Virus record (IMG/VR): IMGVR_UViG_3300002143_000079
Location: 1 to 64,000 of that record
Reading direction: 5' to 3' (one strand)
Source of the DNA: a virus
DNA length: 64,000 nt
The notes below the pieces were generated by a model. It was not told where the DNA came from. It saw nothing but the letters and a program-made list of their open reading frames with translations, and ran no database searches. Positions 1 through 64,000 of the stretch are shown piece by piece (the stretch's first letter is position 1; each line of letters opens with the position of its first letter). A program made the position numbers and the translations under genes.

Positions 1-75
1 CAATTCAACCGTGGATGCTCCCGCGATTTCCAACAATTGTTCTTTGATGAGTTTCTTTAAATCAGCTTTATTCAT
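1..75 (-). CDS. 5' end of a gene running off the window (MNKADLKKLIKEQLLE...), probable virion/head protein
   Basis: ATG at 75 just after a TATTTAT motif; LKKLIKE N-terminal motif shared with other late proteins here. Confidence 0.6.
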   Translation of the reverse strand, partial: MNKADLKKLIKEQLLEIAGASTVEL

Positions 76-140
76 GACCATAAATATCAACCAGCAATAT
101 AAAATGTTGATGTTTTTTAAGAATAGTCTATGATATTGAC

Positions 141-614
141 ATGATAACAGAAGTTAAGATTGACTTATTAACGTATGAGGTAGATGCAATTGGACATTGT
201 ACCAATTGTTTCTGCACCATGGGAAGTGGCATTGCGAAACAAATAAAACTGCAGTTGCCAGAGGCTTATCAGGAGGATTTAAAGACCCAATCTGGTGACA
301 AAACCAAGTTTGGTAAGTTCTCAGTAGCCACAATCACCAAACCAAACATTGAAACCAAAATCAAGTTTGTCTACAATTTGTATGGTCAATACTACTACGG
401 TAAGGATAGTCGAAAATTGAACTATGAGTCGATTTACACGGCTATGGAGGGAATGAGAAAAGACTGTGTGGGTAAACCAATAAAATCTATCGGGCTACCT
501 AAGAACATGGGTTGTGCATTAGCTGGTGGTGATTGGAATGTAGTCAACGCAATGATTCATTCCATCTTCGATGATGCGCCGTTTGAGGTTTACATTTGTG
601 AATACACTAAATAA
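141..614 (+). CDS. Macrodomain (ADP-ribose-binding/hydrolase) protein, T4 Tk.4-like
   Basis: HCTNCFCTMGSGIAKQIK and PKNMGCALAGGDW motifs. Confidence 0.85.
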   Translation: MITEVKIDLLTYEVDAIGHCTNCFCTMGSGIAKQIKLQLPEAYQEDLKTQSGDKTKFGKFSVATITKPNIETKIKFVYNLYGQYYYGKDSRKLNYESIYTAMEGMRKDCVGKPIKSIGLPKNMGCALAGGDWNVVNAMIHSIFDDAPFEVYICEYTK

Positions 615-1608
615 TATGGCCAAAATACTCAAAACAAAATCAATTTATTATAACGACATAAATTTGATTGCACAACCGGCTAATCCAAATTTCACAAGTC
701 GTGATTTGGTTCCAAAAGAACTACATAGAATTATCGTATCTCCAATGGATGCGGTAGTTGGTCCAGATTTCGCAAAAGCTGCGTCGGATTTGGGTCTGAC
801 GGTGTGTATTCATAGATTCTGCACTCCCGAAATTCAACTTGAAACATTCCGTAAAACCAATGGTTCCAATGTCTATGTCAGTATTGGATTGGATGATTGG
901 GATAGAGTTGAAAAGTTCAAGGATACAACAACTAATTGGTTAATTGATTGTGCAAATGGGTATTTACACAAAATCAAAAACGTCATATATGAACTTCGTA
1001 CCAGAGCCAATGTTTCCAACTTGATGTTGGGAAATATTCATTCTGCAGATGGAATCCGAATGTATAAAGAGTTCGATAATTGTGGTTTTAACATCCTTTT
1101 TCGTGTCGGTATCGCGGGTGGAAGTGCATGTTCAACGAGTGATGCAACTGGTGTAAATAGAGGAAATATCACTGAAATTATGGAGTGTGCAGAAGAAGCT
1201 GATTTGTATGAAAACTTCTACATTGTCGCTGATGGTGGTATTAAAAATGGTAATTATGCGGCAAAAGCATTCGGTGCAGGAGCAGATTTTGTTATGTTGG
1301 GTGGATTTTTCGGAAAGGCATTAGAGGCACAAACTAACGTCAGTAAAGATGGAACTTTTTGGGGTGGTGCGAGTCACAAACAACAGGAAAGATACAACAC
1401 TGGTCGAATTAGACATAGTGAAGGTAAGGTTTACACTGTCGATGGCACCAAGATTCCATTAAAGGATTTGATGTTCGGAGAAACAGGACTTTGGGGTGGA
1501 TTATCAAGTATTGTTAGCTATTCCGGTCATTTGACATTGAGTGATTTCATTGGAAATGGTGTATTTGAAATCAAGGAAAACAGTCTACCACCGGGAGATA
1601 GAAGATGA
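571..1608 (+). CDS. guaC: GMP reductase / IMPDH-family oxidoreductase (likely start 616)
   Basis: SPMD, IHRF, IDCANG, RVGIAGGSACST, ADGGIK, GADFVMLGG and SEGK motifs; no CBS domains. Confidence 0.8.
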   Translation: MMRRLRFTFVNTLNNMAKILKTKSIYYNDINLIAQPANPNFTSRDLVPKELHRIIVSPMDAVVGPDFAKAASDLGLTVCIHRFCTPEIQLETFRKTNGSNVYVSIGLDDWDRVEKFKDTTTNWLIDCANGYLHKIKNVIYELRTRANVSNLMLGNIHSADGIRMYKEFDNCGFNILFRVGIAGGSACSTSDATGVNRGNITEIMECAEEADLYENFYIVADGGIKNGNYAAKAFGAGADFVMLGGFFGKALEAQTNVSKDGTFWGGASHKQQERYNTGRIRHSEGKVYTVDGTKIPLKDLMFGETGLWGGLSSIVSYSGHLTLSDFIGNGVFEIKENSLPPGDRR

Positions 1609-1832
1609 AAACATCTCATATGGCTTCGAAATTAAGTCATCATTATAACGCAGGTGGTTATTTTAAACCAACTACGTTATGGACACCGGAAGAGATAGAA
1701 GAAAATGGCTTTTACTTTTTACCATGTCATAATTTTTTACAAGATTTGAATGATTTGGAGAATCAACAAAAAATGGTTTGTTCGGAAACTATAGAAATAA
1801 CGCTACTAAGAAAGATATTCCATTTAATTTGA
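1605..1832 (+). CDS. Hypothetical protein overlapping an HNH fragment
   Basis: ATGA overlap with the guaC stop; no recognisable motif. Confidence 0.4.
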   Translation: MKTSHMASKLSHHYNAGGYFKPTTLWTPEEIEENGFYFLPCHNFLQDLNDLENQQKMVCSETIEITLLRKIFHLI

Positions 1833-2095
1833 CAAATGAAGAAATGGAAAACATGTTTTCATCAAAGTGTTTTTATTGTGGAAGAATGCCGTATAGAACC
1901 ATACAGAAAAAAAATTGTTACGGTCATTATATTTGTAATGGTATAGATAGAAAAGATAATTTTAAAGGATATACGATAGAAAATTGTGTCTCTTGTTGTA
2001 TCGAGTGTAATTTTATAAAAAATAAATATCACATAGACGATTTTATAAAATTAGTTAGAATGATTTATGATAATACAAAATCATTGAGTTTGTAA
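1754..2095 (+). pseudogene. C-terminal Zn-binding HNH endonuclease domain lacking a proper N-terminus
   Basis: CFYCG...NGIDRKDN.KGY...NCVSCC..CN; frame opens after a stop at 1751 with FGES..NGLF..Y; only a TTG start. Confidence 0.6.
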
Positions 2096-2098
2096 TAT

Positions 2099-2680
2099 TT
2101 AAACATCACATCGAATTTTATCAAATTCCAAACCATGTTTCTTACACAATTCATTACATTTAGTATATGCTGAGAATGCTTCTTGTGTATTTGGACTCTT
2201 ACTCAACGCTTTCAATTTTTTGATTTTATCGAACATTTCGAGAGTTACATCACCATAGAGATACATACCCATATTAGGTTGTTTCGATTCATATTCATTG
2301 TGTTGTAAATGACCCGTCTCTTTATTATATTGTTCTTCCAAGATACGAACGTCTTTACCTAAATCTTTATCTTCTCGTAACACCTCTAATAACGACTGAC
2401 TACCTTGTGGGTCATCACGTAACATAAAGTAGAGGAAGTTAAGAATAGGCGTCTCTCTGGTAGGAATAAAGACAGCTGTACAAATTTCTTCCGGTTTCAA
2501 CCCTTTACGTTTACCCTCTTCCAACAACAATCTCTTCTTTTCCGTTCCCGTCTCAATCTCAGTGTCGTATTTCTTATTATACTCTTGTGCCGAATAACCG
2601 AGGTTTGTTCTATCCCGCTGAGCCTCTTTCGTTTTATTTGCGAGATATTCTTTGTATTTGGTATCGTTAAAAATGTTCAT
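2099..2680 (-). CDS. Hypothetical protein with a C-terminal DUF2786-like motif
   Basis: KIKKLKALSKSPNTQEA.SA..KC.EL.KKHGL. Confidence 0.6.
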   Translation of the reverse strand: MNIFNDTKYKEYLANKTKEAQRDRTNLGYSAQEYNKKYDTEIETGTEKKRLLLEEGKRKGLKPEEICTAVFIPTRETPILNFLYFMLRDDPQGSQSLLEVLREDKDLGKDVRILEEQYNKETGHLQHNEYESKQPNMGMYLYGDVTLEMFDKIKKLKALSKSPNTQEAFSAYTKCNELCKKHGLEFDKIRCDV

Positions 2681-2706
2681 AACTTATCATATATATGTCG
2701 AACCTA

Positions 2707-3459
2707 TCATTGGATATTTTTTATTTTTCGTTTGTGGTATTTTACCGTCGTCATTCCAAGATTATATTTAGTAGACAATTCAACAACGGTCAGTAACCCA
2801 TCTTTTATATCCTGATATAAAAGTGGTTTAATTGTTTTCATCCTAGATTTACTTTCTTTTATACGTAATTTACATTCGTCGGTCATTTTACCAACCACTC
2901 TACCGGATAGATTATTGGAATATACGTAATTTATTTTTCGATTTCTCAACTTCTCAATTCTTTCTTGATACTTTTGCGGACCTTCACTTCCATATTTTTC
3001 AATAAACCAATTACGTGTAAATCGTCCCTTGGCTTTTCTTTTTTGGATAGAAATAGAATCATTTGAGTGACGTTTTCCAAACATCGGATTATTTTCACCT
3101 GAACAAATGGTTTTCATTTTCTCAATAAACTGTTCTTTATTTGGATTGTTAGTGATGTTGTCTCCACCACTTGCGGTGGAACAAATGTTATATCCCACGT
3201 CTCTTAAATATGGTTTAAATGTATCCAAGTAAAATTGTTCTCTAATAATCAACTGACCCAAATCCACCAGTTCTATTACATCAAACCGGAATTTACCCTC
3301 CCCATATAAATTCCACGCATTTTGTAATTTTTGATTTACATGACAACCATCATTAAGATTTCGACGGTGTTCCACCCACCGACCATCAATGTTTTTAGAT
3401 GACCCTATATAAAAACGGTGGGTTTCAACATTTGTTATTTTATAAATACCACTAATCAT
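2707..3459 (-). CDS. GIY-YIG homing endonuclease with NUMOD3 (Seg-like)
   Basis: SGIYKI...FYIGSS...RW..H; GENNPMFGKRHS; free-standing next to gp23. Confidence 0.9.
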   Translation of the reverse strand: MISGIYKITNVETHRFYIGSSKNIDGRWVEHRRNLNDGCHVNQKLQNAWNLYGEGKFRFDVIELVDLGQLIIREQFYLDTFKPYLRDVGYNICSTASGGDNITNNPNKEQFIEKMKTICSGENNPMFGKRHSNDSISIQKRKAKGRFTRNWFIEKYGSEGPQKYQERIEKLRNRKINYVYSNNLSGRVVGKMTDECKLRIKESKSRMKTIKPLLYQDIKDGLLTVVELSTKYNLGMTTVKYHKRKIKNIQ

Positions 3460-3500
3460 TGACCATAAATATCAAGAGTTCTATGGAAAGGTTAAAATTT

Positions 3501-3532
3501 AAACAAAAAAGAGCCTCCAAAAAGGAGGCTCT
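3501..3532 (-). terminator. Rho-independent terminator of the capsid gene
   Basis: AGAGCCTCC-5nt-GGAGGCTCT stem followed by a U-tract on the minus strand. Confidence 0.85.
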
Positions 3533-3556
3533 CTGTATTTAATTATTCGTTATTGA

Positions 3557-5236
3557 TTACACGTAGTTCAAGTCGGCAATCAAGATTCGGCCATAAAATT
3601 CTGGGCGAACTACCTTCTTAGCATAACGAGTCATGACACCACGACGAGGCGTGAAGTTCACTGGATCGTAAACCAATGGAGTTTGAACCAATGGGATGTA
3701 TGGGCTGTAAACAGCACCGGTTTCGAGGAAGTTATTTCCACGGAAACCAACCAAGATTTGGTTTTCAACCATGTATGGGTTCTTGTAAACTTGGAAACGG
3801 TTAGCGAAGCTACCGACCTTACTTACACCCATCGCGAATTTAGCACTATCACCGTCAGTGTTGACCATGAAGCCAGGGATACATTCCAAGACAGTAGCAA
3901 CATCGGGACTTACGACCACGAAGTTAGCACCACCACGGAGAGTCAATTGGTGAATCTTGTTAGATACCTTTTGGATCTTGTTACCGAGCGTTTGGAACCA
4001 TGTGGATTTGACATACGCGGTTCTGTTTGCTGCGGAATCTTCGATACGGGTGAACGAAGCGTTACCACTTGCGTCAAGCGTTCTGGTGAATTCCGTACCA
4101 ATCTTAGCAGACCATGCTTCGGTGGTGGCACCGGGAGCGGAGGTCAATAACATGTCGAGGATTTCGAGGTCGATTTCCATCGAGACATATTCACTCAAGA
4201 GAGCAGTCAATTCTGCTTCTGCGTCAATGCTGTGGTAAGCGTTCAAGTCTTGTGCGAGTTCTGGAGTCCAGACTGCTTTCAACTTACGGGTCTTAGCCAC
4301 GATTGGTTCGCTCTTGAGTTCCAAGTTGACTTCTGGAATACCAATGTCAACACCTGCGTTAATACCAGAGTTAGCACCACTTCCGCTAAACGGATATTTG
4401 TCTTCGAAGTCACCACGGGTTGCATCACTTGGTTGTAAGCTACCAGAGACAACGACTGTCGAAGCAGCCAAGTCCAAGGATGACGTTACAACTGCTTCAA
4501 CTACATAGTATGGAGAAGCTGCGGAACCAGTGTTATATACCTTCGTGAATTGACCCAACACGTTCAAGTCAACGGATTCGGAGAAGAAGGTGAAACTTCT
4601 TACTGCGGTTGTATCCCAACGAGCTGCGTTAGAACCGAGGTTCCACGTAATCTTTTGGTAATCACCGGCAACTGCACTTGCAGAATAGTCGGCATCATAG
4701 TTCACTGCGGACCATGCGGTTAAATCGACAGCCAAGGATGAGGATGCTGCGGTAACGACGGAAGACGTTGGGTTAATGGTATAACCGAAACGACCAGCAC
4801 CGTATAGACCGTTGGTAGCGCTATCGGTAGAACCGAGCTTCTTCAACGTACCACCGAACAACGAATCACCTTCGGTGTGCCCCCCACGGGTATTACCGTA
4901 TTTGAAGTCGAGATAGAAAATCAAACCGCTTGGGAGATTCATTGGTTGAACCGAGACGAATTCCTTTGCTGCGATTTCTGCGAACACACGGCGAACCAAT
5001 GGAAGAGCAACCCCTGCCCATTGTTCACTGTTGGTAGAAGTACCCGTTGAGGTAGCTTCCTTGATCAATTGTTGTGCTTGGTTTTCAAGCAAAACAGACA
5101 TTTGTGCCTTCTCGACACCTTTCAAACCTTCGAGCAAACCGGTTTTTTCCCATTTGCCTTGCAAACCACGTGTTTCTTCCAATAAACGATTCATTGGACT
5201 AACGTTGCTTGTCAACAATTCTTTAATTTCATTCAT
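3557..5236 (-). CDS. gp23: Major capsid protein (T4 gp23-like)
   Basis: LLENQ, LVRR, VQPM..PSGLIFYL, AKTRKLKA.WT.ELAQDL.AYH..DAEAEL, FTPRRGVMTRY. Confidence 0.97.
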   Translation of the reverse strand: MNEIKELLTSNVSPMNRLLEETRGLQGKWEKTGLLEGLKGVEKAQMSVLLENQAQQLIKEATSTGTSTNSEQWAGVALPLVRRVFAEIAAKEFVSVQPMNLPSGLIFYLDFKYGNTRGGHTEGDSLFGGTLKKLGSTDSATNGLYGAGRFGYTINPTSSVVTAASSSLAVDLTAWSAVNYDADYSASAVAGDYQKITWNLGSNAARWDTTAVRSFTFFSESVDLNVLGQFTKVYNTGSAASPYYVVEAVVTSSLDLAASTVVVSGSLQPSDATRGDFEDKYPFSGSGANSGINAGVDIGIPEVNLELKSEPIVAKTRKLKAVWTPELAQDLNAYHSIDAEAELTALLSEYVSMEIDLEILDMLLTSAPGATTEAWSAKIGTEFTRTLDASGNASFTRIEDSAANRTAYVKSTWFQTLGNKIQKVSNKIHQLTLRGGANFVVVSPDVATVLECIPGFMVNTDGDSAKFAMGVSKVGSFANRFQVYKNPYMVENQILVGFRGNNFLETGAVYSPYIPLVQTPLVYDPVNFTPRRGVMTRYAKKVVRPEFYGRILIADLNYV

Positions 5237-5277
5237 AGTATTTGTATTTGTTAAACTAACATTTACGCTTTTTAAAT

Positions 5278-6327
5278 TTACTTCTTGATACCAGCGAGTT
5301 TTTGGAATCTTGAAACCGTTTCGTTAATCGGAGCACTGACGATTTTCTCGGCAGGCTTGGTTGTTCCAGTTGATTGTGATGCGAAGCCTTCAGCAATCGT
5401 GGTCTTTTGGCTTGGGGCCTTCTTCACTTTGCTAAGATTAAATGCTTCTGACAAATTATTGTAGGTCAATTTAACTTCACGAACGGACTTAGTTAAGTCG
5501 AACGCTTCAATAATCTTCATTTTTTGTGAGTTATCAAATGCGTGTGCTTTGAACAATTTGTTCGTATAAAGCAGTTTTGCATTCAATAGGTTCACTTCGT
5601 TGAGTTGGCTGCGTAAGAATTCAATAGTCTCGCAAGCCTCGGCAAATTGTTTTTTGGTTTCTTCAAGTTCTTTTTCTTTTTCTTCGTCTTTTTCTTCCTT
5701 CTCATCGGAATTTTCAGACAAACTTGAGAGTAATTCGTTTAAGTCGATTTCTTCATCGTCATCGTCTTTCTTTTCTTCCTCTTCTTCATTCAAACTAGCA
5801 ATCATTGCTTCCAAGTTGAGGTCTGCATCAACTGGTGGTGGGACATCCGTTGGAGGAGCAGATGGTGGAGGAACTGGAGCACCTTGTGCGCCTGGTAATT
5901 GATCCGGTGCGACAACCATAACTGGAGCAGCAACTGTTTGAACGGTAGCTGGGTCAATTGGTGCGCCTGGGACTGGTGGAACTGGAGCAGCAGGAGCTGG
6001 AACGGAAGCATCAACCGGAGCATCAGATGCTGGTGGAACGTCTTCTTCGTTAATATCTTTATTCAACTCTGCCAAAATTGCATCAATGTCTTCTGAGGTG
6101 ATTTCTTCACCTTCGGCAGCGACAGGATCAGGCGCGAGAGGAATCTCAGTTCCTTCTTCTTCATCAGTTCCTTCTTCTTCACCCAACTCTTCTTTTAATT
6201 TTTCAGCCATCAAACGGGCCATTCTTGGAGCGAAAGCTTCTTCGAGGGACGCTTTAGCATTTGCGAGTGCGCTTGCACGAACTGCTTTTGCATCAGCGAT
6301 AGCTTCTTTAAATAATTCTGAACTCAT
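5278..6327 (-). CDS. Prohead core/scaffold protein
   Basis: Acidic Pro/Ala-rich linker and coiled coil (LNEVNLLNAKLLY); C-terminal RFQKLAGI; directly upstream of gp23. Confidence 0.8.
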   Translation of the reverse strand: MSSELFKEAIADAKAVRASALANAKASLEEAFAPRMARLMAEKLKEELGEEEGTDEEEGTEIPLAPDPVAAEGEEITSEDIDAILAELNKDINEEDVPPASDAPVDASVPAPAAPVPPVPGAPIDPATVQTVAAPVMVVAPDQLPGAQGAPVPPPSAPPTDVPPPVDADLNLEAMIASLNEEEEEKKDDDDEEIDLNELLSSLSENSDEKEEKDEEKEKELEETKKQFAEACETIEFLRSQLNEVNLLNAKLLYTNKLFKAHAFDNSQKMKIIEAFDLTKSVREVKLTYNNLSEAFNLSKVKKAPSQKTTIAEGFASQSTGTTKPAEKIVSAPINETVSRFQKLAGIKK

Positions 6328-6458
6328 ATGTTTTAACTTTTGGTTATTTTTGTGAAGTTATTATAGAACTTCAATGAAGTGTGTAAAATTCGGAACAATA
6401 TATGAATAATATTGTATTCGTTGTATAAATATAATTAAAAATACAAAAACGTTAAATT

Positions 6459-7061
6459 TTATTTAGTTGGCGATTGAGGTTGGCCAGATTGTTGATTATT
6501 TTGTGGATCATCAATATCAAAATACATTTCGAGTTTTTTACCAATATCCTCATATAAAGCCTCTAATTGTTGTTCTCGAATTTGAACTTCTTTAGCTAAT
6601 TTACCAAATTGTTCTGAGTATTTTTTTATTTCTTGATAATGTCTCTTTACAGTGTTTTCTTCAAACCAATCACCACATTCGTTGATAGCATATGCTTCAG
6701 ACAAATCGGCAATTTCTTGTAAATTTTTAGCAACTTCGGTAATTTTCGTTTCACGATATACAGATTTACCATATTCATTGTAACGAGCAACCATTGTTAC
6801 CAGTTTCTTTTTTTCATCCACTGACATTTTAGGAGTTTTATCCTCTTTACCTTGTGACGATTGTGGAGCCACTGGTGCTGTTGGTTTGACCGGATTTCCG
6901 TCAATATTCATGCCTTCCAAAAGTTTTTTCAATTGTATCATACGATTATAAATAGTTAAAATTTTCCAAATAGGTCGTGAATCCGATGCATCAACTTTGT
7001 GTGATATCGGAATATCTCCGTTTTTGTTTTTTGATTGTTTATGGTTGGTTCTAAATACCAA
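6459..7061 (-). CDS. Hypothetical head-module protein (likely start MIQLKKLLE near 6941)
   Basis: Helical C-terminus (DWFEENTVKR...LYEDIG..L..YF); position in head operon. Confidence 0.6.
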   Translation of the reverse strand: MVFRTNHKQSKNKNGDIPISHKVDASDSRPIWKILTIYNRMIQLKKLLEGMNIDGNPVKPTAPVAPQSSQGKEDKTPKMSVDEKKKLVTMVARYNEYGKSVYRETKITEVAKNLQEIADLSEAYAINECGDWFEENTVKRHYQEIKKYSEQFGKLAKEVQIREQQLEALYEDIGKKLEMYFDIDDPQNNQQSGQPQSPTK

Positions 7062-7258
7062 CCATCTTTTTTACGGTAAACTTTGAATTTAACCTTTTTT
7101 TCTTTACCGAGAAAGTCCTCCAACTGTTCAAATGACATGGAATATGCATCATCAACCTCAAAACCAAGGTCATTTAACATCTCCCATTCATGGATTAACC
7201 AATCATCGGGTGGAATGTAATCGGTTTGAATAGCACTTTTTAATGTTAACTTATTCAT
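6956..7258 (-). CDS. Hypothetical protein
   Basis: ORF coupled to neighbours. Confidence 0.55.
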   Translation of the reverse strand: MNKLTLKSAIQTDYIPPDDWLIHEWEMLNDLGFEVDDAYSMSFEQLEDFLGKEKKVKFKVYRKKDGWYLEPTINNQKTKTEIFRYHTKLMHRIHDLFGKF

Positions 7259-7773
7259 TTGATATTCAATTCCTTTACAATGTAATTCACAAAATTAAAT
7301 AACGCATGTTCATCACCTCTAGGATTGATAGGTCTACTTATTTTGATTATTATAGTATCCTTCTCAACTTTCTCTGGTTGTGGTGCGGGTGTAGGACTTA
7401 CGGCCGACGCCACATCAACATCGTCAGCACTCAAATTCACCGGTCTACGATCTGGACAACATAACGCTACAAAAACGGGTTTAGGTTGTAATTTTTTTAT
7501 TACCACCATTTGCTTATTATTACCATTTGTCTGTTCCGTCGCACTATACTTGATTTGAGTTGCGGAAGATTCATCGGGTTTAATATCCAATGTTTGTAAA
7601 ATGTCTATTTCATCTCGCGTGAAAGGTTGACCAACATTTTCTGGTTTGTTTACAAAATCATCAAAGTTATCCTGCGCCTTAACATTCTTAACAACGGGAT
7701 TTTCGGCTTCCTCGGAAAGAAATTCCCGTATCAACCCCTTCAATATTTGTTTACCACTATTGTCATTTATCAT
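7255..7773 (-). CDS. Hypothetical head protein
   Basis: LKGLIREFLSE N-terminal motif; head operon. Confidence 0.6.
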   Translation of the reverse strand: MINDNSGKQILKGLIREFLSEEAENPVVKNVKAQDNFDDFVNKPENVGQPFTRDEIDILQTLDIKPDESSATQIKYSATEQTNGNNKQMVVIKKLQPKPVFVALCCPDRRPVNLSADDVDVASAVSPTPAPQPEKVEKDTIIIKISRPINPRGDEHALFNFVNYIVKELNIK

Positions 7774-7778
7774 GATTG

Positions 7779-8411
7779 TTATTTAATTTCCGATAAAATG
7801 TCTCGAATAATATCATCCACTTTGGTCCACTTATTATCAATTGGATTAATTACATTCCTCGTTACCGACTCATTCATTGGAGCCTTTTGAGACATAAATG
7901 CCCCAATGGTGCTAGGATTGCTAACAAAATCAAACGCAATTAAACTAAAATCGTCGTTCACTTCTACGGTGCTTTCATTAACCTTCTTCACCGTTCCAGC
8001 ACCACGACTAGAAATTCCCAAGGTGATTCCACATTTCAACAATTCTTTCAAAATATTACCGCTTGGAGTAGTCAAAATTTCCACTTCACCCATCAATTCT
8101 TTACCATTCCACCATGTTCTGAGTATGTTATGACTAACGTTTTTTAAATTCACAACTTCACTGTCTGGATGGTCTAATTCACCCATTGCACGTTTTTGTT
8201 GAACAAAATTTTGATTATACTTTTCAACTTCACGTTGTAATATTTCAAAAGGATACACTCGACCATTTTGATTTTTTGACTCCGCACGTTGTAAAATACC
8301 ACTAACACACATTTTACCATCAGCCGCTGACTCGTTTAATGTTTGTTTAAACTCGAATGGAATACATTCTATCAATAATTCTTTCATATTAGTTAGCAAT
8401 TTGTTTTTCAA
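7779..8411 (-). CDS. gp21: Prohead core protease (T4 gp21-like; likely start 8387)
   Basis: NQNGRVYP, GELDHP, VSH, TPSGNILK, GISSRG.G, DFVSNPS. Confidence 0.95.
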   Translation of the reverse strand: MKNKLLTNMKELLIECIPFEFKQTLNESAADGKMCVSGILQRAESKNQNGRVYPFEILQREVEKYNQNFVQQKRAMGELDHPDSEVVNLKNVSHNILRTWWNGKELMGEVEILTTPSGNILKELLKCGITLGISSRGAGTVKKVNESTVEVNDDFSLIAFDFVSNPSTIGAFMSQKAPMNESVTRNVINPIDNKWTKVDDIIRDILSEIK

Positions 8412-9021
8412 GAGGGGTTGTAGGAGCTACTGGCGCTACTGGAGCTACGGCTGTTGGAACAGCAGGTTGCGATACACCAGCTTGTGTAGCATTCGACATA
8501 ATTTTTAATGGAATGGCTGTATTTACAAAAAATTGTTTATCCTTTTCTTGACGACCAGATTCAGCCCCATGTAAAATCAACTTATAATCGTCTTTACCAT
8601 AATAATCTTCCAAAGTGACTGCATCCACTCTTACATTATACATTTTTTCAGCTTGACCATATCCTTTACTAGCCTGTGCCTGAACATTTTTACCCGCTAA
8701 TTTCTGTGTTAAATTTTGACGAAATTTTTGTTCCAATGAAGATTCGGTTGACGCCATTGCTTGTTTTAAAGATTGTACATCTTTGGACGCATCGTATGAA
8801 GCTTCTTCATTTAATTTCTCATATTCCTCTTCGACCGTTTCATCAATGTCTTTTACGGGTTTATAACCCAACTTTTCACTACCTTTAGTTGCCGCGTTTT
8901 TACCTGCACCTTTACGACTAAACGCAAATGGTGTCTGATAACCAGCCACTGAACCAGTGGAGGTCATTTCTTTCAAGATTTCACTAACAATCTTTTTTAT
9001 TGCTGATTTAATGTCCTTCAT
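8389..9021 (-). CDS. Hypothetical head protein
   Basis: IKKIVSEILKE N-terminus and EMTSTGSVAGYQTPFAF motif; head operon. Confidence 0.6.
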   Translation of the reverse strand: MKDIKSAIKKIVSEILKEMTSTGSVAGYQTPFAFSRKGAGKNAATKGSEKLGYKPVKDIDETVEEEYEKLNEEASYDASKDVQSLKQAMASTESSLEQKFRQNLTQKLAGKNVQAQASKGYGQAEKMYNVRVDAVTLEDYYGKDDYKLILHGAESGRQEKDKQFFVNTAIPLKIMSNATQAGVSQPAVPTAVAPVAPVAPTTPLEKQIAN

Positions 9022-9022
9022 A

Positions 9023-9889
9023 TTATTTCAATCCGGCTTTGATTTCTTTAATCAATTCATATGAGAGTAACAACAACATGACGTGATTATCTTTAACACC
9101 CTTACTCAAATTTATCTTATTTAACTGATTATTTACTTCGTTAATTTTGATGCGGATAATTTGTGAATCAATATTTGGAGATAAATCTTCCAATTCTTTT
9201 TGAATTTTACTCTTTTCTTCCGCAATAAATGTAGAAATATGTGTTGTGTTAGACACTCCGTTGATATATTCCTTCAACATTCTCTTCTGACTTGAATCTA
9301 AGGAGTTGTATTTACTGTTGAGTTTTTCAACCAAGAATTTATATGCCAATAAACGAACTTCTTCACTTTCCTTTCTGTAATACTCCAACAATTCATCGTC
9401 TTTAACCTGATTATCCTTCTTATTGACAACTAAATTTTCCAATAAGAAGGATTTGGCTTTAACTACATCTTCAATTCTAAAACTGTTTGATTCGATGTGA
9501 TTTTCAAATACTTTGTAGATAGATGCGTGAACTTTATAATTTTTAATACTCGATTTTAGAAATGCGTCGATGGGATATGTTTCCTTAATTTCCTTGATTA
9601 AATCGTATTTTTCCTGATTGAGTTGTTTGGTATTAAGGGATTCCCTCGTTTTTAACACCACCGAAAGTGATTGTTCCGCTTTAGACTCAGTAAGAAACTG
9701 TTCATTGACGAGGAAGTTGTATAACTGCCACTCCTTCCCAAGCTGTTTGCTTTCTTTAAAATACTTGAATAGAATATCTTTAGCTTTCGACTCGTTTTTA
9801 CCCGCCAAAATGTCGGCGGTCACTTGTCTCGCTAATAATTCAAATAATATTCCCGTATTTTTGAATTTCGAATGTTTAGACTTATGCAT
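9023..9889 (-). CDS. Helical head-module protein of unknown function
   Basis: KHSKFKNTGILFELL start; between portal and protease. Confidence 0.65.
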   Translation of the reverse strand: MHKSKHSKFKNTGILFELLARQVTADILAGKNESKAKDILFKYFKESKQLGKEWQLYNFLVNEQFLTESKAEQSLSVVLKTRESLNTKQLNQEKYDLIKEIKETYPIDAFLKSSIKNYKVHASIYKVFENHIESNSFRIEDVVKAKSFLLENLVVNKKDNQVKDDELLEYYRKESEEVRLLAYKFLVEKLNSKYNSLDSSQKRMLKEYINGVSNTTHISTFIAEEKSKIQKELEDLSPNIDSQIIRIKINEVNNQLNKINLSKGVKDNHVMLLLLSYELIKEIKAGLK

Positions 9890-9956
9890 ATATCTAATTT
9901 ACCTTAATTTATAAATATTGTGTTTTTTTGTTAAAATTCTATATTTTGTAATATAT

Positions 9957-11951
9957 TTAATTCTTATCGTCGGAAATGATGTTAGTTTCATCTAACATTG
10001 ACTTGGTGTTTCCACTTTCCGTTATCAATTCCGTCTTAACGTTCCGGTTTAAATGAGATGATAAACTACTCAAATTAATCGACTCAAATCCCAATGGTGA
10101 GTTATTTTTGAATTTATGACGAATTGGATTTTTTCGATAATCGGCTCTATTTTCCAACCGACCAAGTGGATCTTCTCCGAAAGGATAATCACGAGCATTT
10201 TTCTTACCCTTTTGCGACGGTCTAACATAAGTTTTTTCAGCCAACGGCGTTCCCCCTAAATCCTTAGCGCCTGGTTCTGGTTTGACTTTACCGGTATTAG
10301 CTCCTGCCTCATCGCCAGGTTCCCCCCCCGGTTCACCTTCACCCTCTGGTCCCGGTTCACCAGTGTCTTCCTCCCCATCTTTATCGGTAGGAGTGTATCC
10401 AGCCCCACCACCGCCGCCTCCAAGAGGTTCCAAGTTACCACCTCCATCAACTTTTTGCATCGAAACTGCTGGATCATTACCTTCCTCTTCAATTTGTGCA
10501 AATCTCCAATTTTGTTTAGCATCTTCAACCACTTCACTCTTGGTATCCAATACATCTTCATCGGACATATTAAATACATGTGCATATATCCACTTCTTAG
10601 AGAAGAGTTTATTTTCCATCATATCCTTAGCAACACCAACTTTAGCACCCCAAATATCCACTTTTTCTTTCTCGAAGATAGTTGATGGATTGGTCAATTC
10701 TAGTCTAAAATCTACCAAATTCTCATCGGTATATCCCTGTGAATATAAATGAACGATACCAATTTTTGTTAATTCACTGACAAGAATTTTTTGAATACGT
10801 GCGATAGTTCTTGCAAAACGAATGTCTTCCGCAGCCAATGTTGCTTTACCACTCAAATCTTCTTCATATCCCAAGAAGGCTTTCGGAATTTTCAACGCAG
10901 CCATCATTTTGTTTCTCAAATATTCGATGTCATCAATACCCGTAAATTCCATACCGGATAACGGTTGAATATCTGTTCCACTATCACTACCACGAACCGG
11001 TAGATAGAAATCCTCCACCATGTTCTGCATATTAAATCGAAGGTTATAATCACCCGTCTGTTCATCAATATATGGAACTTTCTTCAACTTACTAATGGTT
11101 CGTTCCATAAAATTATCAATTTCGGATGGAGGTATATTTCCGATATCAATTTTAAATACCCGTTTATCCGGTGCACGCATGATACGATGAATTAACATAG
11201 CATCTTCCATCAGACTCAACTGTTTCCAAACACGACGGCCACCTTCAATCATTGATTTACCATAAGGAAGGAAATTACTATCACTTATCAATCTAAAATG
11301 TGCAACTTGATAATTTTCCAATTCTTCCATGACACCCGATTCAAAACTAACTTGATACTTCACGTAGTTTTTATTCATTGGATCACTATTTTCAACTCGA
11401 CTAACATTATAAGCCGATAGTGGTTCGACCAAATAAACACCATATTCCGGGGAGATATACATTTTCAAGTAGAAGTCGCCGTATTTACACATATTACGTG
11501 TCCAACTCCATAGATTGAATTCGATATTCAAAATGTCATAGTAAAGATTTTCGAGAATCTTCTTAATATTATTATCGTCGGCCTTTATATTCAGAATAAA
11601 TCCCATTTCATTTTGTGTGAGACATTCATCCGCGTAAATATCCAACGCAGATGCAATGATTGGATCCATATCCATTGTATCATAATCTCGGAATAATTCG
11701 ATTCGAGAAGCTTGATATGCAAGAGTGAAATCTCTACTATACTGACCGTAACCAGATGTTCTTACTCGATTAAATCTATCACGCAATGTATTTCTATCCG
11801 TCGCATACTGAACGTGGTCGGTATCTTTTATCTTCAACATTTTACCACCGACATTACGGACTATGACATCTGTGGAAAAAAGTCTTTTCAATCTCGCATA
11901 AAGACTTTTTGATTTTAAATCTATTGGTTTATCGTTGTTGTTATTCTCCAT
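9957..11951 (-). CDS. gp20: Portal vertex protein (T4 gp20-like)
   Basis: QLSLMEDAMLIHRIMRAP.KRVFKIDIGN, EDFYLP.RG, LKIPKAFL, EDIRFAR. Confidence 0.96.
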   Translation of the reverse strand: MENNNNDKPIDLKSKSLYARLKRLFSTDVIVRNVGGKMLKIKDTDHVQYATDRNTLRDRFNRVRTSGYGQYSRDFTLAYQASRIELFRDYDTMDMDPIIASALDIYADECLTQNEMGFILNIKADDNNIKKILENLYYDILNIEFNLWSWTRNMCKYGDFYLKMYISPEYGVYLVEPLSAYNVSRVENSDPMNKNYVKYQVSFESGVMEELENYQVAHFRLISDSNFLPYGKSMIEGGRRVWKQLSLMEDAMLIHRIMRAPDKRVFKIDIGNIPPSEIDNFMERTISKLKKVPYIDEQTGDYNLRFNMQNMVEDFYLPVRGSDSGTDIQPLSGMEFTGIDDIEYLRNKMMAALKIPKAFLGYEEDLSGKATLAAEDIRFARTIARIQKILVSELTKIGIVHLYSQGYTDENLVDFRLELTNPSTIFEKEKVDIWGAKVGVAKDMMENKLFSKKWIYAHVFNMSDEDVLDTKSEVVEDAKQNWRFAQIEEEGNDPAVSMQKVDGGGNLEPLGGGGGGAGYTPTDKDGEEDTGEPGPEGEGEPGGEPGDEAGANTGKVKPEPGAKDLGGTPLAEKTYVRPSQKGKKNARDYPFGEDPLGRLENRADYRKNPIRHKFKNNSPLGFESINLSSLSSHLNRNVKTELITESGNTKSMLDETNIISDDKN

Positions 11952-11981
11952 AAAATATATGATATATATAGTGATTGTGTA

Positions 11982-13199
11982 TTATAACAACCACTTTAGA
12001 TCTTCTCTTTCTCTATTTGGATTTGTTAATGAACTACCGGCTGATGAAGGCATGCTCCAATAATCATGAGATTTCTTTGTTTGGGATGTATAAATAACCT
12101 CGGTATCACCTGTTTTACTAATACCTCCGATTAATGATTTAACATACTCCCCGGATTCAGATTTGAGTCTAAGTGCTGTATCTCTTACCCATAATCCCAT
12201 ACCCAATGAAGTAACTAAATCGTCATTATATCCAGTCATTGCTTGTGCTTTTCCATTATTCCAGATGAAGACGGATAATTCTTCATATAATCGAATCGAG
12301 TTTGTAATAACACTACGTTCTCTGAAATAATCTTCCAATTTCGAAATTATAAGTGGTCTGGTTTTGGTGGTTGTGGTGAAACCCGGAACCATGTTTCTCT
12401 CAATTCGATGATGTTTGTTAGTTAATTGTTTTTCCAAATCGACGTAGTGTAAATCGGCACTACTATAAAATGTATTTGGATACTGTGAATCAATAACCTG
12501 TTGTAGAGTTGCCCATCCGATGTTGTTATTTTCCACGACCAATATTGCTTTATTATACTCGACTGCCATACTGACGAGTAGATTTCCATAAGTCTTGGTA
12601 TCTACCGCACCTTTAAATTCCGCAACCTGTGTCAATGATTCCATTTCAAGAACGTGAAATGCGGAATAATCATCACCATCACCACGAGCAACGTCGGCGC
12701 AAATCAAATAATTCTTCGTATAATCTGGATATTCCCAAATCCATAGACTTTGGTTTGCAAATCGTTTTTCTATTGGGTCTTTAATTCTATTTTCTTTAAT
12801 CCATTTCAACGTATCGGTTTCCAATACGGTATGGCCAGTTGTTGTAAAATCACAATTATGTGAGACAATCCCATCGACGTAAAAAATATTCCCACCAGTA
12901 ACTTCTACTATATCATATAATAGTATTGAATCATTAATTTTTTCAATACATTTAACTGTAGTATATTTATTAAGTTGACGTGAATCTAAAATAGTGCCAA
13001 TTGATAATTCCGAACATTTTATTTCTTTTCCATTAGATATAAATGGGTGTGTGAGTGAACATTTGAGAACTGTTCCATCCGATAATGTCAATTTTACATG
13101 TTCGGATTTCTCCAACTTTCTAATTCCTTCAAAATGTTGAAATCCAGACGGCGTTTGTATTTCATATTTATTATTTTTAATCATATTTAATCCGTACAA
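11982..13199 (-). CDS. gp17: Terminase large subunit C-terminal (nuclease) half with N-terminal split-intein IntC (about 110 aa, 13184-12855)
   Basis: IntC with CSLTHPF (block B), LYDIVEV and GIVSHN/C; extein has ADVARG.G.DYS, VENNNIG, DDLV. Confidence 0.93.
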   Translation of the reverse strand: MYGLNMIKNNKYEIQTPSGFQHFEGIRKLEKSEHVKLTLSDGTVLKCSLTHPFISNGKEIKCSELSIGTILDSRQLNKYTTVKCIEKINDSILLYDIVEVTGGNIFYVDGIVSHNCDFTTTGHTVLETDTLKWIKENRIKDPIEKRFANQSLWIWEYPDYTKNYLICADVARGDGDDYSAFHVLEMESLTQVAEFKGAVDTKTYGNLLVSMAVEYNKAILVVENNNIGWATLQQVIDSQYPNTFYSSADLHYVDLEKQLTNKHHRIERNMVPGFTTTTKTRPLIISKLEDYFRERSVITNSIRLYEELSVFIWNNGKAQAMTGYNDDLVTSLGMGLWVRDTALRLKSESGEYVKSLIGGISKTGDTEVIYTSQTKKSHDYWSMPSSAGSSLTNPNREREDLKWLL

Positions 13200-13899
13200 A
13201 TTTACATCCTAGAAAATTTTCTATCTCAACTTGTCTCTGTAAATCTTTGTTTTTTAGTTTTCCATTTTTAAAATGTCTCGGTTCATCAATCTCCAAAACA
13301 ACATTTTTTTCCTCATCATAAGCATCTAACCAATATCCTAAACTTGATAGAAACACTTCACCACCGTTTTCTGCGTGCCGAAAATTATATCCATTATCAC
13401 GTCCATATGATTCAATCAATTTAATTGCACTGCGATTATATCTAGGAACACATTTACCGGAACAATTTGATATATAATTTATGGCTGCAATTCTTTGTTT
13501 TTTCTTCGTTTCCGTAGAATGTGATTTACAAGTAACATGATATTCTGGACAATATCTACAATATGTGTTCCATGTATATCGTTTACCACATTTACATAGT
13601 AATTTCTGGACATCTGCATTTTTTTCTACTAAAAACAAAATACGATATTTGAAATTAAAATTTCCTTTGTATGATTTTTGACTTTTAAACGTTAATTCTA
13701 AAATAGAAGTCCATGTATATATTGATTTATACAAAATTGGATCAGATTTTATTAGAGTTCTGTTTTTTGCTTTACCAAACAAAGATTTATAAAAATTTTC
13801 ATGCTTTAATCTACTAACTGTCTCGGATAAAGAATAAAATTCATTAATAGAGTTCAATTCTAATTTTATATTATCCCAACCTAATTTAACATAATTCAT
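13177..13899 (-). CDS. Free-standing Vsr-like/PD-(D/E)xK homing endonuclease between the terminase halves
   Basis: GYWLDAYD..KNVVLEIDEPRHF...D..RQ..IE..LGC.F.RI; CKC/CRYC Zn motifs. Confidence 0.8.
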   Translation of the reverse strand: MNYVKLGWDNIKLELNSINEFYSLSETVSRLKHENFYKSLFGKAKNRTLIKSDPILYKSIYTWTSILELTFKSQKSYKGNFNFKYRILFLVEKNADVQKLLCKCGKRYTWNTYCRYCPEYHVTCKSHSTETKKKQRIAAINYISNCSGKCVPRYNRSAIKLIESYGRDNGYNFRHAENGGEVFLSSLGYWLDAYDEEKNVVLEIDEPRHFKNGKLKNKDLQRQVEIENFLGCKFVRIKYD

Positions 13900-13927
13900 A
13901 CAGTCACATTCTTGCGTATAAATAGTG

Positions 13928-14770
13928 TTAATTTGATAAAGAGATGAATAATTCTTCCAATGTCATATAACTTACGACTTTGGTGTTTATATCTCGAACA
14001 CAAACTTTGGATTCTCCCCACAGACAATCACATTCTTGAGCCGAACCTTTTACACCGGACAATTCCGTTTGTTTATCTCGCCAGTGTTGATCTCTTTCTG
14101 GATGTAAATACCAAGGGAGGTTAATGGTATTGAATTCATTTTCATCTGCCGCTGCTTTCATCCACGTCTTATGAAAGAAATTACCAACACCGTTTGGAGT
14201 ACTGAGAATAATTGCTTTACCACCAGTAGATAGAGTGTATTGTGCGGACAACCAAATTTCTTCGATATTGTCAATGAAGGCTGCTTCGTCAATAATCAAC
14301 AATGAAAGTGCGGAAGAACGACCTGCATCACCGGATGATGAAACTGCTTTGATTTGAGAACCATTTTTTAATCGGAGGGAAAGCCGATTATCTTCAACAC
14401 ATTGTAATTTCAACCAAGAAGGTAGATTATTGTTTGCAAATCTTACCCGTGTAACAATTTCTTTCGACGTTTCTTGTTTGATACTGATACAGAGAATGTT
14501 TTTATCAGGATGGAAAATCATCATCCATAATGAGTATGCGGACGTCAGAGTGGTAATACCCATCTGACGTGATTTGAGAATAATGTTGTAATTATTATCG
14601 CATAATTCTCTCAACGCTTTTTCCTGAAATGGATAAAGTTCAAATGGAATTGTCCCCCGAAGCGGATGTTGAATTTTAACATACTTCTTCATGAAGTATA
14701 TTGGATCCACCAAACACCTAGAATACTCACTCTTAATTACATCTCGTAAATTAACTTTTGGGTCACTCAT
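13928..14770 (-). CDS. gp17: Terminase large subunit N-terminal (ATPase) half ending in a 32-aa split-intein IntN (14026-13931)
   Basis: LYPFQ, KSRQMGIT, LIIDEAAF, STPNG; ends AQECD|CLWGESKV...TLEELF. Confidence 0.93.
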   Translation of the reverse strand: MSDPKVNLRDVIKSEYSRCLVDPIYFMKKYVKIQHPLRGTIPFELYPFQEKALRELCDNNYNIILKSRQMGITTLTSAYSLWMMIFHPDKNILCISIKQETSKEIVTRVRFANNNLPSWLKLQCVEDNRLSLRLKNGSQIKAVSSSGDAGRSSALSLLIIDEAAFIDNIEEIWLSAQYTLSTGGKAIILSTPNGVGNFFHKTWMKAAADENEFNTINLPWYLHPERDQHWRDKQTELSGVKGSAQECDCLWGESKVCVRDINTKVVSYMTLEELFISLSN

Positions 14771-15368
14771 ATTTCTTTAACTTTTCCAACTGTTCATCAA
14801 TCCGAACCAATGCATCCAAACATTCCTGATAATCACGTTTTGCATCTTCCAACACTTGACCTTTAGTTGTATCTTTCCAAACATCTTTACTACCATCTTC
14901 GTTTATATAAACGATGTCCTCGTTGGAGTTTTCGAGATATTTTATGGTATCTTCGAGTTTACCCTTCAAATCCAAACAAAATCCTTTTTGATTTTTGAAA
15001 ATTTTGACTTGTTCGTAGTGACGAAATTCACCATCACGTTTCAATTTGGTTTCAAATTTGATTAAACAATCGTAACATCTACCGCTTTTGTAAAAAACTC
15101 GATCATCGAGATAATTACCCCATTTAACATCCATTTGACAATCTTTACATCTCAATCTAACGTCATCTGGATTTATTTTTACACTCTTATTGACACGTTT
15201 TTTACGACCACCTTTGAAAATCCAAGACTTATTTTGTGCATCGGTCCAAGTTTCACCTTCTTTTCGTTTTTTAAAATCCGGCACCCAACCAACTTGTGTG
15301 AATGGTCGTTCGCCTGCCAAATATCCTTTTACGATTTCGATGTTGCTTTTGTTTTTTGCTCTTTTCAT
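14763..15368 (-). CDS. Hypothetical Zn-finger protein
   Basis: CKDC...CYDC; coupled to terminase. Confidence 0.6.
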   Translation of the reverse strand: MKRAKNKSNIEIVKGYLAGERPFTQVGWVPDFKKRKEGETWTDAQNKSWIFKGGRKKRVNKSVKINPDDVRLRCKDCQMDVKWGNYLDDRVFYKSGRCYDCLIKFETKLKRDGEFRHYEQVKIFKNQKGFCLDLKGKLEDTIKYLENSNEDIVYINEDGSKDVWKDTTKGQVLEDAKRDYQECLDALVRIDEQLEKLKKYE

Positions 15369-15476
15369 ATTATATAACCATTTAACAAAGATATATACAT
15401 TTCGGTTTATTTGAAGTTTAATTTTAATTCGTAAATTTATCGAAAGTCTCTATTTTATACATAAATAGTCTCAAAA

Positions 15477-17873
15477 TTAAGAAATAGCAGTAAAGTAAGG
15501 AATATAAACGGTTGATCCATTGAGGTTTATGGGAATATAACCCGATGCAGTTCTCGCTGCACCATCAAACGATGACGCGGTGAATTGGGTCACGTGGTTA
15601 TTGGATACACCATAATTCAAATAACTACTACTATTTGATTGACTCGCGGAAATTGAATAACTACTAGTTCCATATAGCCGTTCGGATGGAGACATGTATA
15701 TCGAACCAGTCATGTATAATTTACCATCAACTCGACAGTAATCCTCGGTATCCGTGCTCTCCACCACGAAAAATGCATTACCACTGGAATTATCCTTTTG
15801 TACGACGAAACTTTCAATGACGGATAGAGTAGCTCTATCAACTGTAAAAGATTGTGATGAATCACGGGATGATGATAATGTCAATTTACCACTACCAGAT
15901 GCCAATGCATTTATGATAGTGCCGGTGTCCGCAGTAACAAAATTGGGAATATTCTTCGCCAACGTTTCGCCATTCCTATCCATATTAACAATTTTACGAA
16001 TACCTGAGTAAATTGAATTGTTATTAATATCTAAAAATTCCACCTTTATTTCAAACTGTTCGTTTTTAATACTGACCGGGAAGGATATTCGGGTGAAGAA
16101 GGTATCTGGTGAAAAACCAAATTCCGCATGGGATGTCAAAGATAGATTATCAATTCTAAATTGACTGATATTGACTGGTATGATAACAATTGTTCCGATA
16201 TAGTCGTTGATAAAATTCAATAAATTGAAATCATCTTTCGTGAACGATTTTAAATTTGTCCCAATCGGAAGGTTATACTCTTTTAATAACAATCCTTTAC
16301 CATTGATATAGTTTTGTTCTACGGTTGCGGTTGATGTATTGTAGGAACCAGTCAAATAGAATAATAATCTACTCTCACTTACCGGATTGTTTTTTACAAT
16401 GTCAACGTTCGATGAAAATAGATAGTCTGTATTTTTATACAATTTAATAAAATTGGAATCATATGAAGAACCTGTTTTATTCGCAAACGAATTTGCATTA
16501 AAATCGACATATGAAGCTGAAGAAGTCAGACTTGTGACCAATGAAGTATCATTCTTTATTATGATATATCGACTTTGATTCAAATTAACATCTGTCGAAT
16601 TACAAATCATCGAATTCAAATGAGTAATCGAACTCTGAGTCAACGTTAAATCCGTCGAACTGGTGTAGTAATATTTGGCTATGTGATTCTGTTCGTAAAA
16701 CTCACCAATATTCGCATAAAACCTGTTAATTGTCGAAGAATCAAATATGAATTCTTTTTCGATAAGTGGTTCATCGGCGATACATTCAAATTCCGATGCC
16801 TTATTTAAACTACGTCTGTAAACTTTATGTCTATGAACTTTTCCCGTCAACGTTTTTAGATTTTTATAGGTTATATCAAGAAATGCCTCTTTCAAAAATA
16901 AATCTTCCCCATCAACTCTCTGTGAAAGATATATTGTAGGATCAGGAACACCATCGGGGTTAAGGGATGATGTAATCAATCCCGAAGATGTTAAGTATGT
17001 GCTCGAATTTAATGTTTGTGTGAATGATGCTGATACAATAGGCACTATTTGAGTCGTATTATTAATGTAATATGTGAATGGTCTATCCAATTGAAGTTCG
17101 GTCGTATTTGTTACTCCATCAACAAAGAAAGATTCCGTGATATTAACAACTTTGTTTTTCAATACGTTATTATCTAGGTATGATATTTCACTTATGTAAA
17201 GTTCGATTTCTCTATCTTTATTTTGTAAATTGAATGAATTTAAATCAATTGCAGATGAGGTGTCGGTGTATGAGAGTCGATAATCTAAATCAGTTTTCCG
17301 AATATCTATGGAATGTATATCAGTGTATATTTTTGGAAATAGTGAATATCCCTTAACGCTGCCGTTAATAGTTTCAATGGTTTGTGAACCACTGGATATT
17401 GACTCATTTAATATAAGAGATAAAAATTCCTCAGTTTCAACCGAGGGTGTATTGAAAAATGTAACTTTAGATGAGTTATCCAAAGTTGGGTTAATCTTTA
17501 TATTTGTGTTCCAACGAACAACTTTACCATCAACCGTCGTTCCCATCAATACAACTTTACCAAAGCCGGACGGTGTGGATTCATAAATATGGATAGAAAC
17601 TACCAAATCGGTTGTATCGGCATAAGAAAAATAACCCGATTTAGCGGTTTCGTAATACAATACTCCACCTTTAGAATCCAATATTTCCAACAAAATGCCG
17701 GATCGAGGCTTTAACTTATTCGACCCGTTTATGGTGAACATATTTTTACCAGCCGTCAACGTGGGATTTAAATCCGATATGACGAAATATTCTGAACGAT
17801 ATGACGTATCTTCAATATCGACTGGTCGATTTAATAGACTGTATTTTGTTCCCTTTTTGGTGCTACCATGCAT
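15477..17873 (-). CDS. Structural tail/baseplate protein
   Basis: Ser/Thr-rich beta-type sequence; fibre-like C-terminus (GYIPINLNG...YIPYF); late motif upstream. Confidence 0.6.
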   Translation of the reverse strand: MHGSTKKGTKYSLLNRPVDIEDTSYRSEYFVISDLNPTLTAGKNMFTINGSNKLKPRSGILLEILDSKGGVLYYETAKSGYFSYADTTDLVVSIHIYESTPSGFGKVVLMGTTVDGKVVRWNTNIKINPTLDNSSKVTFFNTPSVETEEFLSLILNESISSGSQTIETINGSVKGYSLFPKIYTDIHSIDIRKTDLDYRLSYTDTSSAIDLNSFNLQNKDREIELYISEISYLDNNVLKNKVVNITESFFVDGVTNTTELQLDRPFTYYINNTTQIVPIVSASFTQTLNSSTYLTSSGLITSSLNPDGVPDPTIYLSQRVDGEDLFLKEAFLDITYKNLKTLTGKVHRHKVYRRSLNKASEFECIADEPLIEKEFIFDSSTINRFYANIGEFYEQNHIAKYYYTSSTDLTLTQSSITHLNSMICNSTDVNLNQSRYIIIKNDTSLVTSLTSSASYVDFNANSFANKTGSSYDSNFIKLYKNTDYLFSSNVDIVKNNPVSESRLLFYLTGSYNTSTATVEQNYINGKGLLLKEYNLPIGTNLKSFTKDDFNLLNFINDYIGTIVIIPVNISQFRIDNLSLTSHAEFGFSPDTFFTRISFPVSIKNEQFEIKVEFLDINNNSIYSGIRKIVNMDRNGETLAKNIPNFVTADTGTIINALASGSGKLTLSSSRDSSQSFTVDRATLSVIESFVVQKDNSSGNAFFVVESTDTEDYCRVDGKLYMTGSIYMSPSERLYGTSSYSISASQSNSSSYLNYGVSNNHVTQFTASSFDGAARTASGYIPINLNGSTVYIPYFTAIS

Positions 17874-17894
17874 AATGATGCCTATAAATAGGTA

Positions 17895-20800
17895 TCAATA
17901 TACTATTTTCGAGTGTCCATCTTCTTTCTTTATCTCAATTTGACCATCCACCATATCTTTCATCATATCCAAATGACTTATTATCAACATAAAATCGAAA
18001 TTCGACTTCAATATTGCAAATAGGGATTGCATAGATGACAAATTATCCGAATCCGCACACCCAAATCCCTCGTCAATAGCGATGAAATTGGGTCTAGGTA
18101 GGTTTGAGAGATTGATTAATGCAACTCGGATGACCAAAGAGGTTAAGAACTTCTCCAACCCACTCGCCATTTCTAACGGCCACTTCTTATCACTATACAC
18201 CAGATTGGTGACGACATTTTTTCCATCGGTTTCTATATTTACCGAGAAATCCACAATCTGAGATAAAATTTCATTGACGTCACTTTCAATAACCGGGACA
18301 GCCTTGGATATTAAATCAAATGGAATACCGTCACGGGAAACCGATTTGACGTATAAATCGTATAACTTCAAATCAGATTCGGTTTTTTTCATCTTATCTC
18401 GGTTGACAATTTTCTCCTGCATGTTCTTTTCATATCCACTCAAATTTGCAGACAAGTTGATTATCTTGGTATTATTCTGTTTGATTAATATATCGGTGTT
18501 TCTAATCTCCTGTTGTATTTTACCTACTTTCAACTCCACTTCGAGGTTATATTTGATATTCGATTCATTGTCGTAATAGAGTTTGATGTCGTTATCCAAC
18601 TTAGTTAGGTGAACACTGTTCGACTGGACGGTTGACTCCAAAGATGTAATTTCTCGGTTTATAGAGATGATACGTCTGTCGCAGTTATTCAACTTGACTT
18701 TTAATAAATCACACTTTCGTTGCAATTCTTCGACATACACCAATGACTCAATGTGTTTTTTCTTATCCTCATAATTGATGACTAAATCATTAGCCTCTAC
18801 CTTATCATTGTCGAGGGAGCTTTCCGCATCCAACGCATCTTTAACAAATGAATTGTTGACACAATATTTGCAGTTTGGATCATATTGGTGGTTATGTAAT
18901 CTATTGATTTTATCTAATTTAGCAGTGATGAAAATCTTCTTCGTCTCAATGATGTGTTTAATAGATTGTAATTGTTCTCGCAACGTTTTTAGTTGATTGA
19001 ATTTTTGTGAAACGTCGTCGGTGTCAATAGATTTCAATTCTTCTTTGGTATTTTCCAACTCAATTGATTCCAACTTCAAAGATTCCTGCAATGTTACAAT
19101 CTGACTCTCCGATTTTGCAATGGTTGTAGATACTGAAATACGTGTCGATTCGAGGGATGTAATATTCTTCGGAATATTGTTCTCAATTTTAATCAACTTG
19201 GTGGTTTCTTCAAATAACGAAGAATTCAATTTTTCCTTTTCACCAACCAGTCTATCCGACTCTTCATTTAAAGTCACCAAATCTAATTTGAATCCATCAA
19301 TGGATTCACTCAAATCGTCAATCGACACACCGTTATCATAACGGTGGTATAACTTGACATCATTATTCAATTCTTTAAGTGTCTCCGACGCACTACTGTG
19401 TAGTATATCGAAGATATTCAATCCCATAAATTGTGATAACAAATCTTTACGTTCGGACTGTCCCATATCAACAAAATTACCCGATTTGTTATTTTGGATG
19501 GATAACACCGTTAAGATGAAATCCTCATAACTACCCACAAAATCACGGATTAAATCATTGGTGCTACGACGAGCCTCTCCGTTTAATTCGATTATGGAAC
19601 CATTTTCCTCTTTCCAGAATTTGACATCCACTTTTACATTTCCCTTTTTATCCGACTTACCATTTCGTTCAATGAAGTAATCGGTGTTATCTATTTCAAA
19701 GTTGAATTTACAGTGGAATGTAGCCTTTTGTGAATTTAAAATGTGCGTTGCTTTAAATGCTCTATCACATTTATCAAATATACAAAAACTCAATGCAGAC
19801 ATTAACGAGGATTTTCCCGAAGCATTGGATGCAAACAATCCAATTACATCTTTCATCTTTGTAAAATCAATGACGTTATCCTCACCGTAACTAAACATGT
19901 TACTAAACTCGAATTTTTTAGGTTTCCATCGAATGTTTCGGACCAATTTATCTTTGTCAATCAACTGATTCTGTTGTGTATTGATTTGAAAAATCGTCTC
20001 ATACATATCATCGGTAACCTCTTTATCCGATGTATGAGCCATAAGATATTCTTTAATTAACTTGTTCTGATGTTCCACAGAATTCAAATCAGCCAATGAA
20101 AGTTCTTCCACACTGACCGCAGCTGAGTTTGGTGTGGTTCCACTAGCGGATTTTAAATACACCAAATGTTCTACCTCACAACGTTTACGAATTTCATCAA
20201 TGACAGCTTTGATTTCTAAATAATCTGAGTCATTACATCTCACTCGTAATTTGACTTTCTTAGGAAGATTTGATAAATCCGTTTTAAGGTGTCCCTTATC
20301 AATGTCGATAGTATAGAAACCCCTTTCATTACCAATATCAAATTGTTTGTGTATTCGTTGTTTTAAATTCCACAATACATACCCATGGCTGTCAAGAGAT
20401 TCTCCGTGATTTTGTTGGATTAAACTACCAACATATACAATTTTCGTATCGGAATCTGGAATTTCAAGTGTCTGATATTTGTGAATATCCCCCAATAAGA
20501 CAATATCATGTCCATCAAATAGATTTGCGGTCACCGATTGATTGTTAATTCGATACCCGACGTCGGAGACTGCATCATGAACAGCTCCATGATACAACGC
20601 AATGACGTGTCTTGCTTGATTGGTGTATATTTTAGGAATGTCGGTGGCTCTGATATAACTCTCTACGGGATCGAACACGGACATGTGGTTGAATACAATG
20701 TCTCCTAAGATATAAATACCAGTATCCTTCAAGTAGAATAGATTTTTGTGATTGATAGCATTGACAATCGGACTCAAACTATCCATTCGACTCTTGTTGG

Positions 20801-21095
20801 TCAAAGTTGCGTCGTGATTTCCCGCAATCAATATAGTCGGACGCAAATCAGCAAGTCTTCGTAAGAAATCAGAAGCTATACCCACACATTCGGGACTGAG
20901 ATTTGATTTAGAGTGAAATAAATCACCCAATATTGCGACACATGTATTTTCCGGGGTCTTCGCAACGACCTCATATAACCTTTCAAACACGTCGAGATAT
21001 TCATCGTGTCTTTTTGTTAATCGGATGTGAATATCCGCAATGTGAAATATTCCAATAAACTCCGTCACATCACAGTTCAATTTTTGCACGTTCAT
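17895..21095 (-). CDS. Fused Mre11/SbcD nuclease - Rad50/SbcC ATPase (gp47+gp46-like)
   Basis: DIH, GDLF, GNHD, GDIH phosphoesterase motifs; then NASGKSS, coiled coil, CKYC hook, ASGLEK, IDEGFG, ISH. Confidence 0.9.
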   Translation of the reverse strand: MNVQKLNCDVTEFIGIFHIADIHIRLTKRHDEYLDVFERLYEVVAKTPENTCVAILGDLFHSKSNLSPECVGIASDFLRRLADLRPTILIAGNHDATLTNKSRMDSLSPIVNAINHKNLFYLKDTGIYILGDIVFNHMSVFDPVESYIRATDIPKIYTNQARHVIALYHGAVHDAVSDVGYRINNQSVTANLFDGHDIVLLGDIHKYQTLEIPDSDTKIVYVGSLIQQNHGESLDSHGYVLWNLKQRIHKQFDIGNERGFYTIDIDKGHLKTDLSNLPKKVKLRVRCNDSDYLEIKAVIDEIRKRCEVEHLVYLKSASGTTPNSAAVSVEELSLADLNSVEHQNKLIKEYLMAHTSDKEVTDDMYETIFQINTQQNQLIDKDKLVRNIRWKPKKFEFSNMFSYGEDNVIDFTKMKDVIGLFASNASGKSSLMSALSFCIFDKCDRAFKATHILNSQKATFHCKFNFEIDNTDYFIERNGKSDKKGNVKVDVKFWKEENGSIIELNGEARRSTNDLIRDFVGSYEDFILTVLSIQNNKSGNFVDMGQSERKDLLSQFMGLNIFDILHSSASETLKELNNDVKLYHRYDNGVSIDDLSESIDGFKLDLVTLNEESDRLVGEKEKLNSSLFEETTKLIKIENNIPKNITSLESTRISVSTTIAKSESQIVTLQESLKLESIELENTKEELKSIDTDDVSQKFNQLKTLREQLQSIKHIIETKKIFITAKLDKINRLHNHQYDPNCKYCVNNSFVKDALDAESSLDNDKVEANDLVINYEDKKKHIESLVYVEELQRKCDLLKVKLNNCDRRIISINREITSLESTVQSNSVHLTKLDNDIKLYYDNESNIKYNLEVELKVGKIQQEIRNTDILIKQNNTKIINLSANLSGYEKNMQEKIVNRDKMKKTESDLKLYDLYVKSVSRDGIPFDLISKAVPVIESDVNEILSQIVDFSVNIETDGKNVVTNLVYSDKKWPLEMASGLEKFLTSLVIRVALINLSNLPRPNFIAIDEGFGCADSDNLSSMQSLFAILKSNFDFMLIISHLDMMKDMVDGQIEIKKEDGHSKIVY

Positions 21096-22045
21096 AAATT
21101 CATTTTTAACTTACACATTTCATCGAAGTCGATAAATTTTGTATTGTTGATAATCTCCCAAGTTTTTTCAAATCCAAGTTTTGACGGGTCTTTCTCCGTC
21201 ATGACAACACACTTTGTTTTAATGTTGTTTTTCATTAAGAATGTCACAATATTGAGACATTCTGACAACGCATCGTTATCTAATACCACGTTTACCGACG
21301 TTACTCCATTTAATATCAACGATTCTCGTAGTTTTCTGGACAATGTTTTCCCAAATAACGGAACACAATTATATCTAATCGCCATTGCATCAAAAGAACC
21401 TTCAACCAATGTTATTTCCTGTGTGAAGTCCACCAAAGATTCAAACCCAATCACGTTTTTACTTCCCTCATAGTTCTTATACTTTAGAGAACATTGGTCA
21501 TAATAACTACGACCCACGAAAAAATTCAAATTGTTATCACCATCGTATGAAGGAACGATGATTCGTTGACGATAATCACCATCTTCACAATATCCAATTT
21601 GGTAACGATGAATATCGTAATCAGATACGTTCCTTGCTTTCAAATATTTCAACGCATTTCTATATTCTGGAGAGTTGTGATATTCGGATAGTGGTCTATA
21701 ATCTTTTGGAAGATTGACAATCTCAGCCACATTTTCTTTTGGTGAGAATAGATTTCGTAAATTGACGACATCAATATCCACGTCGATATTATGCGTCGAT
21801 TTTATATCAACTAGTCGGTATAATTCACGGGAAACGTTGAGTTTTTTGAAAAGAGATCGAAGAGTTAACCCGGAAAAATCACATGACCAACAATTATACT
21901 TACCTGTAATTAAGTTGACTTCCAACTTTCGTTTGTAATGTTTACATTTAGGGCAGAAATAAACCGCATCAGTGCCTTTTCTAATTTTAGCCTTCTGATT
22001 TAACGCTTTGTTTAAAACTGATACAATCTCTTCCTGATGTAACAT
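21092..22045 (-). CDS. DNA primase (Zn finger + TOPRIM)
   Basis: CPKC.H...CWSC; RIIVP, VEGSFDA, LDNDA. Confidence 0.9.
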   Translation of the reverse strand: MLHQEEIVSVLNKALNQKAKIRKGTDAVYFCPKCKHYKRKLEVNLITGKYNCWSCDFSGLTLRSLFKKLNVSRELYRLVDIKSTHNIDVDIDVVNLRNLFSPKENVAEIVNLPKDYRPLSEYHNSPEYRNALKYLKARNVSDYDIHRYQIGYCEDGDYRQRIIVPSYDGDNNLNFFVGRSYYDQCSLKYKNYEGSKNVIGFESLVDFTQEITLVEGSFDAMAIRYNCVPLFGKTLSRKLRESLILNGVTSVNVVLDNDALSECLNIVTFLMKNNIKTKCVVMTEKDPSKLGFEKTWEIINNTKFIDFDEMCKLKMNL

Positions 22046-22081
22046 GTCCGTAAACTACTCTAAATTATAGAAAAGGTCAAT

Positions 22082-22579
22082 TTAATATAACGAAAGTATC
22101 ATTGCATCATACATATCGGAATTACGTTCGTCCCAATTTCCTTTTTTATTGAGAACGTCAAATTGGTGGATTGGGTGAATCTTCTCCAAATACATCTTGA
22201 CGAATTCTTTGGATTTTATACCTTTTTCACGACACTTTCCGAGAACTTTTTTACGAGTAGTATTAACATTGAGAAGAACGACTGGATGATTCCATTCTTC
22301 AGCCACGATATACTCAAATACCGCGTTGAATCGTGCCAATTTAATTATCACCTGTTGTGAGGTGAATCCCCCAGCAAAACCACTGAGTGCGGATTCGAGA
22401 TGAATTGTTTTAACTTGGGGAAGAAGTTTATGAGACTTCAATGTAGTCAGAACGTGGAAGGTTTTTTCTTTGGAAGTTTCCAACTTTTTTATATCTATGA
22501 ATCCCGCGTCGAGTATAACGTTGTTTTCACAGAAAGACCACCCCACGGTTGTAGTAGACGCATCAAATCCTAATATCAT
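22082..22579 (-). CDS. RuvC-like Holliday junction resolvase
   Basis: ILGFDASTTTVG, IHLE, D..DA catalytic pattern. Confidence 0.8.
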   Translation of the reverse strand: MILGFDASTTTVGWSFCENNVILDAGFIDIKKLETSKEKTFHVLTTLKSHKLLPQVKTIHLESALSGFAGGFTSQQVIIKLARFNAVFEYIVAEEWNHPVVLLNVNTTRKKVLGKCREKGIKSKEFVKMYLEKIHPIHQFDVLNKKGNWDERNSDMYDAMILSLY

Positions 22580-22611
22580 ATCACATATATAGTATGTGTC
22601 ACGATATAAAA

Positions 22612-22839
22612 TTAACCTTTGTATTTCTGAGTCGAATGACCCTTGAGATAGGAAGAATCTTTCTTAGGAAGTTTGGAATTTTTTCCACCACGGGTAAAGC
22701 CATCTGCGAAATCATTGGCAATACCATCGGTAAATTTAACTCCCGCTGATTTCGCATCAAACGCCCCACCAACTTTGGATTTATTATATCTGTCTTCCAA
22801 ACTCGTCTTCAAAGATTCTCTGTTAATTTGATTTGCCAT
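22612..22839 (-). CDS. Small hypothetical late protein
   Basis: ORF with TATTTAT motif upstream. Confidence 0.55.
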   Translation of the reverse strand: MANQINRESLKTSLEDRYNKSKVGGAFDAKSAGVKFTDGIANDFADGFTRGGKNSKLPKKDSSYLKGHSTQKYKG

Positions 22840-22855
22840 ATATAATAAATATCAG

Positions 22856-25297
22856 TTAAATGTCGAATCGTATAATAAAATTCAAAGGAAAATTACCTTC
22901 ATTTTTTATAGGTGTTCCTAACTTAGCCACAGCTATCAAATCTAATCCATTATATAGACCTATGGTTGTAATGTATGGTGATAGATATGAACCAGTTGGG
23001 TTTATCGAACTAGATACCCACCTATCTTGAAATGCGTCTTTAATAGTTGGTGTTATTCCACGATTAGTCAAGGAATCCAAATAATCTTTCGCATCAACAT
23101 ATTGACTTCTAATACCTACACTTTTTGAGGTGATGAAGTTTTGATAGTTGTTAGGAGTCAATTTATCAATGAAATATTTCCATATGATTCTAATGTCGTC
23201 ATCATCGGTGATACCATCAGCATTTACATCCAATACGTCATCTAAATTGTTAATTATGTAGTTATAATCAACCGTTGTCAAGGTGGTAGAATTGAGGGCA
23301 ATTTGTGATTTATCCTCAAATGAACCACTTAGATAATAGTAAAACAAACTTCCTTCAACAGTTTCTTCAAATCCAGATGGATAATCGAACGGAAACAGGT
23401 TCCACCAAGTTTCCACACCTGTTATTTTTTTGTAAATGGCTCTTAAAATTTTATCACAGTCTTCAAAATCAAATTTACCACTTTTATTTAAGTCCAATGA
23501 TGCTGTTGGATAGGTATAAGATGTCGGATTTGTAGAATAGTTAAATTCCCCCGGTTCAACCGTACATATGATTTCCTTTTCATATAAAGACGTCTTGCTA
23601 TTATAAGATATGTCGTAAATTGGCTCATCATTCACATCACTCTCAAACATATAGTCGAAAATTGAACCGGATGTGGATATGACCATTTTTCCAGTTTTAT
23701 AAAAGACATTACCAACGTGATGATGTGCCTCAAAATCAGACAAGTTAAATATGTTAAAATCTCCATTAAGATTCAACGCCAAATCATCCCTATCCTGTAT
23801 GATTTCAATCAATCTATTAGAATCCGTCAATGCAATTGGTGAACCAACAATGACATTTTCATCGAAAATACAAACATCGTGTGCAAAGAAATTGTAAGGA
23901 TAACCGTATTTCTTTTTTGGTTTGAACTTCGCATAGACATTATCCCAACTATCATCGGTATTTTGGTATATGTAGAACATACCCAAGTAATCATTTTCCT
24001 CCAAATCATCACAATCTTCTGCTTTGAAAAGGGTATTCTGGATATAGGAAGAACTGAACTCGGATAAAAACTTCGGAGATGAAATTAGAAGATTGCTGTC
24101 ATACAAATCAACCGCGTGTCCAAATCTGTTAAATTTAAACGAGTCACTATCTCCAAATAATTTCGTTTCACGCCAGTATGAACTACTTGATGTGTTTAGT
24201 TCACACTCAATTAAATCGAATACATAAACACATCCATTACGGTAACAGTTAGAACCACTAAATTCTTGATAACTTCTGTCGTATGGAGCACCTATCGCAA
24301 CCGTGACGGAACTTGAGGATGAACAATATAGTGAAACCGCGTTACCAAAACCATCTGGTAATGTAATGATAGGTGAATATTGTGGTACTGGTATAAAGTT
24401 AAGATTTTCTACTTCTCGATTAGATTCAAACGTCGTTACTACTGACCACGCATCCGATGACGAAATATACTCATACAAATACACTTTAGAATCGGAATTC
24501 ATAATACTTCCGTTACCCACAACCAACTTATTGTAATTTTTGTCTAATTTAAGGCATCCACCAAAAAAACTTTCAGCACTAGATGTCAATACGCTGTGAT
24601 AAGTATATCCACTTGACCCACTCTTGAATACGAATACTGACCCACTGACGTTCGTAAATGGACTGCCTACCGCTATAAACTCCTGATTCATAGAAACGGA
24701 CCAACCAAATGAATTAGACCCTGTATCGGTCAATCCCGTGTCCGAAGCATAGAGAGAAACGAGTAATGAGGATGTCGAATTTGACATATCGTGTAATTCG
24801 ACTACACCATCATCGTCTCGAACGACATTATCAATGTGTAGTAAGGTGTAAACCATTTTGGTTGAACCTACGACGCATAAATTATCATAAACATCTAAAG
24901 ACCGACCGAAATCTGATTGAAGTATTTTTATGTTATCAAAATCCGCAATCAATATAGATGAACTATCATACACCGAGGTATCAATACTAGAACTAGTTCC
25001 CAACTCGGTAATGACCTCGTTACTACCTGAAATTAATGAATCTGATGAGGTTGTGTAATTTTCTGTAAAAAGGGTAAAATCTCCGTTTAAAGAAGTTCGT
25101 CTTACAGTAAAATTATACGCAAATCTATCCGTCGTCAAAGCATCGTATTTATAAAAATCCACACTACCTTCTTCCAATATCGCATTTGAGGAAGAAGAGA
25201 AGTTTTCAAACGATGGATTTCCAATAGCGCTGTAAATTTCATTTATCGCAACCGCATATCCAAAATCTTTCTTATCTATGTATATGTTTTTATGCAT
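22856..25297 (-). CDS. Baseplate/tail protein with FG-GAP-like repeats and two Ca2+-binding-type loops
   Basis: Repeated FG.[SA][VL]...[IV][AV][VI]G.P; DLNKSGKFDFED and DVNADGITDDDD; C-terminal YITTIGLYN..LIAVAKL. Confidence 0.7.
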   Translation of the reverse strand: MHKNIYIDKKDFGYAVAINEIYSAIGNPSFENFSSSSNAILEEGSVDFYKYDALTTDRFAYNFTVRRTSLNGDFTLFTENYTTSSDSLISGSNEVITELGTSSSIDTSVYDSSSILIADFDNIKILQSDFGRSLDVYDNLCVVGSTKMVYTLLHIDNVVRDDDGVVELHDMSNSTSSLLVSLYASDTGLTDTGSNSFGWSVSMNQEFIAVGSPFTNVSGSVFVFKSGSSGYTYHSVLTSSAESFFGGCLKLDKNYNKLVVGNGSIMNSDSKVYLYEYISSSDAWSVVTTFESNREVENLNFIPVPQYSPIITLPDGFGNAVSLYCSSSSSVTVAIGAPYDRSYQEFSGSNCYRNGCVYVFDLIECELNTSSSSYWRETKLFGDSDSFKFNRFGHAVDLYDSNLLISSPKFLSEFSSSYIQNTLFKAEDCDDLEENDYLGMFYIYQNTDDSWDNVYAKFKPKKKYGYPYNFFAHDVCIFDENVIVGSPIALTDSNRLIEIIQDRDDLALNLNGDFNIFNLSDFEAHHHVGNVFYKTGKMVISTSGSIFDYMFESDVNDEPIYDISYNSKTSLYEKEIICTVEPGEFNYSTNPTSYTYPTASLDLNKSGKFDFEDCDKILRAIYKKITGVETWWNLFPFDYPSGFEETVEGSLFYYYLSGSFEDKSQIALNSTTLTTVDYNYIINNLDDVLDVNADGITDDDDIRIIWKYFIDKLTPNNYQNFITSKSVGIRSQYVDAKDYLDSLTNRGITPTIKDAFQDRWVSSSINPTGSYLSPYITTIGLYNGLDLIAVAKLGTPIKNEGNFPLNFIIRFDI

Positions 25298-25298
25298 T

Positions 25299-27998
25299 TT
25301 ATGTGTAAGGGTCGTAAGAACCTTGATTTTCTAAATAGTGTTCAATAAACGATTCATCTTTTAACATCGAATTTAAATTAGACGAAGTGGTATAGGATGA
25401 ACCTGATAGATACAATCGGTTATAAGTAGTATCGGCGATATTCAATTCATCCAAAAGTTCATTCACAATGATTTTACCAAAATCAATCGACCAATTATCA
25501 TAAATTCCACTTCCTTGAACAGAATCCACAAAAACAACCAATTCAGTTGTTGAGTGGTCATAACTTACAAACCGACCAGTCATTGTGTTATTATAATCCC
25601 TCGAACCGGTTTGACCCATTGATATACTCGATGTTAACCGAGTAATATATGTTGGTACATTACGATATCCACCATAATGAGGATCGGATAAGTCAATGGA
25701 TCCAGTGTCAAGATAAAAAGTTTTCAATCCCACACTCATTGTCATTTCATTATCTTCACCACTGGAAATGTATGAATATAATTCTTTGTTGTTTACCTTC
25801 GTTGTTAAAAATCCCAAACCAGAAAACATTGGAGTTCCATGTGGGTCATGTAATTTGGAAATTTTAACCTTGTAATCCGTTAAATTATACTCTTTCGTAC
25901 CGTTAAGATTGATGTCAAAATTCAATGTTGTTGTTGATTTCAATGCACCCTTCAAAATTGTTGGAGATGTATAATCATTTGTATATACCAACTGTTGATA
26001 ATTTACATTTGGATCCAATATTGTGTAATTTCTACCCAAATGTATATCCGTCAAAGAATATTCGGTTGTGAATGGATGTTGACCCCATGCAAATGTAAAC
26101 CTATATGGTTTATCAACCGCATCCGTAATTCGTCGTTGTGATGCAACACTACGATTTCCTTTAGCTAGAACGGCACTTACATCCGCTAATCCAACAGTTG
26201 CGATTCCCCCAGCCACTACTGCCCAATCCGTCAATGATTCCCCGAATGGTATGAACGATTGTGAAAAATTATTCTTTCCCCATGCAATAATTCTACCGTC
26301 AGTTTTTAACGCAATGGTGTGGTCATCACCACATACTACATCTTGAATACCCGTTTCTGCACTAGTTGGTATTAATGATTGACTGTAATCAGAGTTTGAT
26401 GACCATGAGTATAAATCACCATTATTATCTAATATGATACCATGTTGACTACCAATTTCTACTTTATCTATATTTCCCACTTGTGGAATATTGGTAAATA
26501 AATTACATGAACTGTGGCCAAATCCATAAATTCGTCCGTTGGTATGTATCGCTACACTACCACTAGGTCCGGCTTTGATGTATCTATAATTGTTCGTTAC
26601 AGTTGGTAGTGAACCGGTGTAAGTTGATGTTCCCCACACATAAATTTTGCCATTATCGTCAATTGCAATTGCGTGTTGGTCACCAACTGATATGTCCCTC
26701 ACTTTGGTATCAAACGTAGGAATAGTCGTTGTTATTGTTGAGTCACCCCACGTAACCACATCACCCGAAGATTTCAATGCAACTACGAAATTCGTACCAC
26801 ATTCAATTTTTCGGAAATATCCCAACAAATCTTCATGTGGTAATGAAACTACATCCAAATTTGTACCGGCTTCACCCACATAAATAAGATTAGAGTTGTA
26901 ACTGATTGGAGTTACCACATCATTAATTGTATATCCATGAACGACGAAATCTTCAATGACATCACGATTGACATACAGAATGTTATTCTTGTAATACTGC
27001 CAATTAATAGATGAACTTACTCCAATATCGTTTACGGAGAAGTTGAAATTGGAAAAATTAACATACGATGCGGAATTGAAGTAGTTAATATCCTTATTTG
27101 CATCGGATACTATTACACTGAAAATGTTTTCTCGTGCGTGAAGATTTCCACGACCATCATCAACAATGGTATAAACTTGGTCACCCGAATCTTCGATTAT
27201 TTCCACACTATTTTCAACAATTTTATCACCAAAATATGCTTGAGGAATGGTTACAACTTTTATATTATCATATACAACTCGATTTTTTGCATCCAAAAAC
27301 ACATCAAAATTTTCCAACCCCAATAATTTCGTTGGGTCATTTGAATTGTTGTAGAACAAGTTCTTGATTTGATTGTAAGTAATACGTTTGTAGGTATTAT
27401 TCAAATTTTGAGGCTCTATATCAGGATTAAATTTGACATAACTATCAACTTGAATACCATCTTCAAAAGTCAAAAAATTATCCTCGGATTGTTCGAGACA
27501 TAAATCACATGATGAGTTTGTAAATGGAACATCCATAGTCAAATCAAATCTATACGTTGGACCATTATAAGGATCACGACTCGTACTTAATTCGTTGTAA
27601 CTTTCCAACAAGAAAAATTCGGAGGCGGCTTCGATACTGATGTAGGAAGATGTATCTTCTACCAAAATTTCATAATTACTTATGTTTCGTAACGAAGATG
27701 TACATCCAAATTGCCAACCATCCCCATAATCTATAAATTCTAAAGCTAGTGGAGTAGATAAGAAGCCCGCTACTCCGGTGGTGAATGATTCCGCGATAAA
27801 CGATGAACTTGTGGAACTTGATTCTTCCGATGTGAATGTATCCCCACTTTCCGAAGAAAAAGATGATGAATATATCACATATTCAAAATCTACATCACCT
27901 AGAAGTAAACTGGTGTTTTCCTTGCTTGTGGCTCTCCATCTTTTTGAAACGACAAATGGAACGGCACTAACATCATCTTTCTTGAGACTCTTAATCAT
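25299..27998 (-). CDS. Tail/baseplate protein with RCC1-like repeats
   Basis: Repeats such as CGDDHTIALKTDGRIIAWG and VGDQHAIAIDDNGKIYVWG. Confidence 0.75.
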   Translation of the reverse strand: MIKSLKKDDVSAVPFVVSKRWRATSKENTSLLLGDVDFEYVIYSSSFSSESGDTFTSEESSSTSSSFIAESFTTGVAGFLSTPLALEFIDYGDGWQFGCTSSLRNISNYEILVEDTSSYISIEAASEFFLLESYNELSTSRDPYNGPTYRFDLTMDVPFTNSSCDLCLEQSEDNFLTFEDGIQVDSYVKFNPDIEPQNLNNTYKRITYNQIKNLFYNNSNDPTKLLGLENFDVFLDAKNRVVYDNIKVVTIPQAYFGDKIVENSVEIIEDSGDQVYTIVDDGRGNLHARENIFSVIVSDANKDINYFNSASYVNFSNFNFSVNDIGVSSSINWQYYKNNILYVNRDVIEDFVVHGYTINDVVTPISYNSNLIYVGEAGTNLDVVSLPHEDLLGYFRKIECGTNFVVALKSSGDVVTWGDSTITTTIPTFDTKVRDISVGDQHAIAIDDNGKIYVWGTSTYTGSLPTVTNNYRYIKAGPSGSVAIHTNGRIYGFGHSSCNLFTNIPQVGNIDKVEIGSQHGIILDNNGDLYSWSSNSDYSQSLIPTSAETGIQDVVCGDDHTIALKTDGRIIAWGKNNFSQSFIPFGESLTDWAVVAGGIATVGLADVSAVLAKGNRSVASQRRITDAVDKPYRFTFAWGQHPFTTEYSLTDIHLGRNYTILDPNVNYQQLVYTNDYTSPTILKGALKSTTTLNFDINLNGTKEYNLTDYKVKISKLHDPHGTPMFSGLGFLTTKVNNKELYSYISSGEDNEMTMSVGLKTFYLDTGSIDLSDPHYGGYRNVPTYITRLTSSISMGQTGSRDYNNTMTGRFVSYDHSTTELVVFVDSVQGSGIYDNWSIDFGKIIVNELLDELNIADTTYNRLYLSGSSYTTSSNLNSMLKDESFIEHYLENQGSYDPYT

Positions 27999-28043
27999 TA
28001 ATCATAAATATGAGTCACATTATGATTTTCATTCAATAATCAA

Positions 28044-29132
28044 TTAAAAGTCAAGTCGGACACGAATTAGAAGTTCGTTTGTGAAGTCTTTTTTGGTTGG
28101 ACGACTCATCTTCGCAATAGCAACCAACTCATTTAGTTCGTTATATAGACCAACTGTGGTAATATAGGTTTTTGGTTCGGCCTGTAATTGCGTGATAATT
28201 TCACCCTTTGTATAATTTTCATCCGTGGTTTGATAAACAAACGATGGATTGTTGGAGAAATTGAAATCTTGATTCTTAACTCGTATGAAATAGTGAGCAG
28301 ACGGAACAATTTCCGATTTTCTTACTCGCATCATACCATTTGCACTTGGGGTCAATTTACCAAATAAAGACTGGTGATTGACGATAGACGATGTAGCGGA
28401 GTTGTTATATACGTGACCCGCGTAATGTCTTAATTTATCCGCATTTAAGATTAAAATACCATTCTTAGGATAAAATAGACCCAATCCTTGATATTCCGAT
28501 GCGGCAGCCGTTGAACGACCCAAAGACTCATCAAAACTACCCGAAACAACCTGATAAACTAGTCGTTGTTCTTTTTGTTCCGCCGCTGTCAATATTGGTA
28601 ACTCGTCAATCAATTGAAGACTTGCACTAGTATTTGATCCGGTAATTTTAAATGTCCATTGACCTCTATCAACTTGGTCTTTCATTAAATCGGATGAGAA
28701 AGCAATTACGAAAATTTCTGAACTGGTTATGTAAGTTGCGGCTGCGGAACTACCCGTTTTGAAACTAAACTTCCCATCAACATCCGCAATACCCAACAAT
28801 AAATTTTTATATTGGGTGTAAACAGCTGCGGAACTGGAAAATACCGATGAACCGGAAGTTGCTCCACCGTTGTTTGAATCACCATAACTTATTGAAAATA
28901 ACAATTGTCGGTTACTTACATTATCATCGTAGACGTTGGTATAGTACATTCCATTCAATACGTCATATATACCATTGGCACCGGTTAATTGCGTTTGTGC
29001 GCTGGATGTATAAAATGCTGATTGAGATATTTTGACATCGCCGCCGGGAAAGTAACCACTGGAAACTGTGGTTGTTTTACCCGAAATGACATCGGTGACT
29101 TCAAATGGTTGATATATCTTAAAATTTGACAT
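28044..29132 (-). CDS. Baseplate/tail structural protein
   Basis: FNFSNNPSF...YITTVGLYNE.NELVAIAKMSRP..K...RVRLDF, paralogous to the C-terminus of 22856..25297. Confidence 0.7.
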   Translation of the reverse strand: MSNFKIYQPFEVTDVISGKTTTVSSGYFPGGDVKISQSAFYTSSAQTQLTGANGIYDVLNGMYYTNVYDDNVSNRQLLFSISYGDSNNGGATSGSSVFSSSAAVYTQYKNLLLGIADVDGKFSFKTGSSAAATYITSSEIFVIAFSSDLMKDQVDRGQWTFKITGSNTSASLQLIDELPILTAAEQKEQRLVYQVVSGSFDESLGRSTAAASEYQGLGLFYPKNGILILNADKLRHYAGHVYNNSATSSIVNHQSLFGKLTPSANGMMRVRKSEIVPSAHYFIRVKNQDFNFSNNPSFVYQTTDENYTKGEIITQLQAEPKTYITTVGLYNELNELVAIAKMSRPTKKDFTNELLIRVRLDF

Positions 29133-29140
29133 AAAGTAGA

Positions 29141-29773
29141 TTATTCGACGGTTACGGTCACTGGAATACTTACACCACCACCGCTTTCATTACCAACGAT
29201 GGTCAATGTGGTAGTCGTTGTACGAGTAAGTTTCGAGGATGGGATAAATGCGAATTCCAATCCAACAACTGCTTGAGAACTTTCTGCCGATGTATCACCC
29301 GCAAATGATGTGACGGTTCCAACTGTCGTGCTCGTTGGTGCTTGAACTTTAACTATCAACGAACCAACTTTTGTATTACCTAAAATTGCGGTATATCCAC
29401 CATTGACGTTGTAATTATTTGGTGTAGTAGATGGAGAAATGACAATTTGAGCGGTATATGTAGATGCGATACTGATAGAACTTTGTGCGATAGATACTGT
29501 AGGAATGAATGTCGTTCCTTCTTCCAAGGTCACCAATTTGAACTTCATTACTTGCGTTTCGTCGGTATTTGGTTCAAAAACCGGAGTATTAATCAACGCA
29601 ATTTCCTTCAACTCTTCTGAATCGGCGTTTTCGTTGAAGAGGCTGTAATCAATTTCGTCGTCAGCTAATGCAAACGATGAAATTTTTAAACTTCCGTTAG
29701 TCGCAAGAAGTTCTCTTCCTTTTTTTGTTAAAACTGCGTCAACAACGATGGATTTGTTATCTAAGTATGCCAT
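29141..29773 (-). CDS. Structural protein
   Basis: MAYLDN...DAVLTKKGRELLA...FALADDEIDY; tail module. Confidence 0.65.
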   Translation of the reverse strand: MAYLDNKSIVVDAVLTKKGRELLATNGSLKISSFALADDEIDYSLFNENADSEELKEIALINTPVFEPNTDETQVMKFKLVTLEEGTTFIPTVSIAQSSISIASTYTAQIVISPSTTPNNYNVNGGYTAILGNTKVGSLIVKVQAPTSTTVGTVTSFAGDTSAESSQAVVGLEFAFIPSSKLTRTTTTTLTIVGNESGGGVSIPVTVTVE

Positions 29774-29821
29774 ATAATCAATTAATAAATAGTTTCAAAT
29801 TTGGGTTTTTTGTTTTTATTT

Positions 29822-32800
29822 TTAAACTGTAATACCACCTTCCATGTTTTTGATGGATGCACCGACTGGTATTGTTATTATAGGTTCTCTATCTGATTCA
29901 TTTGGTTCGTTTATCGTGGTAAACTTGGTTTGTCTCGATTTACCGGTATAAACCAGTCCAGTATCCAAACTACCGGTATCAAAATACAATTCTTTACGAA
30001 ATGGAATATTCTTACGGCTGATATGACGGAAATTCTCCACATCTGTTAAAGTTGTATATGCAGAAGACGTTACAAACGAACTACCACTGATAACTAACGT
30101 GACCTTTTTAAAGTCTTTTACCACGTTATTTGAATCAACCCCATCATCGGAATAACTCAATGTTCGTTTTTCGTTCAAAGTATAAGCTTTGTATGTCTGT
30201 CCGTCGAATTCCACATATCCAAAAGTATTTGGAAATATACTGACCATATACTTATCGGGGGTATCTTGGATATTTTCGAACGCTGAGAATGTATTGGTCA
30301 CAAACGTCGAGTTTACATTGGAAGTTGCAGCCACGGGTATTTCCGATGCGTTAAGAGATATTAATTCACCCTGATCAATATCCGCGATAATTTCTTTCAG
30401 GTCTATAATTGCATCCAAAGTTTGAATTTCACCTATAAACACTGCTTTTTCTTCAATACGACTTCTCTCCAAAATAGTTGGTTCAACCAATATTCCTTTA
30501 TAAACTCTATTTCTAGCAGGCAAGACATTTTTCAATGTATCAAAAATGCTTTTATCTACGAAAATTTTGTATATCGTAAATAACTCATTGAATAAAATAC
30601 GATTGATGTAGTTTTCCCCATAATAGTTTTTCCGTAAGGTTTCTAGTCCCAAATATTTACGTCCGAATTTTTCTCTTGGGTCGGAAATACTTGATACGAT
30701 TTCATAATCCCCGAAGAAATTCAATATGTCTTTATTTCGTTCGTGTATTGGTGATAGGAATATACCCAATTTATTAGCATCACTGTAGTAATTGTATTTA
30801 GATTTCGAGGTCCGTGTATTTGTTGGGGATAATGTATTATCCAACGTGGTCAATGATGTATATTCTACTTTATCATTTTCAAACCGACTTGGTCCAACCT
30901 CTCCTGTGAAATATTCATTACTGATGTCAAATTCACGGCTTTGGTGTGGGAATAGTGAATAGGACTGACTTACACAACTCGATGTATCGAAAGAATCGGA
31001 GATGTTGCTTCCCGTAAAATTATACATCAATGCGTAAGCCGAACTGTAATATCTATTGGCATTATCAACTCTAAATCCAGTAAGTTGTGAAGAACTATAA
31101 CTTACATCAAATGGAATTCCAAAGTGGAACCGGAATAAAATTTCTTCATAACTTGATGATGGTTGTCCTTGGTAGTAAGAGTTAAAATTCTTACACTTGA
31201 TGTAGAAATTCTCATCCGATAACGCAACTGATTGGAATACAAACTTATCCAAACATCCGTAGAACTTGACCACTTCATAACCACCGATTTCAGTCAAGAA
31301 GAAATTCTCTTGGTCATTTTCAGCAATCAAATCCAAGTCATCAACTTCATCTTCCAATAAAACACTTTGATTTGCCGTAGGAATGTTACCCAATTCCGAA
31401 ATCAAGTTTAAATTAGTGTCTACATTTCCGAAATAAGTTAATCCACCAACATTGTCAAATGCGGTATTCAAGGATCCACTAAGATAGAAACTAAACTTTT
31501 TATCAATTGGTTCCAGACAATATTCGTTTCTATGAACACATATGTCGTATCGAGTTGGAACCAAATTGTCATCAGATGCAGTTTCAAAATTTGAATCAAT
31601 TGGATTCTTTCTAAGTAAAAGACTCATCACTTCACCATTGAACATGTAGAAAGGTTCCGTCACCGCCGCAAATGATTCATCACCACTTTTTATAACGAAG
31701 TATAAACTACCCAACGTATCGCTTATTTTTATGAATCCAAACGAATAAATTTGGTCACCACCGGAGAATGAACTATGGATAGGAACAATGACCTGAGAGG
31801 TTGGATATTTTGTGGTATCAATATACAATTTGAAGTCAACCGATTTAAATGGTTCTAAATTTACAAACTCCACCCGTTCTTCCTCGGAACCAATGAATTC
31901 CAATAAATATTCCTTTTCTTCAATGGTATATGATGAACTAATTTCATTTTGCGTATATCCCCCACCAAATTCTTTCACCAGAATAAGATTGTTTGGGATA
32001 CCATATATCGCAAATATCTGTCTCAGACACTCTTCGGTTCCTTTACTTTTATATATTGATGGTAAATTAGTTAATAATCTCTTCCATATAGTTTTCGTTT
32101 TATCATCAACGGAAATTGAGTTGTTATACTTATTGGATTCTGAACTATTGAGGTATAATTCATCCACTTCGGAATATTCCAATGTTCCACTTAGTCCCGG
32201 TGGAACTTTAAAGCCAAATCCATTCAAAATATTCGTGATTAACTTTCCAGTCAATCCCGTTGAAGTATCATCGCCGATATTTTTGTAAATACCGATATTG
32301 GAAATGTAAAGATAGATGTTATCAAAGTGATGACCAACCATACTCAAGAACTTGAGATACTCATCGTTATCAGTGTCATTATATACATACTCCGGGGTGT
32401 TGTTTATAAGACTATCACGATTGTTGATGTCATACTCAGCACTATCGGTATCCAATGTGGCAACATAACTAGACGCACTAGAATCCGTTGTCGATTCAAC
32501 AAATGTCTCAGATGAAGTATCGTAAATGAAATATCCAGTCTTGTAGAGATATGATTCATAACCATCAAAACTTGCAAATATCGAATCAATTTCTTTATTG
32601 TTTAACTCAATTTTGTTATACACCCCAATTTTATCATTGGTTGCTGAATTAGTTGGATCAAAGGATTCCAATTCATCATTTTCTTCTTCTAAAACCGTTA
32701 TTCTTGATATTTTATTTTTAAATATTTTGACTCGTAAGTTAGCCGATGAGAAGATGACAAATTTGCTAAAATCAGTATAATCTACGTTGATATTTGCAAT

Positions 32801-34477
32801 CTTCTTGTTGACATCAATTTTATTTTTGATGTTACGATTCACTTCCAATTCATCAGACGTGTAATACTTCGTTCCCAAAGTTCGTGCAGATAGTTCGTTT
32901 ATATCAATGCTGAAATTGGGTTTATTTAATTTGATTGTATTCTTTTTAACACTACTCTCAAAGTTAATAGTTTGGAAGAAAGGTTCAATGGAAATGTTGA
33001 CTATATCTGAGAAATCTCCAATGACATATTCGGATGGAATACCATCTTTCAATTTCAACCAAAGTTCATTTCCATTTATTTTAAGAGTCAGTATTGGAAA
33101 AATTTGACCATTAATTTTCAACGCATTTTTAAGTGGACTCTTGAACTTATTTTTGAAATCCGATTCAATCGTTGTGAGAGTGTTTTTTAGAAATACATTA
33201 AATACACCATATAGATACTTTAATGAATCCGCATATTGCAATCTAACATCCGCTGGAAAATTGGATGGGGATTTATAGGATGCCAACCGACGTAACAATT
33301 TTTTATCACATGCGGCAAAATTTATTTCGTTGACCGATGTATTAAAATTGTTAAAGGTATTTACAAATTCATAGTTGAATTTGAGATAATTTAGTAGATA
33401 ATCTTTTATACCGAGGTAAGAAATGCTTTTTTGAATCTCACCGTCGTAAATAGTTTCACCGTAAAACACACTACGTAAAATTTCAAACACACCATCAGAA
33501 TCATTTTCCGCCAAACCAAATAATTGTTTTAGAGAATTGATTTCGGATTTGAAATTATCCTTTGTTAGATTATAAACATCGGTGATGTTGAATGTGTTTA
33601 CATAATATTCAAAATCATCGTAAATTCGATTGTTGATAAATGTGTTATAACCCAATGATAGAAATTCACTATTTAACTTAAAATCAGAATCGGATACGCG
33701 GCTTGGAAAATTAATTTCCACACCACTATTTCGGTGATTTTTATTATACGCAAATAATGTAACTGGAAAATCTTCCGTAGTGTCCAGTATGATTTGTCGT
33801 GTGGATGGTTTGTAAATTACATTATTGACATATTCAACTCCACCATTAAAAGAACCATCCTTTATTTTACTAAATTTGACAAGTGTTATATCCCCACTGA
33901 CAAAGTTTAGATTGTAGACTGTTCCCGATTTCAAACTCAAGGATTTATTTCCATCAAATAAAATTTGATTACCATCAAAAGTAACGGAAATGTTATTGAC
34001 TACATTTTCACTATTGAACGATTTTACTAATTTTATTTCTCTACGAGAATTGCTTATCTCTTTGATTATTAAAGGATTCGTCTGTGAGAAAAAATTCGAT
34101 ATAGGAGTCAACGATAGATAGAAATTGGCATCGGTGATAGAATTCTGTTCAACAATATCTTTAACAGAAATTAAGACATCCCGATTTCCATTTTGAATCA
34201 AATTGGAATTTGGTGGAAAGTAGTAATCTCGGAATACATTGTTATCAATATCCTCATATCGGTAAAAAAACTTTGTAGTGGTTGTAAAGCCAACCAAAGT
34301 GGATGAGGTGATTGGTTGTTTTTGACTATTATAGACACCAATCTCAATTACATCTTTTGTCGAATTACCAAAGAAATATTCTTGTGTAGATGAACTCGTA
34401 AACAATACATTCTCTCTCGAATTTATATAGCCTACGTCATTTATCTCATTGGGTGATTCTTTTAATATATTGAACAT
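29822..34477 (-). CDS. Large baseplate structural protein (wedge-like)
   Basis: 1551 aa; FL.MVG.HFD.I and IYKSKGT...L......YG motifs; baseplate module. Confidence 0.65.
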   Translation of the reverse strand: MFNILKESPNEINDVGYINSRENVLFTSSSTQEYFFGNSTKDVIEIGVYNSQKQPITSSTLVGFTTTTKFFYRYEDIDNNVFRDYYFPPNSNLIQNGNRDVLISVKDIVEQNSITDANFYLSLTPISNFFSQTNPLIIKEISNSRREIKLVKSFNSENVVNNISVTFDGNQILFDGNKSLSLKSGTVYNLNFVSGDITLVKFSKIKDGSFNGGVEYVNNVIYKPSTRQIILDTTEDFPVTLFAYNKNHRNSGVEINFPSRVSDSDFKLNSEFLSLGYNTFINNRIYDDFEYYVNTFNITDVYNLTKDNFKSEINSLKQLFGLAENDSDGVFEILRSVFYGETIYDGEIQKSISYLGIKDYLLNYLKFNYEFVNTFNNFNTSVNEINFAACDKKLLRRLASYKSPSNFPADVRLQYADSLKYLYGVFNVFLKNTLTTIESDFKNKFKSPLKNALKINGQIFPILTLKINGNELWLKLKDGIPSEYVIGDFSDIVNISIEPFFQTINFESSVKKNTIKLNKPNFSIDINELSARTLGTKYYTSDELEVNRNIKNKIDVNKKIANINVDYTDFSKFVIFSSANLRVKIFKNKISRITVLEEENDELESFDPTNSATNDKIGVYNKIELNNKEIDSIFASFDGYESYLYKTGYFIYDTSSETFVESTTDSSASSYVATLDTDSAEYDINNRDSLINNTPEYVYNDTDNDEYLKFLSMVGHHFDNIYLYISNIGIYKNIGDDTSTGLTGKLITNILNGFGFKVPPGLSGTLEYSEVDELYLNSSESNKYNNSISVDDKTKTIWKRLLTNLPSIYKSKGTEECLRQIFAIYGIPNNLILVKEFGGGYTQNEISSSYTIEEKEYLLEFIGSEEERVEFVNLEPFKSVDFKLYIDTTKYPTSQVIVPIHSSFSGGDQIYSFGFIKISDTLGSLYFVIKSGDESFAAVTEPFYMFNGEVMSLLLRKNPIDSNFETASDDNLVPTRYDICVHRNEYCLEPIDKKFSFYLSGSLNTAFDNVGGLTYFGNVDTNLNLISELGNIPTANQSVLLEDEVDDLDLIAENDQENFFLTEIGGYEVVKFYGCLDKFVFQSVALSDENFYIKCKNFNSYYQGQPSSSYEEILFRFHFGIPFDVSYSSSQLTGFRVDNANRYYSSAYALMYNFTGSNISDSFDTSSCVSQSYSLFPHQSREFDISNEYFTGEVGPSRFENDKVEYTSLTTLDNTLSPTNTRTSKSKYNYYSDANKLGIFLSPIHERNKDILNFFGDYEIVSSISDPREKFGRKYLGLETLRKNYYGENYINRILFNELFTIYKIFVDKSIFDTLKNVLPARNRVYKGILVEPTILERSRIEEKAVFIGEIQTLDAIIDLKEIIADIDQGELISLNASEIPVAATSNVNSTFVTNTFSAFENIQDTPDKYMVSIFPNTFGYVEFDGQTYKAYTLNEKRTLSYSDDGVDSNNVVKDFKKVTLVISGSSFVTSSAYTTLTDVENFRHISRKNIPFRKELYFDTGSLDTGLVYTGKSRQTKFTTINEPNESDREPIITIPVGASIKNMEGGITV

Positions 34478-34524
34478 ACCTTACTATAACTATTAAAACG
34501 ACTTACTAATTTACAATCAATGTG

Positions 34525-34995
34525 TTAGAATGTTTTTGGGGTATAAGGAAACTCAACATTAAAATCAGACTTAGATTGACCCTCTCCCCTATCAATACGA
34601 AGTTGAATAATCAATTCTCTAGTAGCGTTCAATTGAGATTCCAACCGATTTATCTCATCTACCGCGTTATTGGTTTCGGTTACCTTATATTGGAGGTTTG
34701 TAATAGTGTTCTCCAACATCTGTATAGTTAGTTGAGAATCATCATTTTGAGTATCGGGTGTATTGTTCGTCGGAGTCACATCTACGAATTCTTCAAATGC
34801 AAGTGGATATAGAATGGCCAATTTATCATCTTTATACTCAAGATTATTCAACGACAACTTTAAAAATTGTTGATTAAATACGTCAGATTCTTGTTTAAAA
34901 AAGAGATTACCAACGGAATTGTAACTGTATGTGTACAATAATGTTCCGTTTCTAAACGAATTGATTTCGTCACCAAATTTATTCAAATCTGCCAT
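34525..34995 (-). CDS. Hypothetical coiled-coil protein
   Basis: ORF in baseplate operon. Confidence 0.55.
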   Translation of the reverse strand: MADLNKFGDEINSFRNGTLLYTYSYNSVGNLFFKQESDVFNQQFLKLSLNNLEYKDDKLAILYPLAFEEFVDVTPTNNTPDTQNDDSQLTIQMLENTITNLQYKVTETNNAVDEINRLESQLNATRELIIQLRIDRGEGQSKSDFNVEFPYTPKTF

Positions 34996-34996
34996 A

Positions 34997-36241
34997 TTAT
35001 CTTATGATTTTAAAAACACTACCATTATCAAATAATTGAATAGAACCGTCGTCTAACTCAGTTTTAATGAGTATTCGATAATATCTCTCCTGAGCCAATC
35101 CCGTCGTATCTAAATAGAAATAATTTCCATATTCATCACAACTCAATTTAGTATAATCATCAAAGTCAATAATGGTTTCGGAACTTTCATTGTCTTTAAT
35201 AGCGTAGAAACTTGATGTTGGTAGGTATTTTGGAGTTAAATAAGCAGTCTGTGCAGACACAAATCGTTTTAGTGGGTTTTGTTCACGTGCAGATACCGTA
35301 AATTTCACCTTAGCCCCACTCTTATATTCCTTTTTTATACCTTTTATGGAAACATTCACACCGAGACTTGCGGTTACTGGTGATAAACTGGCCGTTACAA
35401 AGGATGAGTCATCCCATTTAACGTCTAAATATGGAGAATAAATGGTATTCGTCTCACGACCGAAAAACTTGAGATTACTTGTCGCATCTTCATTCAATTC
35501 ATCGGAAGTGAGTAGTATAATTCCTTCGTTTGGAATACAACCACAAATCCACGCTTGGCAAATACGAGTAACATCAAGTTCTATATCTGAGGATTGGTAA
35601 CTGAAAGATTGACTGCATATGTAACTAGCCCCGGAAACGGCGGAACAAAAACTTTGACTTGGATCATTGGAACAGCTGACTGGTGCCGAGTAATACCAAG
35701 TTCCCCCTCCCCGAGCAAACACCGCAACCGACGCAGTATCCAAGTAATTTGCCCCGGATAAATTTGTATCTAAATCAATATTTGGATACCAAACACTTGA
35801 AGTATCTGGATATTCTCGATAAGACCAATTTACTCCTGTATTGCCACCACCCGCAGCAAAAATACCCGTTCCCATATCCCAACTTTGACTTATTGGGTAT
35901 GCATAGATTTTATAATCTACCCCAATTTCCTTCGACTCCACCGTTCGGAGATTGAGAATGAATTTTGGATTTACCACACTTCCATTAGCAATAGATTCAC
36001 TAATGGTGGTCAAATCGAACTTCAATATAGAACGTTTTATGAAGGTTTTATACTCCGTAACGTAACGGTTTAAAAGATAATCATAAGACCCCGATATATA
36101 CCCCGATAAAATACCCGTGAAATTCTCCAAACTACCAGTGAACCCGCATATTGAACCACTAAATGACCCCGATGCACTACCGGATACGTAATTGCTACTC
36201 GAAATACCGGAAAAATAATCAACTGTGAATGATAATGACAT
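34997..36241 (-). CDS. Structural protein with a DNRLRE-like beta domain
   Basis: RSILKFDL, YPISQSW.MGTG, FFGRETNTIY.PYL...WDD. Confidence 0.6.
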   Translation of the reverse strand: MSLSFTVDYFSGISSSNYVSGSASGSFSGSICGFTGSLENFTGILSGYISGSYDYLLNRYVTEYKTFIKRSILKFDLTTISESIANGSVVNPKFILNLRTVESKEIGVDYKIYAYPISQSWDMGTGIFAAGGGNTGVNWSYREYPDTSSVWYPNIDLDTNLSGANYLDTASVAVFARGGGTWYYSAPVSCSNDPSQSFCSAVSGASYICSQSFSYQSSDIELDVTRICQAWICGCIPNEGIILLTSDELNEDATSNLKFFGRETNTIYSPYLDVKWDDSSFVTASLSPVTASLGVNVSIKGIKKEYKSGAKVKFTVSAREQNPLKRFVSAQTAYLTPKYLPTSSFYAIKDNESSETIIDFDDYTKLSCDEYGNYFYLDTTGLAQERYYRILIKTELDDGSIQLFDNGSVFKIIR

Positions 36242-36256
36242 ATGTAATAAATAATA

Positions 36257-36607
36257 TCAAGTAGACGAAACTATCAGAGTATTTTCAGAATCATCAATCA
36301 TTTGATTCTCAGAGTCGTCAACTAAGTCAAACTCAACCGCAACAATTTGGTCACATAATATAAATCCATTGACACTACCCGTTGCACAATCAATACTACC
36401 GGTGAAGGTTCCGGTGAAATTATCCATACGAGAAGATACCAATTGGTTTGAATCCGATGTTCTTGCCACCGACGCGGTAATATAACCTATAATTAATTTG
36501 TTTATAGCACCGACTTCAATATATGGATCCAACGCAAAATTTTTCTCAACGTAATCGGGATAGTTCATTACGTAAGTATCTTTTTGACAATATATAAAAT
36601 GATGCAT
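36257..36607 (-). CDS. Small structural protein, paralog of 36612..36905
   Basis: MHHFIYCQKDTY....P.Y..KNF..D..IE. Confidence 0.55.
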   Translation of the reverse strand: MHHFIYCQKDTYVMNYPDYVEKNFALDPYIEVGAINKLIIGYITASVARTSDSNQLVSSRMDNFTGTFTGSIDCATGSVNGFILCDQIVAVEFDLVDDSENQMIDDSENTLIVSST

Positions 36608-36611
36608 ATGA

Positions 36612-36905
36612 TTAACAACTTCCCGTATCTGGTTCTATCCACATACCACTACCTGAAATAAATGCCGACCCACTTGTTATATCTCCCGAACCAGTCAGGG
36701 AACCCGAAAAATACCCACTGAAAGATAAAACTTGTAAATTCAACCTATCTCTCGAAATTTCACTTGAACCAGTTACAACAAACGTAACAACATTACGAGT
36801 AAACGCATTTATTTCCAAAATTTCATCTCGTCCGAAATTTTTCAAATAATAATCCGGGTCATTACAAATGAATGTGTCGGATGATGGAAATATGAATTTA
36901 TGCAT
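36612..36905 (-). CDS. Small structural protein, paralog of 36257..36607
   Basis: MHKFIFPSSDTF....P.Y..KNFG.DEILE. Confidence 0.55.
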   Translation of the reverse strand: MHKFIFPSSDTFICNDPDYYLKNFGRDEILEINAFTRNVVTFVVTGSSEISRDRLNLQVLSFSGYFSGSLTGSGDITSGSAFISGSGMWIEPDTGSC

Positions 36906-36906
36906 A

Positions 36907-38871
36907 TTACAATACTTTACCTCTAATATCGACGTCTGGATATTTTACTTCAAAAATAGTTGGGTCGATTGGTGGGTATATAATTTTATTCTTTGTTGCG
37001 GATGGTAAATCATATTCATAAATTGAATAATTATCCCCAGCCAAATTCTCGATTTCCAGATGAGCAACTGATTGAACTCCTTCAATTTTAGCAATTTCTA
37101 ATTCCAATTGACCGATGTTAATTGGTTGTGAAAATTGCCATGATTCGGAATTGAAAAAGTTTTTAATGGAGTCTATACACTCCGTCAATACTTCTTTTTT
37201 GTTGTAAGTGGAATACGTCAAAATTGTAAAATCGACACCGATGTTAACGACGAATCCATCAATGATATTTATTCTATCTGACATCATTCGGTATTTCGAT
37301 AGATAATTCCGTAAATTGTGTGCAAGTGCTTCGTTAACCGGAGTTAAATTGCCATTATCGTCGTATGCAAGAACATAGAGATTTATACCCAATGGATTTA
37401 CGCCTTCCAAATTTACTTTACGATAGTCTTTATTTTTTTCATCAACAACGATGTTGTTGTTTTCATCAATTAATCCTTGAATATACGTCGTATTGTTGGT
37501 ATATAAATCATTTTCCGTTATCACATGGACTTTAGATACCTTACCAAATTCCGCTGGCATACTCAATGTTCTCGCAATATAATCTTCTTTAGTCACCATT
37601 CTATTTTGTGTCGCAAAGTTTGAAATTGCATTTTGTTTGATTTCCAAAATACTTTCTTCACCCGCACCACCGGTAGCTGATGTGGAGTTTTCAACACGTA
37701 AACTATTTTTGATGGTATTTACCAAATTTAATTCGGATGGTAAATATTCTTCAACCTCATCGAAAGCAACTTTACTGATAGTGGTAATATCCCCAACGTT
37801 TGCGTTTGATTCTACTCCCCCACCAATAATATATTTGACCGTTAGAGTTGTATTGAATGGTGATAATCCATAAGAATTAGAATTGACGAATGCGGTTGGA
37901 TCCAACGTCAAATTATATTTACTGATATTGGCAAATCCTACACCCAACAACTCTGAATTAGGTATTAAAATTTCCTCTTCCAAACTATCCGTAGATGGTC
38001 CAAATTGTATATACGTTTTGTTATTTTCGTCTACATCAATAGTATAACGTCGATTGGTTCGCAAGTATTTCAATATGTTAGGTACGGATGAACGATATTG
38101 AGAAAATGTTTCAAAATTTAATTGGTTGTTTTCAACCGGCAACTCCACTAAATCTTGGGCAAGATAATCAACCTGATACCAATTGTTGTTATCCGCGTCA
38201 ATTATGCTAATCACCTTAATAACATTCGTTTCAGCCAATTCCACTCGAAGATTTGGGTTTTGACTGGTAACATTGAATTCCCGTGTAATAATTTTACCGG
38301 AATAAGCTTTGGTGGATTTTCTTAAAAGATAAAACTCCGGTTCTCCTACATCGTTTCGTGAGAACACTTCGTCGGTTCGGGGTGACGTTACACTGTCAAT
38401 GGAAAAATCAAGAGTTTCTGTGGTTATAAACGCAGCTCTATTTGAGGATAATACTTCCATACCCTCCCTCACTCGCATAGCATATCTCGTATCTGGTTCG
38501 AATGTGCCGTCGGATAATCGTTTTGATGGAACTATGATATACGCATCTAAAGTTGTTATCGCGGGTTTAGTAGGTTTGGAGATGTATCCTAAATACTTAG
38601 CCAGTTGAATAACATTCTTACGTTCTTCTGCAAAATTAATCAATCCTTCTTTGTATTGATAATCAATGTAAAAAGATAAAACATCACCAACATACGCAGC
38701 CATGTCGATAAACATTGTGCCCGGTGCTGCATCACTAAAATCTTTGTAACTTCTTGGATAGTATTGTTTAGAGAACTCAATCAATCCTTGTTTCAATTGA
38801 CCAAAATCTCGTCCAAGATATTTTACCTCTCTTGATTGAGGTTTAAAATTTTTATCTAATACGGTTGCCAT
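36907..38871 (-). CDS. gp6: Baseplate wedge subunit (T4 gp6-like)
   Basis: DF..LK..L, DFS....G..FIDMAAYVGDVLSFY.D, GG..EESI.EI, QNRMVTKEDY. Confidence 0.9.
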   Translation of the reverse strand: MATVLDKNFKPQSREVKYLGRDFGQLKQGLIEFSKQYYPRSYKDFSDAAPGTMFIDMAAYVGDVLSFYIDYQYKEGLINFAEERKNVIQLAKYLGYISKPTKPAITTLDAYIIVPSKRLSDGTFEPDTRYAMRVREGMEVLSSNRAAFITTETLDFSIDSVTSPRTDEVFSRNDVGEPEFYLLRKSTKAYSGKIITREFNVTSQNPNLRVELAETNVIKVISIIDADNNNWYQVDYLAQDLVELPVENNQLNFETFSQYRSSVPNILKYLRTNRRYTIDVDENNKTYIQFGPSTDSLEEEILIPNSELLGVGFANISKYNLTLDPTAFVNSNSYGLSPFNTTLTVKYIIGGGVESNANVGDITTISKVAFDEVEEYLPSELNLVNTIKNSLRVENSTSATGGAGEESILEIKQNAISNFATQNRMVTKEDYIARTLSMPAEFGKVSKVHVITENDLYTNNTTYIQGLIDENNNIVVDEKNKDYRKVNLEGVNPLGINLYVLAYDDNGNLTPVNEALAHNLRNYLSKYRMMSDRINIIDGFVVNIGVDFTILTYSTYNKKEVLTECIDSIKNFFNSESWQFSQPINIGQLELEIAKIEGVQSVAHLEIENLAGDNYSIYEYDLPSATKNKIIYPPIDPTIFEVKYPDVDIRGKVL

Positions 38872-38873
38872 AA

Positions 38874-39293
38874 TTATATATTGACACTTTGTAAGTCAAA
38901 TGTTACCGAATCTTCAGTTTTCGTCTGTTTGATAGTAAACGACACAGATATTCTCAGTTTATAATTATCATCTCCTACGGGGTTTTCAACATTAATAATG
39001 TCAATTTCATCAATACTTACCTCTGGAATCCAATATGAGATTTCTTCAAAAAGGATATTTTTAGCAATTTCGTTCAAATTATCCGTTTTTTGTTCAAAAA
39101 CCAGCTCATACAACTTTGTTCCAAATTCCGGTGACATTCGGCGTTCACCCTTCTTGGTCTTTAAAAAATTCATGAGATTTTGTTTCACTTGATTGTTTGT
39201 ATCAAATGTTTGCTGAAAATACCCACCAGTTCCCCTTATAAAAGGAACTTCTAACCCAATAGGTGCATATGATGCTGATGTTCGGGTGGCCAT
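38874..39293 (-). CDS. gp25: Baseplate wedge subunit (T4 gp25-like)
   Basis: NL...L.TKKGER.M.PEFGT.L..LVFE...W.P. Confidence 0.9.
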   Translation of the reverse strand: MATRTSASYAPIGLEVPFIRGTGGYFQQTFDTNNQVKQNLMNFLKTKKGERRMSPEFGTKLYELVFEQKTDNLNEIAKNILFEEISYWIPEVSIDEIDIINVENPVGDDNYKLRISVSFTIKQTKTEDSVTFDLQSVNI

Positions 39294-39295
39294 TA

Positions 39296-39712
39296 TTATC
39301 TCTTTTGTTTAGCTATTTTATCGGCAGCCTGTAATACCGAAGCATAATTCTTCGTAAAGACCCCAGACAACGAATCAGGCACCGCCTCTGGTGAGTCTAA
39401 TACCGAGGGGGCACTCTGTTGAGACGCCATCATCGAATTACTATCGTCATTGGGGATTTTAACGGTGGTTTCGTTTAAAATCTGATTTAGGATAGGGTTC
39501 GTTGAAAAGGTTTTAGGAGCCACAACTGGTGCTGGTCTGGAATCGGTGATTCTTTTAGACGAGTCAACCACATTTTTTAATATTTTGGTGGTATTTTCAA
39601 CAACTGGTTGTTTTTGGTTCTTGAAATATTCATCCAAAATTGCAGGTAATGCGGTTTTTAACTCCGTATTAACGATTTCACGAATTAGTTTTTTAAATTG
39701 ATCTGCATTCAT
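39296..39712 (-). CDS. Hypothetical virion protein
   Basis: FKKLIREIV..E N-terminus; NPILNQILNET. Confidence 0.6.
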   Translation of the reverse strand: MNADQFKKLIREIVNTELKTALPAILDEYFKNQKQPVVENTTKILKNVVDSSKRITDSRPAPVVAPKTFSTNPILNQILNETTVKIPNDDSNSMMASQQSAPSVLDSPEAVPDSLSGVFTKNYASVLQAADKIAKQKR

Positions 39713-39724
39713 AACGTATATATA

Positions 39725-41350
39725 TTAAAATTTTCTCGGACTTTCTCTTCTATTTGAGGCTGGCCATCCACCGGGAACACCCGTTCCAGAGAATGTGTTT
39801 ATTTTAGTTGATGGAACACCATCTACAATTTCTCCACCATCTCCACCCGGAGCATAACCCCCACCCGTCAAAAATACTCGACGACTCATAATGGTATGAA
39901 TCTTATCACGTAAACTACGTAATTGTCTGATTTGCACCGGAACTTGGGTATTTTTAGGAGTCGGAACACCCACATCTTCATGGGTGTGTTCGTGCCAGTG
40001 GGTATGTTCCTCCAACCATAAACATAAGTCGTATAACCAATCAGCTAAAGTCTGACCCAATACCGCTGGTTCGTTTGTATTATTATGTTCTCCCAAATAT
40101 ATAGCTGGTGAGTTAAACACCGTCTTGGTATTTGTGGTAAAAACTATTTGATTATGGGCATCGACAGTATATTCACTATCAGTTGTTACCATATAACGTT
40201 TCTTCGAAAAATGTAACGTCTCCCCAAACCTAGACGCAAAAATTAATCTATCACTATGTATTACAATTTGATCCCCACTCAATTCGGGCATTTTAAACGT
40301 GGTTGCGTTTGGTGGATTAAATTTGACCTGTTCCTCACCAGAATTTGTTGAAAAGTATTTTTTGTAACACGTTGTTTTAAATCTTGATACCGTCAATCCA
40401 CTTGTTATGTGAATAGAACTACCATCGTTGTTTATATCTTCAATTAAATATCCACCAACATTCTTCTCATTTGGTGAAGAGTTAACATCATCTATCTTAT
40501 TTAAGAGTGGATGTAATTGTTGTGTATTATCTTTCGCAATAGGTCTTTGTCTATTACGAATCAAAATCATGGGATTGCCACCACCAACCTCTTCCTTGTC
40601 ACTTTTATAGTTGTCGTAAACCCCTTTATCATTTTTACGATTATCGTCGTAGGCCCCCATTCTTATACTTTGACCAAACCGACTTTCAAAAATTGAATCT
40701 CCCTCATAATGTTTGAGATTTCGAATTTTATCATTAAACCAGAAGTAATTTCCCAAAATACCACGGAACCCCGAATAGAATCTATCATTCGTTGAATCGA
40801 GTCGAGATTCTGGCCCACGTAATTCAACAACCGTTGTGGAACCGGAATAACTCCGATTGGATATTTTCTTACCATATGTCTGTTCGTATCTAAAATCGGC
40901 GGAGGTATTGTTGTTATTTTTGGTGTTGATTTTGTTTGTATAGTAAAATTTATCCAAGATATAAACTACATTAACCACTTCATTTAATACTGGATATGTT
41001 GTAAAACTACTATCAATTGGAATTGCCCAAATCAAATTTTCCTTCTCAACCTTTTGTTGTGTATAACATAGTCTCACTAACACAGTTCCAATTGGATAAT
41101 AACTTTTATCCGAAGAACTTGCTGGAAGATTATTGTAATTTTTAGGATATTCCGATGGAATGGTAATGTTTCCCATTTCCCCATTTGCAAACAGAGGATG
41201 TTTGTCGTCGAGAATGATGTCCAAAACAACCCCCGGTTCGAACTGCGGCATGTTTTCACCCACTTGGAGATATTTGACATCTCTAAAAGTGGATAATTTG
41301 TTTACATCATCGGTTGAATTATTTAATATTGTTCGACCAGATGAATTCAT
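39725..41350 (-). CDS. Baseplate hub/spike protein (gp5-like, no lysozyme domain seen)
   Basis: YPVLNEVV, EGD.IFESRFGQSIR, SDRLIF, IYLG and a His-rich HTHWHEHTH tip. Confidence 0.7.
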   Translation of the reverse strand: MNSSGRTILNNSTDDVNKLSTFRDVKYLQVGENMPQFEPGVVLDIILDDKHPLFANGEMGNITIPSEYPKNYNNLPASSSDKSYYPIGTVLVRLCYTQQKVEKENLIWAIPIDSSFTTYPVLNEVVNVVYILDKFYYTNKINTKNNNNTSADFRYEQTYGKKISNRSYSGSTTVVELRGPESRLDSTNDRFYSGFRGILGNYFWFNDKIRNLKHYEGDSIFESRFGQSIRMGAYDDNRKNDKGVYDNYKSDKEEVGGGNPMILIRNRQRPIAKDNTQQLHPLLNKIDDVNSSPNEKNVGGYLIEDINNDGSSIHITSGLTVSRFKTTCYKKYFSTNSGEEQVKFNPPNATTFKMPELSGDQIVIHSDRLIFASRFGETLHFSKKRYMVTTDSEYTVDAHNQIVFTTNTKTVFNSPAIYLGEHNNTNEPAVLGQTLADWLYDLCLWLEEHTHWHEHTHEDVGVPTPKNTQVPVQIRQLRSLRDKIHTIMSRRVFLTGGGYAPGGDGGEIVDGVPSTKINTFSGTGVPGGWPASNRRESPRKF

Positions 41351-41727
41351 GATTTGATTTCCTTAACTTTTACTAACTCGGTGGAATTTTTTTGAACATC
41401 CTGCATCGCATCCAACAACTGTTTACGTTCCTCGTCAGTTATGGCAAATGATTGGTCACCATCTCCACCCTCATTTTGTTTGGATAAAATACGTTGTATA
41501 ACCGCAGCTAATTTTACAAGTTGTTCATCGTTTTTAATTCCAGTGTCGAGATAATCACGAATAAGTGGCACGATAACCATTGCGTCGTTCACACTTTTAA
41601 TCAACGGACGGAGTTCACTGATTAAAATATCAATTTGGTCCTTCTTTTCATTCTGATTAACTACAATTTCTTTACAGAGTGATGAGAACGACTTACCTTT
41701 ATATATTTCAAATTCGATAGTTTCCAT
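41347..41727 (-). CDS. Helical hypothetical protein
   Basis: IVPLIRDYL..GIKNDEQLVKLAAVIQR; late motif upstream. Confidence 0.6.
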   Translation of the reverse strand: METIEFEIYKGKSFSSLCKEIVVNQNEKKDQIDILISELRPLIKSVNDAMVIVPLIRDYLDTGIKNDEQLVKLAAVIQRILSKQNEGGDGDQSFAITDEERKQLLDAMQDVQKNSTELVKVKEIKS

Positions 41728-41738
41728 AACAATAAATA

Positions 41739-42485
41739 TCAGATTGACCGCCTTTTACGATTTTTCCACAAATTCTTCCGATGTGACTCCGATTTGGCAA
41801 CACCTTTGGTTTTTTGACGAATTTTTTCACGTCGTTCATTTTCTATTTCTTCTAAGGAAACCTTACCAAGTGTCCAACCTTTTATAGAAAGTCTTTTACC
41901 ATTTAAAAACAAATTTAACCCACCACTATCAACTTTGTATTTTTTTCTAAAATCATATGGTGTAAGAGTTTCGACTATTCCCATTGATTCGTTGTAAAAG
42001 GCATATTTTGTTTTAATGTAACGTGCATTATTAATTCCTGTATGAGCGATACGATTTTTCTCTTTTTGTTTTTTTGTCTTCGGTTTACCATACATATAGG
42101 ATTTTTCACCCCTATTTGCCAAACTTTGTTTTATACGTGTTTCCAGACGTCTTTCGGAAACCCCCGACCAACTTTTCAAATAATTGCACAAATTTTCCAT
42201 ACCGTAGAAATCTATAAATGCGGATTCTAATGATAACGCCTCTATTTCCACGACGTTCTCAATCAACTTTTCATACTTTGGAGACAAACCTTTTTTAACT
42301 AGGTCATAAATCTTATTAAACAACTTATAGTTTGTCTTGTTAGGAACTTTTCCCAACCTCACATCTTTTTCATGTTTATACATTCTATTACCACACCCCT
42401 TACCGACGTAAAATACTTCGTCTGTAAGGGGATGTGACAATTGATAGGTGTAATATTTATTAACTAAGGGAACCGTTTTCGACAT
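41739..42485 (-). CDS. GIY-YIG-superfamily (LEM-3-like) homing endonuclease with NUMOD motifs
   Basis: YYTYQL..P....FYVGKG.GNR...H...E...I..YG..NL.N; GEKSYMYGKPKT. Confidence 0.8.
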   Translation of the reverse strand: MSKTVPLVNKYYTYQLSHPLTDEVFYVGKGCGNRMYKHEKDVRLGKVPNKTNYKLFNKIYDLVKKGLSPKYEKLIENVVEIEALSLESAFIDFYGMENLCNYLKSWSGVSERRLETRIKQSLANRGEKSYMYGKPKTKKQKEKNRIAHTGINNARYIKTKYAFYNESMGIVETLTPYDFRKKYKVDSGGLNLFLNGKRLSIKGWTLGKVSLEEIENERREKIRQKTKGVAKSESHRKNLWKNRKRRSI

Positions 42486-43356
42486 AGAGCTTAGTAATCT
42501 TATTCTGATACTCTTTCATCTTATTTATCACTTTTGTAATCTGCTGCGTTTTGCACGAAGAAATTTCACGGATATAAAGATATAATGCCTTCTTATTGAA
42601 GTGGTCTATTCGATCACTATTACGGAATAACTCGACGACTGCCTCAGCAATTTTCAAATCTTTCTTCTTGGTGAATATCTCGGTGAGATTTCTATCCCAA
42701 TAATCCACCATCATTGTGATGAATTGTTTAGTTTCCATTTCTTTGTGATGTGTATCCTCAGATTGTAATCTAACGGTGTTCGCTTCATTCTCTTCACTGA
42801 TATCAACTTGTTGGTTATATCGTTTGTAATTGGAATTGTTATTGAATATCAGGTAGTTCTTCGCAATGATACTGAAATATGAAAATGCCTTACCTTTACC
42901 TTCTTCATATTTATGAATGTTAGCCACCAAATGTGAAAGCGTTTCTTTTTGTACTTCCAATGGACCTACATCGAAGTAACTGAATTTGAATGTGTTAAAG
43001 ATATTCTCCACCAACTTTTCAAATGCAAACTTTATCTTGGTGTTGAAGATTTCATTGCGTTTATCAATATCTTCTTCTTTATTATACAATACAATGGAGT
43101 CTTCCGTATCTTTGGTAAAATACATTTTTTCAAAGGACGGTTTACGAACCTTCTTCACTGGAACCTCAACTACTGGTGTAGGTGTGGGCACCGGCGTTAC
43201 TTTCGGTTTTTCTTCACAAACATCGACTATCTGAACCCTATTTACATTTTTAATTTTAGCCGATTTGAATGTCTTTTTAGAAGTAACCTTATTCCTAGAG
43301 CCGGGTTTATTCTTGACTGTTTTCTTTGTTTTTGTTTTTTGAATCATCGTCGTCAT
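42460..43356 (-). CDS. Late-transcription sigma factor (T4 gp55-like)
   Basis: YFT..TE..I..YN; KAFSYFSIIAKNYLI region-2-like motif. Confidence 0.7.
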   Translation of the reverse strand: MTTMIQKTKTKKTVKNKPGSRNKVTSKKTFKSAKIKNVNRVQIVDVCEEKPKVTPVPTPTPVVEVPVKKVRKPSFEKMYFTKDTEDSIVLYNKEEDIDKRNEIFNTKIKFAFEKLVENIFNTFKFSYFDVGPLEVQKETLSHLVANIHKYEEGKGKAFSYFSIIAKNYLIFNNNSNYKRYNQQVDISEENEANTVRLQSEDTHHKEMETKQFITMMVDYWDRNLTEIFTKKKDLKIAEAVVELFRNSDRIDHFNKKALYLYIREISSCKTQQITKVINKMKEYQNKITKLYVENGSLS

Positions 43357-43609
43357 AGGTTTTTTCTTTTAAATCGTTTATTATATCAACCATGTTAGAA
43401 AAAACAAACCCAACTTCATCATCCTTTTCAAACATTTCCCGGTCGTCAATAAATTTCAGTTTAGCGTAGGTATCTTGAACCATCTCTTTGAAATCCAAAA
43501 TCCAGACTTCGTATATTTTTACTTTCGTAAGACTTACGTTTAACGCTTTATAAAGAAAAATATTGATTGCCACCGACACCACTAATAAAATTGAAACTAT
43601 AATTATCAT
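43307..43609 (-). CDS. Small membrane-anchored protein
   Basis: N-terminal hydrophobic helix; FEKDDEVGFVF. Confidence 0.6.
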   Translation of the reverse strand: MIIIVSILLVVSVAINIFLYKALNVSLTKVKIYEVWILDFKEMVQDTYAKLKFIDDREMFEKDDEVGFVFSNMVDIINDLKEKTYDDDDSKNKNKENSQE

Positions 43610-43611
43610 AT

Positions 43612-43752
43612 TTAATAAGAACTTTCATCATCGTCTGTATCCTCGACATATTCTTCGAGATATTCTATCGCCTCATAAACCAAATCCCAATCTGATCGAG
43701 TTGTTGATTTTCTTAACATTTTTAATACTGCGTTTATATTGTTTTCGTCCAT
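43612..43752 (-). CDS. 46-aa hypothetical protein (MDENNINAVL...), not in the ORF track
   Basis: Fills the gap; abuts the next start. Confidence 0.5.
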   Translation of the reverse strand: MDENNINAVLKMLRKSTTRSDWDLVYEAIEYLEEYVEDTDDDESSY

Positions 43753-43927
43753 AACATAAACTACATAGTAACCAATATTCAAAAAATCAAATTAATTTCG
43801 AAAAAGTCTCGCAAACTTCGTGTGTTTGGCCAGTTTTTTCTTTTTATCGACATTTTTTACTACATTTGATGATATTAATTCCGTGTTTGTTTCATCTGTC
43901 ACGACACTATCATTCAAATTACTAATG

Positions 43928-44776
43928 TCAAGGGTATTTATGATAATTTTTTTTTTTATCGTCGGTGAATAATATGTTATTATATGCCAATAGGAGACAA
44001 ATTGCAAGTGGATCAAACACGGAAATTAATAGGGCAATGAACCATTTTACAATAGTGTCCATGGGAACATTGAATTCATCCGACACATATTTAAATGTGA
44101 TTATATCACTCTTACTACGAGATTCGACTTTTACGTTATTAATAGTTGTCTGCAAATTCAATAATTCCTCGTTCGAAGATTGGATTTTCTGATTCTCTAA
44201 TTCAATATTCTTTTCGTTATTAGTTATCAGGTCCAAAGTTTGCGTTTGGATTTCTTGTAATTGAATTGGATTTCGAGCCAAGAAAGTATTCGTCATTGAA
44301 TCATTCAATCTCTTTTCTTGATTCACCCGAAGGCTGTCGATAGTTAATATACGACTTTTGGATTGTTCAATTTTTGACTGAGTAACCAATTTTTGAGACT
44401 CATACATTGCAATTTTTTCTTCGTATGTTGAGTTTTCTAAAGAAGATTTTTGATATGCAGAACTCAAATATCCAAATATACCCAATGAAGTAATAAACAT
44501 TAATACAACAACCCCAATGGTTAAGTATATTTTCAAAAACGATTTAGTCGATTCCCAATATCTAAACAAATAACTAGTCGCTACTAATTTACCCAATTCC
44601 AAGGAGGAAGCCATAATGATTGCGGCGACCATAGAACCTGAAAATAACATGGCAATACCAATAATAGAAAAATAAGCTGCACAGGTTGCGATGAAAAAGG
44701 ATGTGAAACCAACTAAATTTTTAAAAGAAAAGACGTTCATAAGACATAAATATGGAAATAAAAGAAAAAACCCCAT
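43928..44776 (-). CDS. Multi-pass membrane/coiled-coil protein (likely start 44740)
   Basis: Three N-terminal TM helices (SLELGKLV, TSLGIFGYLS), coiled coil, VFDPLAI. Confidence 0.7.
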   Translation of the reverse strand: MGFFLLFPYLCLMNVFSFKNLVGFTSFFIATCAAYFSIIGIAMLFSGSMVAAIIMASSLELGKLVATSYLFRYWESTKSFLKIYLTIGVVVLMFITSLGIFGYLSSAYQKSSLENSTYEEKIAMYESQKLVTQSKIEQSKSRILTIDSLRVNQEKRLNDSMTNTFLARNPIQLQEIQTQTLDLITNNEKNIELENQKIQSSNEELLNLQTTINNVKVESRSKSDIITFKYVSDEFNVPMDTIVKWFIALLISVFDPLAICLLLAYNNILFTDDKKKNYHKYP

Positions 44777-44795
44777 CTTTCGATGGGGGTTTTCT
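44761..44795 (-). terminator. Rho-independent terminator
   Basis: CCCCATC-GAAA-GATGGGG plus U-tract after the HD gene. Confidence 0.75.
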
Positions 44796-44826
44796 ATAAA
44801 CCTATGTATATAAACGTATTACGTGA

Positions 44827-45522
44827 TTAACGATTTTCTCGTTTCCACAAATCATACTCCGTTCGACAAGCGATAAAATCACCTTGATGTAGGATACGGG
44901 GAAGATTGGTCTTCAATTCGTAATCAGGATTGTAATTTTTCAAATATGAGGTGTTTGCTTCGTGATAAAGACCATCTGACAACTTAATACCCAAGGTTTC
45001 TTTCCAAGTGCAGACAATTCCATACTGTTGAAGAATATACAAAGCTCGGTCAGTGACGTCCATATATTGAAGATTGGTGTTGAACTTGAATATCTCACCA
45101 CGATTTTTTACATGCCAGTCGCTGTCTTGTGGTAGATAGTATTCACCTTGTTGTCGGTCACCCAATTTACCCAAATCGTGATGAAGTGCGGCAAAAATTA
45201 GTTCTTCATCGGTGAAATCAATTTCCGCACCCATTACTGTCCATAACTTTTTGACACCCATGGAAGCTTTACAAACTCCTAAAATATGGTCTAAGTATCC
45301 ACCAATATAGGCATTGTGGAAATGTGCTTTTGCGGAAGCAGGAGCGGTTATCAATCGAAGTCCGTATTCATTCTCACTATAAAGGTGGAGAAGTTTCTCC
45401 AATCGTTCACCATCGAAATTCTTTTTAAGAAATGTGATGAATGACTCGTAATTATCTTGTAATTCTTGTTCGGTATATTCTTTCATATGACATGAATATA
45501 CGTCACGACCAATAAAAGACAA
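44827..45522 (-). CDS. HD-domain phosphohydrolase (likely start 45486)
   Basis: APAS...FH....GGYLDH, ALHHDLGK, LHQGD. Confidence 0.85.
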   Translation of the reverse strand: MSFIGRDVYSCHMKEYTEQELQDNYESFITFLKKNFDGERLEKLLHLYSENEYGLRLITAPASAKAHFHNAYIGGYLDHILGVCKASMGVKKLWTVMGAEIDFTDEELIFAALHHDLGKLGDRQQGEYYLPQDSDWHVKNRGEIFKFNTNLQYMDVTDRALYILQQYGIVCTWKETLGIKLSDGLYHEANTSYLKNYNPDYELKTNLPRILHQGDFIACRTEYDLWKRENR

Positions 45523-45526
45523 TTTA

Positions 45527-45688
45527 TTATATCTCTGTATTTTTCAGAGTGAGTAGATATTTCTTACCGTCGTGGGATAACTGATTTATTTTAGCGTCGG
45601 TTATGTCACCATCCTTTGCCTTCTCATAAGACAATTTCATAATTTCCTCAAGGACGGATTCTAACTTTTCCAATGTTTCTTTTTTCAT
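45527..45688 (-). CDS. 53-aa hypothetical protein (MKKETLEKLE...), not in the ORF track
   Basis: Fills the gap; starts right after the upstream stop. Confidence 0.5.
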   Translation of the reverse strand: MKKETLEKLESVLEEIMKLSYEKAKDGDITDAKINQLSHDGKKYLLTLKNTEI

Positions 45689-45689
45689 A

Positions 45690-46142
45690 TTAAGTCAATG
45701 TGAATGTTCTCCACTGACTTCCAACATAACCCTGAAATGAACCCGAAGTCAAGTTGTAAATAACCGTACCAGCTTGGACATTTGTTAAATTATTGACTTG
45801 GTTTTGGGTATATTGATAAACTGCAAATCCCATACCATCTTTACCACCCACCACTGAAACATTCGCATTGGCGCTATAAGATGATGAAGTAGAAGAACCT
45901 GCGGTGGTTGCATATGTCGAAAGACTCGATGTTTCTGCAACCACCGCAGTTTCGGAATTTTCACAACTAACAGAATGTTCTGACTCTTTGGGAATGAGAT
46001 TATCCGTAAAATATCCGGTAAGTTCATGTACGGACATGTTTTTTGTTTCGGAAAAATCTCTATCCACGACCACAAGTAAATCTTGCGAGTCTAAACTAGC
46101 AGACGTAAGTGGGGACAATTCTGTTATTCGTTTGTTTGCCAT
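45690..46142 (-). CDS. Short tail-fibre-like protein
   Basis: KRITEL.......DLLVVVD....ETK and GTVIYN.T...FQGY.G..W fibre motifs. Confidence 0.6.
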   Translation of the reverse strand: MANKRITELSPLTSASLDSQDLLVVVDRDFSETKNMSVHELTGYFTDNLIPKESEHSVSCENSETAVVAETSSLSTYATTAGSSTSSSYSANANVSVVGGKDGMGFAVYQYTQNQVNNLTNVQAGTVIYNLTSGSFQGYVGSQWRTFTLT

Positions 46143-46164
46143 ATATCAACACATAAATATGTGT

Positions 46165-46890
46165 TTATAATTGTTTTTTGGTTTTTTTAATGATAAATTG
46201 TACTAATTTGCTACGAACAATGTCGTCTTCGGTGAATTGGAATGTATAAATTCCATTCTCCCGACTCTCAGCATCATCGAAAACATCATACATTTTCTTG
46301 AATCCACTTTTACCATTAATGTCGGCTTGGTCAGGATCACCAATTACAAAGATTTTACTGAATTCACCAACACGGGTAATCAACGTCATCAATTCCTTGG
46401 TGGTTAAATTCTGTGCTTCATCCGCAACAATGGCCTTTGCATTCCAATTTAATCCTCGGAGAAATCCAACAGGAATAGAATCAATATGACCACCTTTTTG
46501 TAAAGCATCTATATCTCCATGACTAAGAAACTCATCCAATTTATCTAATAATGGTTGGAGATATGGTGCCATTTTTTCACTACTCTCACCGGGCAAAAAG
46601 CCCAATTTACTATCACTACTTTCAACGGCGCTACGAATGTATAAGAGATCACTGACTCGTCTATCATTCATTAATTTGAGAGATGCTAAAATAGCCAGAT
46701 ATGTTTTGCTTGTTCCGGCTGGACCTGATACGAATATCATTTTGACATTTTTATCAAATGCCAATTCTAAGAAGGATTTTTGTTTTTCGGTTAATTGTTG
46801 TTTTTCTGTTATGGTTATTTGATTTTTTATTTTCTTGTTTTGCGGAACTACTGGGCTTTTGTCAGTTAGTTTATTTTTACTTTTTTTCAT
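46165..46890 (-). CDS. phoH: PhoH-family ATPase
   Basis: GPAGTSKT, LGFLPG, FLRG, DEAQN, GD..Q.D, DIVRS. Confidence 0.93.
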   Translation of the reverse strand: MKKSKNKLTDKSPVVPQNKKIKNQITITEKQQLTEKQKSFLELAFDKNVKMIFVSGPAGTSKTYLAILASLKLMNDRRVSDLLYIRSAVESSDSKLGFLPGESSEKMAPYLQPLLDKLDEFLSHGDIDALQKGGHIDSIPVGFLRGLNWNAKAIVADEAQNLTTKELMTLITRVGEFSKIFVIGDPDQADINGKSGFKKMYDVFDDAESRENGIYTFQFTEDDIVRSKLVQFIIKKTKKQL

Positions 46891-47192
46891 ATAGTTTTAA
46901 GCAATCTAACATTTACTTTCTTAATCTTACTACATAATTCGTAGTATTCATTTTCCATACAATAACTGTATATCTGTTCCATATTGGATAAGAAATTATT
47001 TTTATCCAGCGTGATAACAAAATCGGAATTTTTGAACTTAAAAACCTCGATAACAGTGAGATCATTTTCAACAGAGTGTTGAATTGAATTGACGACACTA
47101 TCCATCATTTTTAACTTATTTTCGTGGACATATGATTTTAGTTCACCATCTGACGACGGTAGAACCATTGGTTTATAGCAATTTTTTTTCAT
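46887..47192 (-). CDS. Hypothetical protein
   Basis: E.YELC..I C-terminal motif; coupled to phoH. Confidence 0.55.
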   Translation of the reverse strand: MKKNCYKPMVLPSSDGELKSYVHENKLKMMDSVVNSIQHSVENDLTVIEVFKFKNSDFVITLDKNNFLSNMEQIYSYCMENEYYELCSKIKKVNVRLLKTI

Positions 47193-47251
47193 AAAAAGTT
47201 AACCGAACATAAATATCAAAATAATATACCAAAATCAAATATACGCACAAT

Positions 47252-47282
47252 AAAAAACGTGACTATTTCTAGTCACGTTTTC
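47252..47282. terminator. Bidirectional terminator-like hairpin
   Basis: AAAAAACGTGACTA-TTTC-TAGTCACGTTTT. Confidence 0.7.
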
Positions 47283-47310
47283 AATTCAATTGATATTTTT
47301 AATCACCCTG

Positions 47311-47520
47311 TTAATCTTTACGTAGATTTTTTTCTACGATTTCCACCGTTGAAGATTTATCCCACTTTTGCGTCAACGATTTCCAATACGTATATTCATC
47401 AATCGCATTTTCGGGGTTATTGTATTCCAACTCCGAGACACGAAATCCATCTCTAGTGACAATGTATTTATGTGAATTGACTTTGTTAACCGGTTTAGTT
47501 TTATTAATGGTATTTGTCAT
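47311..47520 (-). CDS. Hypothetical protein, leaderless early transcript
   Basis: TTGACA-N16-TAACAT-6nt-ATG. Confidence 0.6.
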   Translation of the reverse strand: MTNTINKTKPVNKVNSHKYIVTRDGFRVSELEYNNPENAIDEYTYWKSLTQKWDKSSTVEIVEKNLRKD

Positions 47521-47560
47521 ATTTTTATGTTACATTAGACTTCTCATTTGTCAATGGATA

Positions 47561-47854
47561 TTAACCTAGTAGAATTTCCTTTTCCTTTTTATCTGCGGTT
47601 TCACTTGCGGTTTGAAGATACTCAACCAATTCATTTTTTCTTTCTTCGGATAAAATAACGTGGTCAGCCCAAGGATGTCCGGTTGTTAGAATTCGCCAAC
47701 ACCATCGAATTCTTTCACTCCAACGTAAAATAGCGCCATTATTACCAAGATGCCACATACTAAACCAATATTGTTTATCGTAGATGTCATATTCAACTTC
47801 CAACGCATGACCACTACATTCACATTTTAATATTTTACCTCGATTATATGTCAT
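47561..47854 (-). CDS. Hypothetical protein
   Basis: CECSGH; W.ERIR..W..L. Confidence 0.6.
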   Translation of the reverse strand: MTYNRGKILKCECSGHALEVEYDIYDKQYWFSMWHLGNNGAILRWSERIRWCWRILTTGHPWADHVILSEERKNELVEYLQTASETADKKEKEILLG

Positions 47855-48055
47855 AATTTTTATATTTATACATTACACCAATGAAAACTTCGCCCGACTA
47901 TCCGTTAATTAACAGAATAAAACATTTGAGTTTTCATTTAGTTTGTATAGGAAGATTATCAGTGAAATTGATGTGTGGAAAGATATTATATTTGGAATTT
48001 TTAACGAAGGTGAAATTTTTCTTGAAGGGTGTGAAGAGAGCATTATTACCGTAAA

Positions 48056-48439
48056 TGGTGGAGATGATGGAAGTTGAATCCATGTCTTCAATCGTTATAC
48101 CGTCAAAGCCTACATGTTTAGGATGTTTAAATTTTCGAGATTGTGTTCTGAACATACCAAACCACACAACCCTTATACTCAAGTTTTCTCGTTTGGTAAC
48201 CTAAGTCGAATTACCAAACACTCACGAAAAATTCGTTGAATAGACTATCGTGTGTCATCCATTCAACGGCACAACCTTTTATTAGGCTGCGACAGCAACT
48301 TCGTCCATTTCTGGAGTGAAGTCATAGGCGATTACGTTTTTTGCGTTTAATCTTTTTGATAGAAATTTTTAAGAGGCCAACTATCATCCTCTACATGCCT
48401 CGTACTTTATCTCAACTGAATCGAAACCAGTACATCCCC
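48056..48439 (-). ncRNA. ssrA: tmRNA (one-piece), tag AKNVIAYDFTPEMDEVAVAA
   Basis: 5' GGGGATG pairs with 3' CATCTCC-ACCA including G3:U; T-arm ATGGA-TTCAACT-TCCAT; resume codon TAAAC-GCA at 48344; tag ends AVAA-TAA-TAA; TTGACA-N16-TATAGT upstream. Confidence 0.93.
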
Positions 48440-48495
48440 ATAAAATTCTCAAAGAACAATACCGTCACTATACTACATCTTTTCTATTTGTCAAC

Positions 48496-49242
48496 TCATT
48501 GTGCAAACGAACGTCGAATATCTTTGTAGATTTCTCGAAGCACCAACTTCTCCATATCCGGCGTTGGTTCTGGTTGAATTGATGTAATGTCTACATCATC
48601 AAGATATTCCGTTGTCAAATCTTCACCATGAGGTTCTCTAGCAGTCGAGTTAGAAATACTAACCGTTGCGGTATATGTGTATTCAACTTCTCCAACCATG
48701 ACATACCCGGATTTTTTTTGAGTTTCCGAGTTACTATTTTCACTCACCGAAGCTTCCTTGATATTATACATCTTTCTAAATGTGTCGTATGTGTAAACCA
48801 TATCTTCACTGAAAGAATAAACGCCAATATCAACTTTACCATTGGAATATTTTGCGTTGACATATTGCCATTTTTTATCACGCATCATGAATGGTTCTTC
48901 ACCTTGTCTTTCTCCCACATATTCTGCATACATTTCATCGGAGTTATCTTCTCGGAGATAAGCAAAACGTTGTGACTCATCCTTCAACTGTTTTATCATT
49001 GATTGTGTATTGGGTTTTTTAATCCACGATTCATACGCCCAACTACCTTTAAATCTATCCCACCCAACACTTGCTTGTAAATTCGAGGACATTAGAAGTT
49101 CTTTGTAAAAAGCAGCTTTTTCAAAATCTTTGACCTTTAGTGCAGATTTCAATTCACGATTCATCAAATCATATTGCATGGTGTCTTTATTTGCCTCTAT
49201 GATATATTCTTTGATTATACTTTTTAATTTACTCTTCTTCAT
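48496..49242 (-). CDS. Hypothetical, probably head-internal protein
   Basis: MKKSKLKSIIKEYIIE N-terminus; TATTTATA upstream. Confidence 0.6.
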   Translation of the reverse strand: MKKSKLKSIIKEYIIEANKDTMQYDLMNRELKSALKVKDFEKAAFYKELLMSSNLQASVGWDRFKGSWAYESWIKKPNTQSMIKQLKDESQRFAYLREDNSDEMYAEYVGERQGEEPFMMRDKKWQYVNAKYSNGKVDIGVYSFSEDMVYTYDTFRKMYNIKEASVSENSNSETQKKSGYVMVGEVEYTYTATVSISNSTAREPHGEDLTTEYLDDVDITSIQPEPTPDMEKLVLREIYKDIRRSFAQ

Positions 49243-49264
49243 ACGATGTATAAATAGTTACGAC

Positions 49265-49303
49265 AAAAAAGAAACCGCCGACTTTTAAGTGTCGGCGGTT
49301 TCT
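49265..49303. terminator. Rho-independent terminator
   Basis: AAGAAACCGCCGAC...GTCGGCGGTTTCTT stem with flanking A/T tract. Confidence 0.85.
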
Positions 49304-49323
49304 TAGAATTATCGTCCAATTGT

Positions 49324-50031
49324 TTAGAACTTGAATCGAACACCCGTAGTCAAAGCAAAATTACCTTCAAACTTACGAGCTGCGAGAGTCGTATCGGAGG
49401 TAACATAACTTGCATCGACATATGGAGTTACATACTTAATGCCGGTATAGGACAACTCACCACCAGCCAACCAACTTGTATGTTTATTGTAGAAGTAACC
49501 TTCAACACGGGGAGTCAACGAGACACCACGATAACTAAAGGTACGGTCCAAACCAACCGTTGTACCAAACAATTCCGTGTCAAAATCCCGAGCGACGGTG
49601 ACATAGGGACTTGCAATCTTCGTTAAAACTGGAAACTTATCCAATCGTAACGTTCCATAGGCCGTGAATGTATCAGTGAAAGCTCCTGCAATAACTCGTT
49701 TTTCAACACCACCTTTGAGATTGAAGACGATGTTACCATCACCAATATTACGTGAGAGATTTGCGTCCAAGACAGCTTGTTGAGCACTTTCTCCACGGAT
49801 ATAATATGTCACACCAACTTCGGGAGTAACAATCTTATTCGACAACGCCACAGTGGATGCGACGAAGGCACTATTTTTCTGGAATTGCAAACCCAAGTGA
49901 TTTGCTCGAGTGGTATAACCCACATCAAAACCTACTTGTGGTGTTACCTTGAACTCAGCAGCGGTTGCTGACATTATAGTTACCAATGCGACCAGCACCA
50001 AGGCGGCCAATGTTTTCATTTGTTTAATCAT
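49324..50031 (-). CDS. Outer-membrane beta-barrel protein
   Basis: Sec signal peptide (ATA-AE), amphipathic beta strands, C-terminal GVRFKF beta-signal. Confidence 0.75.
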   Translation of the reverse strand: MIKQMKTLAALVLVALVTIMSATAAEFKVTPQVGFDVGYTTRANHLGLQFQKNSAFVASTVALSNKIVTPEVGVTYYIRGESAQQAVLDANLSRNIGDGNIVFNLKGGVEKRVIAGAFTDTFTAYGTLRLDKFPVLTKIASPYVTVARDFDTELFGTTVGLDRTFSYRGVSLTPRVEGYFYNKHTSWLAGGELSYTGIKYVTPYVDASYVTSDTTLAARKFEGNFALTTGVRFKF

Positions 50032-50124
50032 ATTTATTTTTCCTTATATAACAATTGTCCCCGGATGACGCATCCAGTTCCAACTTTGAGATAAGTATAG
50101 GTTAAAACAACGTTGTGTCAAATA

Positions 50125-50158
50125 TAAAAACCACCAAAGTTATAATCCCTTGGTGGTT
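50125..50158 (-). terminator. Terminator-like hairpin
   Basis: AACCACCAA...TTGGTGGTT plus U-tract on the minus strand. Confidence 0.6.
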
Positions 50159-50181
50159 AGTATGTTGTATAAGGTTGTCTT

Positions 50182-52182
50182 TTAGAGTCTGGATGACATT
50201 ATTTCTTTAAAAGTAATCTTTTCATCCAATCCATGACCAAAGCCAGGTTCGTCACTACGCACACGATATTCTGGACTCATATTGGGTTCGGAGGTGTCTA
50301 TATCGTCGGTTGGATTTTCATATTCCTCTTCTTGGTTCATATTTGCAACGACTTTATCAACTACATCTTCGTCTCGGTAGAAAAGTAATTTATCTTGACC
50401 ATGTGGTGCGTTGTCGTAAACAACAACACCTTCTTTACTATCTTTAATACACCAACCACGTAGATATGGAATTTTATAGAATCGTGACTCTTGCAATGAA
50501 GATGTTTCACCAGAATTATCCGGTTGTTTTTGAAACGATGGATAAGCGTGTGGTAAATCTTGTAATGTCATGCCTTCGGGAAGTTGTATATTGAATCGCA
50601 ATACTGGTGTGCCACCCATTTTACTAGTGTCCACCTTTTGCCAGTTGTTATCCAACAATTGAACATTGGCTCGTTTCAATTCTTTGACGACATCATTGGC
50701 CATTCCCCGCCAATATTTTGGATCCAAACCCCCAAGATAAAGATTAATGGTTCCTTTTTGTTTAAATGCGTCACTACCATCGGGAGATAACATTTGAGCT
50801 CCACGGGAACTACGATACTTGGAAAATTCTTCGTCACTTAATGTTTTACGCAAGTTAACAAATACCACGTCGTCAATTTCGTGGATTATATCTAAAATGC
50901 CTGCGGAATCTTGTGGTTGACTATAATCTTCACTTTCGTTTAAGTTTGTTTTCATATAATTTTCTAATTCAAATAATAAGGACTCGGCCGTGATTTCATT
51001 TTTACCATGCTTGTCTCTAATAGTTTGTAACATACTCTTGGGATTAACACCCATTGATTTTAACTTACGTAAAATACTAATTACACTCGTACCGTATTTA
51101 CTCAACTTGGTTTCCAACTCACGATACAACTCGACGGCTGGAATATACACTTCATTGTCTTCATCTTCCAATTTATCAATGGTTTGAATAATTACCTTTG
51201 AAATATCTCTCTCACCGGATAGATAAGCTGAGCGTAAGGCTTCAATAGCCACGTCTAAATTTTTGATTTTGAGTTTATAACTGTTTTCTTCACCTTTGGT
51301 CCACGTCGCACCTTTGACATGAGACTCAGCCTCGGCTTCAGCTCTTTCACGACGGAGTTCGGTTAATTTATCCAAAATCTCATTCTTGACAACGGCATCG
51401 ACTTTAGGTTTTGGTTCCGGTTTCTTATCCCCATAAACTTCGAGGTAAGGTATAAATTCCATATCTTTCTTCGTAACGTCTCTATTAGGCACCTCAAAGA
51501 ATACTTTATTAACATCCAGACCAGCCAGTTTTACCACTCGTTGATATAACTCCTGTTCTCGTGTCAAACCAACATACGTAATATACCACGCCGTAAAATA
51601 ATAATTACCATCAACCAAGAAAACTCTAAAACGTGTATATGATTTGTCAAAACCACCATAACGACTCTCCATTACCGCTTCCAGACCACTATGACCTTTA
51701 GCTGAGTAATCATCCCCAATAAAATCCTCCAAATAATCATTTAATATATCCCTCAAGACGTTATCCTGCTCACGATCGCCAGAATATGCAATAACCTTTT
51801 TATTAACCGCACTATAACCAACAATAGTCATTTTACCACCCAATAACTTGTTTGCAAAATTAAAGCCAGTAACCACATTGTTTTTACTGATATAATAATA
51901 ACTATTTTCCCCTACCTTGATGCTATCGGGACTTTCATTAATAAACATCTTTTCACTTTTCTCTCGTCTCTCCAGTTCATTCAATAAACCACCATGTTCC
52001 TGTGAGAGTTGTCTAATCATATCATGTAACATACCCATATCATGAACGACTTCTAATCCCCTAATGGCATTACCCGTTACATTATAGCCAGACCCATATT
52101 GCCGACTATAAACATTGACAAAAGTACCATCTTGAAATTTATGAGAACTGATTGGTCGATTTTTTTTAGTGAAAAGAGACAT
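50182..52182 (-). CDS. Large modular hypothetical protein, possibly head-internal
   Basis: TATTTATA upstream; modules bounded by INES/LNES/LQES. Confidence 0.55.
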   Translation of the reverse strand: MSLFTKKNRPISSHKFQDGTFVNVYSRQYGSGYNVTGNAIRGLEVVHDMGMLHDMIRQLSQEHGGLLNELERREKSEKMFINESPDSIKVGENSYYYISKNNVVTGFNFANKLLGGKMTIVGYSAVNKKVIAYSGDREQDNVLRDILNDYLEDFIGDDYSAKGHSGLEAVMESRYGGFDKSYTRFRVFLVDGNYYFTAWYITYVGLTREQELYQRVVKLAGLDVNKVFFEVPNRDVTKKDMEFIPYLEVYGDKKPEPKPKVDAVVKNEILDKLTELRRERAEAEAESHVKGATWTKGEENSYKLKIKNLDVAIEALRSAYLSGERDISKVIIQTIDKLEDEDNEVYIPAVELYRELETKLSKYGTSVISILRKLKSMGVNPKSMLQTIRDKHGKNEITAESLLFELENYMKTNLNESEDYSQPQDSAGILDIIHEIDDVVFVNLRKTLSDEEFSKYRSSRGAQMLSPDGSDAFKQKGTINLYLGGLDPKYWRGMANDVVKELKRANVQLLDNNWQKVDTSKMGGTPVLRFNIQLPEGMTLQDLPHAYPSFQKQPDNSGETSSLQESRFYKIPYLRGWCIKDSKEGVVVYDNAPHGQDKLLFYRDEDVVDKVVANMNQEEEYENPTDDIDTSEPNMSPEYRVRSDEPGFGHGLDEKITFKEIMSSRL

Positions 52183-52217
52183 ATATGATGTTTATAAATA
52201 GAGTTTTACCTCCAAAA

Positions 52218-52460
52218 CACCCCAAGAAAAAAATTGCCCCCGTGTTTTTTTGAAAAAGAAGGTCAATTAGTCAAAAAGATGGATAGGAAAACGCTATAAT
52301 TGCAAGAAAAGTGCCCCACAATAAAATAATTGTATATAGGAAGGCTAGAAAACGCTATAATTGCAAGAAAAGTGCCCCAGAGAAAAAAATGCCGTGTGTT
52401 TGCCTATAAAAACAGTGTTATCGGGACAAAAAGGCCCCAAAGAAAAAAATGCCGTGTGTG
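52218..52460. repeat. Degenerate ~60-bp tandem repeats with A-tracts
   Basis: 32-bp identity at 52287-52318/52348-52379; AGAAAAAAATGCCGTGTGT at 52381 and 52441. Confidence 0.85.
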
Positions 52461-52598
52461 TGGCGCCGACATGGCGTCAATAGAGGGGTCGGGCCCCCCC
52501 CTATCCAGAAGTGGTACCTCCCCACTTTAAGACACCCTCTCCCCCCCATATGGTGGGGAGGGTTAACCCTGTTGACATCCCCCTCCCCATCCCTCACC

Positions 52599-52778
52599 TT
52601 ACCCCTCTACCTTCTCCATCTTTACTTCTTTGCCACCGGCCTCCTTGATGGCTTGGGCCAGTTGACAATCGGTGACGTGGCCATACTTCATACCATTGCC
52701 ACATATTGGGCATTGAGTCATTGACTCACCACGGATACTCCACTCAACTCGTAGCAACACATTAAGGATGTTTGTCAT
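52599..52778 (-). CDS. 59-aa Zn-finger-like protein, not in the ORF track
   Basis: CPICG....GH..DC; leaderless promoter TTGACA-N16-TACAGT-6nt-ATG. Confidence 0.6.
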   Translation of the reverse strand: MTNILNVLLRVEWSIRGESMTQCPICGNGMKYGHVTDCQLAQAIKEAGGKEVKMEKVEG

Positions 52779-52945
52779 GGTGTTACTGTATATTAAACCC
52801 GTTGAATGTCAATGGATTATATTAACTATTTACAACCTAACATCCATAGACATAGGGAGCAAACTCACCAGCTTCGGTATAGGTATGTTGTTCATGATAT
52901 AGGTTGTTACAATACTAGCAATTTATAGAAAGTCAACGGTTATTT

Positions 52946-53185
52946 TTACTTGCTTCGTTTTGCGAGATATTCAGCCATATCCATTGTAGTCCAATAACCA
53001 CCACCGGTTGGACCTACAAAAGCCCGTAGAGCTTGCTTTTTTGTCACTTTGATACCAGCAGCACATATTGCCAACCACATATCACGGTGCATGTCAGCGA
53101 ATCCAACCACGGTGGAAAGGTTGTAGTGATAGGAGTTTATACACTTTAGAGCATTGAATGCTTTTTGGTATTTCGTAGCTTTCAT
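52946..53185 (-). CDS. Early hypothetical protein
   Basis: Own leaderless promoter. Confidence 0.65.
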   Translation of the reverse strand: MKATKYQKAFNALKCINSYHYNLSTVVGFADMHRDMWLAICAAGIKVTKKQALRAFVGPTGGGYWTTMDMAEYLAKRSK

Positions 53186-53215
53186 AGTGTTAGAATATCT
53201 GAGTATTATAGAAAG

Positions 53216-53394
53216 TCAAGGGGTTTCGTTAACTTCATCAACCTCCATCACCGTCACGTTTCCATAGTGACCCTGACGAAACATCTCCCATGCTTCTTGC
53301 CGGTCAAGAGCTTGAATGGGTGCGGGATAGGTAGGATACACTTCCCATCCTCATTTCTCACAGTCACAGTGGCGGTAAATGTCTTTGTTTTCAT
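53216..53394 (-). pseudogene. Frameshifted paralog of 55014..55199
   Basis: VTVRNEDG in one frame; YPAPIQALDRQEAWEMF..GHYGNVTV in the -1 frame. Confidence 0.7.
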
Positions 53395-53425
53395 AACTCA
53401 AACAATACCAACCATTTATAAAAAG

Positions 53426-53641
53426 TCAAGTGGTTTTCATAGTTTTTTTGAACTCGAAAATCTCCATTTTCAATTTCACTACCGATTTTGAATCATATTT
53501 GCAATATCCTTTGCTGCAATCCTCCAAATAATTATCCAACGAATTTTCCAATTTTTCCAGTTGTTTTTCGGGAGATACAATCGCCGATGGTGTTGGCTGG
53601 CTAACACAATCTGCACCGGGAATGTGTCGAATTTTATACAT
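53426..53641 (-). CDS. Early hypothetical protein
   Basis: Own promoter. Confidence 0.55.
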   Translation of the reverse strand: MYKIRHIPGADCVSQPTPSAIVSPEKQLEKLENSLDNYLEDCSKGYCKYDSKSVVKLKMEIFEFKKTMKTT

Positions 53642-53694
53642 AATTATTTTGATATGAAGACAATACTAGCAATTTATAGAAAGTCAACCAGTTT

Positions 53695-54030
53695 TTATAC
53701 ATCTTCTGCACAACCATGTGAACCACAACAAGGACGAGGATTGCTATGGGGATTCATTTCTTCATCAAACGCACAGGTTTTACTGGTATAAACGTGACAA
53801 CAATGACATTTGTCAGTTCCATCATCAGAATCAACGGTTTCTTTCACAATCGACTCAACCTCATAAACCTCATTGGCTGAAACGATGATAACCACTCCAG
53901 CATCAAACTCCTTACATGGTTCGGTCAAGATAACGTGATAGGAATGAGAGTGAACCTCTGTAACTATACCGATTCCTTCTACACGACCATCCAACCGAAA
54001 CATTACGATGTCATTGAAATTTGCTTTCAT
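53695..54030 (-). CDS. Early protein with a Cys/His-rich C-terminus (paralog A)
   Basis: Highly similar to 54258..54593; own promoter. Confidence 0.75.
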   Translation of the reverse strand: MKANFNDIVMFRLDGRVEGIGIVTEVHSHSYHVILTEPCKEFDAGVVIIVSANEVYEVESIVKETVDSDDGTDKCHCCHVYTSKTCAFDEEMNPHSNPRPCCGSHGCAEDV

Positions 54031-54257
54031 TAGTGATAATTTATCAGAGTTTTATAGAAAGTCAACCATTGATTTAATAATTCCAATAGTTTACATCTTC
54101 CCACGTCAATTCGTTGGTGATAGCCATATCCGCAGTTGGATGTTGTTTGTTGTCATTCAACTCCCACAACCTATCTTTGGCTCTTTCGAGTGAGGCTGAC
54201 ACGTCAACCACCTCACAGGTTGATAGAAGATAGACACAATATGGACGTCCATTCATG

Positions 54258-54593
54258 TTACACGTCCTCCGCACAACCATGAGAGCCACAACAAGGACGT
54301 GGATTACTGTAGGGATTCATTTCCACATCAAACGAACACACGTCGTCCGTGTGAACGGAACAACAGTGACACTTGTTCGTATCGTCGTCTGACGAACCTG
54401 TTTCTTCTACAACCGCAGAGACTTCATAAATCTCGTTAGCTGAAACAATGATGATCACACCTGCGTCAAACTCCTTACATGGTTCAGTCAAGAGAACGTG
54501 ATAGGAGTGTGAATGGACTTCCGTCACTATACCAATTCCTTCCACACTCCCATCCAACCGAAACATTACCACATCATTAAAGTTTGCTTTCAT
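54258..54593 (-). CDS. Early protein with a Cys/His-rich C-terminus (paralog B)
   Basis: Highly similar to 53695..54030; own promoter. Confidence 0.75.
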   Translation of the reverse strand: MKANFNDVVMFRLDGSVEGIGIVTEVHSHSYHVLLTEPCKEFDAGVIIIVSANEIYEVSAVVEETGSSDDDTNKCHCCSVHTDDVCSFDVEMNPYSNPRPCCGSHGCAEDV

Positions 54594-54630
54594 GGGAAAA
54601 CTCTACGTTAAATTTATAGAAAGTCAACCA

Positions 54631-54996
54631 TTACTTGAGACTTTTCAACTCAGCCAAGAGACTTTCCAAATTTTCTTTACCCGACTCGATTTGTGCAATA
54701 AGTTTCCCTCGCTTTTGGTGAGTGGCTTTCAACGTGGTGAATTCAACTCCCAAGTCAATCGACGATTCATTTGTCAATGCAAACACTTGCGCGGGCCAAT
54801 ACCATTCCTCTCCACGAATAGAGATACCCGAAGAATTGATAGCTTGAATAACAAAAACAGTCTTGTTCTTCTTATGTTTTCTTGCCAAGGTTGACATATC
54901 CGCGTTGATAGAGTTATCAAACCCATCAAAGTATTCGTTCTTCTTGGGAACCCTAGTAAATACGACTTCATCTCCGACTTTTAGTTTTTTATTCAT
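54631..54996 (-). CDS. Early hypothetical protein (SH3-like N-terminus + coiled coil)
   Basis: LKVGDEV; downstream of 55014 ORF. Confidence 0.6.
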   Translation of the reverse strand: MNKKLKVGDEVVFTRVPKKNEYFDGFDNSINADMSTLARKHKKNKTVFVIQAINSSGISIRGEEWYWPAQVFALTNESSIDLGVEFTTLKATHQKRGKLIAQIESGKENLESLLAELKSLK

Positions 54997-55013
54997 AAAT
55001 CTAATTGAAAGTA

Positions 55014-55199
55014 TTAACCGTGAACTTCGACATTCAAAACCGTCACGTTACCGTAGAACTGACCGTAGTAGAAGATTTCCCACGCTTCCTGACGACTACG
55101 AGCTTCAACCGGTGCGGGGTGATTCACATGCATCACACCATCTTCATCACGAACGGTAACATCTGCGCGGTAGAATTCAGTGTCGTATTGTTTAGTCAT
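55014..55199 (-). CDS. Early hypothetical protein (start MTKQYD)
   Basis: Promoter places the start at 55199. Confidence 0.65.
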   Translation of the reverse strand: MTKQYDTEFYRADVTVRDEDGVMHVNHPAPVEARSRQEAWEIFYYGQFYGNVTVLNVEVHG

Positions 55200-55263
55200 G
55201 TGAATGAACTCTACTTGGTTATTATAAAATGTCAACGATTACTTGAACATTATTAATATTCAT

Positions 55264-55590
55264 TTAATTATTCACCAATGCGTGAACTCGGCACGAGTTG
55301 CATACGTGACCATCATTCTCTGGCTCCGGGCGACAGTCACATTGACCTTCACCGAACTGATCTTCCCAATCACTCAACAGACCTGCGGCGGCCTTTCTCA
55401 AGTCAGCCAGTTCCTTTTCCATGCGGTTGTAGTCAATCACCGTCTCGACAATACGAATGCCTTGCAACAGGTTACGTTTGTATGCGAGGGTTTCTGAGGT
55501 TGCGAAGATAACACCCTCGGCCTTCTTCAACTCACTCTGCAGTTGAGTCAAGACTTCTTCATTGGTTACGCCTTCGGAGATGATACACAT
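55264..55590 (-). CDS. Early hypothetical protein (start MCIISE)
   Basis: Leaderless promoter; CDC...C..C. Confidence 0.6.
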   Translation of the reverse strand: MCIISEGVTNEEVLTQLQSELKKAEGVIFATSETLAYKRNLLQGIRIVETVIDYNRMEKELADLRKAAAGLLSDWEDQFGEGQCDCRPEPENDGHVCNSCRVHALVNN

Positions 55591-55632
55591 ATGAGTCACG
55601 ATACCAAGGGTTTATAAAAAGTCAACAACCTT

Positions 55633-55980
55633 TTAACCTGAAATTTCCTGACACTCGGATATATCAAACTCCCTTGATGGCTTCTCTCCACCACACAACG
55701 TAAGAGTCAAATCCGAACTGTAATACCCGTTGTTAGAACCATAACCGGGAACCGCAACCGGATGACCATTGACGGGCTTCAATCGAATGCCGTAACCATC
55801 CACCTTTTCAAAGAAGTCGCCGTCAAGGTCAAACTCCATCCCCACGAAATCCGCAATGGTCAGATGTTCAAATGACAACCAGTGATGTTCACAACAATCT
55901 TGTCGGTGTTCAGAATAAAGAGATTGCCCATTGCTAAAACGAATGGAATCGTTGGAAACTTGTGATACAGTTACGTTCAT
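55633..55980 (-). CDS. Early phage protein (start MNVTVS)
   Basis: H.QDCCE and GSNNGYYS motifs; leaderless promoter. Confidence 0.7.
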   Translation of the reverse strand: MNVTVSQVSNDSIRFSNGQSLYSEHRQDCCEHHWLSFEHLTIADFVGMEFDLDGDFFEKVDGYGIRLKPVNGHPVAVPGYGSNNGYYSSDLTLTLCGGEKPSREFDISECQEISG

Positions 55981-56019
55981 ATGTGAGATATTATCGTAGG
56001 ATTTATAGGAAGTCAACAA

Positions 56020-56223
56020 TTATTCGTCACAATAGTCATCCGCCTCGTTTGCGTTGTAATCGGCCAAGTCATCCATTCCCGAACCATCACCCGACCATCC
56101 ACCACCATCATACGGTTCTTCGTCAATCTCCGTTCGTTCTTCGTAAGCCGATTCCAAGTGACTATCTTCAAAACCAAAGTCAGATTCTTCGGATTCGGTG
56201 GTAAGTTCAATTTCGTCGTTCAT
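56020..56223 (-). CDS. Extremely acidic early protein
   Basis: 26 D/E versus 1 R in 67 aa; own promoter. Confidence 0.65.
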   Translation of the reverse strand: MNDEIELTTESEESDFGFEDSHLESAYEERTEIDEEPYDGGGWSGDGSGMDDLADYNANEADDYCDE

Positions 56224-56262
56224 ATTGAAAATAGATTACCAAACATTTATAAAAAGTCAATA

Positions 56263-56418
56263 CCAAGATTTGCTAGGGTTTTCTCCCTATCATTTCATTA
56301 CCACTCGTCTTGGATTTCAACGAGTAGTCCCTGCTCACGTTCGGCGTTACTCCCTCACTAACAGGGTGATGGGAGTTTCCGTTCAGTTAGGACCGTCACG
56401 AGCGTTTCTTAGTTTCAT
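56263..56418 (-). ncRNA. Structured RNA element, copy 1, with leader ORF MKLRNARDGPN* (56418-56383)
   Basis: Three stems and a pseudoknot that covary with copy 2; dedicated promoter at 56452. Confidence 0.8.
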
Positions 56419-56455
56419 ATAATTAATTTACCAGTTATTATACAATTGTCAACAA

Positions 56456-56878
56456 TTAAGAAACCCTCTGAATACTTTTAACCGTCAGAGTTTTGTAGTT
56501 GATACCAGAAAGAATATCACCCAAATTTTGCAGCGGAATATCGCCGTCTTCACACTCCACGGAAATGGTGTATCTCACCTTGACGTTTTCTTTAACCATC
56601 GCATCAAGTTCTTTCTCGGTGAGAATTTTCCAGTCACCGGTCTTGGTGAACTTGCCAATTGTATGCAAGTCATGACCTGCAAATTGATTGATATGCACTG
56701 AACCATCCTTGTCCACTCGATGCCAATCAAAACCGCCGAGCTTGGGTGCGGCCAAAAGTGCGAGAAAGCCAGCACTATCGAAACCAACGTGTTTTCCAGT
56801 TTCATTAAACGAGTTTCGGTAACTGTTGGTGTTGACAACGATGATTGTTCCCTCGGTGATATATTGTTTGTGATTCAT
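56456..56878 (-). CDS. Early hypothetical protein
   Basis: Own leaderless promoter. Confidence 0.65.
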   Translation of the reverse strand: MNHKQYITEGTIIVVNTNSYRNSFNETGKHVGFDSAGFLALLAAPKLGGFDWHRVDKDGSVHINQFAGHDLHTIGKFTKTGDWKILTEKELDAMVKENVKVRYTISVECEDGDIPLQNLGDILSGINYKTLTVKSIQRVS

Positions 56879-56909
56879 ATTTGAGATAATATAGAAGTTT
56901 TTTAGAAAG

Positions 56910-57059
56910 TCAACAGTTTACAGAGCCAACATTGTCCACCAACTCAATTTTCCGATTCAATCGTTCATCTGGTGGAAGTTGCCAGAAGGGTAAACTCCAA
57001 TCCTCACGGAGTTTGAAAATGGCCTCGTTCAACGTGTCAAATTTCTCTTTGTTTGTCAT
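56910..57059 (-). CDS. 49-aa early protein (MTNKEKFDTL...), not in the ORF track
   Basis: TTGACA-N16-TAATAT-7nt-ATG. Confidence 0.55.
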   Translation of the reverse strand: MTNKEKFDTLNEAIFKLREDWSLPFWQLPPDERLNRKIELVDNVGSVNC

Positions 57060-57097
57060 GTGAGTGATATTATGTTAATTTTATAAAATGTCAACCA

Positions 57098-57628
57098 CTA
57101 TTGGTAGAGATAGTTTGTTTTTTTCGGTGGATTACCAATCACCGATTTGCATGTCCGACAGGTATAAATTACACCTTTTTCAATTTTGTTCTTGATTTTC
57201 GCCGTGACTTTGATGTGTCCAACACCACACCTACAATCCAACGCAAATTTCTTGAAAATCCGTTTCTTAACCGATGTAGTGTCGTAGGAATGACAACGGC
57301 CAATATCCGCAACTTCCAGATTACGCATCACACTCCGCCATTCAGGACCATGACCTTGTTTTGCGAAAGGATACACCTGAAAACAAACGAGGTGTGCGAC
57401 TTCGTGAGGAACCGTCCGGTTAAGAAAAGTTTCAATGTTCTGTGAATAAAGTGTGGGAGAGAAAGCCACTTTGTTACCGTAACGAAACGCCTTTCCCGCG
57501 ATGTTTCCCATATCACCAAACTCTATCGTGGGAATATCAAATACACGATTATATCGTTTTTGAGCCAGTAACAGGGTTTCGACTATTTTGTTTTCCAAAC
57601 GAGTGATAAGGTCTTTGGTCAAGTTCAT
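57098..57628 (-). CDS. SprT-like zinc metalloprotease
   Basis: AG.A, TVPHEVAHL, HG.EW..VM, C.C...Y.C..C. Confidence 0.88.
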   Translation of the reverse strand: MNLTKDLITRLENKIVETLLLAQKRYNRVFDIPTIEFGDMGNIAGKAFRYGNKVAFSPTLYSQNIETFLNRTVPHEVAHLVCFQVYPFAKQGHGPEWRSVMRNLEVADIGRCHSYDTTSVKKRIFKKFALDCRCGVGHIKVTAKIKNKIEKGVIYTCRTCKSVIGNPPKKTNYLYQ

Positions 57629-57681
57629 GACCAAAGACTATACCAGTTTTATAAAATGTCAACGATCTCGTTTATTTATTT

Positions 57682-58092
57682 TTAGTTTCCACCCATGTAT
57701 TGACCGAACTCATACACACTCATGGTTTCTGCTTGTTGGACCTTGCCTGGCTCAAGCCAGACAGTAATACAAAGCATGGCTCCATCTGTCTTGCCTGCCC
57801 AGATAAACGGATTGGGCACGTTTTCGAGATTCTTGCCTTGAAATTTGCTCTTCACAAAACGTCCACCACCACCCCATTGCAAAAAACCGGGTAGGTCAAC
57901 ACCGTGCATAATCACGTCTTGCAATGTTCCTTCAAACGTGCCCAATCGTGGTTCGTAGTGATGACCACCCATATCACAGTTTGGATCCTCACCCAAAACT
58001 TCCCATACATCGTATTCATTCAGACCATGATTTTCCAAGAGAGATTTGCCGGAGTAGGTGTTTTCGAGATACCTTTTATAGTTTGGAGTCAT
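57682..58092 (-). CDS. Early hypothetical protein
   Basis: GEDPNCD.GG.H..P.LG..EG; own promoter. Confidence 0.65.
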   Translation of the reverse strand: MTPNYKRYLENTYSGKSLLENHGLNEYDVWEVLGEDPNCDMGGHHYEPRLGTFEGTLQDVIMHGVDLPGFLQWGGGGRFVKSKFQGKNLENVPNPFIWAGKTDGAMLCITVWLEPGKVQQAETMSVYEFGQYMGGN

Positions 58093-58225
58093 AAGTTATT
58101 GACTAGATATTATACCAATATCATTTGTAGTCAATCAGAAACAGCAAACCTTTGCTATATTTTCTGATTTGGTTATCGGATGGATTGTCGGCCAGATTGC
58201 TGACTATCTTGACACCGTTGAATTG

Positions 58226-58405
58226 TCAAGGAATATACCAAACGGGAGCACCAATATTTGTATCATATTCCCCAACCACGGCTGATGTAGCATGACCTTG
58301 TTCTTTCAACTTCGCAACCCACTTCTCAACACGTTCTTTGGTAACGTGTTTGTCAAAGTAAATCAGTGCAGCGACTTCGGTGATGTTGATGGATGATTTA
58401 GGCAT
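58226..58405 (-). CDS. 59-aa hypothetical protein downstream of the hammerhead, not in the ORF track
   Basis: MPKSSINITEVAALIYFD...PVWYIP. Confidence 0.6.
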   Translation of the reverse strand: MPKSSINITEVAALIYFDKHVTKERVEKWVAKLKEQGHATSAVVGEYDTNIGAPVWYIP

Positions 58406-58458
58406 AATTTTGTTTTGTGCTGTGTTGAGGTTCTGCGAACTGCGGCTTTGGTGCCACT

Positions 58459-58513
58459 CGACTCGTCAGTGCTGGAGAAACCAGCAGACGCGGGAGAATC
58501 CCGCGTTTCGTCG
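58459..58513 (-). ncRNA. Type II hammerhead ribozyme
   Basis: CGAC-GAAAC-GCGGGA/UCCCGC-GUC^-UGCUGG/CCAGCA-CUGACGA-GUCG; full catalytic core; cleavage between 58487 and 58486. Confidence 0.93.
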
Positions 58514-58516
58514 TTC

Positions 58517-58780
58517 CTATTCTTCTACAATCGCAATGACGGACTTGAGCGCGTAGGTCAGACCACCTTCACTGCTCTCGATGCTGATTACATTTTTCCG
58601 TTGACCGTCAATCGTGATGACGAAGTTGATGGTGTCCGTGGTGGTAACCGACCATGTGATTGAACCACCGCAAATAAAGCCGGAGTAGCTTCCGTTCTTG
58701 GACTTCTTAACTTCGCTGATGTAGTTCGACAGCGATTGCTTAATACGTGCGTTGACTTCGGTATTTGGTTCTTTGTTCAT
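58517..58780 (-). CDS. Early hypothetical protein
   Basis: Own promoter; stop 3 nt before the hammerhead. Confidence 0.6.
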   Translation of the reverse strand: MNKEPNTEVNARIKQSLSNYISEVKKSKNGSYSGFICGGSITWSVTTTDTINFVITIDGQRKNVISIESSEGGLTYALKSVIAIVEE

Positions 58781-58813
58781 TGTGAAAAAAGACTACACCA
58801 AAACGATAAAATG

Positions 58814-59041
58814 TCAACTTACTTTCTCTAGTTTTTTCAAACTATTTTCCGCCTGTTGCATGGCCCAATCCAACTTCTCCCTTGGCACTTCATTTATATC
58901 CATAGCCACGGTATCTTCCACACTCCGTTTACCATTTTTACGACCATACATCATACGAAAGACAAACTGCCAACCCTCTGGCATCTTAACCAGATTCGTT
59001 CTAAGATACTCTCGTGCAGTTTCTTCCAAGATATGATTCAT
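58814..59041 (-). CDS. Early hypothetical protein
   Basis: Leaderless promoter; KLDWAMQQ. Confidence 0.65.
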   Translation of the reverse strand: MNHILEETAREYLRTNLVKMPEGWQFVFRMMYGRKNGKRSVEDTVAMDINEVPREKLDWAMQQAENSLKKLEKVS

Positions 59042-59070
59042 AAAACAAGATTATCAGAAAACATCAAACA

Positions 59071-59724
59071 GTCAATAATATTACCGGTGACCGTTATGTT
59101 GGTCAGACCAATCAACGAGTTGAAAAGAGATGGCAAGTTCATAAACGATGTAAACGAAATGCTCCCTTATACAATGCATTCCGAAAATATGGCCTTGACA
59201 ATTTTACATTCTCTATACTAGAAACAACGGATAACGATTTGTTACTTGATGAGTTGGAAATCAAACATATAGCCAATCAACGTTCTTTTAGAGATTGGAA
59301 TGAAGGTGGTTACAATCTCACAACCGGAGGATATGCCAATCGTGTAGTCAGTGCTGTTACACGACAAAAATTAAGAGAATCAACACGGCAATCATATCAA
59401 AATAATTCCAATAGAGGATTTCGTGTGGGAAATATTCCTTGGAACAAAGGATTGACTGGTTTAACTAAAGCCACACAAGTTGCGTGGAATAAGGGATTAA
59501 AAAATTGTCAAACCGCTTGGAATAAAGGTAAAACCTCGACTCAACAATATAACTTCTCAAATATCAAAACTCAAGAAGAATTTTGTGGCACTAAGAATGA
59601 ATTTGAATTGAAATTCAACGTGTCTAAATCAACTGTCAAACGAATATGTCAATCCAAACATTCTACTTGGATAGGAAAAAAAGTCCAGTGTCTTGACCCC
59701 GTTACACTGGAAAACGGACAATGA
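59071..59724 (+). pseudogene. 5'-truncated GIY-YIG homing endonuclease with NUMOD3-type (WNKG) repeats
   Basis: Open frame reads NNITGDRYVGQT...RW..H...LYNAFRKYG.DNF...GYNLT.GG but has no start codon or GIY motif. Confidence 0.75.
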
Positions 59725-59937
59725 TTAAGCACTCAGGGAGAGTGGTATAGGTCCAAATTGTATTTTGTTCGGTTACAAAAGGTGTTATAAAGCACCAAAA
59801 AACCACAACATTTAAGGGATAGTTGCCACCTGTCAAGTTTTTATTTAATGGACACTTCACTAACCCTGTTCTCCGCCGAGAAAAATCGTGAGGGTTTCAG
59901 GTTAACCCACAACCTTTAGTACGACTACCAAGAGAAA

Positions 59938-60147
59938 TTACATTGATTGATACGTTTCCGACTGTTGCCACATAGCATACCACTCTTCATGAGCTTCTGT
60001 CAACTCCGAAAGAGGAACGCCCTTGTGATAAATCTTCCCGTTGAAGATACCACCGATGTTTGCGGTCTTCTTGAACAAGGTAGTCACCCGTTGGTAACCA
60101 TCCTTGTATTTGACCACTGAACCTTTGACGATTGGGTTGTTATTCAT
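59938..60147 (-). CDS. Early hypothetical protein
   Basis: Own promoter; WQQSETYQSM. Confidence 0.65.
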   Translation of the reverse strand: MNNNPIVKGSVVKYKDGYQRVTTLFKKTANIGGIFNGKIYHKGVPLSELTEAHEEWYAMWQQSETYQSM

Positions 60148-60188
60148 TGTGGTAAGAGATTACTTGATTATTATCGAAACGTCAAGCC

Positions 60189-60470
60189 TTAGTTGGCTTC
60201 ATCTTCACTGTCTTCATTCTCATCTTCCACCACCGAATCTTGAGCCAATTCCACAACTGCGTCCAAGGGAGTGATTGCGGAAAAGGTTGTCACCCACTCA
60301 CAATCACGTTCAAGTCCCGGTTCCAAGTGAGCCAACGTCTTATACCGAAACATTTCATATTCCCGTGGCGTCATAGCACCACGGCAGATGTCCTTGAATT
60401 CGTTGAGTATCTCCATCATTTCATTGTGGAGTTCATTCAAACGGTTTGCGTCGTCCATGTTGATATTCAT
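60189..60470 (-). CDS. Acidic early hypothetical protein
   Basis: Own promoter. Confidence 0.65.
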   Translation of the reverse strand: MNINMDDANRLNELHNEMMEILNEFKDICRGAMTPREYEMFRYKTLAHLEPGLERDCEWVTTFSAITPLDAVVELAQDSVVEDENEDSEDEAN

Positions 60471-60515
60471 TGTGAAAATAGACTACCAAAAGTTGATAAA
60501 AAGTCAAGGGATTTG

Positions 60516-60752
60516 CCGAGATTTGCTGGGGTTTTCTCCCCATCATTTCATTACCACCCACCTCGGACTTCGGTGAATGGCCTCATCCTGTTCGGCCGTG
60601 CCCCCATTCCCTAGTAGAGTGGGCGGGGCTTCCGTTTAGTTCGGCCCGTCTCGTTCGGCTTCATAAACCCGGTTAGGGTAAAGAGTTACACCAAACTTTG
60701 CCGTGATGATTCGTTTCACACGAACGTTGATGTACTTAGGTAGGTCTTTCAT
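60516..60752 (-). ncRNA. Structured RNA element, copy 2, with a 38-aa leader ORF ending RDGPN* (60752-60636)
   Basis: Covaries with copy 1; dedicated promoter at 60788. Confidence 0.8.
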
Positions 60753-60795
60753 ATGGGAACATGTTATCAAAGATATTCAGGTTGTCAACAGGTTT

Positions 60796-60948
60796 TTATA
60801 CATCTTCTGCACAACCATGATGTCCACAGCAGGGACGAGGCTCACTATGTGGATTCATGTCCTTGTCAAAAGAACACTCACCATCGGTGCAAACGCCACA
60901 GATATGACAGCCCGGTTCATCGTCATCGGTGAATGATTTCTCAGGCAT
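60796..60948 (-). CDS. 50-aa stand-alone Cys/His-rich domain (paralog C), not in the ORF track
   Basis: CHICGVCTDGECSFDKDMNPHSEPRPCCGHHGCAEDV. Confidence 0.7.
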   Translation of the reverse strand: MPEKSFTDDDEPGCHICGVCTDGECSFDKDMNPHSEPRPCCGHHGCAEDV

Positions 60949-60960
60949 ATGTTTGAAAGG

Positions 60961-61155
60961 TTAGGCCGCAACAATCTCGCAGCCATACACAGACGGAAAG
61001 AATGCGCCATGCTCTGTGTAGATTCGTCCGGTGCTGGCGGAATGTTTTGGAGCGGCAAAGTCAGTCACCTTGCTATTGTCACCACGAAAATCTGTCACCG
61101 TGTCACCGATTTGAACTTCTTGCTTGGTCTTGAAGTTGATGAGCTTGTGTTTCAT
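60961..61155 (-). CDS. Early hypothetical protein
   Basis: GD.VTDFRG...P.H..STGRIY; own promoter. Confidence 0.65.
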   Translation of the reverse strand: MKHKLINFKTKQEVQIGDTVTDFRGDNSKVTDFAAPKHSASTGRIYTEHGAFFPSVYGCEIVAA

Positions 61156-61199
61156 ATGTAATGACTATACTTGATTTGTTTGGAATGTCAACGATTATT

Positions 61200-61403
61200 T
61201 TACAGTCGTTCAAATCCCGGCTTGAAGCATTTGCTGAAACATACTCGGCACATGAACACCGGCATCTTATGTTCTTTGCAGACGCCACAAGATTGATGAG
61301 CAAGTTGACCAGCATCAGGGCAGTTGCACCGCTCCAAGTCATCCTGTTCAGGCGCACGACCCGTTGCCGTTGTAAAATCTTCAATTGTCCAAGTAGCTTC
61401 CAT
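61200..61403 (-). CDS. Early Cys-rich protein
   Basis: DDLERCNC..AG...H..CG.C..H..P.F.C; own promoter. Confidence 0.65.
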   Translation of the reverse strand: MEATWTIEDFTTATGRAPEQDDLERCNCPDAGQLAHQSCGVCKEHKMPVFMCRVCFSKCFKPGFERL

Positions 61404-61409
61404 ATGCGA

Positions 61410-61685
61410 TTACTTTATCAGATTTTTATTGGTTGTCAATCCACTTCTTGCAGATATATCACCAAACTTTTTCTGGAAACCTTCAAAAATCAAATCACTT
61501 TCCTTTTCCCAATCGTTATCTGCTTTCAATCTATTGTAGATATACTTAGGATTAGAATAATCGGCATGAGCGATATTACGAGCGTGGTTATGACGTTGCC
61601 AACAAGCTGTTTGCGCTTCACCATGCATTTTTTTCAAATCACTTGGCCATCCAGCAATTTGTTTTGATTCTGAAACTGTTTTCAT
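61410..61685 (-). CDS. Early hypothetical protein
   Basis: ORF with -10-like box upstream. Confidence 0.5.
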   Translation of the reverse strand: MKTVSESKQIAGWPSDLKKMHGEAQTACWQRHNHARNIAHADYSNPKYIYNRLKADNDWEKESDLIFEGFQKKFGDISARSGLTTNKNLIK

Positions 61686-61780
61686 TGGATATAAATTACC
61701 AGAGATATTATATCAAAAAAATCATCTAATCACATGAAAATTATCACTTGACGAGATGATTCGTGCCACATCACATGGTT

Positions 61781-61918
61781 TTAGAATCCACCAAGGAATG
61801 TCAAGACCCATCTTGCATTACCGTCCTGCTTGACCTCAAAGGTCGCCGTTGAACCAGTGAAATCAATGAGGAACTTTGCCAGTTCGTTCAGGTCGTTGAA
61901 GTAGATTTTTCCGTTCAT
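61781..61918 (-). CDS. 45-aa early protein (MNGKIYFNDL...GGF), not in the ORF track
   Basis: TTGACA-N16-TATATT-6nt-ATG. Confidence 0.6.
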   Translation of the reverse strand: MNGKIYFNDLNELAKFLIDFTGSTATFEVKQDGNARWVLTFLGGF

Positions 61919-62053
61919 TGTGATAATATAGTAGAAATATCTAATTTGTCAACATTTGTTTATAGAAAGTAAAAATAATTGCATAGTAGCTACTGGTTAC
62001 GGCTCTTTTTCGCTATTCTCCACGGCTTAAATTGTGGACGCTATGCAAATTGG

Positions 62054-62284
62054 TTACTGGAGTGCTTGTATTGCACGTTGGAATGTCGTCCAACGGTTTC
62101 CGGGCAATCCACTCTTGTTCTGGAGGTCACGAACGGTGGAGTTCTCGTAACGGTCCATGAAAACCCCAAAGGTGATTTCCTCATCCCAAGAGGATTGGAG
62201 GTTTTTACGATTCCAACCATCGGGGTCAATAACTTCAACACCAAGAACCGCACACCAGACAGTAGAAGTCAGTTTGATTTTCAT
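62054..62284 (-). CDS. Early hypothetical protein
   Basis: IDPDGWNR...W.E.IT..F..R; own promoter. Confidence 0.65.
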   Translation of the reverse strand: MKIKLTSTVWCAVLGVEVIDPDGWNRKNLQSSWDEEITFGVFMDRYENSTVRDLQNKSGLPGNRWTTFQRAIQALQ

Positions 62285-62315
62285 ACTTAATAGACTACTA
62301 TTGTTTTATAAAATG

Positions 62316-62567
62316 TCAACCCACAATCGTCGAGTGAACAAAGATTTGTTCCAATTTCTTCATGGCTTTCTTTTTGTCATACTCATGACCGATGAAATGA
62401 CACGTATCACCAATCCCCGTATAGATTCTCCATGCGTTTTTGTCAGTCGAAGAATCATTTGGTTTGGTTATGAATCCACTTTCATCACCAAAGATACTGA
62501 TAACAAACAGGTTTGGAATGCTGCTAGTTTTGTTGGTGACTCGTTTCCAAGTAATCATTGGTTTCAT
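62316..62567 (-). CDS. Early hypothetical protein
   Basis: Own leaderless promoter. Confidence 0.6.
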   Translation of the reverse strand: MKPMITWKRVTNKTSSIPNLFVISIFGDESGFITKPNDSSTDKNAWRIYTGIGDTCHFIGHEYDKKKAMKKLEQIFVHSTIVG

Positions 62568-62598
62568 TGGAAATAGATTACTGGATATTTATAAAAAG

Positions 62599-62775
62599 TC
62601 AACGACTTTCGTACGTGTGGAGAAAAATAATGGTCCATGCAATCATGAGCACCACTATCAATCCAAAATTGGCAAGACTAAACTTCTTGGTATCGAAGTC
62701 ATAGATTGGATACCCAAACATTGAAGCAAGGGCACCAATGACGAATGCGCCGATAAGAAAGGCTTGGTGTGTCAT
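62599..62775 (-). CDS. 58-aa two-TM early membrane protein, not in the ORF track
   Basis: MTHQAFLIGAFVIGALASMFG...FGLIVVLMIAWTIIF; own promoter. Confidence 0.6.
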   Translation of the reverse strand: MTHQAFLIGAFVIGALASMFGYPIYDFDTKKFSLANFGLIVVLMIAWTIIFLHTYESR

Positions 62776-62814
62776 GGGTTTTAGAGTATGTCAGTTATTA
62801 TCGAATGTCAACAA

Positions 62815-63018
62815 TTAATTCTTTTCTTCCAAGATGGCTTCAAGTGTGCGTGCGAAATACACTTCCCCGGTTTCGATGCCCGCATAGTAGGCATCGTCAA
62901 TGTTACCACCCGCCGCATCATCGGGTAGAAAATCCTCACGGTCTGGACCAACCTTTTTTGCAGCGGTTTCGGTGATGAGGGCGACAATCTTCGCCAACTT
63001 TTCGTTTGAAATAAGCAT
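62815..63018 (-). CDS. Early hypothetical protein
   Basis: GGNIDDAYYAG...GE...AR. Confidence 0.65.
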   Translation of the reverse strand: MLISNEKLAKIVALITETAAKKVGPDREDFLPDDAAGGNIDDAYYAGIETGEVYFARTLEAILEEKN

Positions 63019-63023
63019 AAATT

Positions 63024-63611
63024 TTAACGGTTAACCAACGAGTAAACCACACTCGGCTTACCCCGACCCGAATCAGTCTTGACTCGAGCAACTTCGACGA
63101 GCACACCACCCTCCATTTCCTTTTTGATATGGTTGTAGATGAGTGCGGGATTCCAACCAACACTGTTCACCAAGGCCAAGTCTTTCATGGTGAATCGCTC
63201 GGTAGCAGGATAGACCAACTCAGGCCTTTCATTACGAGCCCGACCAACCAGACGGGGTGCAACTTCCGTTTCATCACCATCATCGCTTGTATCCACCGTG
63301 GCGACTTTGCCTTCAACCAATTCCTGATACTTCACCATTGCGGCACCCAATCGGAGGAAACTCCATGCAGTGCGACCAAACTTCTCATTCGAGGGATACT
63401 GTTCGGTATCGTCCTCCAAGGTCTGCTTGAAGATTTGATGACCCTTCTTTAAGAGTTTGATACGAAACACTTCGTGATCCTTCAAGGTGCCATCCTCACG
63501 ATGACGAGCATAGAGAGCCACCGTCTCGGTGCGAGTAACCTGTTTGTAGGTCAGAGGATTGGCACTGTAACCACCAGCACCACTAACGAATTCCGTTTCA
63601 AGTGAAATCAT
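63024..63611 (-). CDS. Early protein, possible C-terminal winged-helix
   Basis: Own promoter; GRGKPSVVY wing-like motif. Confidence 0.6.
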   Translation of the reverse strand: MISLETEFVSGAGGYSANPLTYKQVTRTETVALYARHREDGTLKDHEVFRIKLLKKGHQIFKQTLEDDTEQYPSNEKFGRTAWSFLRLGAAMVKYQELVEGKVATVDTSDDGDETEVAPRLVGRARNERPELVYPATERFTMKDLALVNSVGWNPALIYNHIKKEMEGGVLVEVARVKTDSGRGKPSVVYSLVNR

Positions 63612-63653
63612 GTGAGTAGATTACCAGTGGTTTATAAAAAGTCAATAGACCAT

Positions 63654-63941
63654 TTACTTTTTGTTCAACTTTTTATGAGCCGCAACCAGTGCCTTGAGAA
63701 CGGTGATAGGAAACGTCTGACAACCAACTTTGACGGTATCCTTGGAAACAATCGCGGTGTATGAATCATTCAAGACCACTTCCACCGAATCACCATTTTT
63801 CAAATAATCCTTGAGATTGGAGACTTCAGCGAGGCTGAATTCCTTTCTATCTTGCAATGTGCGCCTACCGGAGATAACATTGACGTCAAAAATGACGTAA
63901 GGATATGCCGAAACTCCATTTCCCTCCATGGTTTCAGTCAA
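63654..63941 (-). CDS. Hypothetical protein, probably 5'-partial at the window edge
   Basis: LNDSYTA.V....VKVGCQTF. Confidence 0.55.
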   Translation of the reverse strand: MTETMEGNGVSAYPYVIFDVNVISGRRTLQDRKEFSLAEVSNLKDYLKNGDSVEVVLNDSYTAIVSKDTVKVGCQTFPITVLKALVAAHKKLNKK

Positions 63942-64000
63942 TGCCTTTGGGCCAATGGGGATACCAGTTAGATTGGAAAGGATGGTGAGTGCAGCCAGTT

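Follow-up and report, generated by a model that had tools for sequence, protein, structure and literature searches.

A duplicated early cassette of a T4-like phage has a leaderless mini-ORF followed by a very probably functional RNA motif new to databases

The early region of an uncultured T4-like phage carries, twice and on the minus strand, a cassette in which a leaderless mini-ORF is followed by a folded RNA of roughly 120 bases. We describe this RNA motif as new to databases and very probably functional. Copy 1 (positions 56263-56418, about 160 nt with its ORF) and copy 2 (60516-60752) are 84% identical over about 150 alignment columns. The substitutions that separate the two copies show a genuine RNA structure maintained by selection, and the C-terminal pentapeptide of the ORF is conserved together with its stop codon. 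We tentatively interpret each copy of the cassette as a self-contained RNA switch that is coupled to translation. All comparisons below draw on two paralogous copies from a single uncultured phage lineage.

The window, by which we mean the whole 64,000-nt stretch of DNA that was analysed, belongs to an 80,335-bp IMG/VR contig with a CheckV completeness of 23%. Its gene content (a gp23-type major head protein, portal, baseplate wedge, and SbcCD-like genes) is that of a T4-like myovirus, and the nearest cultured relatives, Microcystis phage Mel-JY01 and the Flavobacterium immuto phages, are about 52% identical to it in the capsid protein. The early region forms the right arm, at about 52.6-64 kb on the minus strand, and is built from small cassettes that follow one pattern, TTGAC(A/T)-N16-TAnnnT and then an ATG about 6 nt past the -10 box. 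Given this position of the ATG, the early mRNAs are leaderless. A Shine-Dalgarno sequence was absent before every gene checked in the window, namely, those of the early region (52600-64000, minus strand) and all late genes, and leaderless or Shine-Dalgarno-independent translation is therefore the norm in this phage. The sequences upstream of the late genes are AT-rich and TATTTATA-like.

Several other features of this genome are of interest. A phage one-piece tmRNA, not called by ARAGORN, was found by Rfam (Table 1). Its 20-aa tag starts with AKNVI and ends with VAVAA and a double stop, a style that resembles cyanobacterial tags and that may hint at the host. Cassettes are being duplicated in the early arm, as two paralogous 111-aa examples show. 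An early 176-aa protein (57098-57628, minus strand) contains a SprT-like metalloprotease domain (PF10263, E=4e-16). On the plus strand within the same arm lies a 161-aa ORF (59239-59724) with no Pfam match, which could belong to a mobile element, for instance as a homing nuclease gene; roughly 200 nt of noncoding DNA (59725-59937) adjoin it.

Table 1. Positions, in the window, of the parts of the two cassette copies and of other features discussed in the text
Feature	Position	Strand	Details
Phage one-piece tmRNA	48056-48439	minus	136.5 bits (Rfam); behind its own TTGACA promoter
Paralogous 111-aa cassettes	53695-54030 and 54258-54593	minus	both begin MKANFND
Type II hammerhead-like sequence, complete core	58456-58511	minus	Hammerhead_II 27.6 bits, E=0.017; below the Rfam Hammerhead_II gathering score of 37
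Copy 1 promoter	56425-56452	minus	TTGACA-16-TAAATT, TG before the -10 box
Copy 1 leaderless mini-ORF	56383-56418	minus	11 aa, MKLRNARDGPN-stop
Copy 1 conserved peptide end	56383-56400	minus	R-D-G-P-N-TGA
Copy 1 invariant ACGGAA	56377-56382	minus	
Copy 1 hairpin A	56349-56376	minus	ACUCC(C) with (G)GGAGU, variable loop
Copy 1 invariant GCCGAAC	56339-56345	minus	
Copy 1 variable junction	56329-56338	minus	3' of GCCGAAC
Copy 1 stem B	56300-56328	minus	10 bp, ACUACUCGUU with GACGAGUGGU
Copy 1 loop B	56310-56318	minus	9 nt, GAAAUCCAA
Copy 1 invariant linker	56290-56299	minus	AAUGAAAUGA, holds AUG-AAA-UGA
Copy 1 hairpin C	56274-56289	minus	UAGGG-AGAAAA-CCCUA
Copy 1 3' tail	56263-56273	minus	GCAAAUCUUGG; UUGG at 56263-56266
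Next cassette's -35 box past copy 1	begins at 56260	minus	
Copy 2 promoter	60761-60788	minus	TTGACA-16-TAACAT, TG before the -10 box
Copy 2 leaderless ORF	60636-60752	minus	38 aa
Copy 2 conserved peptide end	60636-60653	minus	R-D-G-P-N-TAA
Copy 2 ACGGAA	60630-60635	minus	
Copy 2 hairpin A	60600-60629	minus	GCCCC with GGGGC
Copy 2 GCCGAAC, then variable junction	60582-60596	minus	GCCGAAC at 60590-60596
Copy 2 stem B	60553-60581	minus	10 bp, GCCAUUCACC with GGUGGGUGGU
Copy 2 loop B	60563-60571	minus	GAAGUCCGA
Copy 2 invariant linker	60543-60552	minus	AAUGAAAUGA
Copy 2 hairpin C	60527-60542	minus	UGGGG-AGAAAA-CCCCA
Copy 2 3' tail	60516-60526	minus	GCAAAUCUCGG, holds UCGG
Next -35 box past copy 2	60507	minus	

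An initial annotation of this DNA had described two diverged copies, each behind its own early promoter and each ending just before the next promoter. Both statements are borne out on the minus strand. In each copy the ATG lies 6 nt past the -10 box, as in other early cassettes, and the -35 box of the following promoter comes directly after the end of the element. About 40 nt downstream, the next gene is served by a promoter of its own. The genes downstream of the two copies are acidic ORFans that are unrelated to each other, and the proteins flanking both copies are ORFans in searches of billions of proteins. No sense-strand terminator was called in either copy by a terminator scan, in which a GC-rich hairpin followed by a U run was the criterion. 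Transcription should run into the next cassette, and that the RNA is itself the product of the cassette is a hypothesis.

The two ORFs, of 11 and 38 aa, are unrelated except for the C-terminal R-D-G-P-N-stop. Homology between the copies starts exactly at the Arg codon, and there are no indels from that point to hairpin A; the spacing between peptide and RNA is thus fixed. Within the 18 nt encoding RDGPN and the stop, all four nucleotide differences are synonymous, the change from TGA to TAA included, which agrees with the silent differences reported in the initial annotation. Since 12 of the 54 possible single changes in these 18 nt are synonymous, the probability of this outcome is about 0.0024, a value based on only four substitutions. 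Apart from the CGG:CCG pairing described below, this 5' block has no conserved pairing partner, which favors coding as the reason for its conservation. No relative of the 38-aa peptide was found among 1.8 billion representative proteins. The substitutions point to selection on the peptide and to selection on the RNA as independent lines of evidence, linked by the fixed spacing.

The end of the peptide had been likened to the RAGP arrest motif of SecM. The Arg of RAPP-like arrest cores cannot be replaced, a change from Ala to Asp is only partly permissive in ApdA and ApdP, and RAGP, with Gly at position 3, supports arrest (PMC12992588). RAPP-like motifs are located near the C terminus of small ORFs, according to three reports (PMC12992588, PMC10951233, PMC10951299). 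Like SecM, ApdA, ApdP, and ApcA, the cassette has a small ORF whose C-terminal R-x-[G/P]-P lies within a few codons of the stop; this is true of both ORFs, and the Arg is the first residue conserved between them. The variable N terminus is also shared with RAPP/RAGP arrest peptides, as is a downstream RNA that could be refolded by a stalled ribosome. Unlike those peptides, in which the second core residue is Ala or Gly, the cassette has Asp at position 2, its chain is very short in copy 1, and its mRNA is leaderless. RAPP-type peptides regulate Sec/YidC genes, whereas neither cassette is followed by a Sec/YidC-type gene or by a sequestered start that a stalled ribosome would unmask. The downstream RNA differs as well, being a complex conserved fold and not a simple hairpin. 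The likeness of RDGP to the RAGP of SecM has some literature backing, and RDGP could plausibly serve as a weak arrest core. Elsewhere in the 80-kb contig, R-x-[G/P]-P occurs 0 times in frame with mapped genes, against about 3 to 4 occurrences expected from a rough estimate, which makes this a weak observation.

The codons around the stop also raise the question of recoding, either by a bypass like that of T4 gene 60 (CCN-AAC-stop, hairpin A, second CCG-AAC) or by stop readthrough. As in gene 60, a codon and a stop are followed by a hairpin and by a matching codon about 45 to 50 nt downstream; here AAC-stop and the second AAC are separated by 44 and 46 nt with a hairpin between them, and in copy 2 the frame past the stop stays open for 30 codons. 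In contrast to gene 60, where the hairpin surrounds the take-off codon and the stop, the hairpin here lies past both and does not include the take-off codon. No conserved frame resumes at the landing codon: from the second AAC onward, the two copies are read in frames that differ and that encode unrelated peptides of 21 and 12 aa. Copy 1 also has four in-frame stops past the first stop, and neither UGA-A nor UAA-A is, to our knowledge, a leaky context, which counts against recoding. Bypass and readthrough were rejected on account of the different frames and the four stops, and we regard a recoding signal as extremely unlikely.

RNAalifold, applied to the two copies, gave three stems comprising 20 pairs (40 nt). 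The parts proposed in the initial annotation are all present: ACGGAA, hairpin A (five pairs, two of them compensatory), and GCCGAAC; stem B, whose 10 bp are fully paired in both copies despite differing sequence (two double and five single compatible changes); the linker AAUGAAAUGA, identical in the two copies; and hairpin C (five pairs, one compensatory). The stems carry 15 substitutions, every one a transition, and none of these disrupts any of the 20 pairs; the remainder of the alignment has 11 transitions and 10 transversions (Fisher p=0.0018 for the comparison with the stems). When 15 substitutions were placed at random with the share of transitions found outside the stems, all pairs were kept in 4 of 1,000,000 trials; with transitions only, this occurred in 0.5% of trials. 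On the plus strand, stem B retains only 8 of 10 and 7 of 10 pairs, the G-U pairs being turned into mismatches. The fold therefore belongs to the sense RNA, and the assignment to the minus strand, which had been argued from the same G-U pairs, is upheld.

These data also bear on whether the element has any function of its own. It could be a remnant of a duplicated cassette or merely an antisense terminator, given that cassette duplication is common here, as in the 111-aa paralogs, and that the terminator scan flags both copies on the plus strand, where hairpin C and UCAUUUCAUU form a weak terminator. Under neutral drift, however, one would not expect all 20 pairs to survive 15 substitutions or transversions to be barred from the stems only. 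An antisense terminator would span just 26 of about 140 nt and leaves stem B, which loses pairs on the plus strand, unexplained; the only plus-strand ORF examined, 59239-59724, lies upstream of copy 2, and no convincing plus-strand gene was apparent upstream of copy 1. We consider an absence of function very unlikely. Separately, an antisense ORF across the element was rejected because it is not conserved, and sarcin-ricin (E-loop) and k-turn readings of the base of hairpin A were set aside upon inspection, each holding in one copy only.

Between the covarying stems there are about 70 nt of invariant single-stranded sequence. The blocks ACGGAA, GCCGAAC, AAUGAAAUGA, the loop AGAAAA, and AGCAAAUCU are invariant. 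The substitutions cluster in the stems, in the loop of hairpin A, and in the junction before stem B; in loop B (GAARUCCRA), two of nine positions differ between the copies. Covarying stems with frozen junctions are a pattern typical of RNAs selected for a three-dimensional fold or for a binding partner.

One potential explanation for this pattern is a stand-alone structured noncoding RNA that is the functional product. In trans, it might be a decoy for a protein or for the ribosome, counteract defence, or work as a small RNA; in cis, it might act on RNA polymerase in the manner of the HK022 put RNAs. The ORF would then be only the translated leaderless 5' end or incidental. The long invariant single strands are a signature of partner-binding RNAs, and the 11-aa product of copy 1 has no meaningful size for a protein. 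In phage HK022, putL and putR are likewise two diverged, structurally conserved copies per genome, located shortly past early promoters. The put antitermination RNAs consist of two simple stem-loops without an ORF; here, unlike in HK022, the RNA comes after a translated mini-ORF, and no such element is present behind about 28 further early promoters. The AUG-AAA-UGA in the linker resembles the leaderless gene starts of this phage (A-AUG-AA) and could be a decoy start or a minigene, for which the two-codon bar minigenes of lambda are a parallel. This explanation leaves the purely silent changes in RDGPN-stop and the exact position of the leaderless ATG unaccounted for; the RNA also has no terminator or defined 3' end, and no complementary target was identified. 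A stand-alone RNA is possible but, in our view, on balance doubtful.

The 3' tail has two potential partners. Loop B (CCAA in copy 1, CCGA in copy 2) can pair with UUGG or UCGG of the tail, with one compensatory pair between the copies, and two further pairs could form at the cost of stem B. RNAalifold prefers a nested alternative, kept in both copies, in which GCCGA pairs with UUGGU or UCGGC; between the copies, G-U is replaced by G-C twice in this helix (GCCGA:UYGGY). The covarying pseudoknot of the initial annotation is thus sustained as to its one compensatory pair, but the nested helix fits equally well, and with two sequences to compare we regard the pseudoknot as possible. In addition, CGG of ACGGAA can pair with CCG of GCCGAAC to form a basal helix under hairpin A; both blocks are invariant, which makes covariation in this helix impossible. 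The mutual exclusivity of these pairings suggests a switch.

If the pseudoknot forms, the 3' half of the element would have the topology of the preQ1-II riboswitch, an H-type pseudoknot with an embedded hairpin: stem B, a hairpin set into the long loop, and a tail at the 3' end that base-pairs back to the loop of the stem. This order, together with the invariant junction nucleotides, is what a ligand-sensing, riboswitch-like aptamer would offer. Unlike preQ1-II, to which it has no sequence or covariance-model similarity, the element has an extra 5' domain (ACGGAA, hairpin A, and GCCGAAC), and its 3' strand contains no Shine-Dalgarno sequence or start codon. There is no Rfam riboswitch match and no expression platform (a Shine-Dalgarno sequence, start codon, or terminator under control of the fold), and the neighboring genes are ORFans without a metabolic link. 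An aptamer therefore appears quite unlikely.

Searches for known families covered the 4227 models of Rfam 15, including riboswitches, ribozymes, RAGATH, and cyanophage motifs. At the gathering score, the tmRNA was the only match in the whole window. At E<=10, searches of 5.3 kb and of 211-nt and 291-nt slices around the copies returned only noise, none of it on the sense strand of the element; the earlier statement that it matches no known riboswitch or ribozyme is confirmed at this level. The glutamine-I and -II models were tried because of ACGGAA and the possible cyanobacterial host. At E<=10, the glutamine riboswitch (RF01739) matched nowhere in the 80-kb genome, and the glutamine-II/Downstream-peptide model (RF01704) gave only weak matches off the element, at 63659-63711 on the plus strand and 63908-63944 on the minus strand.

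A covariance model (R1) was built from the two copies, as the initial annotation had proposed; beyond copies 1 and 2 it found no homolog. On the phage's own 80-kb contig it recovered copies 1 and 2 only, on 46 related IMG/VR contigs it found nothing, and on Microcystis phage Mel-JY01, the huge phage LR756508, and Flavobacterium phage immuto it returned only noise. IMG/VR scans with exact or degenerate patterns from different conserved blocks revealed no true homolog: two gave 23 and 31 matches and the others none; the 23 were chance matches, and none of the 31 loci scored better than E=0.4 with the covariance model. A pattern scan of GTDB genomes gave at least 120 matches, 0 of them with stem B and hairpin C, and blastn against INPHARED and PLSDB gave chance-level matches or none. 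The 49 matches of a metagenome pattern scan were all chance or coding, and a 36-nt class among them is explained by a small Zn-ribbon gene family with the motif CGNEMIMCLNEANLTCSKCG. This family has a 16-mer and a 10-mer in common with the invariant linker and tail of the element, an overlap that we judge to be coincidence (chance roughly 0.1 after multiple testing); its loci on metagenome contigs (L093, L108-L110, L112, L116, L120, and L134) are without stem B or hairpin C.

Near-identical DNA was found in 18 runs from seven studies of aquatic and marine metagenomes, none of them recorded as RNA. One of these runs, X1, holds a 65-kb contig of a near-identical strain at a depth of 132 and appears to stem from a sample in which this phage was abundant. 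In contigs from four runs the copies are unaltered except for a 3-nt insertion in copy 2 of the strain in run X5, which falls in the variable junction (60584-60588, AGGAUGAGG to AUGCGAUUGAGG) and leaves the stems and invariant blocks as they are. A neighboring protein, P0011, encoded on an 82,872-bp contig, was found at 92% identity, which indicates that slightly diverged strains exist; a related-locus search with P0011 found nothing. The X1 contig also has 1138 other letters in place of a 272-nt stretch (window 57854-58127), an indel polymorphism inside or adjoining a 136-aa gene (57682-58092).

Between copies 1 and 2 lies a sequence resembling a type II hammerhead (Table 1), with the core CUGACGA, GAAA, and GUC, closed stems I and III, and an open 4-bp helix as stem II. 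It sits directly past the stop of the gene at 58517-58780, and downstream of it is a 59-aa ORF (58226-58405) without a promoter. Given this location, RNA processing appears to be used in the region. The element might accordingly punctuate early polycistronic transcripts, either as a new self-cleaving ribozyme or as the target of a phage or host endoribonuclease, which might cut the invariant linker or the GGAG of hairpin C. Both the hammerhead-like sequence, which precedes a promoterless gene, and the element are small structured RNAs located right past a stop in an early transcription unit. The element's end coincides exactly with the next cassette, and its conserved junctions and possible pseudoknot are ribozyme-like. 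In contrast, the hammerhead core is absent from both copies, whose CUGAACG (copy 1) and CUAAACG (copy 2) depart from the required CUGANGA, and the short slices gave no Rfam hammerhead, twister, twister-sister, pistol, hatchet, or HDV-like match at E<=10. By inspection, the order of strands does not suit an HDV-like or pistol topology, and processing leaves the conserved peptide unexplained. We consider a processing element unlikely.

The translation-coupled switch that we tentatively prefer starts from features seen directly in both copies, namely, the promoters, the leaderless ATG, the peptide and its spacing, the stems, the two partners of the tail, and the sense strand. We favor it because the promoter geometry and the placement of the ATG match those of neighboring real genes, because RDGPN-stop is the only part common to two unrelated ORFs and all four of its changes are synonymous, and because the tail pairs with loop B or GCCGA in both copies. 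Transcription from the cassette's own promoter would yield a leaderless mRNA, and a 70S ribosome would translate the mini-ORF, the sole conserved part of which is the RAPP/RAGP-like core R-D-G-P-N-stop. The ribosome would then either pause when Gly is in the P site and Pro has entered the A site or terminate slowly two codons on. A paused ribosome covers mRNA to about +13 to +15 nt. It would thus bury the stop codon and ACGGAA and, if positioned at the stop codon, also the 5' arm of hairpin A. The CGG of a buried ACGGAA could not pair with the CCG of GCCGAAC, and the freed GCCGA would compete with loop B (CCRA) for UYGG of the tail. Occupancy by the ribosome may in this way decide which of two folds the 3' domain (stem B, linker, hairpin C, and tail) adopts, and this fold would in turn determine what becomes of the readthrough transcript of the next cassette, by processing, stability, or ribosome loading. 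Pausing, switching, and output are the parts that we infer.

Several points count against the switch. The comparison comprises only two copies from one lineage, and the pattern of silent changes only four substitutions. The combination of Asp and Gly in RDGP may be too weak for arrest, and at the putative pause the nascent chain of copy 1 has only 9 to 10 residues. The weakest point is the output: none is visible, there being neither a terminator nor a sequestered start site, and the next gene is transcribed from its own promoter. The proteins downstream of the two copies are unrelated, and neither copy precedes a Sec/YidC gene of the kind that known RAPP-type peptides regulate. Finally, the long invariant blocks (the linker, loop C, and AGCAAAUCU) look more like a ligand-binding, protein-binding, or catalytic core than like a mere switch.

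A bolder form of coupling, which we hold to be rather improbable, is a new class of phage RNA device without an Rfam relative, in which a leaderless arrest mini-ORF parks the ribosome on a pseudoknotted RNA and the RNA is the effector. The effector could be a ribosome-trapping or tRNA-depleting RNA through AUG-AAA-UGA, a translation-triggered ribozyme, or an anti-defence decoy.

The general importance of these results is limited by what the sequences comprise, two paralogs from one uncultured phage lineage. If the coupling is real, arrest-peptide-type modules would for the first time be known from a phage early region and from a leaderless mRNA, and this one would be joined to an RNA fold unknown to Rfam. 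The cassette would then add to a picture of a phage that shapes its early transcripts at the RNA level, alongside the hammerhead candidate, the tmRNA, and the leaderless cassettes of the same arm.
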